From Pseudovirgaria hyperparasitica (lineage: Eukaryota), in assembly GCA_010093815.1 (NCBI GenBank), contig ML996572.1: a stretch of 64,000 nt of DNA; one strand, 5' to 3'. The first letter of the stretch is position 1, and each line of letters begins with the position of its first letter. Positions 1 to 64,000 of this stretch are shown here, in pieces. The translations under genes and the position numbers were made by a program. The notes below the pieces were generated by a model. That model was not told the DNA's origin. It did not search any database and saw nothing but the letters and a program-made list of their open reading frames with translations.

Positions 1-651
1 GCTTGGCGCTTACGGCCTAGCCACATCCGGTATAGCGCGAGAAGAAAACATCAGCTTATGCATATTATTGCGATTGTTATTCTTATTCTTATTATCATCT
101 GCAGCATGCATGGCACTATCCATGGATTTCTTTATTTATCATTCGCTACGATGGGTCCTGCGTCGGTACAGTCAGAGCGGGACTGACACTTGAGATTGGG
201 TATCGATGTTTGACGCGCGCGCTCCTGGCTAGAACTACTTGGACCGACCAATCGACGACCCAACTTCCGACCTCTACCTACAACTCACTTGATAACTTTC
301 TGCAACTACTACTGCATGCATTACGCCGCTCACCCAGAATCTATCCATCATGGATGTCACCAAACTTGGCGGCACAGTCACGCCTGTAATTACTCACTCA
401 CTCACTCTCGCCGCTTCCATCACACCCTCCTCACGCCCTCGACAGGCCTTCCTTGTCCTGTCAGACGCCATCATGGCTCGTGTTTGTTTCACTCGCCAGG
501 CAATCTCGTCTCCACCTGGCGCCTCCATAGTACATAATCAGAACGACCTCCTCCTTCAACCATTCGCCTGCTCTCCATTTGCCCGTCCCTTATCTCACTC
601 GACCTTACCTGCTGCGCGCTCGAGGCGTCGGCTGTGCCATTCACTCCCAGA

Positions 652-1880
652 ATGGGCGCTCTAGACGTCGCCTCAAAAACCTACCTTCACCCTCGTTATC
701 AACGACTGTTCTTTGGCTCGCTCCTGGTCTTACTGTCGATATCTTCTCTCTTTTACCTCAACCGCTCCAGGATTTCGCAGTCCGTTAGCAATGCGTGAGT
801 GCTCTTGCTTCAATCCTCGCAAGTCCTACCCTGACTCTTCGCAGCGTGCACAAATCCAAGGTATCCTACGTGCTACCAGACGCCATCCCACTCAAACCCT
901 CCTTGAGAGACATCATACAGGCCCTTTACGCTCCGACTCTACAGCCAATCACCGCTCCCACCTTCACTGACCCCGTCGACGGCGAGGTATTCCATATTCC
1001 GCAACACCCAATCTGGACAAAATCTCTCGGCAAGCGGCTATGCCTCGTCGACATCGATAACCGGCCCTTTGATGGCGAGAATGAGCTTATGGGGAAAGTA
1101 CCTACGCCATTCGACTGGACAACTTTCTCCAACACACCCTCTGGAATGCTTGGCCACTACTTCTACGCCATGATCCATGGCTACGACTACAAATTCATTC
1201 GCACTACCGACTACCCCGACCGCGCTCCCTACTGGACCAAAATTCCCGCCCTCGCCGACCATCTGCACGACTACGACTTTGTCGTCTCCATAGACGCCGA
1301 TGCCCAGATCCGCTTCCCCCAGCTCCCTTTCGAGTGGCTCCTCAACCGATGGAACGTGACCAAAGAGACCTCCATGACCATGGCTCTCGACCCCGATGAT
1401 CCACCAAACCACGACGTTCACGGTCGCCTACACGACAACGCCGGCTTCATCGTCGCTCAGAACCTCCCGCGCACTCACGACCTCCTCAAGACCTGGGCCG
1501 CGTGCCCCGACGAGCCCTCTCCCGAATTCGAGAACTGTGCTCGTTGGAAACATCCCTGGCCCGCTGAGCAGGCCGCTTTTGCAGAATACATTCGCACCAT
1601 ATACAACGAACCAAACGATCTGAATGAGATACCGTGCGACGAAGCGAATGGCACGCCTGACTTCACTCCCAACGGCGAGTTTCAGCATGGCTGCAAGGGG
1701 AAGTTTGTGCGCCATCACACCCTGAGCAAGGATGCTATCAAAGAAACCATCCAAAATGGCCATATGGGCGTTATCATGGGGAGAATGCACCAAGACTTCA
1801 ACGAGCACAAGGAGACGAACACCTATATGAGGAAGACGAACAATCTGACCAGGACGGACAGCGGTGATGTCATTGACTAG
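652..1880 (+). CDS. Glycosyltransferase family 34-like (GMA12/MNN10 type) type II membrane protein
   Basis: ATG 652 gives MGALDVASKTYLHPRYQR plus a hydrophobic anchor (LFFGSLLVLLSISSLFYL). Intron 795-844 (GTGAGT..CTGAC..GCAG) joins in frame to the 795..1880 ORF. Motifs YAMIHGYDY, WTKIPAL, DxD (SIDADA), NAGFIV and WPAEQAAF are typical of GT34. Confidence 0.8.
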
Positions 1881-2387
1881 GCGCATCCGTGCACTCGGCC
1901 TATTATGTCTTGCACGCCTTAAAAGTCCTTTGCTTTGCCTCCGCCCCCGGGATTCCCCGTTCGGGCTCGGAGCTCTCGGCTGAAAATTAACGCTCGAGGG
2001 AACAAAGACGCTGGAAGCCGGCTTTTCAACAATGTACACATAACATACTCTTTGACTGTCTTGGCTTACATTTACTCTTGGATCCCTGTCCCGTTTATAA
2101 GTACGCTTCATTGTTAGCATGGAGATGCGGTCTCGCTTCTGTACATTCATATCGCTTTAGATACCCCCGTTGGATATATAGACTGTATACATTACTCTTC
2201 CATCACGTGTCTTGCTCTCCGGTAGTTACTCGTGTGCAATGTACTCTAGAATATTCAAAAATAATCCATATGCTTTTACATTGTGTCGTAGTAGCGTAGC
2301 TGAAGTAGAGACGAGATGTACTTATATGAACAGATAGGAACCAGGAAGCTTAGATGGGTGAATGTAGACAGAATGCAAAAGTCATGA

Positions 2388-3564
2388 CTAGATCCTGTTT
2401 CGAGTCAGTACGTGTCGTCTTAATGTCAATAGGTCCATATAACATACGCTAGATTCCCGAGCGCGTTAAGAATATCACCTCCATCCACAATGTGATTCAC
2501 GATTACATGCTTCAAGTTTTCGAACTCCTCCAGCTCCGGCTGACGTTCCGCAACAATCGTGATCTCACGCTCATTCCAAGCTTCGACCTGTGCTACTGAT
2601 AGAAATCGTCAGCTCGAGACATTACCTACCCTCCCTGCTTCCCTGGACCACACTTACAAGTGAATTGCTTCCCAAAACAACTCAGGATCGCGGAATCGTC
2701 GCGGGCTCGGGGCTTCAAAGCCAGAAACATAATCGCCACAGGAAGAGCCCAGACCCCTCCAAAGCACTTTTTCGCAATCTTGATCAGACGGCTGGGCACT
2801 AGGCGATCAGTCTGCTCCGGACCGTCGCTATCCTCAAAAAACTCTCTACGCAGCGCAAGAACCCGATTTGCCCATGACGACCAGGTCGATTTGTCTCCCA
2901 GTTGAGGATACACCTTGAACAGTCCATACTGCACCATGCTCCCGAAATCCGTAACCGCACACCGGCCCGCCACATCCATCCTCCCCTGCGAAATGTACTC
3001 GCCGAAATAAAACAATTTGTTCAGAGCCTTTTTCTTCGTCCGAAGTCCCCAGAGTCCCTCTAGCTCCACCCTGCGCTCCTCCGATACCCTGTCATCCGCC
3101 TCGAACGCAGCCAGCAGATCCAGATCCTTGATGAACTGCCGCGGCTCAAATGCTGCAGTGTCAATAACCATGAGGTTCACCTCCGACAAATCAACCTTCT
3201 CCTTGGAGGCCTTGTAGAAGCCGTACTGCAGCGCGAAAAGCAGCGAGCTCGTCCAACTGACCAAACTGCATGTGTGTTCGTGGCCCCGTCTCCATCTTAG
3301 ATGACGTTCAACCATGAAGGCGGCGGCACTGGGGTCAGTAGCGAAGACGTCTCGTGGTTGTCGGGTGGTCTTGTATTTGTGCATGCAGTGCGGGAGGATC
3401 TCGGTTGCGCTCGTGCTGCCGGCGGATGCGGGCGAGAAGACGCGGAAGAGGTATTGTGGGAGACGGCTCGTTGGGAAGTCGGCCATGCTGGACCTTTGGG
3501 AGGGGGTGGGTGAGAAGAGTAAGGCGGGTGGGACGACTGCGGTGGGGGACTGGATGTCTGACAT
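2388..3564 (-). CDS. Uncharacterised fungal protein with an ADP-ribosyltransferase-like R/S-x-S/E motif order (recalled as DUF7587-like)
   Basis: 312-aa ORF with PQYLFRV, LVSWTSSLLFALQY and FGEYISQG. A GTAAGT donor near 2657 and a CTGAC..CAG acceptor near 2596 extend it (LAQVEAWNEREITIVAERQPELEEF...). A probable further short intron ends at TAG 2388-2390. The 3' end is tentative. Confidence 0.6.
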
Positions 3565-3623
3565 TTTGTTGTGCTTGTGGGAGGTTCGTTAGTGGGAGGG
3601 AAGGAAGAGCAGCGCTTGGGAGG

Positions 3624-3676
3624 AGTGAGTGAGTGAGTGAGTGAGTGAGTGAGGGAGGGATGGATGGAGGGATGGG
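3624..3676. repeat. (GAGT)n / (GGAT)n microsatellite
   Basis: gagtgagtgagtgagt... followed by gggatggatgg, read directly. Confidence 0.85.
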
Positions 3677-5555
3677 TTGATGTCATGCTGTGCTTTTACA
3701 CATTCGCAGTCGAGGACGAGGAGTAGGAGTAGGAGTAGTAGAACTTACATGCAAACACCCTACAAAAACCCTCGTAAACACAAACAAGTCCAAGACACCG
3801 GTATTCTCAAAACAAAGCAAACCGGGTCAAAGAAGCAGCATTTTATACATTATACCCTGCTGCCTCCCCTCTACCCCAGGCACAGCCTTGTGTGCGCCTC
3901 CTGCACACAGATCACCTTGACCGGTTCCGAAGCGACGAGGGTGTCAAGCATCCCCGCACAAGGCAGACATGCAGGTATTTAACAGAGCCAATGGAGGATG
4001 AATACGTTTTCGTTCGCCTTGTTTTAGGGGTTTTCTGGTCTTGTGGGTTGTTTGTGAGTCATAGGGGTCTTTGATTGCTGTTGGTGTGCTTGCGTGTGGT
4101 ATGTGGATGGGTGTGCTATACTGCTAGCCATCGATGTGTGAGGTGGTTTGGCTGGCGTGTTTGGTTGAGATTGGGTTTACGCGTCGTTTTGTTTGGGACA
4201 GTTGTGTTCAACATGTAGTATTTCGGACTGAATGTTGGTAGAGATTCTGCGAGGAGTTTCGATCCTATGCTGGATTTGATTCTCACTAGTCGATGACACG
4301 CTGTATGATTCCATGATGTATTCAAGACACTATATTCCATGTATCATACATAGAAGCTCGTTTTAGCACTACCAATTCCTTCTGAGTAGTCCCCTCGAGA
4401 AAGAGAGCATATTCGATCAAGTGGTTTCTGTAACATCTACATGTTCGAACCCGATATTATACTTAACCTCCTGCCGCTTGTTTGACTGAGCATCATATAA
4501 GAAGTCAGAGTCTCAAATACCTGAGGCAGGAATTGATGATACAAACCCAGACCTGCGTACGATACCACACCTTAAATCAACCCAAAGTAACCCGACCGAA
4601 CCCCTATTCCACTCCTACAGCCATCAAGGAGGATTGCAGAATATTATCAGCAACACAACCTCCCTTCTACGCATCTTACCTAGCTGCTTCACGCCGTTTA
4701 TTATCTCCATCACCAGTCCTGCCCTTAATGAACCATGCCACGCCTGTGCATCGCTCGTTTCTCTCGCATACCTCTGTTATGGCTTTTACACGTTTGTGAT
4801 CCGTCCTGGAAATGCAGATTATGGTTTTCTGAGGGGTTGAGATGTGTGCTAGGTAAGTAGGGAGTGTCAGGGGAGACCTCGGGCTGTCTGTCTATTTAAG
4901 CAGTGTAGGTGCGAGGAGGTGATTTGTTGCTGTTTGGATAAGCTCGTATTCAGATGTATATGCGGCATTAGTGAGCGCATCATATCTGAACTTCACGGGA
5001 GAGTGTGAATGATTAAGTGAAGAGTAGGATGGTATCTTTGAGATGATTTGGGAGAAGTATTGTGATTGTTGTAGACTCTGGTATAAAATGGGATAGAACA
5101 TTGTCATGGAGAAGAAAAAGAGTAGGGGAGGGGGGTGAAAAGGCCGGTTGCTCAAAGCCGTTGTATATAACACCGAGAGATGTTTCTATCGATGAATACT
5201 AGCCCGGAGGCTGGTAAGCTAGTGCACAGCTGAACACTTGTAGTTTTCGAACCTCACATCCGCGCCGATGTGAACCTTGGGCTTGACAAGTGGAGAGAAT
5301 GGACCATAAGTAATGATGTAGGTGGCAGATGGCAGGTGGCAGATGGAGAAAGTGAACTGAGGGAAAGAGTGGAATTTTTCTGGTTAATGGAGATCTAACC
5401 TGTCTCCGCGACGCATGCCATACCAAAGCATGAATACCTATCCTAATGGTTACCATGTATGTTTATGTCGGCCGTTTCAGATTCTGTCCTTTCTCAATCA
5501 TATTCAGGAGTGATACGCGTATTACCCCTTGATCGGCAGCCACACATGATGGGTC

Positions 5556-6387
5556 TCATGTAGGCGCAGAGCCATCCTCAGTTTGGTGAGCACCAAACGT
5601 GCTTTCTGCAGAGAATTTTTTGAGTTTCTCAAGACGCTTTGACGGCTGCTCATGACCCTTGGTGGAATTTGCGTCCGGATGGGTCATCAAAAGCTCTCGG
5701 GACAGCTCTGGAAGGTGTTCCAAGAGCATCGAGAAGCGGTCGTAGTGACGAAGCTTGCTCAGTTGTGTCGCCGCACGATGTAAGATATGCTTGCGCAAAT
5801 TGTCTTCACTGACTGCCGATCGTTCTGGCAAATCATGAAAAACCATCTCCAGCAAGGCGCACAATGTGTGATCCGCTAGCGTCACACTGGAGAATCCGTA
5901 GGCAAACTTGGCGTATGCAGCCCTCTGAAACTCGCTAGCTTGGAGATAGTCACCCAAAGCATACAATTTAACCAGTGTCACATACACGGTTTCATGAAGG
6001 ACAGCATCGTTAAAGAGCCAGCCGTCACGGTAGAGGTATTCGACGTAGAAGCCGAAAAGATAAGGGTCTAAGCTTTCGAGTCGGATTTCTGCTTCTGCAG
6101 CTTCTTGCATGGGAACTCGAAGAGCGTGTCTTACGTATTCCGAGTCGGCTTCAGCTAAAGCCACATGGATGAGGTACGCAATACGATTGTCTGCTGGGCC
6201 AACCACAAACTTTACAATCGGAGATGACAGACACCTAGCAAGGCGTCAGCCGTTACATTTCAGACAGGTGCGGAACATACTCTGAGAACTTGAGTTTCGT
6301 TGTTTTCTCTGACCTGCTGAGAAGCCAAGATCGGACTGCATTCGCATCACTGTCGGCGACGACCAGCTTCGGCTTCAATAACGACAT
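5556..6387 (-). CDS. BTB/POZ domain protein
   Basis: ATG 6387 (MSLLKPKLVV...). Intron 6235-6280 (GTATGT..CTGAC..TAG). Then SSPIVKFVVG..YLIHVALA..SEYVR..PMQEA..IRL..FGFYVEYLY..LVKLYALGDYLQ, the usual fungal BTB pattern. Confidence 0.8.
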
Positions 6388-6506
6388 CGCAACGGTAGGG
6401 TGTGTATTTGAAGAATATTTAGAGTGAAGATGGTGCGTTTGTGTGTGGTACCTCATGCCGACGAATTTGAACGTAAGTTGGGGTAATGCTCACGTACCTA
6501 TGACCG

Positions 6507-6537
6507 TTTGTACGACCTTTTGTACGACCTTTTGTAC
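6507..6537. repeat. Short tandem repeat (TTTGTACGACCT) x~2.6
   Basis: tttgtacgacct tttgtacgacct tttgtac, upstream of the BTB gene. Confidence 0.7.
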
Positions 6538-6797
6538 AGAGCCAAGACTAAGTGATTTCGGACCAGTCATTCTCTTAGACCAATTGTTATTTTCGACTAA
6601 TGTACCCCTGAACACATGTCTCACGATGTGAATTCGGTAGAACACTGAAGTCATTCACATTCACGACTCGCGGCATAACATTAGCACATGTACACCGACT
6701 ACAGTCGACAAAGGGAACTGATTGATCGCTTATATACACAATCTATCGTACCATCCTAGTCCCCTTCTTCACATGATCCAGCAACACAGTGTTACAT

Positions 6798-7219
6798 TTA
6801 TAGCTTGCTGATGAACATGCGGGCGGCCATGAGGCGGACCTTCTGGGGAAGGAGGTACTTGGAGAAAACGTAGATCAGGGTCGGGAGCAGGATCCAGGCA
6901 AACGTGACCTCGTTGACGAAGAAAAAGGGGATGAGCTGGGGCATAGCAGACTGGAGAGCGACCTGCGAAGTATCATTAACATCGGTTCTCCCTTCCCGCT
7001 TGACATGCGAAGCTCCAAGCTTACCATCTTGCCTGCCTTCTTCTCCTCGGGCAAAGCGACACGGGTGATCTTTGCGGGCGCATTCTTGGTAGGTTGGGAG
7101 ACGCGAGTTTGAGTGCTGAAAGATGCGATGGCGGCAGGACGGACGATGGCCGACTGTTGAATGACCGGCTGGCGTGGGAGCGCCCGGGCGAGAGGACGGA
7201 GGAATCGAGAGGCAGACAT
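6798..7219 (-). CDS. ATP8: Nuclear-encoded ATP synthase F0 subunit 8 with an N-terminal mitochondrial presequence
   Basis: Exon 1 7219-7025 (MSASRFLRPLARALPRQP...KKAGKM). Intron 7024-6963 (GTAAGC..GTTAAT..CGCAG). Exon 2 6962-6798 (VALQSA-MPQLIPFFFVNEVTFAWILLPTLIYVFSKYLLPQKVRLMAARMFISKL*). The last 48 aa match the fungal Atp8 pattern (MPQLxPFxF...FSKYxLP...RxFISKL). Confidence 0.92.
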
Positions 7220-7730
7220 TGTCGGCACTGCGCGAACGGGTTAGAGACGTCAATTGAGGAATCACTCTTCCGAGGATCACCAGGGGAGGTCGTACCGAGC
7301 TGACGAGAGACTGCAGAAGATGGATTGAGATGAGTGGAGTGTTTTGTTCGAGCTTCGGTGAAGTGCTAAGGGTTGACGACAAGTTCGATGTGCCAAGACG
7401 TTATCTGGTCACGTGAACTTGACTACGCTTCTGGCATTTTATGCCTTGCTGCCTTACGCATCGGGCCATCAACACTTGCACCTCGTGCATTACGCACGAT
7501 CACCCTCCTCACTCTACATCGCATTGTGGATTTCGTGGCAAGCTCGTGCTCAGGGTCAGGTATTGCTGCAGCCTTTCCCGCGCTTCAACATGCGATAGCG
7601 CAGTGCAGTGTTCCAGCAAAGGCAGCAAAGGCTCGCGCGTATATTGCCGGGATTCAGGGAGCCACTATAAAACTCTCCTGGCAGCATCGTTATTCTTGTA
7701 GACGCAGCTCAGAACATCAACTTACCCACT

Positions 7731-9659
7731 ATGGGCTACTGGGAAGTCAAATGTCGATTCTGTGGCGTAGGCTTCAACATTGGTCGCTCGAGACGTCCCA
7801 CTGAGCCTCGCTACAAAGGGTGGCTCAACACTGCTGATATGATTGGCGTGCCACAAGGTATTCGCAAAAATTGCGTCAAGGGTAAATGTTGGGTGATCAT
7901 TCGCAGGGAGGGCCCGTGTCTTCCAGATAATGTCCAATTGAAGGATATGATATCGACTCAAGACATCGACGACAATGACGATCCAGCAGACAGCGATTAC
8001 ATGCTGGACCAAGACGACCAGGAAGATGAGTACGAAGAGCTTGAGTTCATTTCCGATGACGAGATGATCAGCGATGGCGAATATGGTGATGCTGAAGAGT
8101 CCGAAGAGATTATGGGGGACGGCGTCAAGACAGACGCAGATCGCAGGGAATCGCAAAACACAAATGGAATACCTCATCAACCGAAGAGTATCAACGACAA
8201 TGTCCCGCATTCTCCAAGCAATCACAGCACCCAAGCGTGGACTTTCGGATGGTGCCGAAGCACCCCAAAGTTTCAGGTAATGATAGATCAGACCATCGAT
8301 GACCGCAAGACCTGGCTCCCTGCACAAAAATTCTACAAAGCCAAAACGCCTTTGTACTACGATCGTATGCACGAAATCGAGCACACGACTGAAAGTGCAG
8401 ACTGCTCGACTGTGACCGCATATAACGGCAATCTCATCGAGTTCGAAGAAATGAGGGACTGCAATGTCTTTCAAGGAATGGTCCGCCGACAACCCAATTG
8501 GGCCCCGGAATCCGATGATATCGACTACGAAAGCGCGAGCCGATATGTATTCACAGGACTGTGTGGTCACATGTCGTCAACGGATTTGCGATTCTTCCCG
8601 CACCTGCGCCCTATACGCTACGGACAAGATAGTGTCTTCTGCAACGAGTATGTCTGGGATCCGAACGACAATTATGCCATGCCGTTCCATCCTTGGTGCT
8701 TTGATATATACGCTAGGCTGTCTCGTCGGTGTAATGGCGTTGTCGACGTCAACGGCCTGATGGACTGGCATTATTTCGTTGACGGCCCCAGGTATGGGGA
8801 ACCAACGTACCGTGCAGACGGAAATGTAGACGAAGACGATCGTCCCTACTCCTGGGGTCATCACGAACATGTGAGAGGGTGTGGGAGCGATTTTTGGCTC
8901 CATCCGAAAGGGACAGAGTACCTTGCAGCGAATCCTTTGTTTGTCCCAAAGTTGCCAGCTCTGCTACAGATGGCCACTGAAACGAAGCCTGACTTTGATC
9001 CTAGAGGAAGCCCATTCGCCGAGTCTAAGGATGATGGACTACAGACCGATGACTTCTCACGACTCCCGTGGGAGTTGAAGATGGAGATTCTCTCGCATCT
9101 CTCGTCGAAGAACATTGCGAACTTGCGCCTAGCCAGCCGCACCTTCAGACACTTACCCAACACGCTATGGAAACATCTTCTGATGAAAGAGATGCCATGG
9201 CTATGGGAAGTATGGTGTGACGACGAGCCCTATTTCTGGGCCGCAGTAGCGTTCGGTAACATCGCACAATCCTACATCGACAACGAGCGCGACCTGGCTA
9301 GATACGATGAACAGTCTGCCGAAATAGATCGCATTAATCGTATAATTGAAGAAGCATACGTTCGCGAAAACCCAGCGTTTGTCGGACGGTGGAAAAAAGC
9401 AAGCGCAGAAGCTCTAGGTGAGCGACCGGTTCTGTCACAGGACTGGCGATCCAAGGCCAGTCCTGTCTCTGGTAAGTTGCCGTCCAGCAAGACGAACTGG
9501 TATTCGCTCTACACACTCATCACGCGACATTGGAAAGATTTGAAGGGTTTGAGGAACAGAGCGCGAATATGGACTGATATTGAACGAATGATGGGTATGA
9601 TCGCAGAATCAAGAGAGCGCGGTCTCATTTCGCCGCTTGGAGGAGACCCGACGTTTTGA
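7731..9659 (+). CDS. F-box domain protein
   Basis: 642-aa ORF with an F-box (FSRLPWELKMEILSHLSSKNIANLRLASRTF), N-terminal CxxCG, PFHPWCF, and a C-terminal KGLRNRARIW motif common in this fungal family. Confidence 0.8.
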   Translation: MGYWEVKCRFCGVGFNIGRSRRPTEPRYKGWLNTADMIGVPQGIRKNCVKGKCWVIIRREGPCLPDNVQLKDMISTQDIDDNDDPADSDYMLDQDDQEDEYEELEFISDDEMISDGEYGDAEESEEIMGDGVKTDADRRESQNTNGIPHQPKSINDNVPHSPSNHSTQAWTFGWCRSTPKFQVMIDQTIDDRKTWLPAQKFYKAKTPLYYDRMHEIEHTTESADCSTVTAYNGNLIEFEEMRDCNVFQGMVRRQPNWAPESDDIDYESASRYVFTGLCGHMSSTDLRFFPHLRPIRYGQDSVFCNEYVWDPNDNYAMPFHPWCFDIYARLSRRCNGVVDVNGLMDWHYFVDGPRYGEPTYRADGNVDEDDRPYSWGHHEHVRGCGSDFWLHPKGTEYLAANPLFVPKLPALLQMATETKPDFDPRGSPFAESKDDGLQTDDFSRLPWELKMEILSHLSSKNIANLRLASRTFRHLPNTLWKHLLMKEMPWLWEVWCDDEPYFWAAVAFGNIAQSYIDNERDLARYDEQSAEIDRINRIIEEAYVRENPAFVGRWKKASAEALGERPVLSQDWRSKASPVSGKLPSSKTNWYSLYTLITRHWKDLKGLRNRARIWTDIERMMGMIAESRERGLISPLGGDPTF

Positions 9660-10298
9660 TCAATCACTTGGTTTGCATTGCATACAGGTCTGATAGACTT
9701 ACCGTATGGCCATACGTTCAAACGGTCATCTTGCTCTCTCCGTCGACCAATCGATTCTGTGCCTCGAGTGTCTTGCTGAACCAAATGTGAAAACTACTTC
9801 TACTCCCACTTTCACCGTTTGAATCAAGTCTAAAGTGTCCGTAACAAGATGCTAAACGACAAACAAACAATCATGCCACCAAAGACGACAAGTACTACTA
9901 CCAACAGTCGTAGATTATATATTTGAGAAGCATCATCTCTACTCACTCCCAATGACCCCACTTCCAATACACATTCACAGGCTGTCAAGCTCAGACGAGA
10001 CTTGGCTCTCCAATGGGATCACGAGATACCGCGTACTCTGCCTCTCATCACAATCAGACATCTCAGGACTTCTTCCACACAAAACACAAAACACATGCCA
10101 CGGCTCATTCCATTTCCATCTATGCCCTAGAAGCAAAACACCAATCTACACCTACAAAACACCAGCCATACAACACCAAACAATCCAAAACACCAGCCCA
10201 ACAAGCAACCCCCTGGTATCACGCTCCAATCCCAAAAAAAACCCAAATTACACCATACCCCCAGAAAGTCAACAAACGCCAGAGCAAAAGGATCCTGA

Positions 10299-13200
10299 TC
10301 AAAAACTAAGCTCATCCCCACTCATCTCATCGTCAAGCATCATGCGCGTCTGCACAGCACCCCGTGCCGCCGACAATCTACGAATAGCACGATGAGCGCG
10401 CTCCTTTGAGCGAGAATCAGGTCTGGTGGTATCTGCGCGGGTCTTATGCGAGTATGTCGCGCGTAGCGAGCGGGATGGTATGACTGGCATTATGAGCTCG
10501 TCTTCTTCGCTGGCACTCTCATTCAGGATGTCGTTTGTGTGGTAGGTCGACTTTGATGCAGATTTGCGATTATCTTGGCGGACAGAAGTGTAGCTGGTTT
10601 GGCTCTTGAGACCCCGAGTTGGTCGTCGGCAGGATCGGCGTGAAGAAGTTGTGCTGGTAGAGGAGAAGGAGGTGTCAAGATCGATCATGTCACTCACGCG
10701 CTTTGAGCGACGAACGGGAGCCTTGTAGATTCTTAGATCGTCATCGGTTTGTATATCGTCCTGCTCCACGGCTTCTTCTTCGTTATCGTCAGAATTGTCG
10801 GAACAAGATGTTTCCAGCGATGTCCTCCGGCGTTTGGCTCTTTGATCGCGCATAACTTGCGCAAAGCTTCGCTTCTTGGTGTTGCGTGGCTGCTGATGCC
10901 TTGTTTGCTGAGAGTCGTCCTCTGAGACCGACGTTACGGACTCGTCTGACTCGTCATCTGAATCGATCGATGATGTCCCACTCGACGTGGGAGATTCTGC
11001 CAATGAGATCTTCCGGGCAAGAGAAGGGCGTTTCCGCGGGAGCGTCGGCTGTGGTGCTAAAATTGGACGAGTGTAAATAACGACTTGTGGCGACATATAG
11101 TGCCTAGATGGAGAGACAGCTTCCAGTCTGCACTCGTACACGCTCATTTCCCGGCTTTGGAAGTCTTGCCGTTCCACAACGGGCGTCGACACTGACAGAC
11201 TACTTGACAGCGACGACTCCGGTTCGTCTTCAACCAGCGGTTTGTCGAGATTCTTAGCGCCTTTGCGCGCGACCGCTGCAGGAGTGCACATAATCCATTC
11301 CTCGATGCCTTCCTCCCATCGGTAGCCCTGCTCTTGCTCGTCACCCTCTGAGCCAGAATCGCTCGTGGGCTCTGGGTCTTCTGACGACTCCGAGGATGGA
11401 ACATCGAGTGTGAGGCCATGACCCGAAAGCTTCATCGTCTTTTCCAATGATTTTGCATACTGGAAGTGCACATTGTCCTGTGAGTTTTCAGAAAACTCAA
11501 TCGCAGCACGATACACTATACGGTCCATGAAATGAACATTTTTAGGCTCTGCAGAGGCAGAAACTATCGTGAGCGATTGCAACAATCCCTTCAACGTATC
11601 AAAATGATCTTTCTGCGTAACGTGCCCGTATGAGCGGGCGATAGAGTTCAGGACCTTTGATATTGCGTCAATAACTGATGTGTTCTTGACAAAATCGCCA
11701 GTGGCGAGGCGCCTGAGCTCGCCGATCCGGGGAATCAAGTGCTCAGAGATCCCCATGGAGTATGGGTCACTTGTCGACAAGAGTAAGTCAGCGACCAGAA
11801 GTGTACAAGCGCGTTCTGTGTGCGTTGTTATGACTGACTGAGGCCCTCCTGGCATTCTTGACTTCTTGGTCTTTGCCAGTTCTATCGAGAACGATTGGCA
11901 GAAGTAGTGCAGTAAGCGCAGGTACCTTCCGGGATATGGTTGGTCCTCTCCTTGAGTGCTGGTTCCGGAAAGACCGGCACAGGTAAAGATGGTAAGCATA
12001 CTGTTGACCGTGTTGTTGAGAGCACCGCGTACAGATGGCTTCACGGGGTTTCTCCGAGCCTCTGTGGCATTATGGTCTGCCCACTGGGATTCGCTATCCG
12101 TACATGGGTTCGGCGGCGCGAGACCAAAGCTTCTCAGAAGAACGACATCTAGTAGTTCAAGCGCTGGGCCCAATGAAGACTCATGTGAGTTGATCGACTT
12201 GATGATCTTGGCCCATATCGGCAGAATTGCCTTTGTAGCCATCCACTCAACCGGGAGCTTCCCGCTTCTCAGCAAATTAGCCATCGTTCGATAGAACAAC
12301 GACCAGCTTCCTGATGACTCCACATAGTTTCGGAATAACGACAAGATCGCATGATCCGGTTCCTCAAAAATGTCGTCTTGAGGATGATTAGGCACTTGCA
12401 TGTTCGGCTGCAGAGTCATCAGTGCAACTGAAAGCATCTCCTCGCCGGCATCCCATGCTTTAGTCTTGGTGCACAGTTTAGCAAGCTCAAGCAAGAGAGT
12501 CTGAGGTAGAACAGTATCCCGTAACGCTTCCGTCACCATTTTGATTGCAGAAGCGCGCACAACATGACCCAGCGCTTGGCGTCCATTCTCGTCGCGAAGG
12601 GCCAAATGCTCTATATCATCGTATATTCTCACTGCCGCGTCCTCGGTGTCATCATCGTCCTCCTCTTTCTGCCAGTACTCTTCAAGCTCGATGTAAGCTG
12701 GAACTTGACGCAAGCATGTCGCCCTGAGAGATCTCGTGCCTTTCCGTTCGCGCTCCGGGCCGTACGCCGCGGTTGCCTCCAGCACTTTCTCCAGCCCAGC
12801 ATATGCACCGCTGATATGAGCAAATGTGTCGGTACTCGTCTGTTTCCTGACTGCCTTTAGGTGCTCTTTTTGTTGTACGTGGAGAGGCTTACGGCCGCGC
12901 TGCGGGGCCTGCTGGGGAGATATGTAGCGAGGACTCTCCTCGATGTGCTGCAGCGTCCGGGCAATGAAGGGTGTAGGGACGTTAATCTCGCCGGGTGGTC
13001 CCATGGGAGGCTTCGACTTTGGCCGCATTGGAGTTCGAACATGTCTCCCAGGTCGAGAGGTGGCCTTGTATGTCCTGAGAGGTTTCGCTTCCGGTACCCA
13101 TTCTAGATCGTCCTTCGTGTCACTAGTCTTCTTCCAAGTCCTTCGACGCGGTGATGTAAGCGCTGCCTGGCATTCCTCCTCTTTCGCCTGTTCCTTTCTC

Positions 13201-13334
13201 GGCTCTGGCTTCTGCGTTCTCGCGTTGTCTGCTGCTTTCCTCAGCGCAGTTAAGCGTGAAGAGATCGGTCGCAGTAGTCTGTTGCAGCGCGCAGTGGTCC
13301 AAGGGATCTGGTCGTCGGTGACATGCTTAACCAT
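10299..13334 (-). CDS. Uncharacterised 1011-aa protein, probably nuclear
   Basis: Long intact ORF with N-terminal WTTARCNRLLRPISSRL, a helical core, YRWEEGIEEWI and an S/D/R-rich disordered tail with basic clusters. Confidence 0.75.
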   Translation of the reverse strand: MVKHVTDDQIPWTTARCNRLLRPISSRLTALRKAADNARTQKPEPRKEQAKEEECQAALTSPRRRTWKKTSDTKDDLEWVPEAKPLRTYKATSRPGRHVRTPMRPKSKPPMGPPGEINVPTPFIARTLQHIEESPRYISPQQAPQRGRKPLHVQQKEHLKAVRKQTSTDTFAHISGAYAGLEKVLEATAAYGPERERKGTRSLRATCLRQVPAYIELEEYWQKEEDDDDTEDAAVRIYDDIEHLALRDENGRQALGHVVRASAIKMVTEALRDTVLPQTLLLELAKLCTKTKAWDAGEEMLSVALMTLQPNMQVPNHPQDDIFEEPDHAILSLFRNYVESSGSWSLFYRTMANLLRSGKLPVEWMATKAILPIWAKIIKSINSHESSLGPALELLDVVLLRSFGLAPPNPCTDSESQWADHNATEARRNPVKPSVRGALNNTVNSMLTIFTCAGLSGTSTQGEDQPYPGRYLRLLHYFCQSFSIELAKTKKSRMPGGPQSVITTHTERACTLLVADLLLSTSDPYSMGISEHLIPRIGELRRLATGDFVKNTSVIDAISKVLNSIARSYGHVTQKDHFDTLKGLLQSLTIVSASAEPKNVHFMDRIVYRAAIEFSENSQDNVHFQYAKSLEKTMKLSGHGLTLDVPSSESSEDPEPTSDSGSEGDEQEQGYRWEEGIEEWIMCTPAAVARKGAKNLDKPLVEDEPESSLSSSLSVSTPVVERQDFQSREMSVYECRLEAVSPSRHYMSPQVVIYTRPILAPQPTLPRKRPSLARKISLAESPTSSGTSSIDSDDESDESVTSVSEDDSQQTRHQQPRNTKKRSFAQVMRDQRAKRRRTSLETSCSDNSDDNEEEAVEQDDIQTDDDLRIYKAPVRRSKRVSDMIDLDTSFSSTSTTSSRRSCRRPTRGLKSQTSYTSVRQDNRKSASKSTYHTNDILNESASEEDELIMPVIPSRSLRATYSHKTRADTTRPDSRSKERAHRAIRRLSAARGAVQTRMMLDDEMSGDELSF

Positions 13335-14506
13335 GGCAAAATATATTCAAAATACCAATTAAACATACTAGAGCATGATCTATGCTATCTATGCTGCGGT
13401 ATCCAAAAGGGTGAATGGTGAAGTAAAGAATATCTCGTGTTGACAGTGAGTTGTGATGTGCCGTCGCAAGGGTAAACAAGACAATATCGGGGCTGTCGGA
13501 GCTAACTTAACCAAAGGGGGAAAGGCTAGCTCGGGCGAGGTTCAGCCCTATCTCAACGACCGTGCCACACGTTGGCAACAGGCCATTCACTTCGTTCGAC
13601 CATGACCAAGGGCAAGACATGATCTACACTAGGTATTGGGTCTAGGCCAGGCTGCCACGCGGCGAAACAGCATCATGCGCAGCGCTGCACCACTTTGACT
13701 ATACCCCCAAGGCCTTGGCGAATTCATGCCAACTGGCCTTGATTGTGTCCCGGAAAGTAGCGACGAAAAGGCATTCTATTCTAGAGGCGAGACACGGTTT
13801 CATCACATATCCAAGGCAACTCTTAGAATTGAACCCAGGATAAACCACTACAATACAGAGTATGGATGGGATTAAAGTAGACTTTCAATATGTATAAAGG
13901 CTAATACAACGGTCTATAAAACGACAAGCGACGAGCCTGACACTCAGATCTCGCTCAGAAAACGTCTCAGTATAGCTCTAGAATATTATGCTCTCTGCCC
14001 TGAAGCATGTTCCCCCATATCCCACTTTGTAAGGTATGTAAAGAGAAGGATCCATCCCAAAAAGAAATGTTCCAAAGCGATTGAGAAACCAAACACATCC
14101 TCCTCCTACCGCGACATTAGTCCCGAAAATAAAGATAATGATCGACGACGTATTTACACGTGCGAGCCAATTAACTATCATGCATCAGTATTCGGATGCT
14201 TTCGTCAAGTCGTGTGAACCATGCCCCCCCATACATAGCGAAGGAAAAGCCGGATGATACAAGTCAAGCCGAGGCGAAAGGAAATGGTTTATGGAAGGAC
14301 TCGAATGACTATTTCTAAGTCACCGCTTTCGTGGAATGGCGGGCACTACGCATCGAATAGTAACGCGAAACGTCTGATCCCTTGGCTAAGCACCAAAAGG
14401 TAGATGAGGAGCAAGCACAAGGCGCTCGGAGAATGATAAAAAAGAATGACTGATGCCAGGCCCGATAGTACAGCTAGACATGGCAGAACGCTCCAACAGC
14501 TATCGT

Positions 14507-16643
14507 CTAGATAATTTCGGCAAGCGTCGATCTCACACCCCTGAGCCCAACATGTTCTGCATCTGCCGACGAAGCGGGTATACAATAGACGTCAGAGCCT
14601 GGAGCTGACATTCTCGTCAACGTAGCTTCGGACGACGAGCGTTGTAGCAGTGGAGGTGACGGGTCGAACGATGTCTCCTTGCTGGTAGGATACGAGGTGG
14701 ACGTCGTTGTAGATGCCGACGATACCGTTCGAGCACGAATCTGATGGGACGTTTCGCGACGGCGTTTCGGTCCGTCTTTGACCTTGGGATGCGTGTGACA
14801 CTGCAAGAAACACCAAATTAGGATCTGTCAAAACCCCACCCGGGCATGAATGCATGAGCCATCCTGCTAAGCTTACCTTGTACGCATGCCGAAACCACGT
14901 CGTGCCTTTCTTCTTGCTGCTCACCAACGCGATCCAATCGCCGCAGCTCCCGCAAAGGCCCTCCCAGACATCCAGATTCCCCTCCGTGCGGCGTGTCTCC
15001 TGGGGTTTCTGGAACGCGACCCCGGTAGCGGCGCTTACGCCGTGCGTAAAGGACTTGTCGTACCAGAACGCGCTGTTCTTGAGGACTAGCCATCGTCCGG
15101 GTTTGCAGAGACCGCACCAGCCCTCACGTTTGTTGCCGTGGCCACGTACCCACCGCGGGGTGTAAAGGTCGCCACTGAAGCGCAGATCTTGTTCATGGGG
15201 GATCAGGTCTGGGTCGGACGGGTGCATGTCCGACTCGGGTGGATTGGATGGCTCTTCCTGGAGTGAGGAATATAGGTCAGGTGGATCGGATAGGTCAGCG
15301 AAATGCGCTGCGTAGCCTCCATGCCGGTCTGCATTACTCTGTAAGAGCCTGAATAGATTTTGGGATGGCACAGGCCGGGGAATCTCCAGTGGATACTGGT
15401 GACTGTCTGGTCCGTAGTAACTCGGCATACTTGATTGTACATGATTTGGCTGGTAAGGATTCGAGCAACTTGGGACTATGGAGTGAGAATTAATTTGGGC
15501 GTGAATGTGTGATTGAGACAGCGCGTGTTGGTACTGCTGTTGACATTGTTGTTGGTACTGATTATGGGCTGGACTGTAGATCATTCGCTGTGGTGTTCCG
15601 GCATAAGCCCCTACAGGATATGACGCATACTGGGCTAAAGAAACTTGCGTAGCTTGCGGTATCTCTTCGCTTTCCTTGACCTGTCCGCTCTGCACACCCT
15701 GTCCGTTTTGCGAAGGCTGGCTGGTCAGGGGCCGGCTGTAAGGGGATAATCGACCCTGTATATGGCTAAAATGTCGCGATGGGATAGAGGAAGGTGCGGA
15801 GGTTGATGCATGAGATGCTGCAGTTGTAGACCATCGCTTGAGACGGTTCTTATCGATCGTATAGGGTGACGTGCGCATAGTCATACGCGAAGACGGAGAT
15901 GCTTTCGATCTATGTCCGGGACGGAAAGCCTCATCGCTCCTTGACGAGGATGCCGGAGACACAAGCATTGCACTTTGATGAACCCCGCCCCATCCATCAG
16001 TTTCTGTTATGCGGCTTTGAGTCTCTGAGCCGGAGAGATCTTCAAAGTTGAGCACTTCGGCCAGAGCTCCACAGCTCGACATTGAGAAAGAGGACTCGGA
16101 TATCCGTCTCGAGTTCACGTTGAAGGTTGATAGGTCACCGTCAAGATCGGCTCCCAAGAACCTTCTCAGATCTATCACAGTTCCATCATCATCTGTGCCT
16201 AACCAGTTCTGACCAAGCTCTGACACGTCGCCATCGAGTGGAGGAAATGGTATGTCTCCTGATCCTTTGTAGCCCCACGGCGCTGGCATTTGGCTGCTAT
16301 CAAAGTCTGACTTCATCCCATGTATGCTGGTAACAGGAGGATTGAACAAGCTCGCGTCGATGAAGGAATTCTGGATATCCAGACTGGGTCCGGTAGTGCA
16401 TTCGACCAACTCGGAAGAAGTTACAGCTTCCGATGACGTCTGATCCTTGGATGACCTCACACAGACCTGCTCTTGTTTAACAACAGCGTCTACTCTGTCA
16501 TGATTCTTGTTCTCGCTCAGGTCTCCAGTGTCGTCCGTCGTAGTGGAATCTGAGCCAGGACATTGTGTCGCGGAGTGGATCGTGTTTGTTTGGTGATCGT
16601 CATGAAAGTACTCGGGGTACTGTTGCTGTTGTTGTTGGGCCAT
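14507..16643 (-). CDS. Rua1-like transcription regulator (DUF4451/Rua1 C-terminal domain)
   Basis: DLYTPRWVRGHGNKREGWCGLCKPGRWLVLKNSAFWYDKSFTHG...WEGLCGSC...WFRHAYK, then an intron of about 14802-14877 (GTAAGC..CAG), then CHTHPK.... The N-terminus is Q/S-rich. An additional upstream exon is possible. Confidence 0.8.
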
Positions 16644-19600
16644 AAAGCCATTATGTTGACTAGATAATGCGTCGCTAGAACATCTGATCTGACTGGAACG
16701 TCTCCTATACGGTGGGACCCCACCGAACAGACCATGCTGAGTAACCGGATAGCTGTTCGCAAATGAGTACTACTATATGCAGAATTCGAGCATATGACTG
16801 ACTGTTGCGTCATCCCGAACTCCATCTAAACTATATTGGACACCGTGCGATCCAAGGCAGTCATGCGCTTGGGGTCTGGTAAAAATAAACGAGAGCTATC
16901 TCCTGTTAGAATGGATTGTCAAACAGCGGAGACATTGACATCAAGGAAGAAGAGGAAAGTAGCAACCGTACGATAAACAGGTCAAGCTAGGACGGCGATA
17001 TCAAAGCAGTGTATATCACCGCTTAGAGCCAAGAACACTTATCAGACGAGTTCTATACTGTAAAAAGGCGTTGGACAACAACGAGTGTCGCTCACAAAAG
17101 AACCGAAATGAATGGTGAGAAGAATATAACTTCTCGTAGCCAGTACGGAAGACACAGAGCCCCGCTCTAAAGAACGTGATAAAAAAGAAAAGATAGGAGT
17201 CGGCTGAAATGAGTGAAGTGGCCAAAGTAGTAGGAATGACAAGGTAGCGGGGACTAACTACTATATGGAGGAGGCGGAGTACAGAATCATGCCCCGAGCG
17301 GGAAGAGTGGGCAGGCGTTGTTAGACAGAGGGATGTGAGCAAGGCGCACCGACTATGTTGACGATGAGAGCAAGAAGATTCGGTAGAGGTCTGATGGAGC
17401 ATCGGATGCCGCCTTGGCTGCAGCGAGATGGAACAGCAACTGATTAGGGCAATCCCACACAGGCATGTGACCTAATCGGGATGTGTATACAGGGCATGTG
17501 AGAGGGGGGGAAGAGAGGAGTTGTGAGTGAGACTCTCAGAACGCCAGAAACTCATACACTTCCCACAGACCCTCTCTCCCCCAGACGTTCTAGAGCCACA
17601 ACAAGGTCGGCGATACAGGGGCAGCTCAAGGCACCAGGCTGACCACCGGGAAGACGCATTTCAAGGTCCAGCATTCCTGTCTCTGTATTGCTCCAGTCAT
17701 ATACCGACAGCGGTGGCATGGCATGGCTGCTCTGATCAAGCTGTAGCCTGTAGAGAGGATTGGCATGTGAGATGTAGGCGATGGGCGCTTGCTGCAATGG
17801 CGAATGCACGATGGCAGCAATGGAGTCACAAACACTGAGGCAAAGCGGCTATACGAAACCCTCAGAAAAGGCGTCGAGTTTCACGATGGGAAAAGAGGCG
17901 ACGGCGGCGGGAATGCAGTTGTGCTGGTGAAGGCGATGAAGTGTAAGAGAACGCGCGACGTTGGAGGTATCGCTGTCGTCGGAGCACTCCAACCTGAAAC
18001 TCGCTAGCCCGGACCTGCAGCTGCTGCTGGTTCAGCCTCATAACAGACGCCACACGCTAAAAATCACCATGCCGAGAGTCCGAGACAGCAGCGTCTTCCC
18101 CCTGGAACATATCCCTTTACCCGTCAATCCCTCTATACACTAAATCCATCCGCCCGCCCGCACCATGCCGTCAGTGTCCTCCTTCGGGAACATTCTCAAT
18201 TGGGTACAGGGCTCATCGCTTTTGCATCTCTGAACCACCAGCGAGATCTGCGCGTCGATGATCGCTTGTGCATCGCTTGTGACTTGCCCCCGGCGCCCGC
18301 ATCTGTACATACATACATGCATTGACCGTTCGAAGATTCGAATCTTAACCCTTCATCGACCATCAAAGACATGGCTGATTCCTCGTCGCGTACACCCTAC
18401 TTAATTGACGAGCCAGGCAAACGTCCAACCAGGAGGAGCGAGGCAACCAGGCAATCATGCAGAAGAGTACAGAACTCTTGGTCAAACCGCGACGAGGACG
18501 CGTTTTTCTTGCATGGGGCATCCTGCCCTATCCAATATTCCGCTTCTTGCCGTACACGAGCTCGCTCGACCTGAACGGGATATGTGTCCGTGCAGTCATG
18601 GACCGGCCAGGGCCATGACTGCTGATAATCATCAACTCCTTTCGAGCGAAAACGCATGAAGTGAAAAGCAGAAGCGGAAATTACTGTTCGACATCGCCCA
18701 TCCCAGCACGTTTCAACAGATCAGCAGCACGCAATACCATCTAGCGAATCGAGGTGTCCACGTAGCCTCCACTGATGACTGTACTGGGGAGAGAGCAAAG
18801 GGGGGGCGTAAAACGTACAGATCCCATATCGAACAATCTCACTTGCCCCATTGGGGACTCAGGAACCATGCTGGGGAAACGCGAATGAGCCCTATGGTGA
18901 CGTACCGTGAAGCCTTATCGATACATCTCGTATCGTACACGTTGTTATTCAAAGGGTCATCCGAGTCTTGACCCTCGAGGGTTGCGACGCCGACCCTCGG
19001 TTCTCGACTTCATTTGCCGATATAGATGAGCTGTGCTACCCTTTCGACTGGCCGTTGACCCCATGGTCGGTAGCGACTCACCACTTTCACATGCTCGTGC
19101 TCAAGTTGCCATGTTCTTATCATCGCGACGCGTGCAAGGCATCTGGTTGAATATGTTGAGCTCAGCATGGCTGTCCACATGTCACCATCAGGCCTGAGAA
19201 CGTGTACAGTAGTATCCCTCATCTTCTCAACTCATGATCTCTCGCCGGGATGACGTCCTGACACTGCCCTCAAACCTTGCTTGTCTCACTGTCTAGCTGT
19301 CGTCGAGGCGCCAAGCCATGTCAAGTCTGATGGCAGTCTACGCTCATGACACAGTATGGTCATTCACGCAGGGGTATTGATCAAATATAGGAAGGACAGT
19401 ATCAGTCAGGGTAGACAGATTCGTTCTTCTAGAAGCACGCCTGTGTCAGTATTTCGCGGGTGGTGGCGCAGCTACGTGCATCTATATGCAGGCTCTAGTC
19501 AGATGAAGAGCTCAGAAACATGACAACGGTGGGCTTCTTATCTAATCATACGAAGGACCACAAGACTATATGTAATGAAGACTTTCAGCTGATTCCATAC

Positions 19601-20184
19601 CACGTAATTCATCCTAATGGAAGTGTTCGAGAAGAGAATTAGAGGAAGAGAAGAGCATCAGAGGAGCGAGCACAGGTCAAACACAAAATACCCGCAGACG
19701 TCATTTCTAGCATCACAGCATCTAGTCTACCAAAATGTCAAGTCCGAACTCCCAGGGCAGCATAACCTTCCCAAAACAAAAACACAGCCACCCGCTACAA
19801 ACCCCCCACAAAAACAACCGCACAACATCTCCCCAAAAATAGGCAAGACGCGGGCGGTGTATTGGCAGTTTTCCAATCTCCCTGATCCACACAGCTGTTC
19901 AGCATGACTGCCTCAGTCCCCCCCAAACCCCCCCTGCTCAGCGCGCGCTTCCTACTCTGTTCCTTGGATAGTTCCTTTGTATAGGACTTGATCAAGCTCG
20001 TATGGCGCAGGGTGTCTGTTGTGTGAGGATGGGCTACATACTTGCCGTACAATGCCCGATATCGATGCAGCACACAGTATGTACGTAGCAGTGCCCCTTT
20101 CCAAGCACCACCGCCAGGTAGTACCACGCCTTAATTTCTATAGAAAGATTAAAATATACGAAACTTACAACCCTGATACCAGAA

Positions 20185-20186
<2 letters not shown>

Positions 20187-20281
<95 letters not shown>

Positions 20282-20291
20282 NNNNNNNNNN

Positions 20292-20387
<96 letters not shown>
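20187..20387. repeat. (GACA)n microsatellite spanning an assembly gap
   Basis: About 200 bp of perfect GACA repeat with 10 N at 20282-20291; the true length is unknown. Confidence 0.97.
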
Positions 20388-20388
<1 letters not shown>

Positions 20389-20623
20389 CACAGCTACACC
20401 AATACACAGAAAGATACACCAATACACAGATTAATGAATAAAACCTACACATATACATACATATACATCCCACCCATCACCCTATCCTACCACACGATTA
20501 CCACTTCCTACTCACTCTTCCAAGTCCATACTAACTGCATACTAACTACATACATCAATATATAGATAGAACGTTATAAATGTACTGACACAAGAGTGGT
20601 TGATTCATTTCATTCACTTTACT

Positions 20624-20813
20624 CACATCACATCACATCACATCACATCGAAGGTCGGGGTTGAGAGTAAAAGGCTAAGGTCAAGATTAGAGGTTATGGT
20701 CAAGGATAAGGTCAAAGGTCAAAGGTCAAAGGTCAAAGGTCAAGTAAAGTGAACAAGAATCCCAGCCAGCAAAAAGCCAGCAAAAAGTCAGCCAGCCAGC
20801 CAGCCAGCCAGCC
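20624..20813. repeat. Cluster of short tandem repeats: (CACAT)n, (GGTCAAA)n, (GCCA)n
   Basis: Read directly from the sequence. Confidence 0.8.
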
Positions 20814-21315
20814 GCATCACTGATTATTATCATCATCATTGTTTCCGACTATCCATGTGACGATGCCATTGCTCGTACCGTATCCCTCTCTATGTACAGA
20901 AACATAGCGTCAAAGCTCCCTCAACGCACAGCAACATGTGTACAATACAAAAAAACGAGGGGGAATGCTACAGCGAGCAAGACCACAGGTGGTGTGCTAT
21001 GCGAAAGTTTTGGATGGTATGGTGGAAAAGGGGGTTTGGGTATATGAGTACAGAAAAAAACAAGGGACAAAATGCAGGTTTTTTGGATGTGATGATGCTG
21101 ATGACGATGATGATGCTGGTGATGATGCTATGCAGTCGATGCCATGCCATGCCATGCAAGCTCGTGCCCGACCAATGATGGTGTATACGCGGGCGTACAG
21201 GCAAAAAACCAAATGACTCCATTCGCTGATGCAAAATGACAGTGTCCAAGTAGGGGTGGAGATGCTTCCGCATCGTGGTCGCAACAAAAGTCGACTGCAG
21301 CGGCGCGGTATAATG

Positions 21316-23390
21316 TTATGACCCACAGATCACATATACCCAAGGCCCTCCAACAACTTCTTGCTCTCGGACACACTGAGACCGTTGACGCCGAGTGATC
21401 GGACTTGAGTACCCTTGCGGAGCTTGGCGATACCCTTCTGGACCTTCCAATTCTCCTCCTCGGGCAGGACAAAAACGTACTTCTTGCCCTCCGGATCGCG
21501 GATCGAGGCGCGCAGAACGTGACGTGGACCTTTCTCGCCGGTCTATCGAAGAAGAATATTAGCCAAGGTCAACATACGGAGAGAGTCACCACCTACCTCG
21601 ACCAGCTTCATAGTCCACGCTTTGACATCCCACTCGCGCTGGGGCACGCCTCGAACATCGTCGTCAATGAACAGGCCCTCTGTCGTGATTCTTAGGATAA
21701 GGCCATCAGTGACGTGTCCAATGCCAGATACGAGCTGTGCGATAGGTTTTGGGAACAAGTCATTGAAGAGGTAGACGCCCTTGATGACGATCTTGTCGGG
21801 GTCACTCGTGCTGTAGGCTCCTCTCTGACTTGGGGGAGGTGAGGTCCGAGCAGTTGTTTGAGAAGGCGCATATGAAGACTCTGAGAACATTGATCTGGCA
21901 GCACTCGGTGCAGCTCTTCTGGGAGCTCGCGGTGCTTGATCATAAGGCCGAAAGGAGTGTGTGTCTTCTGTTCCCAGATACGACTTTGCGGACGGCTTTT
22001 CGTAATTGCCCTTGGTGGGAGAGCCGCTAGAGTAATTACTGCCAGCGTACGGATTGGTCCGCTCTCCAACGCCAAACGTGTTGCCGCCGGATTTGGTGCC
22101 CTCTTTAGCCATTCGCTCGACACGCTCACGCGCAGCTTTCAAGCGTTCAGCACGTTCACGATCAGCCTTCTCTTTCGGCGTCTCTTGTGGGCTATTCTTC
22201 TTCTCTTGCTCAATCTTTTCACGAATCTCCTTCTTAAGCTTGGCTTGTGCATCGCTAGCCGCCGAGGGTTTCGGCTCTGCCTTTGCATCCTTCTCTGCCT
22301 TCTCCTTTGCGAGTCTCTCTCTCGCTTCGCGTTCCCGGGCTTCTTTCTCGCGTGCCCTCATCTTTTCCCATTTTTCTTTCTCGGCGGCAGCACGAGCTTG
22401 CTTTTCAGCTTCTTCCTTCTTCTTCTTTTCTTCCTCTTGTCGCCGTCTCACGTCTTCCTCGCGTCGTCGTTGCTCCTCGCGGCGCTTCGTCTCGGCTCTA
22501 GCTTTCTCCCATTCCGCAGCTGCATTCGGCCGGGGCGGGTCAGGTTTTGGGGCTGCTTGCGGTTTCGGTGGAGCTTTAGGTTCGGGTTTTGGAGGTGGCA
22601 TCTGAGTGGGCTGAGGTTTTGGAGGTGACGGTTGAGTGTGTGCAGGTTTTGGAGGTGGCGGCTGAGCGGGCTCCGGCTTTGGAGGTGGTGGTTGAGCGGG
22701 CTCAGGTCTTGGAGGTGGAGGTTGAGTGTACTCAGGTTTTGGAGGTGGAGGTTGGGTGTACTCTGGTTTTGGAGGTGGTGGAGGTTGGGTGTATTCGGGT
22801 CTGGGACGTGGCGAAGGAGGTGATCGAGGCGGAGGGGCATAATTATGTTGCTGGTAGTTGTTGGAACCCCAGCCTGGCTGTGGTCCAGCTCCACCTGGAT
22901 GATGTGAATGTGGGGGTGGCGGGCCACCGTTTGCAAAGCCTCCTTGCGGAGGGGGGCTGGATGCTCCGAAACCTGGCGGTGGAGCAGCTCCGGCAGGACC
23001 ACCAGCAGCACCGCCAGGTCTAGCATGAGCATTCGGTTTGGCACCTGTAAATCCGCCTTCCATTTGAGTCTTGCCCAGTGCCCAGCCCAAAACTCCGACT
23101 CCTATGACCAGGACAACTATGCCAGGACCGCCAGATGAGGTGGCTATTGTGGAGAACCATATTTTCAGACTGGGCTCTATCATTGTCCATATCCAGACAG
23201 CTATGAAGGCACACGACACGCCAGCAATGAAGCTATTTCTGTGGCATTGTAGCGAGGGCAAGTAGAGGAAGCCACTACCAGACGAGTGAGGAGGGACTAT
23301 GAATATGTCATAGTTGCCTGGGGGCAGGCCTGAAGTGGTTTTCGGGTTTGCACCGTGAGGAGGAGGTGGCGGAGGCGGTGGACCATCCAT
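21316..23390 (-). CDS. Proline-rich, coiled-coil membrane protein with a conserved C-terminal domain (unknown function)
   Basis: 615-aa ORF with two N-terminal hydrophobic segments, PPPKPE repeats and a charged coiled coil. An intron after WTMKLVE (GTAGGT..CTAAT..TAG, about 21544-21597) leads to TGEKGPRHVLRASIRDPEGKKYVFVL...LGYVICGS*. Confidence 0.75.
22585..22800 (-). repeat. Intragenic 30-nt minisatellite encoding (QPPPPKPExx)n
   Basis: About 7 units of ggttttggaggtgg... on the + strand. Confidence 0.85.
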
Positions 23391-25480
23391 CTCAGACCCT
23401 CGTTAGACACACACAAGGTCCAACACTGGTCTGAGGTGTGGTGTGTGAAATCTTGTGCCGAAGAGGCTGGGGCAGGTGGCAGGATCGAAAGTGTCAGGTC
23501 TGAGAGTCAATTGAAAGTTGTTTGAGCGGCAATAGATAGTGATGGTATACCAGATGCATTGCCAGGTCGTACGGCAGCTTCTTGGGTGTTGCAGTAAGCG
23601 GTGAGAAGGTAGTGGTGGAGAAATGGTGAGAATGAAGCAAGCCTAGCTAGGTGGTGAGCAAGCAGGACTTTTGGAAGGCTAGCCGACGGACGGATCGGGG
23701 ATAGAACAGGAGGAGCAGCAGAGATTTATCAAAAAGGCCGTTGCAAATAAGGCCGAGAGTGGTTCAGTTGCTTGCAAGTGGCAGGGATTGACAGTCGAGT
23801 GTATAGTAGTAGTGGTAGTTGAAGAGTGAGAGTGGGTGACGATATAGGTGTAGGGAAGTGTGTGTTGACTGACACTAAGGAATTTGTTGTTTGACCGACC
23901 AGACCAGGATCCAAGCGTCGGGCGGGAACTTGGGCGGCCCACAATGCACACACAGCTGGTAAGCGGAATCCCTGTCAGCCGTTTTGACGGACGTTGAAAC
24001 TCTTGCGGTCAGGCCGTTGGAGCACGAGGAGAGAAGAGTCAATATCTCAGGTGAGGCAGCACGAGCATATAAGACATGGAAAAGCGGCGCTGTGTGCGGG
24101 TATATTGGAGAATAATAATTATCGCGCGCGACCAGGGGGGAGGGGGGCTGCAGTGTGTGTGTGTATAGTATATTAGTATAATTAGTGTAGAGCAAGCTGG
24201 CACTCACTCTTTGGCTGGCTAGCATACTCCACACTCTCTCCCGGGCAACGGTCCCCCAGCAAATAGAGAGCGCCAAAAAGGTCCCTGACTGTCGCTATTG
24301 GCCTCGCTAAACAGTGGCTGCGTAATAATTGGGTATGGAGTGTGTGATATAGTCAGGGTCGACTTGTCTGTGTGCAATTCGCCAGTCGGGAGTCGGGAGG
24401 AAGCGTGGGGAGGAGGCAATTCTCTCCTATCAGTAATTACTATCGATGAGGTCCAACAGTCTGCTGTTCACTGTGCATATGCAGCATCCATCGATATGCA
24501 GCACGCAGCACACGACACACCAACGACATGTTGACGCTGGCTTGCTCATGTAAACAGAGCACTGTAAACAAACAGACGCGACAGGACGCGTAGGCAGAAA
24601 TGGAGTTGTGATATCACACAAGGTAGTCACCCAACACTCAAGTAATTACCACCAACTCCTGCAGTACAGTACTGCTGGGGTGCGCGAACGACTGATCTGA
24701 CCGCACGTCAACTTGATGCCATCTAATCAGCGTGTCCTGATATCCCATCAAACAAGACAATCCGTTGAACAGTGTCATCTAATTTGCTGAACAGACCAGA
24801 AAAAGGTTTTGTACTAATTTAGAGGACCGCCTCAACTATCTCACGAAATTAAGGGTAACAAGATAAATGCCTAATTGACGAGAAACGTATCTTCAGTGTC
24901 AAAAGATGCACAGCTATTAAAAGTTATAGGATACTGCCCCTAGGGTCGGCATTGCGTCTTGGCACGAGAATTTAATACGCTTACATGATGCACTGTAATG
25001 AACGTAATCAAGGCCTAAGGCATTCATTCTTTCATTCTGGAATCGGAGTTTTAGATATTCCTAGCATCTCCAGAGTCCAGAGTCGTGACAGGTAATTAAT
25101 GCACGGCGTATCAGCACCGAATGGTCTACAGCAGCGACACCCACTCGAAGACCAAGAACGGGGTAATCCTCTGTGTTACTGGCATGTACATTGTTACCAG
25201 CGTCGCTTTCCCAGACCCCTTGCCGTGCTAAAGGCTGGCATTTGGATTAGCACCTGGATTACCTCTCACCACAGCTCCTATCCGCCATCTGCACTTCTCT
25301 ATAAAGTCAAGTGTCATCTCTGTCTTACATAGAACTTTGCTAATTGATTGCGTATAGGACGAGGACACCAAGCAAGAATCTTCCTTCCAAGCACTCTTAT
25401 CCTTTTGTACCAACATCGAACGCTGCGTCTCGCCCTTCTTCAAGAAGCCATCCTTCTAATCATCGCTAGTCGTTTCCATA

Positions 25481-26212
25481 ATGCAGGAGTCTGTCATACA
25501 ATGGCCACTTGGCTTAGACATCAAGGATGTGGCAGGCGCAGGCGTTACGGCAATTGTCGCGCGCCTTGATGCTGTTGTCAAGTTCTTTGGACCGTCGGAG
25601 TCGCGCTTCTTCGAACGGGAGAAGCTCGTCTACCAGCGTCTTGGCCGCGACCACGGTGGCATCATTCGATATTATGGCTTTTTGGAGAATTCCCTAATCT
25701 TGCAGTTTGCGAGCCAAAAATCCATTAGGCAATATTTTACAAAGCAGAAACAGGTCCCACTCTCTGTTAAGATTCGCTGGGTTGAACAACTTTTCGATGC
25801 TGTTCGGTTCATCCATTCAAGAGGCGTGCTCCATGGCGATATATCGTGCAACAATGTTTTCCTCAATGACAATCTCGATGTGAAGCTTGGTGATTTTGCC
25901 GGCTCATCTATTGACGACCTTCCACCACTGATCTGTTATGAGACCACTCACGAACTTCCTGACGAAGACATTTCAACGAGAACTGAACTCTTTGCTCTCG
26001 GGTCTACTGTTTATGAAATCATGACTGGCTCAAAACCATACCGAGATCTACCTGATCACGAGGTATATGCTGCTTTCTCCGAGTGTTGCTACCCTGATCT
26101 CGAATCTATCTCCGCATTCAGGAATACGATTATGAAATGTTGGAGGCAGGATTATGCGACCGTAGAAGAAGCCCTTCGAGATATAAAGCTAGAAGGTACG
26201 GCTAATTCTTGA
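25481..26212 (+). CDS. Small protein kinase-like protein
   Basis: AGAGVTA, VVK, REKLVYQRLG, HGDISCNN, KLGDFAGS and ELFALGSTVYEIMTG..PY..CW. Possible GTACGG donor near 26196; the 3' end is uncertain. Confidence 0.8.
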   Translation: MQESVIQWPLGLDIKDVAGAGVTAIVARLDAVVKFFGPSESRFFEREKLVYQRLGRDHGGIIRYYGFLENSLILQFASQKSIRQYFTKQKQVPLSVKIRWVEQLFDAVRFIHSRGVLHGDISCNNVFLNDNLDVKLGDFAGSSIDDLPPLICYETTHELPDEDISTRTELFALGSTVYEIMTGSKPYRDLPDHEVYAAFSECCYPDLESISAFRNTIMKCWRQDYATVEEALRDIKLEGTANS

Positions 26213-26639
26213 GCGAAGTAACAAAAGCTGATTGTTCGTGCATTCGCCACCATGAAAGAGCTATAAATATTGCGTTTCTACACTCTTCTCCGCCATCAAA
26301 CAGTTTTATTTCCTTTCCTCCTAACCGCTGTTACTTTAGTTCCATTTGTAGGCTGGATAAGGCGCTGGAGGTCACTTTACTGAACAGTGACAGCAGAATC
26401 TATGGCCAACGGCTTCCCTCAGCTTACCGAGCAGGGTAGAGGTGGGCACAACTTGGGAGTCGCGCATTCGGCTCTTAAAAAGGGCTTAGAGTGGTAGCGT
26501 CTTCCGCATCACGAGTCTCCTAAAATTCTATGAAACTTGGTACCTCTCTCTTCTCGCCGCCGCTCTGAACGCCTGAACAGTATTAATTCGAATTCGAGCT
26601 GCGATCTAAATCTACGATGGATCACGGGATTATTGGCCA

Positions 26640-26830
26640 ATAGCTATTCAGAAACTATCTTCTAAATATAGTATTATTTAAAGAAGATAGAGAAGGTATA
26701 CTTATCAAGTATTTTAAGATTAAAGACTAGAAATATATATAGATATATACTTAATTTATATAGTTTATTAGTAGGGTGGCTTATTAGTAGGTATACTAAC
26801 GTATATCTAGTAAGTAAATAGAGAGTACCG
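26640..26830. other. AT-rich, TpA-rich patch; possible RIP-degraded repeat relic
   Basis: tatatatagatatatacttaatttatatagtttattagtag; CpA/TpG are visibly scarce relative to the flanks. Confidence 0.5.
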
Positions 26831-27220
26831 GAACGCTCTACATTCATAGCTGACTGACGCCTGCGGGGGGAGCTGACTTGGACAAATGACGTCGGATCCC
26901 AGCAGAATCAAGGCCGTTAGCCCAGTTGTACGCAGCCGGTACCCGAAATACCCAGTCTAATCCCCGGTAGCCGGTAGCTGGGGGGGGGGGGGGGGTAATT
27001 AGCCGACAGCAGCAGTAAGTGAATTATCTCGGTGTTGTTTGTTATTGTGCAGCCTGAGCTGTCCTCCATCACTCACTAATTACTCACTATACCAGTTTAT
27101 AGCTGCTTCTGAACGTCTGCCTGATGCATTCACTTACATGATGGAGCCTCAACCCATGATTCAGACCATGTAAGCACGTGGTGTGAGCACGCGTGCACTG
27201 ACTGCTTCGGCTTGCACTTC

Positions 27221-29193
27221 ATGTCGTCTCTTCACCGCCAACACCTAGTCCACAATGATCAACAACACCACTTCCAATTACATCCAATCCCACCACTCTA
27301 CTCCCCTTCCACCCAACACAGGCATGCAGACATCACTCCCCCGTACAACGAGGCTCCCATGTCTGGCACCTTTGCTTCCTCGCTCGATGAGGATGCGCTG
27401 AACAGACGCACCCTCTGGAAGCTCGACATCATCCTACTACCTTTCTTGTCCCTGCTCTTTCTACTCAACTCGCTGGATAGATCAAATGTAAGCCTCTCCG
27501 GCTTCTTGCTATCACATCGCTTGACATCTCCCATCTAGATTGGCAATGCAGAGACTGCTCATTTCACCACCGATGTCGGCTTGGAGAAGAAGGACCTCAA
27601 CACCGCCGTAGCCCTGTTCTTCGCCTTCTTCGTCACCCTACAACCCATAGGTGCTGCACTGGGCCGTCGCTTTGGCATGCCCATATGGGTCCCTATAACC
27701 ATGTCGCTATGGGGAGTGTGCACAGCTTTGCACGTCTGGGTCCGCTCAAAGTGGCAGCTATACACCTTGCGCATAATCATCGGCATACTTGAAGGTACGG
27801 ACTCACAGAAACAGACCTGCGTTTGTTCGGAAGCTAATATTATTCCGCAGCTGGATTTTACCCGACCACCGTCTCATATCTCTCCCTCTTCTACACCCGC
27901 TATGAGTTTGGACGCCGACTGGCTCTCTTCTATGGCCAGTACGCAGTCGCTGGTGCCGTGGGAGGCCTGCTCTCCTTCTTCGTCTTCTCCCACTTCGGGG
28001 GCCAGCCGGATTCTGATGGTCCAGCTGGCATAAGCAAAGACGGTTGGGAGTCATGGCAGGTCCTCTTCCTCCTAGAAGGCTGTGGGACGATTGTCGTGGC
28101 TCTCATTGGCTTCTTTTGGCTTCCCAAATCAGCAGGCTCGGCGTGGTTCCTCAGCCACGAAGAGCGCAAATGGGCAGATACTAGGATACAACGTGATAGA
28201 GATGACGTCGAGCACAATGAAGACATGAAACCACGCAGCGACGAAGAGGGTCCGGAAGATGAGGCCGATGAGCCCCATGCACACCATCACGCGTCTGAAT
28301 CTCGCGGTCTACTGTCCTCTACACAGTCCCTGGCCCGGTCGCAGATGTTGACCGACTCCCGCGGTATAACAGCTCACGACGTGCTCAGTTCCATCTCCAG
28401 TCCAAAAGTATACCACCTACTCCTCTGCAACATCCTATCCTCCATCCCAGTCACCTCCTTTTCCGTCTTCCTCCCACTCGTCCTAGCCCCCTTTTCACCA
28501 CACCCCTCAACCGCAAACCTCCTCACCGTCCCGCCCTACATCTGTGGCGCCGTCACCCTCTACGCATTCACAATGTGGTCCGACCGCCGCCGCGAACGCC
28601 TCCTCCCCATCCTCACCAGCCTAATCCTCCTCCTCGCCGGCCTCCTCGCCGTAACCACAATGCCAGCCACAAAACAATGGGTCATACCCCGCTACATCTC
28701 CCTCTGCATCCTGCTCTGCGGCACCTTCATCGCCTCACCCCTGACCGTTGCCTGGATCTCCGGCAACACCCCATCTCCCGGTAAACGCGCCCTCATGCTC
28801 GGCATCAACGGCTGGGGCAATCTCGCCGGCATCTTCGGCACTTTGATCTTCGCCCCGCGCTATGGGCCCTCGTATACCACTAGCTTCTGGTTCGCGACTG
28901 TCTGTGTCGCTGTTGCCGCGGCTGGCTATGCCTCTTTTCGCGTCTTGCTGGTGCGTGAGAATGCGCGGAGGGTGGCGTGGGTGCATGCTGCCGAGGCTGA
29001 TGATGTGGCTGCTGAGGAGGCGGAGGGGCGTGGTGGTGGGGATGGTGGTGGTGGTAAGGATGGGATGCTCCTGGATGTGGCTGCGTGGGTGGTGGAGAGA
29101 GTCGGGTGGAAGGGTGCGAGGAGGTGGATTGATAGCGTGCGTGAGGATGGCAGAGAGGGCGATGAGCGCTGGACGTTTGTGTATGGTCTTTGA
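27221..29193 (+). CDS. MFS transporter, allantoate/anion:cation symporter (Dal5-like) family
   Basis: LWKLDIILLPFLSLLFLLNSLDRSN|IGNA, GILE|AGFYP, YTRYEFGRRLALFY, WQVLFLLEG and WSDRRRER. Introns at about 27488-27538 and 27795-27850. The start could be ATG 27221 or 27360. Confidence 0.9.
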
Positions 29194-29333
29194 TGCTCAA
29201 GGGGTTGTGTTGCATGGTGTATCTGTGGGAGTGTCGCGTTGATAGCTAGAGAGAAACACACAGACGACCATTCGCTACATATAAAGATTCAACTCAGCAC
29301 ACAAGCATCCTCACAACCTCAAGCCCCCACCTC

Positions 29334-30987
29334 CTACGTCCTCCCCACCCCAACCATCCCCCTCCTCCTCTTCCCTCGCACATCCCTCCCCTCCCCAATC
29401 CGCAGCACAGCCTCCCTCTTCATCTCCCCCACAACCTTCAACCCCTCCCTCACCACCCTCCCCTCAACACTCACCCCCTCCTCCACAAACTCCTCCATCT
29501 CCCTGCCCACCCTCTCCTCAATCGCCAACACAAGCTCCACATCCCGCTGCCCCACAAACGTAACACACAACCCCTCCCTCCCCGCACGCGCCGTGCGCCC
29601 AACCCGATGAATATAATCCACTGGGTCGCGCGGAACATCATAGTTGATGACGAGCGCGACGTCTGGGATATCGAGGCCGCGGGCAGCGACGTCGGTGGCG
29701 ACGAGGATGCGCGCTGCGCGGGCGCGGAAGCGTGCGAGGTTGGCGGTGCGGGTGGGTTGCGGGAGGGCGGAGTGCAGGGCTGTGACGCGGTGGGCGAGGA
29801 GGCGGAGGGTGTGTTCTAGTAGAGTTGCGGTTGCGGTGCGGTTGACGAAGATGATTGTTGGTTTGGGGGTGTTTGCGGGGGTGGAGAGGAGGATGTGGAG
29901 GTGGGCTTCGCGGTGGGTGGTGGGGACTTTGAGGTATGTTTGGGTGAGGGAGTCGGGGATGGCGAGGGCGGAGGAGGAGGAAGAGGAGGGGTCGGAGTCG
30001 AGTTCGCAGATGAAGAGGGGGGGGCGGGATGAGGGGCGGGGGATGTTTTTTAGGGCGCGGACTTCGGGGGTGACGGTTGCGGTGAAGAGGCAGGTTTGGC
30101 GGGCGGTGCTGGGGGGCAGGACGGCGAGGCAGGTTTCGACGTCGGGGAGCATGCTGCCGGGGCCGGAGGCGAGGAGGCGGTCTGCTTCGTCGAGGACGAC
30201 GATGCGGACGCGGCGGAGGCCGCAGATGGTGTCTTCGCCGGAGGTGGTGATGTGGTCTGCGAGACGGCCGGGGGTGGCGATGACGACGTGTGGGCGTGCT
30301 GCGAGCTCGAGGGCCTGCTTGGGCATGTCGGAGCCGCCGGTGATGAGGATGGGTTTTAGGGACTGCGGTGCGGAGATGGCTTTGAATTGCTCGAAGATCT
30401 GGAGGGCGAGTTCTCTTTTATGGAGGGTTAGTTGTTTGGATTTTGTCGGGCTTTGGTGGGCGCACTCACCTTGTTGGCGTCAGGACAACGGCAAATATGC
30501 CGATTGGGTCGCGTGCCCATTGCTGGAGGATGGGCACTGCGAATGCTACTGTTTTTCCGGAACCTGTTCTGCTTCCCCCGATACAGTCTCTTCCCTTGAG
30601 GATCTCGGGGATACATCCTCGCTGGATTCCAGTCGGTCTTCGTATAGCCATGTTGGCCAGTGAAGAGACGAGCCATGGGTCAACATTCAGACTGGCGAAG
30701 TCGCCCTTAGTGTTGTGGGCGATGGACGTCTCGGTCAGCGTTCCATCTGATGGCTTTGAGATAGCGGCGTGCTTCTTGGGCTGGATGCGAGATGCCGTGG
30801 TTGAGGGATGTAATTCTTTGGCTGGACCTGCCGAGGCCATGCCCTCCTGATCGGTAGTATCCTCAGCATTGAGTGAAACACGTCTTCGTTTCCTAGATCC
30901 CTTTTGCGCAGTCTCTAAATCGGAATCGTAGTCGGACTCATTCTCTTCGCTGGCGACAGGTGACGCCACGAAAGTGCGGCTCGTCAT
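29334..30987 (-). CDS. DBP8: DEAD-box RNA helicase Dbp8 (18S rRNA biogenesis)
   Basis: Q motif (PTGIQ), [18 protein letters not shown] across intron 30415-30469, [26 protein letters not shown] and [30 protein letters not shown] is typical of Dbp8/DDX49. Confidence 0.9.
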
Positions 30988-31134
30988 TTGCGTTCTGTGA
31001 CGGGCTAAAGGTGATCAGAGCTGATAGAGACAGGTTTGTTATGGTGAAAGTAATGGTGTCAGTGTCGGTTTGAACGCCCACAATGCCCTGGCTATCTCTT
31101 TGCTATGCAGCGAAGTTGAGACAAAGTTTGTGAT

Positions 31135-31204
31135 AAAATTTTAGTGGGTCGGCAAGCTGCATTAACTCCGAAAGCCGGGGTTAGCGCGATACACGCGACG
31201 CGTC
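31135..31204. promoter_or_regulatory. Bidirectional DBP8/NSE3 promoter with RRPE-like AAAATTTT and tandem MCB-like ACGCGA-CGCGT
   Basis: AAAATTTT at 31135-31142 and acacgcgacgcgtct at about 31191-31205, within a ~290-bp divergent gap. Confidence 0.45.
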
Positions 31205-31276
31205 TAGCCAGACTGAACAGTAGCAGTCCTCGAGGTAAAGGTAGAGGGGTCGACAACACCACTGCCCCTCACTGTC

Positions 31277-32255
31277 ATGGCACCAAAAAGACGCGCAGTA
31301 CGTACTTGTCATTCTTGCTAGACGTGAGATCCGGCTGACGCTTGTCCAGGAGCGCGAGGAACCGGAATCCGACGAAGATGGAGCGCAAGACGGCGACACA
31401 CAAAACGATGACGATGCCCACCGACAGATGGTCAAGAAATTTGTGCGCTTAGCGATATCGTCAGAGTATTCCAGAACGCCTATACGGCGCCAGGACGTCT
31501 CGCAGAAAGGTTTGCGCCGCATCAAGGTATCTGATGACACAGCTAACAGATAGATGCTTAGTACTCGGACCGGATAAAAGGCAGTTCAAGGCCGTCTTCG
31601 AAGCAGCCCAAGAAGCCCTACGACGGACATTCGGCATGGAGATGGTGGAGTTACCACAGAGAGAAAAGGTCACCGTACGCGAGCGGAAAGGTCAGTCATT
31701 ATGTCGTGTAGAAGCCATGTCTTGCTGACTTTACTAGCTGAGGCATCGCGAGAGAAGAATACTGCCACTTCAACCAATATCTGGGTGCTCGCAAGTGTGC
31801 TTCCGCAAGAGTTCAAGGTACCAGAGGCCATACGACCACCGAGGGTCCCGACACACGAAACAGAGAGTGCCTACATCGGCCTGTACAGTTTTGTGATAGC
31901 CACAATACTCCTCTCTGGTGGCACAATCTCGGAGACCAGGCTACTTGCATATTTGAAGAAGGTCGACGCGGATCAGACTACCCCAATCGACCAGACCGAC
32001 AAGCTCCTCAAAAGACTTCACCGGGAGCAATACATTGTGGAGATTAAGGATAGTGAAAACGAGATTGAATATAGGGTCGGGCCTCGAGGCAAGGTCGAGG
32101 TTGGCAAGACTGGTGTCGCAGCGCTTGTGAGGACCGTTTACGGAGAAAATGCACCCGACGACCTGGAATTGCGCCTTCAGAGGACTCTAGATTTGAGCAA
32201 TCAAGGCCCACATACCAGGATAGAAGACGGTGATACAGAAATGAATGAGCAATGA
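31277..32255 (+). CDS. NSE3: MAGE-domain Smc5/6 subunit Nse3
   Basis: MAPKRRA|..QMVKKFVRLAISSEYSRTPIRRQDVSQK|VLG..FEAAQEALRRTFGMEMVELP..WVLASVLP..YRVGPRGKVEVG, with three short introns. Confidence 0.85.
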
Positions 32256-32531
32256 TTAATCCCGTGTGTGTTTGATGAATGATTATGAACAACTTTGTGT
32301 TATTGGTATTGTCTGGGACTATGGTAGTTCAGGCATCATCAGGCTTTTGCCTGATGAACCCTGCACTATCTAAAGTGCAGCTAGCGCGGCGACGCGCATC
32401 CAATTGCACTCCGATTGCAACGGCGGCAGCATTCTTCATTCTTCATCTTGACGCCGTCGCTGAATGCGCCATTCCCAGAACTCGAGACACGAGCGTAAAG
32501 TTCTGGACAACTCATCTGTGACTGGCCTACA

Positions 32532-34613
32532 ATGTCTTCTAATCCCGCAAACCTCCTGAACCCTACGCTCAAAAGTGAACCATCACAGCAGTCCTCAGAC
32601 ACGGACGGAACGCGACACAACAACGCGCCAGACGCCGAAGTGAACAACACAGCATACGATGCCGCAGACGCTCTCGCTAGCAATTCACAGCCGGGCAGTG
32701 ATGTCGCTCACACCAGCTCGTCAAGCGTGCAGATAGCTGCTAATAATGACTCCCCGTTTGGTCGAGCTGCCTTCCACAATCCATCACCTCTGCATCCAAC
32801 GAGTGCAGTAGATACACTGCGAGAACCAGGCTACGACCGCGACGAAGTCCTGTCAGCACAAACACGCTTGCCCTCACCGCTCACCAACAACCCTGACATT
32901 TCACTACAGCCTGAGATTTCAGGCTGTTTGACGCCCACAAAGATCAAACCTGAACCTTCCAGAGATGACACGCCTACTATAGCAGACGACGAAACCCTGC
33001 GGACAGTCACAGATCTACACAACGAGCACGGTCTAAGAGTTGGGAATAAGGATACCCCGACTACAATACCAGACACAAAGCCAGCCATGGCTTCCGCAAC
33101 TTCCAAGAAACGACCGAAGTCGTCCAAGAAAGGACCTGGCAAGAGACCGTCAAAGAAGCAGAAACTCGATGTTGACGGCGCCGGTACGAACAACATCCCT
33201 CTCAGCCGTTCAGCGACGCCGTCCCGGGGATTCAAGGGTGCCGCAGCCAAAAGCAACAAGACCTCTCAGGCTGGAACACCTGCCGGGGCTTCACCAGCAT
33301 CGTACTCGAACCAGCTCTCGTCCGACGTAGACGCATCCGACACGACGGAGGACGACTTAATATACTGCATATGTCGCGGCAAAGATGACCACACATGGAT
33401 GGTCGGCTGCGAAGCATGCGACGAGTGGTTCCACAGCCGCTGCGTCGAACTACGGAAAGAAGACCACGAACTCCTCCTGTACAAATTCACTTGTCCCGCC
33501 TGCGAAGCCGAAGGCAAAGGTCACACCATCTGGAAGCCCATGTGTCGACGCGAGGGTTGTAAGCGGCCCGCATATGAAAACGAGAAGGGGGAGCGGAGCA
33601 AGTACTGCTCGGAAGCGTGCGGTATCGAGTTCTTCAGCAACGTTGTCCGCGCCGTGAGCAGACTGCACGCCCCAAACACAGCGACGCAGAAGAAACGTGC
33701 CTTGGCAGCCAAGCGCAAGGGCAACGCGACAGATGCACTCGATTTCGACCTCGACAACTCAGACGACGAATACGAAGCTCCACCGCGGGGAGGCGTCATA
33801 CGCGCCCGCGATCTCAAAGCCCTAGTCACCTCCGTCCCAGACATATCCGAGTTCCAGCGCCTGGGCTCCGGCATCCTGTCTCCTCCAGCCACACCATCAG
33901 GTGCCATGAACGACGCCAACGGAAAGGGAACTTCCGAAACAACAACAACCTACCCGCTCACCGCCCACGAGTCCACAAGAGTATCCGAACTGCGCAGACA
34001 GCAAGCCAAGCTCACCAACGAATCCTCCCGCCTCAAAGACCGCGAAAAGTTCATCTCCATGATCCGCGAGCGCGCAAATCAGTGGGCCGAAGGCGAGGGC
34101 ATCAAGACCAAAACCCAGATCTGTGGCTGGGACACGAGGCTGCGCTGGAACGAGGCAGAATTCGAGTTGTGGCGGAATAACGCGTATGGAAGGGCATGTC
34201 TGGATGGTAATACATGGGATCCCTCCGCCGAGGACTTGGAACGGGCTCGCGTTGCTCATGCGGCAGCTGTCAAGGTTGATCATCATGGAGATGTCGATAT
34301 GACTGACGATGACGGGGCTAAGCCTGCGGATTCGCTATCTCAGGAATACTCTGAACCAATGGACGAGTCGGCGTGGTGTCACAAGAAGCAGTGCACGCTT
34401 CATCGCGGTTGGCAGAAGCTGCACACGCACGAACTCAGATTCGAGCAAGGCGAGATTGCACAAGGTAGGAAGATTCTTGCGAATGAGGAAAAGGAAATCA
34501 GGGAGCGTGCTATGGTGCGTTGGCGCAGGGATAAGGTGGGCGAGGGGTTGGATCGTGAGAGCAGTACCACTGAAAAGAGGAACCGTGAGGGATGGGCAGA
34601 AGTCGTGGGATAG
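32532..34613 (+). CDS. SPP1: COMPASS/Set1C PHD-finger subunit Spp1
   Basis: PHD finger YCICRGKDDHTWMVGCEACDEWFHSRCV...CPAC; CRREGCKRPA..SKYCSEACG; ICGWDTRL; C..KQC..HRGW. Confidence 0.88.
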   Translation: MSSNPANLLNPTLKSEPSQQSSDTDGTRHNNAPDAEVNNTAYDAADALASNSQPGSDVAHTSSSSVQIAANNDSPFGRAAFHNPSPLHPTSAVDTLREPGYDRDEVLSAQTRLPSPLTNNPDISLQPEISGCLTPTKIKPEPSRDDTPTIADDETLRTVTDLHNEHGLRVGNKDTPTTIPDTKPAMASATSKKRPKSSKKGPGKRPSKKQKLDVDGAGTNNIPLSRSATPSRGFKGAAAKSNKTSQAGTPAGASPASYSNQLSSDVDASDTTEDDLIYCICRGKDDHTWMVGCEACDEWFHSRCVELRKEDHELLLYKFTCPACEAEGKGHTIWKPMCRREGCKRPAYENEKGERSKYCSEACGIEFFSNVVRAVSRLHAPNTATQKKRALAAKRKGNATDALDFDLDNSDDEYEAPPRGGVIRARDLKALVTSVPDISEFQRLGSGILSPPATPSGAMNDANGKGTSETTTTYPLTAHESTRVSELRRQQAKLTNESSRLKDREKFISMIRERANQWAEGEGIKTKTQICGWDTRLRWNEAEFELWRNNAYGRACLDGNTWDPSAEDLERARVAHAAAVKVDHHGDVDMTDDDGAKPADSLSQEYSEPMDESAWCHKKQCTLHRGWQKLHTHELRFEQGEIAQGRKILANEEKEIRERAMVRWRRDKVGEGLDRESSTTEKRNREGWAEVVG

Positions 34614-34743
34614 TGATTCATTCTGGCATTGGGTTATAGCTATTGCCTCATGGAATGCATTGGTCTATCGGGCTTGCCATTTTGTGACATTGCAAGATTT
34701 TCATTCTATCTTTTTGTGACTCCATACCGAGCCCTGCACCAAA

Positions 34744-36868
34744 CTACAAGAAGACCTCGAGATTGATTTCCAGCGCGCTCACCGGGTATCTAGATTCTGG
34801 TCAGATTTGGAGACTTTCATGTGGATGATTCAAGAAAGGAACTTACGGCAATTCATAGTGCTTCAGCACACTGGGATGCAATATCCCGAAGCTACCAATG
34901 ACATGCTCCTTCCCACCCAGTCTCAAATGGATCTCAGCGCCATGACCGTGGAAGAAGGTCTTGTCCTCGACCTCTTCGATCCAGAATCCCTCCAGCGCGT
35001 CGGCCTTTTGTCCGCCGGTTTGCTGCTGCGCGTGACTTAATTCGGCTTCTCGGGTGATGAAGGTGCTCTTCAGCATCAACATGATGCGATCAAGCAGCCC
35101 GTGCACTACTTCGAATCCGGATGTCTTGCCATACCATGCAGCAGCAAAGTGGCGCTCATTACGTGATTTCCGCTCAAGAGACAGATCCTTGAAGGCTACA
35201 TCGGCGACCTCGAAGATCTTCATTGGTACACTGTGATGCTTGTTCTCACGGATGGTCTTGAGCAGTCCTGGGAAGAGAGACGTGCGGACGACTTGATACT
35301 CCGCAGTCTTGGGGTTCTGGAGACGTACGGCGGTGTTACCATCGTCTATCCGGTTGAGCCAAGCAAAATTCTCGTCGTGTGAGCATAGAATTAGAGGCAT
35401 CACTTCTGACCAGCCAGCCATAGCAGCCTCCATGCGGACAATGTCTCCAAGCTTGTTGATCGCCAACGGGGCAGCCACAGCGGCGGTCTTGTTTGGGTAG
35501 AATCGCGGCAGCTTATTGAAACCGTAAGCGATACCGAGATCTTCCATGATATCAGCCTGATGCAGGACATCGGCTCGCGTGACTGGCACATTGACATCTA
35601 ATGTGTCGTTTGGTGATGTAGTCGAAGGTTTAGCCGAGTGTCCCATGCGTGCGAGCAGGCGGCATTGTTCGGCTGGTGAGAGGTCTAGGCCACAGACATC
35701 GTTGAGATAGGACACTTCGGCAGGCATGGAGCGGGGTGTGAGGTCTGGGACCTCTCGTGACTTCTTGTTGTGTTCCGAAACGATCTTGATAGGCTCGATG
35801 GCGTCACAATAGGGGCCAAACATGGCAACTAAGATATTGTTGATAATCTCCACTTTCGTTTCGTCAATAGCAGTGATCTCTACCAGAACATTTTTCGTAT
35901 CCAGAGTGATTTTAGAGTGGTTGCCGTTGATGATTGGGGGTAGCGAGAGCACTGTTCTGTTTGCATCATATATGACTGGGTAAAGCGGTTTATCCTTGAT
36001 GATGTGCAGGTACCGCCCAAGGTGCTTGTCTTTCTCGTAGAACTCCATGAGCTCTCTTGCGTTCATTTTCTTTTCTTGATTCAGGGGAATGAACTCGATC
36101 TCCCCAGGGGCGAGAGCTTCGTAAGAGAAAGGGCCTTTAATGGTGTCTAGGTCGTGAGTCCCTATCGATACCAAGGTCCTCTGCCGCGCGAGATTTTGGT
36201 GCAGTTTGTCCTGTAGTGATATGAAGGATTCATATCTCGCTTTCGTGAACTTGATGTTCCGTAGCACAGCGCCAGAGAGAAGGGGCCGTACTGTCTCCGT
36301 CTTGTCATTGTAAGTATGCTTCATCCCTTATCGAATATAGAGTCCTCGCTAACCTCTTTAGCCACGTTTATAACTTGAAGCTCGCCGGAAGTCGGGGCCG
36401 TCAGCGTGTAGTTCGGTGGACTTTGCTGCTCAAGGAAGACCTTGAGGTTCATTGCGATACCCTCAAAGCAGAGCATGTCATACCTAAAAGCTATTAGTCT
36501 GGGCCTGCAGTTCTTCCAACGGTAGCCTCACCGATTAGCAGGTATTTCGATCTTGAGCTGTGGTGGCTGCTCGACTCCATTCACAACGGCAAGTCCTGTT
36601 TCTGATGTCTAGGTAGTTTAGCTCTTGCCTAGCGATATGAGCCCATGACACTGACATCCTCGTCCAATTCAATTCCTGAGGTCCTCTTAGCATTGGAACT
36701 TTTTACGCACAAAGGGACCGATTACCGAACTCGAAACAAAGTTCATCGAACTCTTTTGTGGTATACCTGCATCTAAATCAATCCGTGCTCTTCCAAAGGA
36801 TTAGAAGATCCGTACTCTTTCCCGAGGGACTCATAGAGCTCTGCCTTATCGACGGTAATGGTAGGCAT
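34744..36868 (-). CDS. FRS1: Cytoplasmic phenylalanyl-tRNA synthetase beta subunit
   Basis: MPTITVDK..EFDELCFEF|GIELDED|..KIEIPANR|YDMLCFEG..SLQDKLHQNLARQRTLVSIGTHDLD..TRADVLHQADIMED..NPKTAEYQVVRTSL..GILHPSVL..|..EINLEVFL*. About 7 exons. Confidence 0.95.
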
Positions 36869-37438
36869 TTTCACACCTCTGCGCCTTAGCTAGGCGCAGT
36901 GCTGATATATGTATAGAAGCTATGGAGATGCTAACAAGGGAGGCGTGATGTTGCTGATGTGGTATAATATGAGGAATTGTAGAGTCTGAGTCAAGCCGCG
37001 CGCTGGATTGCCGATAGGAGCGTCAGGCGCAATTGTGTTGAAGGTGCTCCAGTCAGTAGAGTCATCGCTAGAAATGTGGAAAGTTACGTTTCTTGCAGGG
37101 AGGAGGAGTAGCCCCACCAAAGCCACAAGGCCCTAGCCACTTTCCCATCATCGCAACCCTCCTAAGCTGCAAAGCACACACAACAGTCTTGTTCAATACC
37201 AACGATCAACCTACGCACCCACCCAGCAGATCCATTCAAGCCAGCACGCTCTCCCCTCCAGTATATTTCCACTACAGTACAGCTGTGGCACACCTTAGCC
37301 TCGCCAGCTGTCTGCACTACCGCTGTTTGCACGAGTGTTCACCGTCTGCCACGAAAGAATCTCCAGCGCAACAGCAATCCCACAACAGGACAGCTGAAAT
37401 TTTACCAAATCTAAGAAGCCCTATCTATCAAAGCCAAC

Positions 37439-39691
37439 ATGGAAGGCGGAGGACAGAGCGAAGAGCTATATCCCATTGCCGTCCTCATTGACGAGCTCAA
37501 AGTAAACCAAACCCAGGTATTCCACATGCCTCAAGGACTGACGTAGTGCAGCACGACGATGTTCTCCTTCGCCTGAACGCAATCCACAGACTTTCAACCA
37601 TTTCGTTGGCGCTTGGAGCTGAGCGGACCAGAGATGAGCTCATACCCTTCCTCGACGGTAAGGACCCCGCTGTGCTACTGCGTAACCTTGAGGCTGACAA
37701 AATGCAGAGTCGGTGGAAGACGAGGATGAAGTTCTGACTGCATTAAGTGAGGAACTCGGAAATTTCGTCGAATACGTAGGAGGACCTGAATATGGACATG
37801 TTCTCCTATCGCCTCTGGAGAACCTGGCTGCGATCGAAGAACCCCTTGTTCGCGAGAAGGTACGGCGTGTCTTGCTATATCGAAATCACCAATCCCCTTT
37901 GCTAATATATACAAACAGGCTGTCGAGTCTTTAAATAAAATCTGCGAGCAGCTATCTCCAGAGCAGATCGAATCACACTTCATCCCTCTAGTTGTCAGTC
38001 TGTCCAAAGCCGATTGGTTTACCTCAAAAATATCAGCTACCGGGCTGTATAACGTTCCATATGCCAGAGCTGGACCACCGTCACAAGAAAAACTTCGTCA
38101 GCAATTCGGTCAGCTTGTTCACGACGATACACCCATGGTCAGACGACAGTCGGCCAACAATCTTGCCAAATTCGTCAAGGAGATGCCAGCTACCATTGTC
38201 ATAGAGGAAATGATTCCACTCTTCCAGCATTTAGCAAGTGATGATCAAGATAGTGTTCGGCTGTTGACAGTCGATATCCTCATAGCCATCGCTGAAGTCG
38301 TCCCCAAGGAGCAGCAATCGAGTCATGGTGTTCTTCTGACCGCACTGAGAAGCCTGTTCGAAGACAAGAGCTGGCGAGTCCGGTACATGGTTGCAGATCG
38401 ATTTGAGAAGGTGACAGAATGATGAGACTCATCGCGAAATCATGTCTAACAGCTTATAGATCGCCAAAGCAGTTGACGAGGAGGTCGTAAGCCGAGATCT
38501 CGTTCCTGCCTTTGTGAAACTTCTCAAGGACACCGAGGCAGAAGTGCGAACAGCCGTCTCAGGACAGATTCCAGGCAAGGCTCAGAGTTCCCCTCTCCTA
38601 AAACCATTGAGACTAACTCTCCCATAGGATTCTGTGCTCTCCTTGATCGGGAGACTCTCCTGCACGAGATCATGCCAAGTATCGAAGAGCTTGTGACAGA
38701 CCAGTCTCAACACGTGCGAGCTGCCCTAGGTACTCAGCTTAGTGGTCTCGCACCAATTCTAGGCAAGGACGAGTACGTTCAGTGTATCCGTGGCCATTGT
38801 GCAACTCTAATTTTGGCGCAGAACCATTATACACCTCCTTCCCATGTTTCTACAAATGCTGAAGGACGAATTCCCTGATGTTCGATTGAACATAATCTCC
38901 AAGCTTGAGCTCGTCAACAATGGTCGGTTTACTATTTAATTAGGTGGTATAAGGCTAATACCCGGTTTAGTTATTGGTATCGACCTCCTGTCACAATCGC
39001 TTCTTCCTGCTATCGTACAGCTTGCCGAGGACAAACAGTGGCGTGTGCGTCTAGCCATCATCGAATACGTCCCTCTCCTTGCAAGCCAGCTGGGTGTAAA
39101 CTTCTTTGACGAGAAGCTCAGTAGCCTATGCATGAGCTGGCTTGGTGACACTGTTTTCTCGATTCGAGAGGCTTCTACGCAAAATCTCAAAAAACTGACG
39201 GAAGTATTTGGTGTCGAATGGGCCAACGACGCGATTGTGCCGAAGGTCATGGCCATGGGCCAGCACCCAAATTATCTTTACCGCATGACGACATGCTTCG
39301 CAGTCTCAGTCAGTATTGCGTAATTTTAGGATCAAGGAATATGCTAACCATGAAATAGACCCTTGCACCAGCACTTACGCTCAGTGTCATAGAAGCTTCA
39401 ATTCTTCCCATGATGGACAAGCTTGTTGCTGACGACATCCCAAACATTCGCTTCAATGTAGCGAAATCATACGCCGTCCTCATTGATGTGCTCAAGAAAG
39501 TCCCAGAAACTGGGACATTGTCGGCTCTCGAGAAAGCTGGAAAGCCCACAAGCGGTTCACAGAAGGGTCAGGACCTCATTACCAAGCAAATACTGCCGAA
39601 CCTCGAGAAGCTACAGCAGGATGATGACACGGACGTCAGGTACTTTGCAACAACTGCCGCGCAGAGTTTTACGGAGGCAATGCAATCATAG
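37439..39691 (+). CDS. TPD3: Protein phosphatase 2A scaffold (A) subunit, HEAT repeats
   Basis: [90 protein letters not shown], with multiple short introns. Confidence 0.95.
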
Positions 39692-40404
39692 AGCATGTTT
39701 TACCGGTCCGAATGGGGGAACAAACGCCAAGTAGAACACGAAGATTCAATATACAATTCATTCGTCAGTATGCAAGGCTAGCACCCACCACCGACTACAA
39801 TGAATGGAACGACCACAGCTACGAACAGCGCTGCAATGAAGCTAATACGAAGGGGTCTTATAGCTGAATAGGTTTACGAAAAGCAGCAGGGTAACGCTCC
39901 TCCCCGGTCCGCATCTCGTTGTATCTGCTCGCGCCTTGGATTGCTGATGCATTGTGTGTGAGGAGTGCGGTAGTGTAGGGACGACTCGATGCGCGAATAG
40001 AGATATATACCTTGGGAAACGGAATCCCTAAACAATTCATACTTCTTCCTGTTTAGAGATCGGCTGCTGATGTGGTGAGTGCCGGGAACGACCATGTTTT
40101 TACGCGTTACCGTTCTAGGTCTCGGTCTCCTTGGCGCGGACCCAGTTCGGGTCTATCTATGACTTATGCCATCATCACTACTATCCCACGTCCAGCCATA
40201 ACCCATGCTCTGTCGTGTCTTGGTGTCTAAAAGTCCGCAAATAACCTCAATTGAGACTTCCTCGGGCATATTCTAACTTCTGCTTTGTATCATAAGTCCT
40301 TGATTGGCTTGGATTTCTTGCATACTCAAGATAACAATCCCTGCTCGACAATCCACACGAGTACTTGGAACTAACAAAACAAACGAAACTAAGATCAGTA
40401 CACG

Positions 40405-42551
40405 ATGCCGTCTCCACGTGTCATATATTGGTTTCGGACTGATCTCCGGCTCCACGACTCGCCTGCTCTCCAGGCAGCATTAGACCTGGAACCAGAATGC
40501 CTATTTCCGGTATGGTGCTGGGATCCGCACTACGTCTACAGGGCCAGAGTGGGTGTGAACCGATGGCAATTCCTGTATGTGGCTCTGTGTCTTTCCCCCC
40601 CTTGTTTGATATATATCCCTTTATATCCATGAACAAAAAACTGGAAAAAAGAAAACTAATTCGAAAATAGGATCGATTGCCAGAACGACGTCTCGAAATC
40701 AATCACGAAGATCAATCCAAACAGCAAGCTCTTCGTCGTCCGCGAGGCACCGCAGACTGTCCTCCCGAAGCTGTGGAAGAAGTGGCGGATTACGCACATT
40801 GTCTTTGAGAAGGACACGGATGCGTATGCGCGGGACCGTGACGAGGCGGTCAGGGAGCTGGCGAGGAAGGCTGGCGTGGAGGTGATTGTGAGGATGGGCA
40901 GGACGCTTTATGACCCGGATGAGTTGGTGCGGGAGAATGGGGGCAAGCCGACGATGAGTATAACGCAAGTGCAGAATGTGAGTTTTGTTTCCCCCTGTTG
41001 GAAGGGAGTGTATCTCCCTACCTAGCTACCTGGGTAGCAGGGAAACTGATCAAACGATTCCATACAAAGGCAGGCAAGAAACTGACGATTCCACGTCCCA
41101 TCCCGGCGCCCACGAGCCTGCCCGACCCGGGCGACACAGATCTATCCGGCATCGAACCAGAACCCCCCGCCGCAAACCCCGACCTCAACGCCGCGCACCG
41201 CAACAACCCAGACACAACATACCACGCCCTCGCCGGACCAGCCGGCACCTTCGCCGTCCCAACCCTCGACGAACTCGGCCTCCCACCCGCCACCACACCG
41301 CACCGCGGCGGCGAACAAACCGCCCTAACCGCCCTCGCCGCCATCCTCACAGACAAAACCTACACCGCCACCTTCGAAAAGCCCAAAACCGCACCCACCG
41401 CCTTCAGCCCACAATCCACCACCCTCCTCAGTCCACACCTCCACTTCGGCTCCCTCTCCGCCCGCGAATTCTACTGGCGCGTCCAAGACATCCTCTCCGC
41501 CTTCAAACACTCCAAACCCTCCCGTCCACCCACCTCCCTCACCGGCCAACTCCTCTTCCGCGACATGTACTTCGGCGCCCAAGCCGCCCTCGGCCACCCC
41601 TTCAGCCAATCAATCTCCAACCCCTCCTGCCGCTTCATCCCCTGGCACCTCCCCTCCACCCTCGACCCCACCACCGCCCGCCCAACAACAGGCCGCTACA
41701 CAATCGACCACCCCGCCGCAGAAACCTGGTTCAAGCGCTGGAAAGCGGGACTGACAGGCTACCCCTTCATCGACGCCCTGATGCGCCAACTCCGCACTGA
41801 AGGCTGGATCCACCACCTCGGCCGGCACGCAGTAGCATGCTTCCTGACGCGCGGCGGGGCATATGTCGCGTGGGAGCGCGGCGCAGAGGTCTTTGAGGAG
41901 TGGCTGCTTGACCATGAGACGGCGTGCAATGCGGGGAATTGGCAGTGGGTCGCGTGCGCTGCGTTTTCGGGCGCGCAGTACTATCGCGTTTATTCCCCTG
42001 TCGCGTTTGGGCGGAAGTGGGATGCTGAAGGTGTGTTTGTGCGGAGGTATGTGCCTGAGTTGGCGCGGTTTGATCGGCGGTTTGTGTATGAGCCTTGGAG
42101 GGCGCCGGTGGCGGATCAGAAGAGGTGGGGGTGTCGGGTGCTTGGGGATGGGCGTGGGGGTGCGGGTGGGAGGGTGAAGGAGGGGGAGGGGGAGTATCTT
42201 GTTTATCCGAAGCCGATGTTTGATTTTGGGGAGCGGAGGGAGGTGTGTGTTCGGGGGTTGAAGAGTGCGTTTGCGGCGGGGTTGTATGGGGCGGATGAGA
42301 GTGTGGTGGATGGGAGTTGGAGGGGGAGGTTTGATGATGCGGGCGAGGGGCCGACGGAGGGGAGTGAGGGGCTGCCTTTGGGTATGGCGGAGGGAGAGGA
42401 AGGAGATGTTGATGTGGATTGGGAGGGGATGTCGCTGGTGGTGCATGATGGCGGAGAGGGGGAGGAGGACGTGGCGCCGAAAGGGGTGAAGCATCAACGA
42501 GAGAAAAGTCAGAGCTCGCTGGACAGCCACGTGAAGAGAAGCAAAAAGTAG
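40405..42551 (+). CDS. (6-4) photolyase / animal-cryptochrome-like flavoprotein
   Basis: IYWFRTDLRLHDSPAL, VGVNRWQFL, STTLLSPHLHFGSLS, GQLLFRD, TGYPFIDALMRQLRTEGWIHHLGRHAVACFLTRG, NAGNWQW and YPKPM. Introns at about 40575-40670 and 40978-41069. Confidence 0.92.
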
Positions 42552-42787
42552 GGCTCCCCCCCCCCCAATGCAATTGTCATATCCGTGACAAAGTTCAATC
42601 ATAGATGCACAAAAGATCATAAGATGTAAGCGGCATCATTGGTCAGGTCACTAGAATATAGAGAACATGGTTTCATTCCGCTATCGGACCCGTCAGGGAT
42701 ATTGCATTACTTGCACTTTTCCAGTCCAGTCCAGTCCGGTCCGAAACTCCAATGATTTTCCGACTCCTTCACCTACGCACACACCTT

Positions 42788-43566
42788 CTAGTACTCGGTT
42801 CCAGCTTGGGGAAACTCAAAGTTGACGCCCTTGCCGGTCAATCGCTTGTAGACCTCAGAGTAGGTGTCTAATCTGTAGTCCACACCGCCACGCTCCTTCT
42901 CGTCGAGGACAATCTTCAGGATCTTGGAGCCGTCCTCACGGGTACGCAGACGCTTGCCAACGATCTCGACCGGGTAGACAAGGTCGTGTAGGATAGCGTC
43001 GTGAACAGCAGTCAGGGTGCGCGAACGCGGGCGCTTCTGCTTCTGGGTGTTGCGGGAGCGGTTGGAGCGCTTAGGACGGGGGAGAATGCGGCGAGAGGCG
43101 ACGATGAGAACGTGGCGGTCGGAGAACTTCTTCTCGAGCTCACGGGTGAGACTAGCAAGGCCTGTCGTCAGTCAAAAGCACTTTAGTTGTTCGGGGTGGC
43201 ATACTTACCGCTGTTGCGACTTGTGCCAGCCGGGAAGGAAAGGGACGGGGACGAAGATGACAATCGCCTTCCTGCCATTACCAACCTCGATCTGTAAGAA
43301 TCCTGGTGTCAGCGAAGCTGCCCAGTGCCCACCGCCTCTTCGTTTCCAACAGTTGTATATTGGGAGAACCAGGTCGGGCCGGTGGTTGTGTCTTATCTTA
43401 CCTCGCGGGCGCTGGTGAACTGGAGAGGCCTCAGAGCGCTGCGCATGTCTGGGATGTTGGTCTCGAGGTCGTAGAGAGCATTGGCAATGCTCTGCTCGAT
43501 CTCGGACGGGGTCTGCCTCGAGGGGCTGTTGGCCGCGATCTTGTTGAGGGATGATGCCGTCGACAT
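42788..43566 (-). CDS. RPS7: 40S ribosomal protein S7 (eS7)
   Basis: [46 protein letters not shown]..|[53 protein letters not shown]. Introns at 43292-43401 and about 43152-43208. Confidence 0.97.
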
Positions 43567-43982
43567 TTTGGCGATTGTCGGTTTTGTCGGATGGGTGGTG
43601 TAGAGCTGCTGTTGTAGACGAAGTCGTGGAGGTTTTCGAAACGTGTGGTGGCAGCGAAAATCGCTAAGCGAAATGCACACGCAGGGTCTAGCCCAATGTA
43701 GACTAGCATGTCTTGGGCCCAGCCAGCTTCAATATCCTTGTAAACGCTCACCAGCCAGCCGCATTGACACATTCACGGGCCAAAATCACGAGTTCTTTTC
43801 GACTAATCTTAGTCCAAACACTATATTAATTCCCTCGCAGGGAGCGCCGAGTACTTCACTACTAGGTATATTATGTACATATATATGAAACTCTGGATGC
43901 GGGAGGGAGCACAACACAGCAGGAAACCCGGCGAGGAATAGAACAATTACAAAAAATATACATATGATATCAAACAACTATA

Positions 43983-46311
43983 TCACGACATGCTCGTATA
44001 CAAGTAGTCCCCATTCCCATTCACATATACATACTCATACACGGGCTCCGAAGTACATGTGGAAGGGCTGCCAACCGGAGACCCGGTCGGAGCCTCGTAC
44101 GACGACCCAGGGGACGAATCGGCAGGGGCGTCTTGCGAAGGCGAACTATAAGGAATGGGTTCTTCGCTCGAGTAACCGGCAGGTTTGTCCGCAGTGATCT
44201 CAGGGTGTGTTTGGATATCGCTATAGGTTGGGAAAGTGTTGGCGGTTGCGACGGAGTCAACCTTCTTCGAGATAACACCGATGGTGAGGCTAGGAATCTC
44301 GTCGGCTGTGAGAACATCGCCGGTGGAGATGAGAACCCTCCAATCAAGGTTCTGCTTCAGATATGCCTTGACAGAGTTCTCCTCTAGGGACTCCAGTAGA
44401 CCTGCGTCATGATGGAGTTGAAGTGCGGGAAGAAGCTGAATTGCCGCGCTTCCGATCGAGGATTGGTTCATCTTCGCAGTTGACGACAGCACACCGTGCA
44501 TGCCAACGTAGTTTGGAGAGGACATGAAAGTACTGGCATCGTTGGAATCGAACAGACCAATATCAGTATGGGAGGTCAGGTTCTTTCCTGATATGGTAGA
44601 GTTGGAGGACTTGCCGCCGTTGAGGAAAAAGTATATGGCATATGATCCGTCAATTGCGAATTTGTCATAGTTCAAAGTTGCAATGTACTCTCGCTGGCCA
44701 ACCGAGGGAGCATAGCCTTCCCATGCCTCGTTGGTGCGCTCAGAGAGCTGGCGGAAAGAACGTTTCCAGTCGAACAGGTTGAATGAATTAGACTTTGGCT
44801 TGGCGGTATCTTTATTCTGAGTAGGTGGCGTCTGAGTTGGACCGTAAAGATTGTTCACAGCAGCCTTTGCGCTGTCCGAGGTAGACCCAGGCCCGGTTTC
44901 AGGATAGTAGTAGCCAAAGGTCGTCGTGTAGCGTGCGGTGTTTGGTGTCCACATGGTCCCATCTGTCTTCTGTGTAAAGGGGACCAGCGCTGTATCCCCA
45001 TTAGTTACCGAGTCTTTCATCAAGACAGCGTTATCGCGAGTAGTTCTGCTTTCAACCACATAACTGTTAGGGTTGATTGTCTGCCAAATTGCTCCCAGTC
45101 GATCCATGTTACTAGTTATTGTCAGTATCTGTCGTGTAACTCTAGATTCTTTTTCAGACCCACCAGTGATGCAGCCAGAAGATGGGGTCAAATGCAGAAT
45201 AGTCCAAAAACCACATGTGGCCGTTGTTGCCATTACTTCCAGACCCAATGATCATATGCGCAGAGTCGTGTACACTTTCCAAGCTGTCGTGGCTCTCTTT
45301 ATTGCCGGTGTTACCGCCAGTAGCCTCAGTGCTGAACAGACGATACTCCTTTTGTGAAGTCATCAGATCATAGATTCTCTTCTTGAGCTTCGGTTGCTCA
45401 GTGTTGAGATCGCTCTTGAGCTTCGAAATATTGCTTTGCGCATCTTTGCCGCCTGTCGTGGGCTCTCGGTATGTGCGTTGCCAATCTTGCCACTAGATGC
45501 TATTTAGTTTTTAAACCTGACAGATGGCGAGCGATTCAGACCTTCTGAGCACCCAGTTCAGAGGTGGAGTTGAAGCGGTAGTAAGCCAACGGGTTGGGAA
45601 CGGATCGTCTGCCAGTCGGAGTGTCCATGGTAACGGTTTCATCGGTGATGATCGAAGGCAGAGTCTCTCCTCCGGAATCTCTGCGCGCAGTGTCCCAGTA
45701 CGGTAGACGGAAGCAATTTCGAGCTCGCTCCCACCTGCTGCGTTGGTCTGCTGGAAATTGCTGAATTACAAACGGAATTCTGTCGTCGATGGCTTTCTAT
45801 AGGACATGATAAGTTTATGTAAAGACGTTTGATCGGACCACTAGTCGCACCTCATACGCGGCCAGATATGGTCTATGCCAAGGCAAGAACATGTTTGAGA
45901 TGTGGAAGCAATAGCCGGCGCCGCTGCCATCGCTTCTCGACTTTCGAGCGACGTCATTCCAGGGAGTGAAGGGGCGCCCGTGGACAGCTATCAAATGGTA
46001 AGAGTGGTCATTCCGAGGAGCTGAGGAGATGGCCACTGACCTGATAATTGATAATAGGAGAACTTATCCTTTTGATCCATGGCCTCGAAGTTCTGCATAG
46101 CTAACAAGAACAGGTTCCATTGGTCGGGGTTGTTCTTTTGAAGGTCACGCACTTCAAGACGTGAGCATGCATTGCCAGATGGACCTGTAATGGCAGTGTA
46201 TGCTCGCTTGACGAGAGGATCAGACGACTCGGCTGGACTGGCAGAGACACCATCGGTAAAAGAAGAAGCAGCCAGGAGCCAAGTGAGGCTCGTGGTGAGA
46301 TCGAAGCGCAT
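43983..46311 (-). CDS. Secreted tyrosinase (type-3 copper protein)
   Basis: Signal peptide MRFDLTTSLTWLLAASSFTDGVSA and a KR site. CuA: SYYQLS|AVHGRP, YCFHISNMFLPWHRPY. RLPYWD. CuB: LESVHDSAH and FDPIFWLHH|CNMDR. A C-terminal domain and S/P-rich tail follow. About four introns. Confidence 0.92.
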
Positions 46312-46597
46312 CTTGCACGGAAACGCTCAAGAAAGAATGTGAGGAAACGATGTAGCTGATCGCAATTGTTCGTCTGCGGGCCCGGTCGAAGCAGATACTG
46401 GGAAATTGGGTATGGGTATTTGTTGCCAAATCAGACCGGAAAATACATGTAGCAGACCTTGACCAATGAGTGGATACGTTGAAATGGCAACAAGGAGCAG
46501 TAATGAACGAGTTGACAGGAGAAAAGTCCCCGAGGCAGATTGATGTACACGGGGGGAAGAAGAAGAAGGAGAAGAAGTGGAAGCAAGAATGGCAACA

Positions 46598-46642
46598 GAG
46601 GAGAGAGAGAGTGCGAGAAAGAGAGAGAGAGAGAGAGAGAGA
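46598..46642. repeat. (GA)n microsatellite
   Basis: Read directly; upstream of the tyrosinase. Confidence 0.85.
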
Positions 46643-49600
46643 TGCAAAGTCGCCCGGGCCTTGAAGATGTTGAAGAGCAAGCAGGACAGAATGGGGATGC
46701 GAGCGATCTCAGGAATATGTATCTAGTTAGCCAGAACCTTCAAACTAAACGTTGGCAGCCACTGGCAGGGGCATGCCCAAAAGCGGAAGATGCATGGCGG
46801 GGATCTAGACTGGCGTTTCGCTCGTCTCACCAACCAGAAGCTGCAGCGGCAGCCGAAAGCCACATGCTGGGGGAGCGATAGGCCGGACAAGTGATGACAG
46901 GAAAAAGTATAGTCGCCGTAGCTGACAGGAGCTGGCTGGCCACACACGAGAGAGACTGCCGGTTGGGATGCAACAGATGTGTGTGTGTGGATCATGTCTT
47001 GAAACACCTCGTTCGTGTCAAGTGTATTGACAATGATCATCCGAGGGTTCAGGACCGCGACATGCCGTGCTACAGTGACATGCCCGTAGCTTGTGACCCA
47101 TGGATTCGTGAACCGCAATCCTCTCAGACTGTATGCGGAACGAATGTCATTGTCCGAATAGCCCGTCATGTCAGGATATGTGTTGTGGGGTCGCCGAGGC
47201 GGTGTACAGTCTATGGATGGATGCTACATGCATTATAACATTATAACTACAGTACACACTGTATTAATATGTTGATAGTACCACTACCAGAGCGGAGGGC
47301 CGGTACGCAAAATGGGTTATATATGGGCCATTGGCATGCAACGGGCCGCTTGAGCCTCGGTCGTTTTCTAGAACACTACCAATCAAATGAAATCAAATGC
47401 TGGGCGGCCCCTATTACTACCTCAACCCTCGACTGCTACTTGAACGTTATTAGTAGTAATTAGTGATAATAATAGTGAAACCAGCTCCCATGAACAACAT
47501 CAAGTCATTAACAGGAAGAACATGCCTCTGTATGTAGATCCTCACCAACTCCAACCCCAAGGGCTACAACTGTTTGTTTATCATGTTTCAAACCCCAAAC
47601 GATGATACGATGCATCTAAGCAGAACGAATCAACAGTGGATCTAATGTTGTTTCCTGCCAGGACAGACCCCAGTAATCTTGCATACAAGCAACAGCAGCA
47701 TTCGCCATTCGGACGTCCGCTCGCTCATTGCGTGTCCGGCGGAAGTACAGCCAATAGAGGCGGCCAAAGCGCAGCTCAGCAAGCCCGTCCGTGGTTAGAC
47801 TTCAAAAAGTCAGTCCGGACTTTTCAGCCCTTCATTCAAACTTTCAGCTACTTCTAATTGGATTCCCGAGGGGGCTTTCATGCGACACCCACTCTGTCGC
47901 ATTACTGTCAACATCTCCGGTGCAAGGCATTTATACTTCGCTAGGCCCAAACCTTTTCCCCCTTTGCCCGTATCCTTCAATTCAATCTCCATGATCTGTC
48001 TGTCTGTCTGTCTCTTCTTCATCGTCCAGCAACGCACAACGCTGCCTGATAGAAGATGCGGTACATTATGATGCCAGTGTACACGCGGCCTGCACGTCTT
48101 CGCGAATAATTAGTCCAGCTCCTTTACGAGCGTTTGTGGGCTAGCGAACATTCGACGTTTGTCATCACATGACTATTGACTGTAGCGTGCTGCCTACTCC
48201 ATGGCGTTACAAGGAACCTGCAAACGTATTAGACACTCGCACTCCTCCTTTCCTGCCCTCGCTCGCAATCTGCTTTCGTTGGAGCGAGCACAAGACTCGT
48301 ATCGATTTATGCAGACACGCGTGGTGGGACATGGCAGTCCTATCACCAGAGCAATCATCAAGAAGCGACATCTTCTACACGCCCGCACTGCCACGCCTCT
48401 CACGGTGTTACCATGATGACGAGCTGCTTTCTGCAGTTTTCCAGAAGATTGTCTGGGCTTATTGCTGACTGGGGGCGACGTGAGGATGCGACATTGAACA
48501 GCCCTGGTCGTGCGAGCGCTTCCTGGTCCAGACACGTGCCCTGTACTATTCTTGTACGAATGCAACACCATGTTTCAGGCACGCAAGACCGGCTGTCTCG
48601 TTTGACCCGTGTCGGGTATAGCGCTCCATCAACCCAAATGCCCTCATAGTGAGACGAGAGAAAAGTCTCTCGCGTTTCTCACGTAACCATGTACGAGTCG
48701 TAGCCACTGGAATTGGTAGATGCGTGTCAGAGTTTGGTGAGCATGATTGTAGAGCTCTCACATCCTTCGCCTGTCTTCCCTCCTCCCAGATACACATTAG
48801 TTGCAACGAAGTCTTCCTGTATAGCCTCACCCTGACACCTCTCCATTCTCAAAAAATACGGCTCGTCAATGCAGACGACCGAAATCGTCCGGGGTGAATT
48901 GAGATTTCTGACCTCTACAGCGTCTGGCCGTCTGGATGTGAAATAATATGGCCGGTTCCTGGGGGCCAAGCAAAGGCATTACAAAGTATCTCCGATACAA
49001 GTTGATAGCCCAGAAACACGAAGACAAGGCATTCAATTCTCGCTGCCACTCCGACTCAGAAGAAATCCAGTATATGACGCGCGATGATTGAAGGTGGGAG
49101 CGAATTACGAAAGTGTGTGTCCGGGAGTAGGAAGGAAGGCCCAATGACTGCTAAAAACTTCGGTGCTACCGTCTGGTCAGTCTGCTTTATATTGTAATTA
49201 GTTACAGTGTGAGCATCGATCGTGGACGTCTGAGATGTCATCGGGATGATCGTGCCAAGATGACGAGTCTGCGCAGTCGGAATCGGATGGGAGGGTATAT
49301 CAGCATCATGTAAATAGGGTAATAGGGATAAACCGACGAAGCACTATTCCGAGCAAGACCAGGGGGCGGATTGCACGCCGTTCTTCACGGACGGGAGCCA
49401 CAATTCATTTCCGCCACGTATCGCGGCGTGTGGCGCAGTGAATGGGAATATTTTTGGGATTATGATCGCATCCATCCATCCATACGAGCACGAGCATCTC
49501 CCATCATCCTTTTGCGGCTGTGTGAGCTTGTACTCACAAAACGTGAGCAATCGAGTCGTTTTGACTGGCAGCGAAGACAAGGCGAAAGGCGCGACTCTGG

Positions 49601-50740
49601 ACTGCGAATGGTGTCGAGAACACAACTGGCGAACAACTGCACAACTCCATCGAGACGCAGTGGATGATGCAGAAGATCTAAATCTACGATTCACGACGAT
49701 GTGCGATGTGCGATGTGCCAGCTCAGTACATAATGTTGATCTGTTCAGTGACCTCTGTGGGGCAGGATGAGGCTCAAACATAGCGTGTGCACGGGTTGAG
49801 GATCTTTTCATAAACCCCCCCCGATCGCAGCCCCTTTCTGATAAGCCGAAACACACAAGGGAGAGAGATTCACGTCATGCTGGCTACTGTACTCTGGGAT
49901 CGAACAGAGCTCACGAACCATGTCAAAGACTCCAGACTTCTCACATCAACGCAGATTATCTACAGCCATCACTGACGAAGTGAACAACATAGCAATCGTC
50001 CCCGATGACGTTTTGGTGAGAGTTTAAAAAAAAGATCGACTATGAAACAGATTAAGATAGACGGCAGAGGAAGAAGAAGAGATATGCCATTTTCTCCGGT
50101 GGACAGCACAGTGCAGCTTGGGGTATCGGCGGCCGCGCTTGGATCTCTCACAAAGGGGGGGGGGCATCTTTTTGATGGCGAAGCAAATCGATAAGGATAG
50201 AGATGGAATACCCCTGACTATCAGAACTTGGCAGGGTAGCAATCGCAACGGATCCTCGCGCCATGATAGAGAGAGAGTGTGTGTGAGGAAATCTGCCGAA
50301 ATGTCGCGCGCGCACATACACACAAGCGCACACAGACGCACACGGTCGAGGCGTCCAGTCACGTCAATTAGTTACGAGACACATGAGAGAGAGTAGGACG
50401 AGTATCGAGTTCTGACAGCAGACTGGACAGACAGATGTAATTACATCACCTGTGTTCGCATGACGCGAGCGCAAGTGAGGGAGGGAGAAGTAGTAGTAGT
50501 ACATGCTACTACTACTGTAGGCGCACGCCCTGAGTGGAGGCGGCCGCTGTTTTGGCGGCAGGCTGGTGGCACCACTGCGCGGATTGGCGTCGGGCTAGTC
50601 AGGGGTAAGGAGAGTGTACCTGCGTTAGGGCGAGGGTGCTGGTTGGCTGGAGGAATTGTAGGGGCCTCGAGTAGAGCGAGAGCCAGTTGGAAGATAGGAT
50701 GTACAGATTGGCAACAGGACGAAAGGAGATTATGATTGCT

Positions 50741-50843
50741 GATGTGTTGATGTGTTGATGTGTTGATGTGTTGATGTGTTGATGCAGGGACTGGACTGGC
50801 TGTTCTGGCTGGCTGTGCTGGCTGTGCTGGCTGTGCTGGGCTG
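50741..50843. repeat. (GATGTGTT)x5 and (GCTGGCTGT)n tandem repeats
   Basis: Read directly; upstream of the GPI protein gene. Confidence 0.85.
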
Positions 50844-51292
50844 CCCAGTGTTGCTGCTGAGAGAGAAGTTTAGGGAGAGGAGACCCCACACTTGGCCTGC
50901 AATGGGCAGTCAACTGGTGAATCAGCGCCCCCCTTCCCTCCCCTCCCCCCCTTGCTTTGCGCATTGCCCGCCCATCCTCGTCCTCATCGTCGTCGTCTCT
51001 CCAGTCTGCCGTGACATACTTGGGTGCAGACACATGACTGGCCACTCTCCCTATCGGCCCGTGCGCCCTCTCAATCTCCCACTTCTTATATATCCATTCT
51101 TCCAACGCCTCACTTCCCCCATCTCTTCTTCACCAGCTTCCAACCTTACCACTCAACACCACTTCTTCACCCTGCCAATCTCTTGACTTCGGTCGTCCGT
51201 TCTTTGAACCAGCCAACTCACTCTCATTATTCCACGCTTCTCTTTTTTAACATCTTAACCAAATACCCTTTCTACCGCCCTCAACAGCCAAA

Positions 51293-51851
51293 ATGCGTGC
51301 CTTTGCTGCTTTCTCCCTCCTCGCTGGCCTCGTCGCCGCCCACTACGGCCAAGACGGCTACGGCTCTGACGAGCACGAGTCCGCCGCTCCCTCCACCGTC
51401 GTGCTCACCTCGACTGAGTTCAAGACCATGACTCACTGCGCTGGCGGCTGCGAGAAGCCCACCAACGTCCCGGCTCCCCTGCCAACCCCGGTTGTCCCCT
51501 CGCCCGTCCTCCCAGAGACCTGCGTGCCATCCACCATCACCGTCACCGTCACTGTTCCCCCATCGCCCACCGGCGCTGTCCCGACCGGTGTCCCGTCTGC
51601 TCCTCCAAGCTACCCATCCGCTGGCGTTCCTTACTCCTCCGGTACCATCCCCAAGCCTTCCGTTGGCAAGCCATCTGGGTAAGTTGTCTCTGAAGATCAC
51701 TTGACGAAGATCCAAACTCACACACATGCACAGCTACTACCCACCAACCACCCCTACTCCCTCTCCCCCAGCCTTCACTGGCGCTGCTAGCCACGCCAAC
51801 GCCGGTCTCTTCGTTGCCGGTGCTGGTGCCTTTGCCGCTTTCTTCTTGTAA
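51293..51851 (+). CDS. Small GPI-anchored, P/S/T-rich cell wall protein
   Basis: Signal peptide MRAFAAFSLLAGLVAA and a P/T/S-rich body. Intron 51679-51733. Exon 2 YYPPTTPTPSPPAFTGAASHANAGLFVAGAGAFAAFFL* is a typical fungal GPI signal. Confidence 0.88.
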
Positions 51852-54021
51852 ACGGAAGCAGTCATCCCGTTCCAATGACGATCTCTCGCACCCTGGGAGA
51901 CTATGGCTCTTGATGAATCTGTTCAATCCGGGAAAGGGGGCATTTTTAGCGATGTTGGTGGCATTGGGAAAGACGTCGGACTGCAAACGATCTGCTGGAG
52001 GGTCTTAATTGCTGCTTGTGCATCACTTGCATTTTTTCTGCCGTCGTCGTATACGTACGCGATTCGTGCACTTTTGCATTGTAATTATTTGAATGGAATC
52101 TTGGTGGTAAAACAAACGGTAGGATGGGGGAGATTGTACTCGATCGAACGGCCAAATACATTGAGTTATCCCGTGTCAAGCCGATACTTGTGTGCACTTT
52201 CATCACCTTTGCGACATCTATTCTCAAGCTCTTTTTCGCAGTGACGTAGTCTCTGCCAGCACATGCGCGGATTCCTGGGGGAAAAACGCCTCTTCCACGA
52301 CCTGACATTCTCCCCACGAAACAAACAGCCAAACAAAAATTGCACGCGGCACACCCTGAAACACGAACGGGCCCCCCCCTGACAAGCTTACAAGGGCCGT
52401 TTTGTTTCTTGGAGCCAAAAAGAAATATGCCGCATTATTATTGTTATTATTAACATCATTCCCTCTTCCCTAATTACCTACTGTACATGTACATACCCAT
52501 CCATGCTCATCGCAATCTCCCGCACGAGTCATTCCATTGGCCGCCCGGAAATGGGCCCCCCAATTACTAAACTCCGTTCGGCCTTGCAACAAACACGAAT
52601 AGGAACGGGAATGGAGGACAGTGAAGAGAGGACAGGCAGGGTATATACTTGACGGGTACTTGTTTCGTGCGGTGAGAGGATTGGGATGGGATTGGATGGG
52701 ATGGACTGGATTGGGTGCGCGTGATGTTTATTTTTCTGTTTTTGCTGATTAGGAGGGAGGGATGGGATGGGATGGGATGCAGTGCTTGACTTGGTCGATG
52801 CCTTATCTAGGTCGCGTTGTTGATGGATGTGTGTGTTGTATGTATGTGCTGTATGTGATAGTTGCCTGATATGCTGGCTGATTCATTATGCGAGGCGCGT
52901 GGTTTCGTTTGTATTCTATGCCATGCGTGCGTGATGCATGTGGGAGATGAGAGATCTATTGCCTGGCGCCTGAGGCCGGGACTTGGATGCCTGAGACATA
53001 CATACATGGTGTGGTGTGGTGTGCTTGGCGTTCTGCATGACTGTCTTGCTGAGTAAGTTCTCGTTCATTCTCGCTACTAGGCACCTAACTACTCGTGGAT
53101 TTAAGTGTGATGTCTCTGCGCGTGTTGTTGTGCGATGCTGGCTGGCTGGCTATCTGGATGGTATCTGTGTGTGGGAGTGGTGGGATTGGTGGGTGGGATG
53201 GTATATGGTATGGAATGGTGGTGGTGTTGATGTTGTTGATGTTGATGTCGATGTTGATCTTGTCGCTGTGGCGTAATTACCGTGGCGTGCTGTGCCGCAT
53301 GATTGCTATGCTATGCTGCTATGTTATGCTGCCCTGCCCGTCCGCTCACCGTACCACATTCGTCATTCTCGCTCCCATGGAGAAGATGAATAAGCTTGGA
53401 TTCTTCGTCATGGAGGCGTGGCGTGGGCGGCGTGGTGTGGCGAGGGAAGCTTATGTTGACGACGAGAGAGAGTCAAGGAGAGGGGTGGTTTTGGTTGTGG
53501 TTAGGAGGTAGATGTTAATATCAGACGGATCAGGACCTGTCATGTTATGGTGGAGATCTTGGATGTAGCTTCAGCCAGCCCTATGTGATGCCTGTATCAA
53601 AGTATACTAGCTGCTTTTGTTGATAGTAGCTTGGTAATACAGTGGCTAATAGACTCTCCAAGTTCGCAACAGAAACATCTATCCCGCAGAGTATTACATA
53701 TCGTGCAAGCCAACCTCGGTCTGTCATGCCGTTCCCACATACCAGGTCGACGGACGGAGTCCCATTGAGGCACGCTGTCCGAATGACTTGATTGGGTAGT
53801 GCACTAACTGTCCACGTCGAACCGAGGTTCACGATAGACACTTATTAATCTTCAAGGCGTTCCACGAAAACAACTTTTCTGTTCAGGTATAAATACCGTA
53901 TACCGCCACAAGCAGTCCTACCTTTGAAGCCATGATATAAGTCCCATCTACCCACACCCCTACATACCTCCCCACCTCGCCATCCCCTACAACTCCCTAC
54001 TCCATCCCTTTCACCACCACC

Positions 54022-55101
54022 ATGGCCACCACCATCGCCCAACAACTCGCCATAACCCCCCTCTCCACCCCAGACACCTTCCAATCCACCCACCTCCCCC
54101 AAACCATGGGCAACACCGCCCCCATCGCCTACGGCGGCTGCGCCCTCGGCCTCGCCGTCAACGCCGCCACCCACACCGTCCCCAACTCCCACTCCCTCTA
54201 CTCCCTAACAGGCCACTACCTAGGCCCCACCCTCCCCGACCGCCCCCTCACAATAACCATCACCCGCCCGCGCTCCACCCGCTCCTTCTCAACCCGCTCC
54301 GTCACCCTCAGCCAGCTCCAACCCAACGGCACTAATCGCACCTGCCTGGTCCTCCTCGCAGACTTCCACGCGCCCGAGCAGCACAGTCGTGTCATGTTCG
54401 AGTATAGCGAGGGGCCGAGCATGCGCTGGCCGGCCGTGGAAGCCTGCGTGGGGAGTAGGATGGCGTTTGAGCAGTGTGGTTTTGCGGAGGGAGTGTATGC
54501 GCGCTATGGGGTGCTGTTTGCGCTGGGCGAGCGGTTTTTTGATACCCGGCATCCGGTTGGGAGTGCGTTGGTGCGGAATGGGTATGGGGTTGCGGGGCGG
54601 ACGGGAGGGGGGTTGGTGTCGCTGGGTACAGCTACGGCTTCAGCTTCAGCTACGGCAACAGCTTCAGCAACGGAGACGACGGAGACGGAGACAGAGCGGA
54701 AGCAGACGACAGACAGCACGGAACTAATAACAACGCAGCGAAGCGCGCAATGGGCGCGCGTCCGGCCGGCGCACGCAGGCGAGCTGACGGACGCGGGGAC
54801 GCAGATGGGCGCGCTAGCCTTCTACATGGACGGGTGCCTGTCATTTTTGCCGCTGAGCCATGCCGGGTTGGGGCTGGAGGCGGCGGCGGCGTGTTCGAGT
54901 TTGGACTTTGCGATGAGGGTGTTTGTGCGGGAGTTTGATTTTGGGCGGTGGTATTTGAAGGAGATGGGGACGGTGCGCGGGGGTGGGGGGAGGACGTTTA
55001 GTGAGGGGAGGTTGTTTGATGGGGAGGGGGTGTTGGTGGCGCATATGAGTCAGCAGTGTATTATGAGGGGGTGGGGGGAGGGGGAGATGGAGAGGTTGTA
55101 G
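54022..55101 (+). CDS. Acyl-CoA thioesterase II (TesB-like, double hotdog)
   Basis: MGNTAPIAYGGCALG, YSLTGHYLGP, RSTRSFSTRSV, ALAFYMDG, ACSSLDFAMR, GRTFSEGRLFD and VAHMSQQCIMR. Confidence 0.88.
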   Translation: MATTIAQQLAITPLSTPDTFQSTHLPQTMGNTAPIAYGGCALGLAVNAATHTVPNSHSLYSLTGHYLGPTLPDRPLTITITRPRSTRSFSTRSVTLSQLQPNGTNRTCLVLLADFHAPEQHSRVMFEYSEGPSMRWPAVEACVGSRMAFEQCGFAEGVYARYGVLFALGERFFDTRHPVGSALVRNGYGVAGRTGGGLVSLGTATASASATATASATETTETETERKQTTDSTELITTQRSAQWARVRPAHAGELTDAGTQMGALAFYMDGCLSFLPLSHAGLGLEAAAACSSLDFAMRVFVREFDFGRWYLKEMGTVRGGGGRTFSEGRLFDGEGVLVAHMSQQCIMRGWGEGEMERL

Positions 55102-55199
55102 GTTTGGAGGTTGGGTGGTGTGGGAGGTTGTGTGTATAGGTGGTGTGTGTCTTGGGAGGTGGTGTTGATGTGTGGATGTAGGGCTTTTGGGATGGAATA

Positions 55200-55740
55200 T
55201 AGATGTAGATATAGACAGGTGCTTAGAATAGCGCTTATAATTGAAGTGAGAATAGACTTTATGTAATCCTAAGCGAGCACTCTCTTTATCAAAATGTCTG
55301 GAATATATATTCAAGTCTAAGAGAAAATGGTAGTATGAGTTGTTGCTGATTAAGAGAGAAGCGGAAAAGATATACGTTTCTTACGACCGTGTAGGAGTCA
55401 AAACTTAAAGAGAGAATGTATATACTAGAAGATTGTATATAGCGAAGAGAGTACTAGGGGAAAAAAGGAAACATTCGACAAGTATTTCGAACACTTACAC
55501 TACTATAGACGTAGACGCTAATTGTATAAAGATCCTTATATACTTATACCATCAGACCCGAAAAGGGTCTAGTAAATTACTATAGTCTCTCTCTCTTTAA
55601 GTCTACATCTGTTATACGCTATTATGTTACATGTACCTAACCTAGTAGTACGAATTGTAAGCTCCTTAATGATACACTTGTCTTTCTAGCCACTAGACCC
55701 GTCTCTATCTCGTACTCGTAACCATCTAATCTGATCATGC
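55200..55740. other. AT/TpA-rich degenerate segment; possible RIP-type repeat relic
   Basis: Many TA/TAG dinucleotides, no ORF, and short inverted repeats. Confidence 0.4.
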
Positions 55741-56356
55741 TACCAGGAACATGGAGTATTCGGTCAGAGACCAGTACGAGCAGAAGCTTGTAATACGACG
55801 GCTACCACTGCATCTGCTAAGAACACTGGGTATATCCTTCTGCCGGATATTGACACGTAGCCTCCATTACCGAGTCGGGAGGTGATGGGCGCGGAAGTTG
55901 TTGTAGAGGATAGAGGATACCGGTAGAAGGGTTGGAAGGATTCCAATAGTGTATTTTCTACGCTCTTCCGAGACCCTGTGATTTCGGGGGTTTGCTGTTG
56001 ATACCGGCATTTATTCCGTGCTAGGCGTCGTTCGGACATAGGCGAGGGGCTGGATAAAGGTTATTGGCTTTTTGGGTTTATGATTTTTAGGTGGCGTGAT
56101 GGAGCATGGGCAAATTAAGTAAATTGGGGGTTTATCTGTGGGGTGAATGTGTTGGACCGTTGGAGAGCGGGGAATTAGGGGTCTAAGGTGTGTGTGTGTA
56201 CTGGGACGTGCTTGGAGCTATACATAGTAGAGATACGGTTATTGTAAGATGGGTCGATGGTGTTGTGTGCTGATATGGATATCTAAGAATGGCGTTGTCT
56301 CAAGCACAACGGCAGACCCTGCGCAAAGGGTGGAACCACCTCTGAATCACCAGGGG

Positions 56357-58113
56357 TCAGACAGTCAGCATATCCTCGTCGACCTCCCAGCCCTTCCATG
56401 TAGGCTCGTCGAACCCATTCGGCCGACTGTTCCTCAAGAAGCCATTCCACGTGCCCTCGACCTCCACGACCGGCCTCACAAACTTCAGAGGCGCCTGGAA
56501 GCCCCTACTGTACCCCTCGTGAAAATGCCTATCATCAAACAGCTCCGGATGCACCCTCTTCATCGTCGCAATCGCTCGCTTCCCCACCTCATCAACACTA
56601 TCATCATGCCTCAGCTCGTAGAAATTCTCGTCGTGCATTTGCCGCAGCGCGTCCAACAGCCGCGGCTCGTACTGCCCCAGCCGCATGAGGTAGAGGTCAT
56701 ACTGAACCAGTGACGTCGTGCAGTGATACGAGCCCCCGAACTTCGCGCGCTGGTAGAACGCCGTGAGCGCAGCAACAGTACCAATGCACCCCGTGCCGTA
56801 ATCACTCATGGGAAACGGCGGCACCACGGGCTCGTCCAAGCCCATCGACCAGCCCTGCAGCCAGGCGACGCCGGTCACGCAGTCTGCAATCTGCTGCCAG
56901 CCGGGCCTGGCGGCCCATTCGCCCACGTGCCCGAAGCAGTTCTCGGCCACGTATATGATGCCGCGATCACGGTGCTTGGTCAGCTCGACGAGCTGTTTGG
57001 GTCCGTAGCCGAGACGCTCGAGTGAGCCGGGGCGGTAGCCGTCTAGGACGATGTCGGCTTCTTGGAGTAGTGCTTCGAAGATCTGGCGTTGCTCTGGGTT
57101 GCGGAGGTCGAGGTCGGTGGTGTGCTTGCCGAGGTTGCCGTCGACTTGGAAGAAGGGCACGTCGGAGAGGTTTGGGGAGGTTACTTTGAGGACGTCGGCT
57201 CCGTATTCGGCGAGGCCGCGGCCCATCGAGGGACCGGCGATGATGCGGCATAGCTCGAGGACCTTGACGCCGGCAAGGATTTGAGGGGACTTGGACGGTG
57301 AGGGAGACGAGGGGGGGAAGCCAGCAGGGGACGAGCTGGTTTCGATGCGGTCGATACGGAAAGGGGGTTCGTTGTCGAGGACTTTGCCATGGTTTGTGGC
57401 ACTCCATTGATCTGGTTTGAGTGCAGGTACACCGGCTTGTCTCCTTTCCGCATTCATTTTCTCCAACTCTTCTGTGGTGAACTTCATCACGTGACTCTCT
57501 ATCAACTCCAAACACTGCCGGTAATCCGTCATGTCCGGTCGGTGGCCTTCTAGGCCGATCATGTTCAACGTTGTGGTTGCCTCCAAAGAACCGTGGATGT
57601 GGTAGTATTCGCCCGGATTCTTTGTGTGGTAGAGATTAGCTGACAAACGACGATATTGTATCGCTTGTGCTTTGAGTAGATCCGTCGGCTTCAGAAGCTT
57701 TTTCACGTCTGGGTCCTGTTTTCCTAGACCTACACAAATTAGCTTGCATACTCGTATCACATGTATACAAGCCTACCTGCTACGGTGGCAGTATATGCTG
57801 AGAACAAGAAGCAGGACGCCCGCTCAAGATCGACATGTTTCCGTCTTGGCTTGGCGCCATATCTCTCGTCTGCTATACAACCTGCAATACCCGCTTCGAC
57901 GGCCTTCAGAGCAGAGATGGCTTCGGTCTGCTTGAGAGGACATGGGAAATATGGTGTATCGGTGTTTGTGGTGGAGAATGTGGTTTCTAGGATGTGTTGA
58001 CGAATCTCGGATGGCAATTGACTCTCTATCAGTTGTAGCAAGACATGTAAGGCTTCCTTTGTCCCATTGAGCATTGAATACTCTGAAGAAAATTTACTCT
58101 GGTGGATGGCCAT
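56357..58113 (-). CDS. CoA-transferase family III (CaiB/BaiF)
   Basis: PYFPCPLKQTEAISALKAVE; intron 57730-57776; YYHIHGSL, LAGVKVLELCRIIAGP..LAEYGADV, ADIVLDGYRPGSLERLGYG, RPGWQQIADCVTG and PFPMSDYGTG. Confidence 0.92.
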
Positions 58114-59584
58114 AGCAGACTGCTTCTAATGCGGACTATGTAGAGAATGAAGGCGCTGTCAGTCGTATTGTAAAGAGAAGATCATCGGCTGGTGTCGACA
58201 ACATGGCATCGGCAGACTTATTACAAGCCTCGATACTGCTAATGCAAGGATAGGCGTCTCTCGGAGGTCGGATTTGGCATGAATGCGGAGAAGATTATTA
58301 TGGGTCAGGCAGCACGGCGTAGGGCAGTACACATGGCAGGGACTTTGTGGGGATTGTATAAGGTATCGGCTGTGAGGTTATGGTGTATGAGGAGGTTGAG
58401 GAGGATTTCTCGAGTGGGGCACCTATTACTATAAAACGTAGGGGTGGTTTTCAATATACGACGTTATACGCGTGTAATATATTTGAGTGTAACTTACATC
58501 ATTCACTGACTATAAATAGTTAGTGTCTTCAGGCATTCTAACCTTATCTTGATCGCAGATCAGCCTAGCCATTTATGCCTCAATAGTGATTGGTCCATGG
58601 GTCTTATATGCCCAAGCAGATAGGCTTAGTAGCGTCTGACTAATAGCCATCTGTATGTGACTATGCGAATTTCAAACAGCGCGCACCAAAGAATGGCCAA
58701 CCCTATCTATTGCCACGGCACGCTGTAGGGAGACAAAGCCGCAGTGCTCGGATCGGGACCCGCATGAGCAGCAGCGAGAAGCCGGGTCCGTAGCCGATGA
58801 TCACAACATACAACCCTATAATACACAGCACAACAACACAGACAACTCTGAGAGCTTCATCAAGTCAAGCTACTGCAAGGGACATTGGCACCAGCACATA
58901 CCACCTTCTAGACTCTCTCTCTCTCTCTCTCTGTTCCCAGCCTCTAGGTATTGCCGCTGCAGCATTTAGCTTAGCAGTATGTAGATTATCCAGATGCGGT
59001 ATACATTCAGCGCAGGCTGTTCGCTCGGAAGGGCGCGGAGGAGGAAAGCAGAGCAGAGCAGTCCTCCTCCTCTTTCTCCTGCTTTCCCCATCTCCCTCTC
59101 CCACTGCGACTCCCACGCGACTAATTAGTTGGGCCAGCAATTCGTCACCATCGCTCATCACTCATCGTTCACTCATCACTTTCCCTCTCTTCATCAACAT
59201 CCTTCGTCCTTCATCATTGCTCCAGGTTGGCGTCGGAGCCGTCGATTGTGCTACTACTACATCCTATCTCCTTGTCCACCACCTTGCCATCGTTTTAAGT
59301 TCTGACCAGCCAGCCACATGCACACGGCCTGTGCCAGTGCCATTAGTCGCGTTACACTCTTTTACGGCAAGCCTTTCACGGATCTGCTGCCCAATCGAGC
59401 GGGGCTGCTGACTTGATTGCTGGCTACTGACTCTTTACACACTTGGCCGACTGTACATGAAACTTCGCTCGCCATCCGATGCTTCTGTCCTTCTTCCGGA
59501 TCCACCTTACACCATCCGATGCAACGCCTGGACAGCCTTGCAGTGCCAATCTCTGTTACCTTTGCCTAATCCGGCTATATCGTT

Positions 59585-62500
59585 ATGACTCGTCCGAAGG
59601 TTCCTCCCGAGCAACGACAGCGCACCGCTCAAGCCTGCGAGTCTTGTAAGAGAAGAAAGCAAAAAGTGAGTCCCGATTGTTCTCTCTTGGCACTCAGCCC
59701 ATCTGTCTGTGCTTTCCGCCATCGTCGCCCGTTGGCTGTCAGTATCCGCTCCTGTCTGGGATGTTTAGTTGTTGATATTGCGCTTGTGTGTTTATATCGA
59801 CTGTCGTGCTGAATGGGTGATGATAACTTCAAGTTTGCATCCATATCACGTGCTGTGTTACTTTCCCTCTATAATTGTCATGGAAACCTCCTCACCACAG
59901 ACAAGACACTGACAATTCCTTAGTGCAACGGTCTACAGCCATGTAATACTTGTGGAAAGGTTCATAATCCTGTTCCCTGCCACACCTCCAGCAAAATGCT
60001 GACTGTTGACAGCGGAATTTCTCTTGTATCTACAGTGAAAGAGATCCCGAGTCACCCAACAGTACTGCTCCGCCCATCAAAAAACCTAAACTTGGACAGC
60101 CACAGTCTTCACCCACGCGTAGCAATGCTACAATCGGCCAATCCCCAGCGCAGAGGTCTGATGGCTACAAATCGCCACCGGCGACACTACCAAAGCCCAT
60201 TAGTCGACTTCCTCTTGCCCCTGTCGCTAAGAGACAGACCAGCTTCGAGCTGTCAGTTCGAAATGGCGGCTCAGAGCTGTTGGAGACATCTCTGAAACAG
60301 TCAAGCCAGTTTCCGGCTGATATGCCCAATGCCAGGAACATGTCTTTCGCTACGACTCAAAGTGCTCCTGATGAGGAGGCAATTGTGTACTCGCAGACGA
60401 GAATGCTGCAAGATCCGACTGGCCGCTTATGTACGTGCTTCCCATGTCTGACTAGTCTTGTGTCATCAGATTCTGCATCATCAATATGTTGCTGACCTCC
60501 TGTAGTGTATGTTGGCGACTCTGCAACATTGTCTTTCCTTCAGCTCGTGAGAATGATGGTCGAGAACATCACTGGCCCGACTCCATTCACTACAGATCCT
60601 CGAAGACACAGGATACAAGAGAGCCAGTTCACCCTTTCACCCAACACCCGCCAGACGCAGCTCTTGCCAGATAGCAGGACTGCTCTGGTTCTGGTAGACT
60701 CATTCTTCACCAATGTACGTAATTCACTACGAGCGTCCCATGTACAAGGCACGCTAACCCTAAGCAGACGCATGGCATGCTCCAAATATTTGACCGAAAG
60801 TCATTTCGTGCATCCATGGAAGCATGCTACTCTGATCCACTCAACGCTCAACCATCGTGGCTATGCCTGCTGAATCTTGTCTTCGCAATCGGCCTGACCT
60901 TGGCTACACCTCGTCCCAGTACTCCCGAGCAAGCTATCATTGAGAAGCTGCGTCGCGAGCCCCAAGACAGAGGAGAACTGTTCTTCCTCAACGCTAAGAA
61001 CTTCTGTGATCCCGTGAGCGGCTTTGAGGACGCCGACTTTTGGTCCGTTCAGGCGCTGCTTTTGATCGCATACTATATGTTGGCAAAGGCAAAGCGAAAT
61101 GCAAGTTTTGCATATCTAGGTATGACTTCGTGATGATAGCGGCGAGAAACATAGAAGGTTGACACATTATAGGCATGGCTGTGAGGTCTGCATATGCGCT
61201 TGGACTTCACAAGGAAGAGACTACTTCCATCTTCTCGGCTCAGGAGCAAGCTGCACGACGGAATACATGGCGCTCGTTATATATTCTTGACCGCTTCATA
61301 TCTTGTCATCTTGGCCGGCCGGTCGCTATCTCGGAAGATGAATGCAGCGGTAATTGCCTACGCCCCGGTCAGGGGGAACCAGCGGCCAACGGTAATAGAA
61401 AACCATCCATATCGGACGGAGATGGGTTTGATAGAGTCGCTGGCTCTGCCCAGGAAGCAGCGGTACGCAGCTGCTCTGTCATAGGGTCCATCCTCAAGCG
61501 TGTTTATCAGCAGCGCAAAATCAACACCTCACTTGCCACTGAATTCGCAGAGATCCTGAAGCAATGGCCTGTCGCTCTCTCGCCAAATCTACAGTGGCGT
61601 CAAGCACAGCAAGCTTCTCCAGCTACTGGCATGGCAATCTTGCATGTCAACATTCTTTACTGCCACTCGATCATCCTCCTAACACGACCATTCTTTTTAT
61701 TCATCCTAAATCGCGAGACAAGAACAGCGCCAGGGCCTTCCTCCGGGCCAGACGAATCTCGAAAGAATACCAAGATGGAGAAGTTTGCCGAGTCTTGCTT
61801 GATTGCTTCCGTGCACACAGTTGTACTGATACACAACGCTTTCAAAGCTGGCTATCTGCCTCAACGAGATCCCTTTGTCGTCTATTTCCTTCTGGCCGCA
61901 AGTCTTGTCATTCTGTCAAACGATTTTGTCGAGCTATATGCCAACAAGTCCGCAGACGAGTGCATCCAACAAGCCATCGCTATCATGGCATACTGTGGTG
62001 AAGCCGACCCTCACGCAAATAGATTGATCTTCATCATCACTTCATTTCGCGACGAAGTAGTCAAGCAGCGCCAAAAGCGCGTGCAGAAGGCCATGCAGAA
62101 GCCTAATTTCAGTCACATACAGCCTCAAGCGGTACAAAATGCAGCTAACGGACAGCACAAGAAGTCAGACTCTCAACAACTTTCGCCTCATACATCGATC
62201 AACCAGACTACAGAAATACCTGGGCAGCCAATGCAACGTCCTACAGAAGCCAACACGGACTGGAACAACACCCATTATAAGTTTGCCATGCCCGCTCCGC
62301 CACAGCCTCCCCCCAACGCTCTCGAACCGAACATCACCACACATGCCTTTGTGAATACCACCTTCAACAAGCCATCTCCACTGTCGCCAGTCACATTCTC
62401 CCCACCCTCAAATGTCTCAGCTTTGAACGCATCCCCAGTCAGTCATGCGATGCTCACGGCAGTATCCGCAGGCCTTCCCGGCCCGCTCGATACGCACACG

Positions 62501-62713
62501 TCGCTATCAAGTTTCCTCGACATCTCTGCGCTCGACAACACGGTCATCCCATACCTAACCAGCGAAGACGGATCTTGCATCGAAGAGAACCTCGACTTTG
62601 ACACATTATGGACGTGGCCTGGTGCAAATGGCACCGGTGGCGAAACGTGGAAAAGCGATGTGCAGGGCGTGAGCGATAGTAATGTGCCGCTGTTTGGTCT
62701 GGTCGATACGTAG
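59585..62713 (+). CDS. Zn(II)2Cys6 transcription factor with a fungal-specific TF (middle homology) domain
   Basis: ACESCKRRKQK|CNGLQPCNTCGK|RNFSCIY (introns 59666-59923 and 59960-60012); RMLQDPTGRL|YVGDSATLSFLQ; GMAVRSAYALGLH..RRNTWRSLYILDRF..LGRP. Confidence 0.93.
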
Positions 62714-64000
62714 CTTTCTGTAATATGTGAGGGAATATAAGATTTTTCTAATGTCAGTTGGGCGGTGAGTCTAATGGATTTTGGTTGCGGCGTTTTCCAT
62801 ACCCCGTTTTTTTGAAAGACGATTATAACATTCTATGTACTACCAATTCTTCCGGTTTTTTTTTGTGTGGCGGCGTTGGATAGGTACGAGGGAAATGGTT
62901 CGCTAAAACGGTCTGGACAGACTTAGATGTACTATCATATAACCTCTTTCTATACTGAGTAAATAGTGTTGGGAAAAGTTTTATACACCTATGATAGATA
63001 GACAGTATATACATATATATTTCAAGAAAGATGGAAGGCAGGCATATAAATCATGCTGACTAGATATGTAGTTGTCCTTTCCTCGTATAGCTTGTTTTGA
63101 TAGTAATTTACATGATGCATTTATTCCATCCAGGATATTGCCGACTCTCGGTGATGTAGCTTCTGGGTTGAGGGTTGATGGTACTGCTGGCGAGAGCATG
63201 ATCTGTGATGATTGGACTGGTGTCGAGCGGCTCATCAGACCTACCCTGCCGCAATATAGCTCAAGCGTGCTTTCACTTTTGCATCCCAGTGTCGAAACTG
63301 GGACTCCAGGCTCCGAGCTTCTAGAAGACGGGTACATAATGGTTTGAAGTATTAATTTGTGACAATGTTACTCTGTGATGACGGAACCGTAGATTCGAAG
63401 GAACGCGGAGGTTTGAACTGTTAATGGGTGGGTGACACGTGGGAAAGATGGAAAGACTATTTACCAGCAACATGAAGCTTTCGATTCATTTGCCTGACTG
63501 ACTGTTGAGGTTGAGACGGGGAATGTTGGGAGTCGATGATGTCGGGTTTTGACTTTTTGCGATTTTCGTGTAGAATTTAATGTAGGACGTTGATATGACG
63601 AGGATGGTGTGCTCTGGCTAAGGGAAATGCTCCTTGCTTACCGTTGTAGTTGATGTGATATCGTTCTACTAAAAGGTAGCATGGAGTGTGCCGCATTTTT
63701 CTGGGTTTCTCTATCTATAGCTAGCTACAGCTCACTCGGGATTTAATGTCTTTGTTAACTTTTCAAATTTTTTTCTTGACGTCGTGAGAGCGATGGGATG
63801 AGAGGGTAACATATCGTCCCAAGGCCGTTCCATCATACATAGTCCGAGCAGGGAAAATATAATATATGAGGTTCACAACTACTAACAGCCTTTTCTAGCT
63901 GTGACACATTTCCGCAGTAAGACGTCCCTAGGGGTGCTCTAATCAATCAAGCAGGAAGGATGTCTACGTCGAGATACTAGCTCGCTCTCGCTGTTTGCGC

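Follow-up and report, generated by a model that had tools for sequence, protein, structure and literature searches.

Fungal Atp8 is a unit of about 48 aa that starts at M-P-Q-L, carries a single hydrophobic helix and has a basic C-terminal part. The mitochondrially encoded form (A6L), as in the solved yeast enzyme (PDB 6b2z), has the same 48-aa unit, M-P-Q-L start and basic C-terminal tail as the nuclear one described here. Transfers of atp8 are rated as rare in a review, which puts them at fewer than six across eukaryotes and notes that natural cases exist (PMC10809612). Among the Pleosporales, the Stemphylium lycopersici mitogenome was reported to be without atp8 and atp9, and the nuclear homologues of both genes to carry N-terminal extensions with targeting peptides predicted by TargetP; the same report noted the same absence in D. 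pinodes, P. nodorum and S. bambusicola (PMC5626475). Further, a nuclear atp8 is stated for Shiraia-like species (PMC11881002), all reported Pleosporales mitogenomes are described as being without atp8 and atp9 (PMC8956966), and 9 of 20 analysed mitogenomes as being without atp8 (PMC7225605). For Macrophomina, the gene list of the mitogenome has atp6 and atp9 but not atp8 (PMC8451660).

Two other systems bear comparison with a nuclear atp8. The nuclear ATP9 (subunit c) of Neurospora and Podospora is likewise a small hydrophobic Fo subunit that moved to the nucleus in filamentous ascomycetes, although it is another subunit, has two helices and goes back to a separate transfer event. Its product probably enters the membrane from the matrix. 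The nuclear ATP9 presequence is long, about 65 aa, and a recoded yeast ATP8 was reported to work from the nucleus with only a targeting sequence added (PMC3420929). An engineered nuclear ATP8 with a presequence rescues the loss of the mitochondrial gene in yeast and in human cells (PMC3420929; PMC10809612). Such allotopic constructs consist of the recoded native sequence behind a borrowed leader, whereas the leader, linker, intron and helix of the natural gene have been shaped by natural selection.

The stretch of DNA analysed here (the window, 64 kb) comes from Pseudovirgaria hyperparasitica, a member of the Acrospermales (Dothideomycetes) and therein unlike the published Pleosporales carriers. 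On its minus strand lies a spliced atp8 gene with two coding exons, whose joint product is 119 aa (Table 1). Translation starts at an ATG at 7219-7217, from which 65 codons run to 7025, and resumes for another 54 codons (6962-6801) before the TAA at 6800-6798. No single open reading frame spans the whole gene, its exons being in different frames: the first coding exon is contained in the stop-to-stop frame 6875..7240 and the second in 6798..7400. Nearly the entire predicted presequence is encoded by the exon 7025..7227, and the 3′ end of the coding-region intron is situated 18 nt upstream of the ancestral atp8 ATG.

Table 1. Features of the nuclear atp8 gene in the window and the evidence for each.
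Feature	Positions	Strand	Evidence
First exon, non-coding 5′ UTR	7296..7335	-	X2 and X3 contigs on 7296-7335 and 7296-7334, joined to 7227; 7335 is the contig end only, not a mapped transcription start
5′-UTR intron, 68 nt, GTACGA...CTAAC...CAG	7228..7295	-	Missing from one X2 contig and one X3 contig; ends CT..AC on the plus strand
Second exon, 8 nt of 5′ UTR (7227-7220) and codons 1-65 (7219-7025)	7025..7227	-	Translation; contig cover
Coding-region intron, 62 nt, phase 0, GTAAGC...CAG	6963..7024	-	Skipped in X1, X2 and X3 contigs
Last coding exon, 6 linker codons (V-A-L-Q-S-A), 48-codon Atp8 unit and TAA	6798..6962	-	Translation; contigs
Atp8 unit, 48 aa, M-P-Q-L to S-K-L, mitochondrial-derived part	6801..6944	-	PF05933 and yeast 6b2z_A matches

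The exon structure was compared with assembled contigs from three public sequencing runs, two of which (X2 and X3) derive from one sample of unrecorded kind and the third (X1) from another study. In X2 and X3, one contig each, with 0 differences from the window, skips the 62 nt between 6962 and 7025 as well as the 68 nt between 7227 and 7296, and apart from these gaps follows the genomic order from about 7335 to a point past 6400; the contigs thus extend past 6798, into 3′ UTR or the adjoining gene. A 208-nt contig of X1, with 5 differences, likewise skips the 62-nt intron, and every skipped stretch has GT..AG ends on the strand of the gene. The runs are not recorded as RNA. DNA that lacks both introns but keeps their flanks would hardly be expected, however, and we read the contigs as transcript assemblies because two GT..AG stretches are cleanly absent from them. 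The initial annotation had joined two frames over this 62-nt GTAAGC..CAG intron (7024-6963) into a 119-aa protein and had proposed a further, 5′-UTR intron at 7295-7228. The former is confirmed by the exact 6962|7025 join in contigs of all three runs from two studies, and the latter is real as well, because 7228-7295 is skipped in the contigs of X2 and X3.

The last 48 aa of the spliced product match the Pfam family PF05933 (Fun_ATP-synt_8) over model positions 1-48 of 48 at 71.8 bits (E = 5.3e-20; family cut-off 26.1 bits), which is far beyond chance, so the proposal that they form a complete fungal Atp8 holds from end to end. The Atp8 chain of the solved yeast ATP synthase (6b2z_A) aligns with them 1-48 to 1-48 (E = 1.3e-11). 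In the same Pfam search, no family was matched by the first coding exon.

The 71 aa ahead of this unit form a leader with a net charge of +10 that contains 13 A and seven each of S, R and P. Residues 1-57 include no acidic one, the first standing at position 58, and an F-S-T motif occupies residues 34-36; the composition count bears out the earlier description of the leader as R/S/A-rich, free of early acidic residues and provided with FST. The hydrophobic moment reaches 0.96 at residues 4-14, a value equalled by 1% of 2000 shuffles. With its basic and amphipathic character, the leader is predicted to have the properties of a matrix-targeting presequence. When the precursor was inspected by eye for a cleavage motif, no arginine was seen at -2, -3 or -10 adjoining M-P-Q-L. 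The aligned nuclear forms have a conserved L-[QK]-[SA]-[AG] directly before M-P-Q-L, which may be important for processing. In a search for the donor of the leader, the first coding exon compared with longer proteins gave 62 candidates, of which the deposited protein itself was the only match; this is weak evidence, as the word-based search missed even orthologous leaders.

That deposited protein (P0003, Pseudovirgaria hyperparasitica) has 119 aa and is 100% identical to the spliced product, with the exon 7025..7227 supplying its residues 1-65. It is named ‘hypothetical protein’ at NCBI and ‘ATP synthase protein 8’ in UniRef, and PF05933 is precomputed for it. Because P0003 equals the spliced product letter for letter, the public gene model already uses the 6962|7025 junction, and the expectation that the gene would be mis-annotated was not borne out. 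Similarly overstated was the novelty of a nuclear ATP8, which had been published for S. lycopersici (PMC5626475) and for Shiraia-like species (PMC11881002) and is treated in a review (PMC10809612). The gene in the window belongs to a class already published, the nuclear atp8 with a targeting peptide, and its product was in the databases beforehand. Using the second coding exon as query among longer proteins, we obtained 40 relatives at E ≤ 0.001 from 44 candidates, all with PF05933.

Nuclear-type precursors were found in Pleosporales, Venturia, Verruconis, Tothia, Lepidopterella, Mytilinidion, Coniosporium, Trichodelitschia, Aulographum, Eremomyces and Lasiodiplodia/Macrophomina (107 aa in Macrophomina), in Vermiconidia and Extremus of the Extremaceae (Mycosphaerellales), and also in a MAG labelled Pyrenula (Eurotiomycetes) and in Ascodesmis (Pezizomycetes). 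An alignment of 30 nuclear forms displayed a common N-terminal pattern, M-[SN]-x-x-R-[FLI]-x-R-P-x-A-R-A; 18 of its columns do not vary, those of M-P-Q-L and of the basic C-terminal part among them. By Smith-Waterman comparison of leader residues 1-65 with 18 other nuclear leaders, 13 of the 18 had z ≥ 7.0, scores that none of 1000 shuffles attained; leaders of Pleosporales, Venturiales, Mytilinidiales, Botryosphaeriales and Trichodelitschia were among them. Weaker scores were obtained for Vermiconidia (z 4.5), one JGI protein (3.1), Aulographum (2.3), Extremus (2.1) and Ascodesmis (2.1).

Compared with the described Pleosporales genes (Stemphylium lycopersici TW65_04673; Shiraia-like species), the Pseudovirgaria gene shares the nuclear site, the predicted targeting extension and the C-terminal Atp8 unit, as far as these are given in the published accounts, and the leaders of the Pleosporales genes are homologous to its own and the intron lies in the same place. 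For the leaders, this rests on Pyrenochaeta, Curvularia and Lophiotrema (z 7.4-9.0), the Stemphylium protein being outside the comparison set. The Pseudovirgaria leader is longer by about 20 aa (119 aa in total versus 99-101 aa) and has an A-S-F-S-T stretch that is absent from Pleosporales, while a similar one occurs in Venturia, Tothia and Coniosporium.

The intron could be followed further in a metagenome set, for which 80 loci were kept out of 528 confirmed relatives. These fell into two classes, 8 loci (L001-L008) with a GC of 0.46-0.62 and the other 72 with 0.21-0.31. An AG precedes the M-P-Q-L ATG in all eight GC-rich loci, at 18 nt in seven of them and at 21 nt in L005, and upstream of that AG stands a branch-site-like CTAAC, CTAAT, TTAAC or CTGAT; in five of the eight, the in-frame reading ends at the TAG of the splice site. 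Four database models from Pleosporales-like sources (P0015, P0025, P0032 and P0034) have, relative to their spliced relatives, an insertion exactly at the intron point, as would be expected of a retained intron. On these comparisons, the position of the junction intron is conserved among nuclear atp8 genes.

Since the leader and the intron position are common to many Dothideomycete orders, it is most likely that atp8 was transferred, and the leader exon recruited, on a single ancient occasion. A mitochondrial atp8 fragment would have inserted just 3′ of an intron, with a host exon ahead of it that was turned into the presequence, and a trace of this junction would persist as the phase-0 intron located 18 nt upstream of the former start codon. 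Differential loss may have followed, with the Mycosphaerellaceae keeping the mitochondrial copy and the Extremaceae, Pleosporales, Botryosphaeriales and others the nuclear one. A search for nuclear Atp8 in Mycosphaerellaceae, with the Vermiconidia protein as query and 32 candidates, returned named matches from Extremaceae only, which is weak evidence of absence. If the leader of the Pyrenula-labelled MAG is homologous, the event would be older still, or the bin is mislabelled. A fuller history, in which a single transfer preceded the split of most Dothideomycete orders and was followed by long nuclear and mitochondrial coexistence with lineage-specific losses, so that Pseudovirgaria itself may hold both copies, is offered as a tentative scenario to which we give somewhat less than even chances.

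Stage-specific coexistence of nuclear and mitochondrial atp9 copies is known in some filamentous fungi. By analogy, P. hyperparasitica might possess a functional nuclear gene together with an intact atp8 in its own mtDNA, for instance with stage-specific use of the two. Such a state is suggested by a study in which the Pseudovirgaria mitogenome was annotated and only S. bambusicola, P. nodorum and D. pinodes were listed as being without atp8 and atp9 (PMC7999263). The hint is one of omission, the presence of atp8 in that mitogenome being nowhere stated in the text of the paper or the preprint as available. The position of the nuclear-type Extremaceae inside Mycosphaerellales, other members of which keep a mitochondrial atp8, also fits a long coexistence; however, where both genomes are reported, as in Pleosporales and Macrophomina, the lineages with the nuclear gene are without a mitochondrial atp8. 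Dual coding in this organism is accordingly regarded as unlikely, and a functional nuclear gene of the kind known from Pleosporales is preferred as the overall reading.

The surroundings of the gene are of nuclear character. Over positions 1-16000 of the window, GC ranges from 0.46 to 0.56 in 1-kb steps; the second coding exon has a GC3 of 0.84, and its sole Trp codon is TGG, whereas the GC of the atp8 frame is 0.19-0.29 in the 72 mitochondrial-type metagenome loci. Upstream, on the opposite strand, the neighbouring frame 7671-9659 has an F-box, the downstream frame 5556-6245 matched no family, and Rfam gave 0 matches over the whole 64 kb, be it to tRNA, rRNA or any further RNA family; nothing else of mitochondrial kind, whether gene or RNA, was found close to the nuclear atp8. 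A protein identical to the spliced product is encoded on a 1.66-Mb contig. The nuclear-style, GC-rich codon usage noticed earlier, with Trp as TGG, is therefore matched by the exon's own figures.

Purifying selection on the nuclear atp8 orthologues is supported by Nei-Gojobori estimates over the 48 codons of the window and eight nuclear-type loci, which gave a median dN/dS of 0.20 (34 finite values among 36 pairs) and a maximum of 0.54, with 0.16-0.39 in the eight pairs that involve the window; these values are rough, since the unit offers only 48 codons and many pairs approach saturation at synonymous sites. The initial annotation had named a ratio near 1, alongside an intact mtDNA atp8, as speaking against its reading, and about 0.2 was found among the nuclear orthologues instead. 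A NUMT or decaying pseudogene, that is, a functionless mitochondrial fragment in nuclear DNA, would agree with the clear mitochondrial descent of the 48-aa unit. But the frame is intact and its codon bias nuclear (GC3 0.84), a leader exon is present and two introns are removed in the contigs, dN/dS is about 0.2, the leader and the place of the intron have been kept in different orders, and no other mitochondrial gene or RNA lies nearby, so that a NUMT is held to be exceedingly improbable. Composition, neighbours, the two removed introns, the selection estimate and the presequence-like leader together uphold the earlier view of a functional-looking nuclear gene.

Within the mature protein, 39 distinct nuclear-type sequences were compared with 68 mitochondrial-type ones, other hits being dropped. 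Sequences were taken as nuclear-type when the locus GC exceeded 0.42 or the protein had an extension of at least 40 aa that started with M-x(1-4)-R and was rich in R/A/S/P and poor in N/I/K/Y, and as mitochondrial-type when the locus was AT-rich or the protein had at most 52 aa and started at M-P-Q-L. The most hydrophobic 19-residue Kyte-Doolittle stretch averaged 1.76 in the nuclear type (n = 39) and 2.16 in the mitochondrial type (n = 68), and Pro21 was present in 90% versus 3%, contrasts that count relatives and not independent events, because the nuclear forms belong mostly to one clade, so that p-values overstate them. R-F at positions 34-35 occurs in 3% of the nuclear-type and 68% of the mitochondrial-type sequences, and the nuclear forms have Q-R or Q-K there instead. 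Glu12 was considered as a further mark of nuclear forms and rejected, as 40% of the mitochondrial-type forms have it too. The Pseudovirgaria protein follows the nuclear pattern: in contrast to mitochondrial Atp8, it is nuclear-encoded in standard-code, GC-rich codons and made as a precursor, its helix scores 1.63 against the mitochondrial mean of 2.16, and it carries Pro21.

These same substitutions could be taken as a sign that the gene is a paralogue with a new role, an imported Atp8-like protein that no longer serves as an ATP synthase subunit. Nothing supports such a role directly, the nuclear-specific changes (Pro21, and Q-R or Q-K for R-F at 34-35) being all that can be brought forward for it, and it is opposed by the 18 columns invariant across 30 nuclear forms, by the full-length match to yeast Atp8 and by the disappearance of the mitochondrial copy in related lineages. 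As those lineages are without a mitochondrial copy, the nuclear gene must supply the subunit there, and we consider a changed role very improbable, retaining the product as an ATP synthase subunit.

Yeast Atp8 is oriented with the N-terminus towards the intermembrane space and the C-terminus towards the matrix. Mitochondrially made Atp8 is inserted from the matrix side, by Oxa1. For the nuclear form, cytosolic synthesis would be followed by import of the precursor through TOM and TIM23, driven by its presequence, which the matrix processing peptidase would then remove in one or two steps. Since stop-transfer would give Atp8 the wrong orientation, the mature part probably passes fully into the matrix and is then inserted by Oxa1 from the matrix side (‘conservative sorting’). 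A proline in a hydrophobic stretch was reported to disfavour arrest at TIM23 and to favour passage to the matrix (PMC2171449). The lower helix hydrophobicity and the Pro21 of the nuclear forms would fit the conservative-sorting route, as far as can be read from their residues.

Taken as a whole, the locus is very probably a functional nuclear ATP8 of the Dothideomycetes, with three exons and a 119-aa precursor, orthologous to the nuclear atp8 of Pleosporales and with import and conservative sorting as its presumed path. Our literature search found no published description of the breadth of its distribution, of the common intron or of the Pro21 change, and the comparative picture, comprising one most likely origin, the conserved junction intron, Pro21 and the occurrence in Extremaceae, makes a modest addition to published knowledge. 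The initial annotation had also put the gene forward as a natural model for allotopic ATP8 expression. Its value as such is limited: nuclear expression of ATP8 has already been made to work in yeast and human cells, in yeast in recoded form (PMC3420929), so that the added value for allotopic expression is small. Among the papers listed in the literature search, no use of a fungal nuclear ATP8 as a guide for it was found.

In practical terms, the product gains the name ‘ATP synthase subunit 8, mitochondrial precursor’ in place of ‘hypothetical protein’. The finding also points to a small comparative study of the distribution, the intron, Pro21 and possible dual coding, the last of which, if true, would be a more interesting outcome than complete relocation. 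As atp8 transfers are rare, this well-supported natural case, with its intact leader exon, conserved junction intron and softened membrane helix, is a clear example of the way in which an organellar gene for a hydrophobic protein turns into a functioning nuclear one.

At the upstream side, the window's atp8 and an F-box ORF are arranged head to head, and the contigs of this ORF in the sequencing runs X2 and X3, two runs of one sample whose contigs with both atp8 introns removed are read as transcript assemblies, start at 7498 and 7519, respectively. Because only about 160–185 nt separate these starts from the atp8 contig end (7335), a putative bidirectional promoter region common to atp8 and the F-box ORF is suggested. 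At the downstream side, the spliced X2 and X3 contigs extend 1–2 kb beyond the atp8 stop codon, with that of X3 reaching about 4406 (window 4406–6797, minus strand), and span a 229-aa ORF that had no Pfam match. Either the 3′ UTR is long, transcripts overlap here, or the assembly has been merged.

ORFs neighboring atp8 in the window
Feature	Coordinates	Strand	Relation to atp8
F-box ORF	7671–9659	+	head to head
229-aa ORF	5556–6245	minus	same strand; within the span of the X2/X3 spliced contigs

By inspecting the database relatives of the window's Atp8, many nuclear atp8 models of other fungi were found faulty (P0015, P0025, P0032, P0034, P0047, P0029 and P0058), i.e. with the intron kept, an extension upstream of the true start or a frame-shift; the deposited model for the window's own atp8 is correct. 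Several records of other kinds were also encountered. A 178-aa metagenomic ORF (P0043/P0196) comprises three identical mitochondrial-type Atp8 units separated by an identical 17-aa spacer, being either a tandem array or a short-read assembly artefact. P0212 and P0214, fungal Atp8 domain proteins deposited under 'MAG: Rickettsiales bacterium', probably derive from fungal mitochondrial contigs placed in bacterial bins. P0221 combines PF00961 and the fungal Atp8 family PF05933 in one ORF, with the homing-endonuclease-like part in frame with atp8, and in P0071 the part upstream of the in-frame atp8 looks homing-endonuclease-like by eye; both presumably result from calling a read-through or fusion ORF on mitochondrial DNA.

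The database protein search also identified nuclear-type Atp8 precursors of 116–117 aa in Vermiconidia calcicola and Extremus antarcticus (P0053/P0191 and P0200), carried on contigs of 197–452 kb. Vermiconidia is recorded in the taxonomy under Extremaceae, Mycosphaerellales, and Extremus is a further genus of Extremaceae. Other Mycosphaerellales members retain an mtDNA-encoded atp8. When leader similarity to residues 1–65 of the window's protein was scored by Smith-Waterman against 1000 shuffles, weak similarities were determined for Vermiconidia (z 4.5) and Extremus (z 2.1).

Among records assigned outside Dothideomycetes, a 131-aa Atp8 precursor (P0073) comes from a MAG labelled Pyrenula ochraceoflavens (Eurotiomycetes), and its leader shows clear homology to that of the Dothideomycetes (z 8.0). 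Either the transfer predates the class or the MAG bin is mislabelled. A 105-aa precursor (P0195) was found on a 2.97-Mb contig of Ascodesmis nigricans (Pezizomycetes); its leader resembles the window's weakly (z 2.1), and it may represent an independent transfer.
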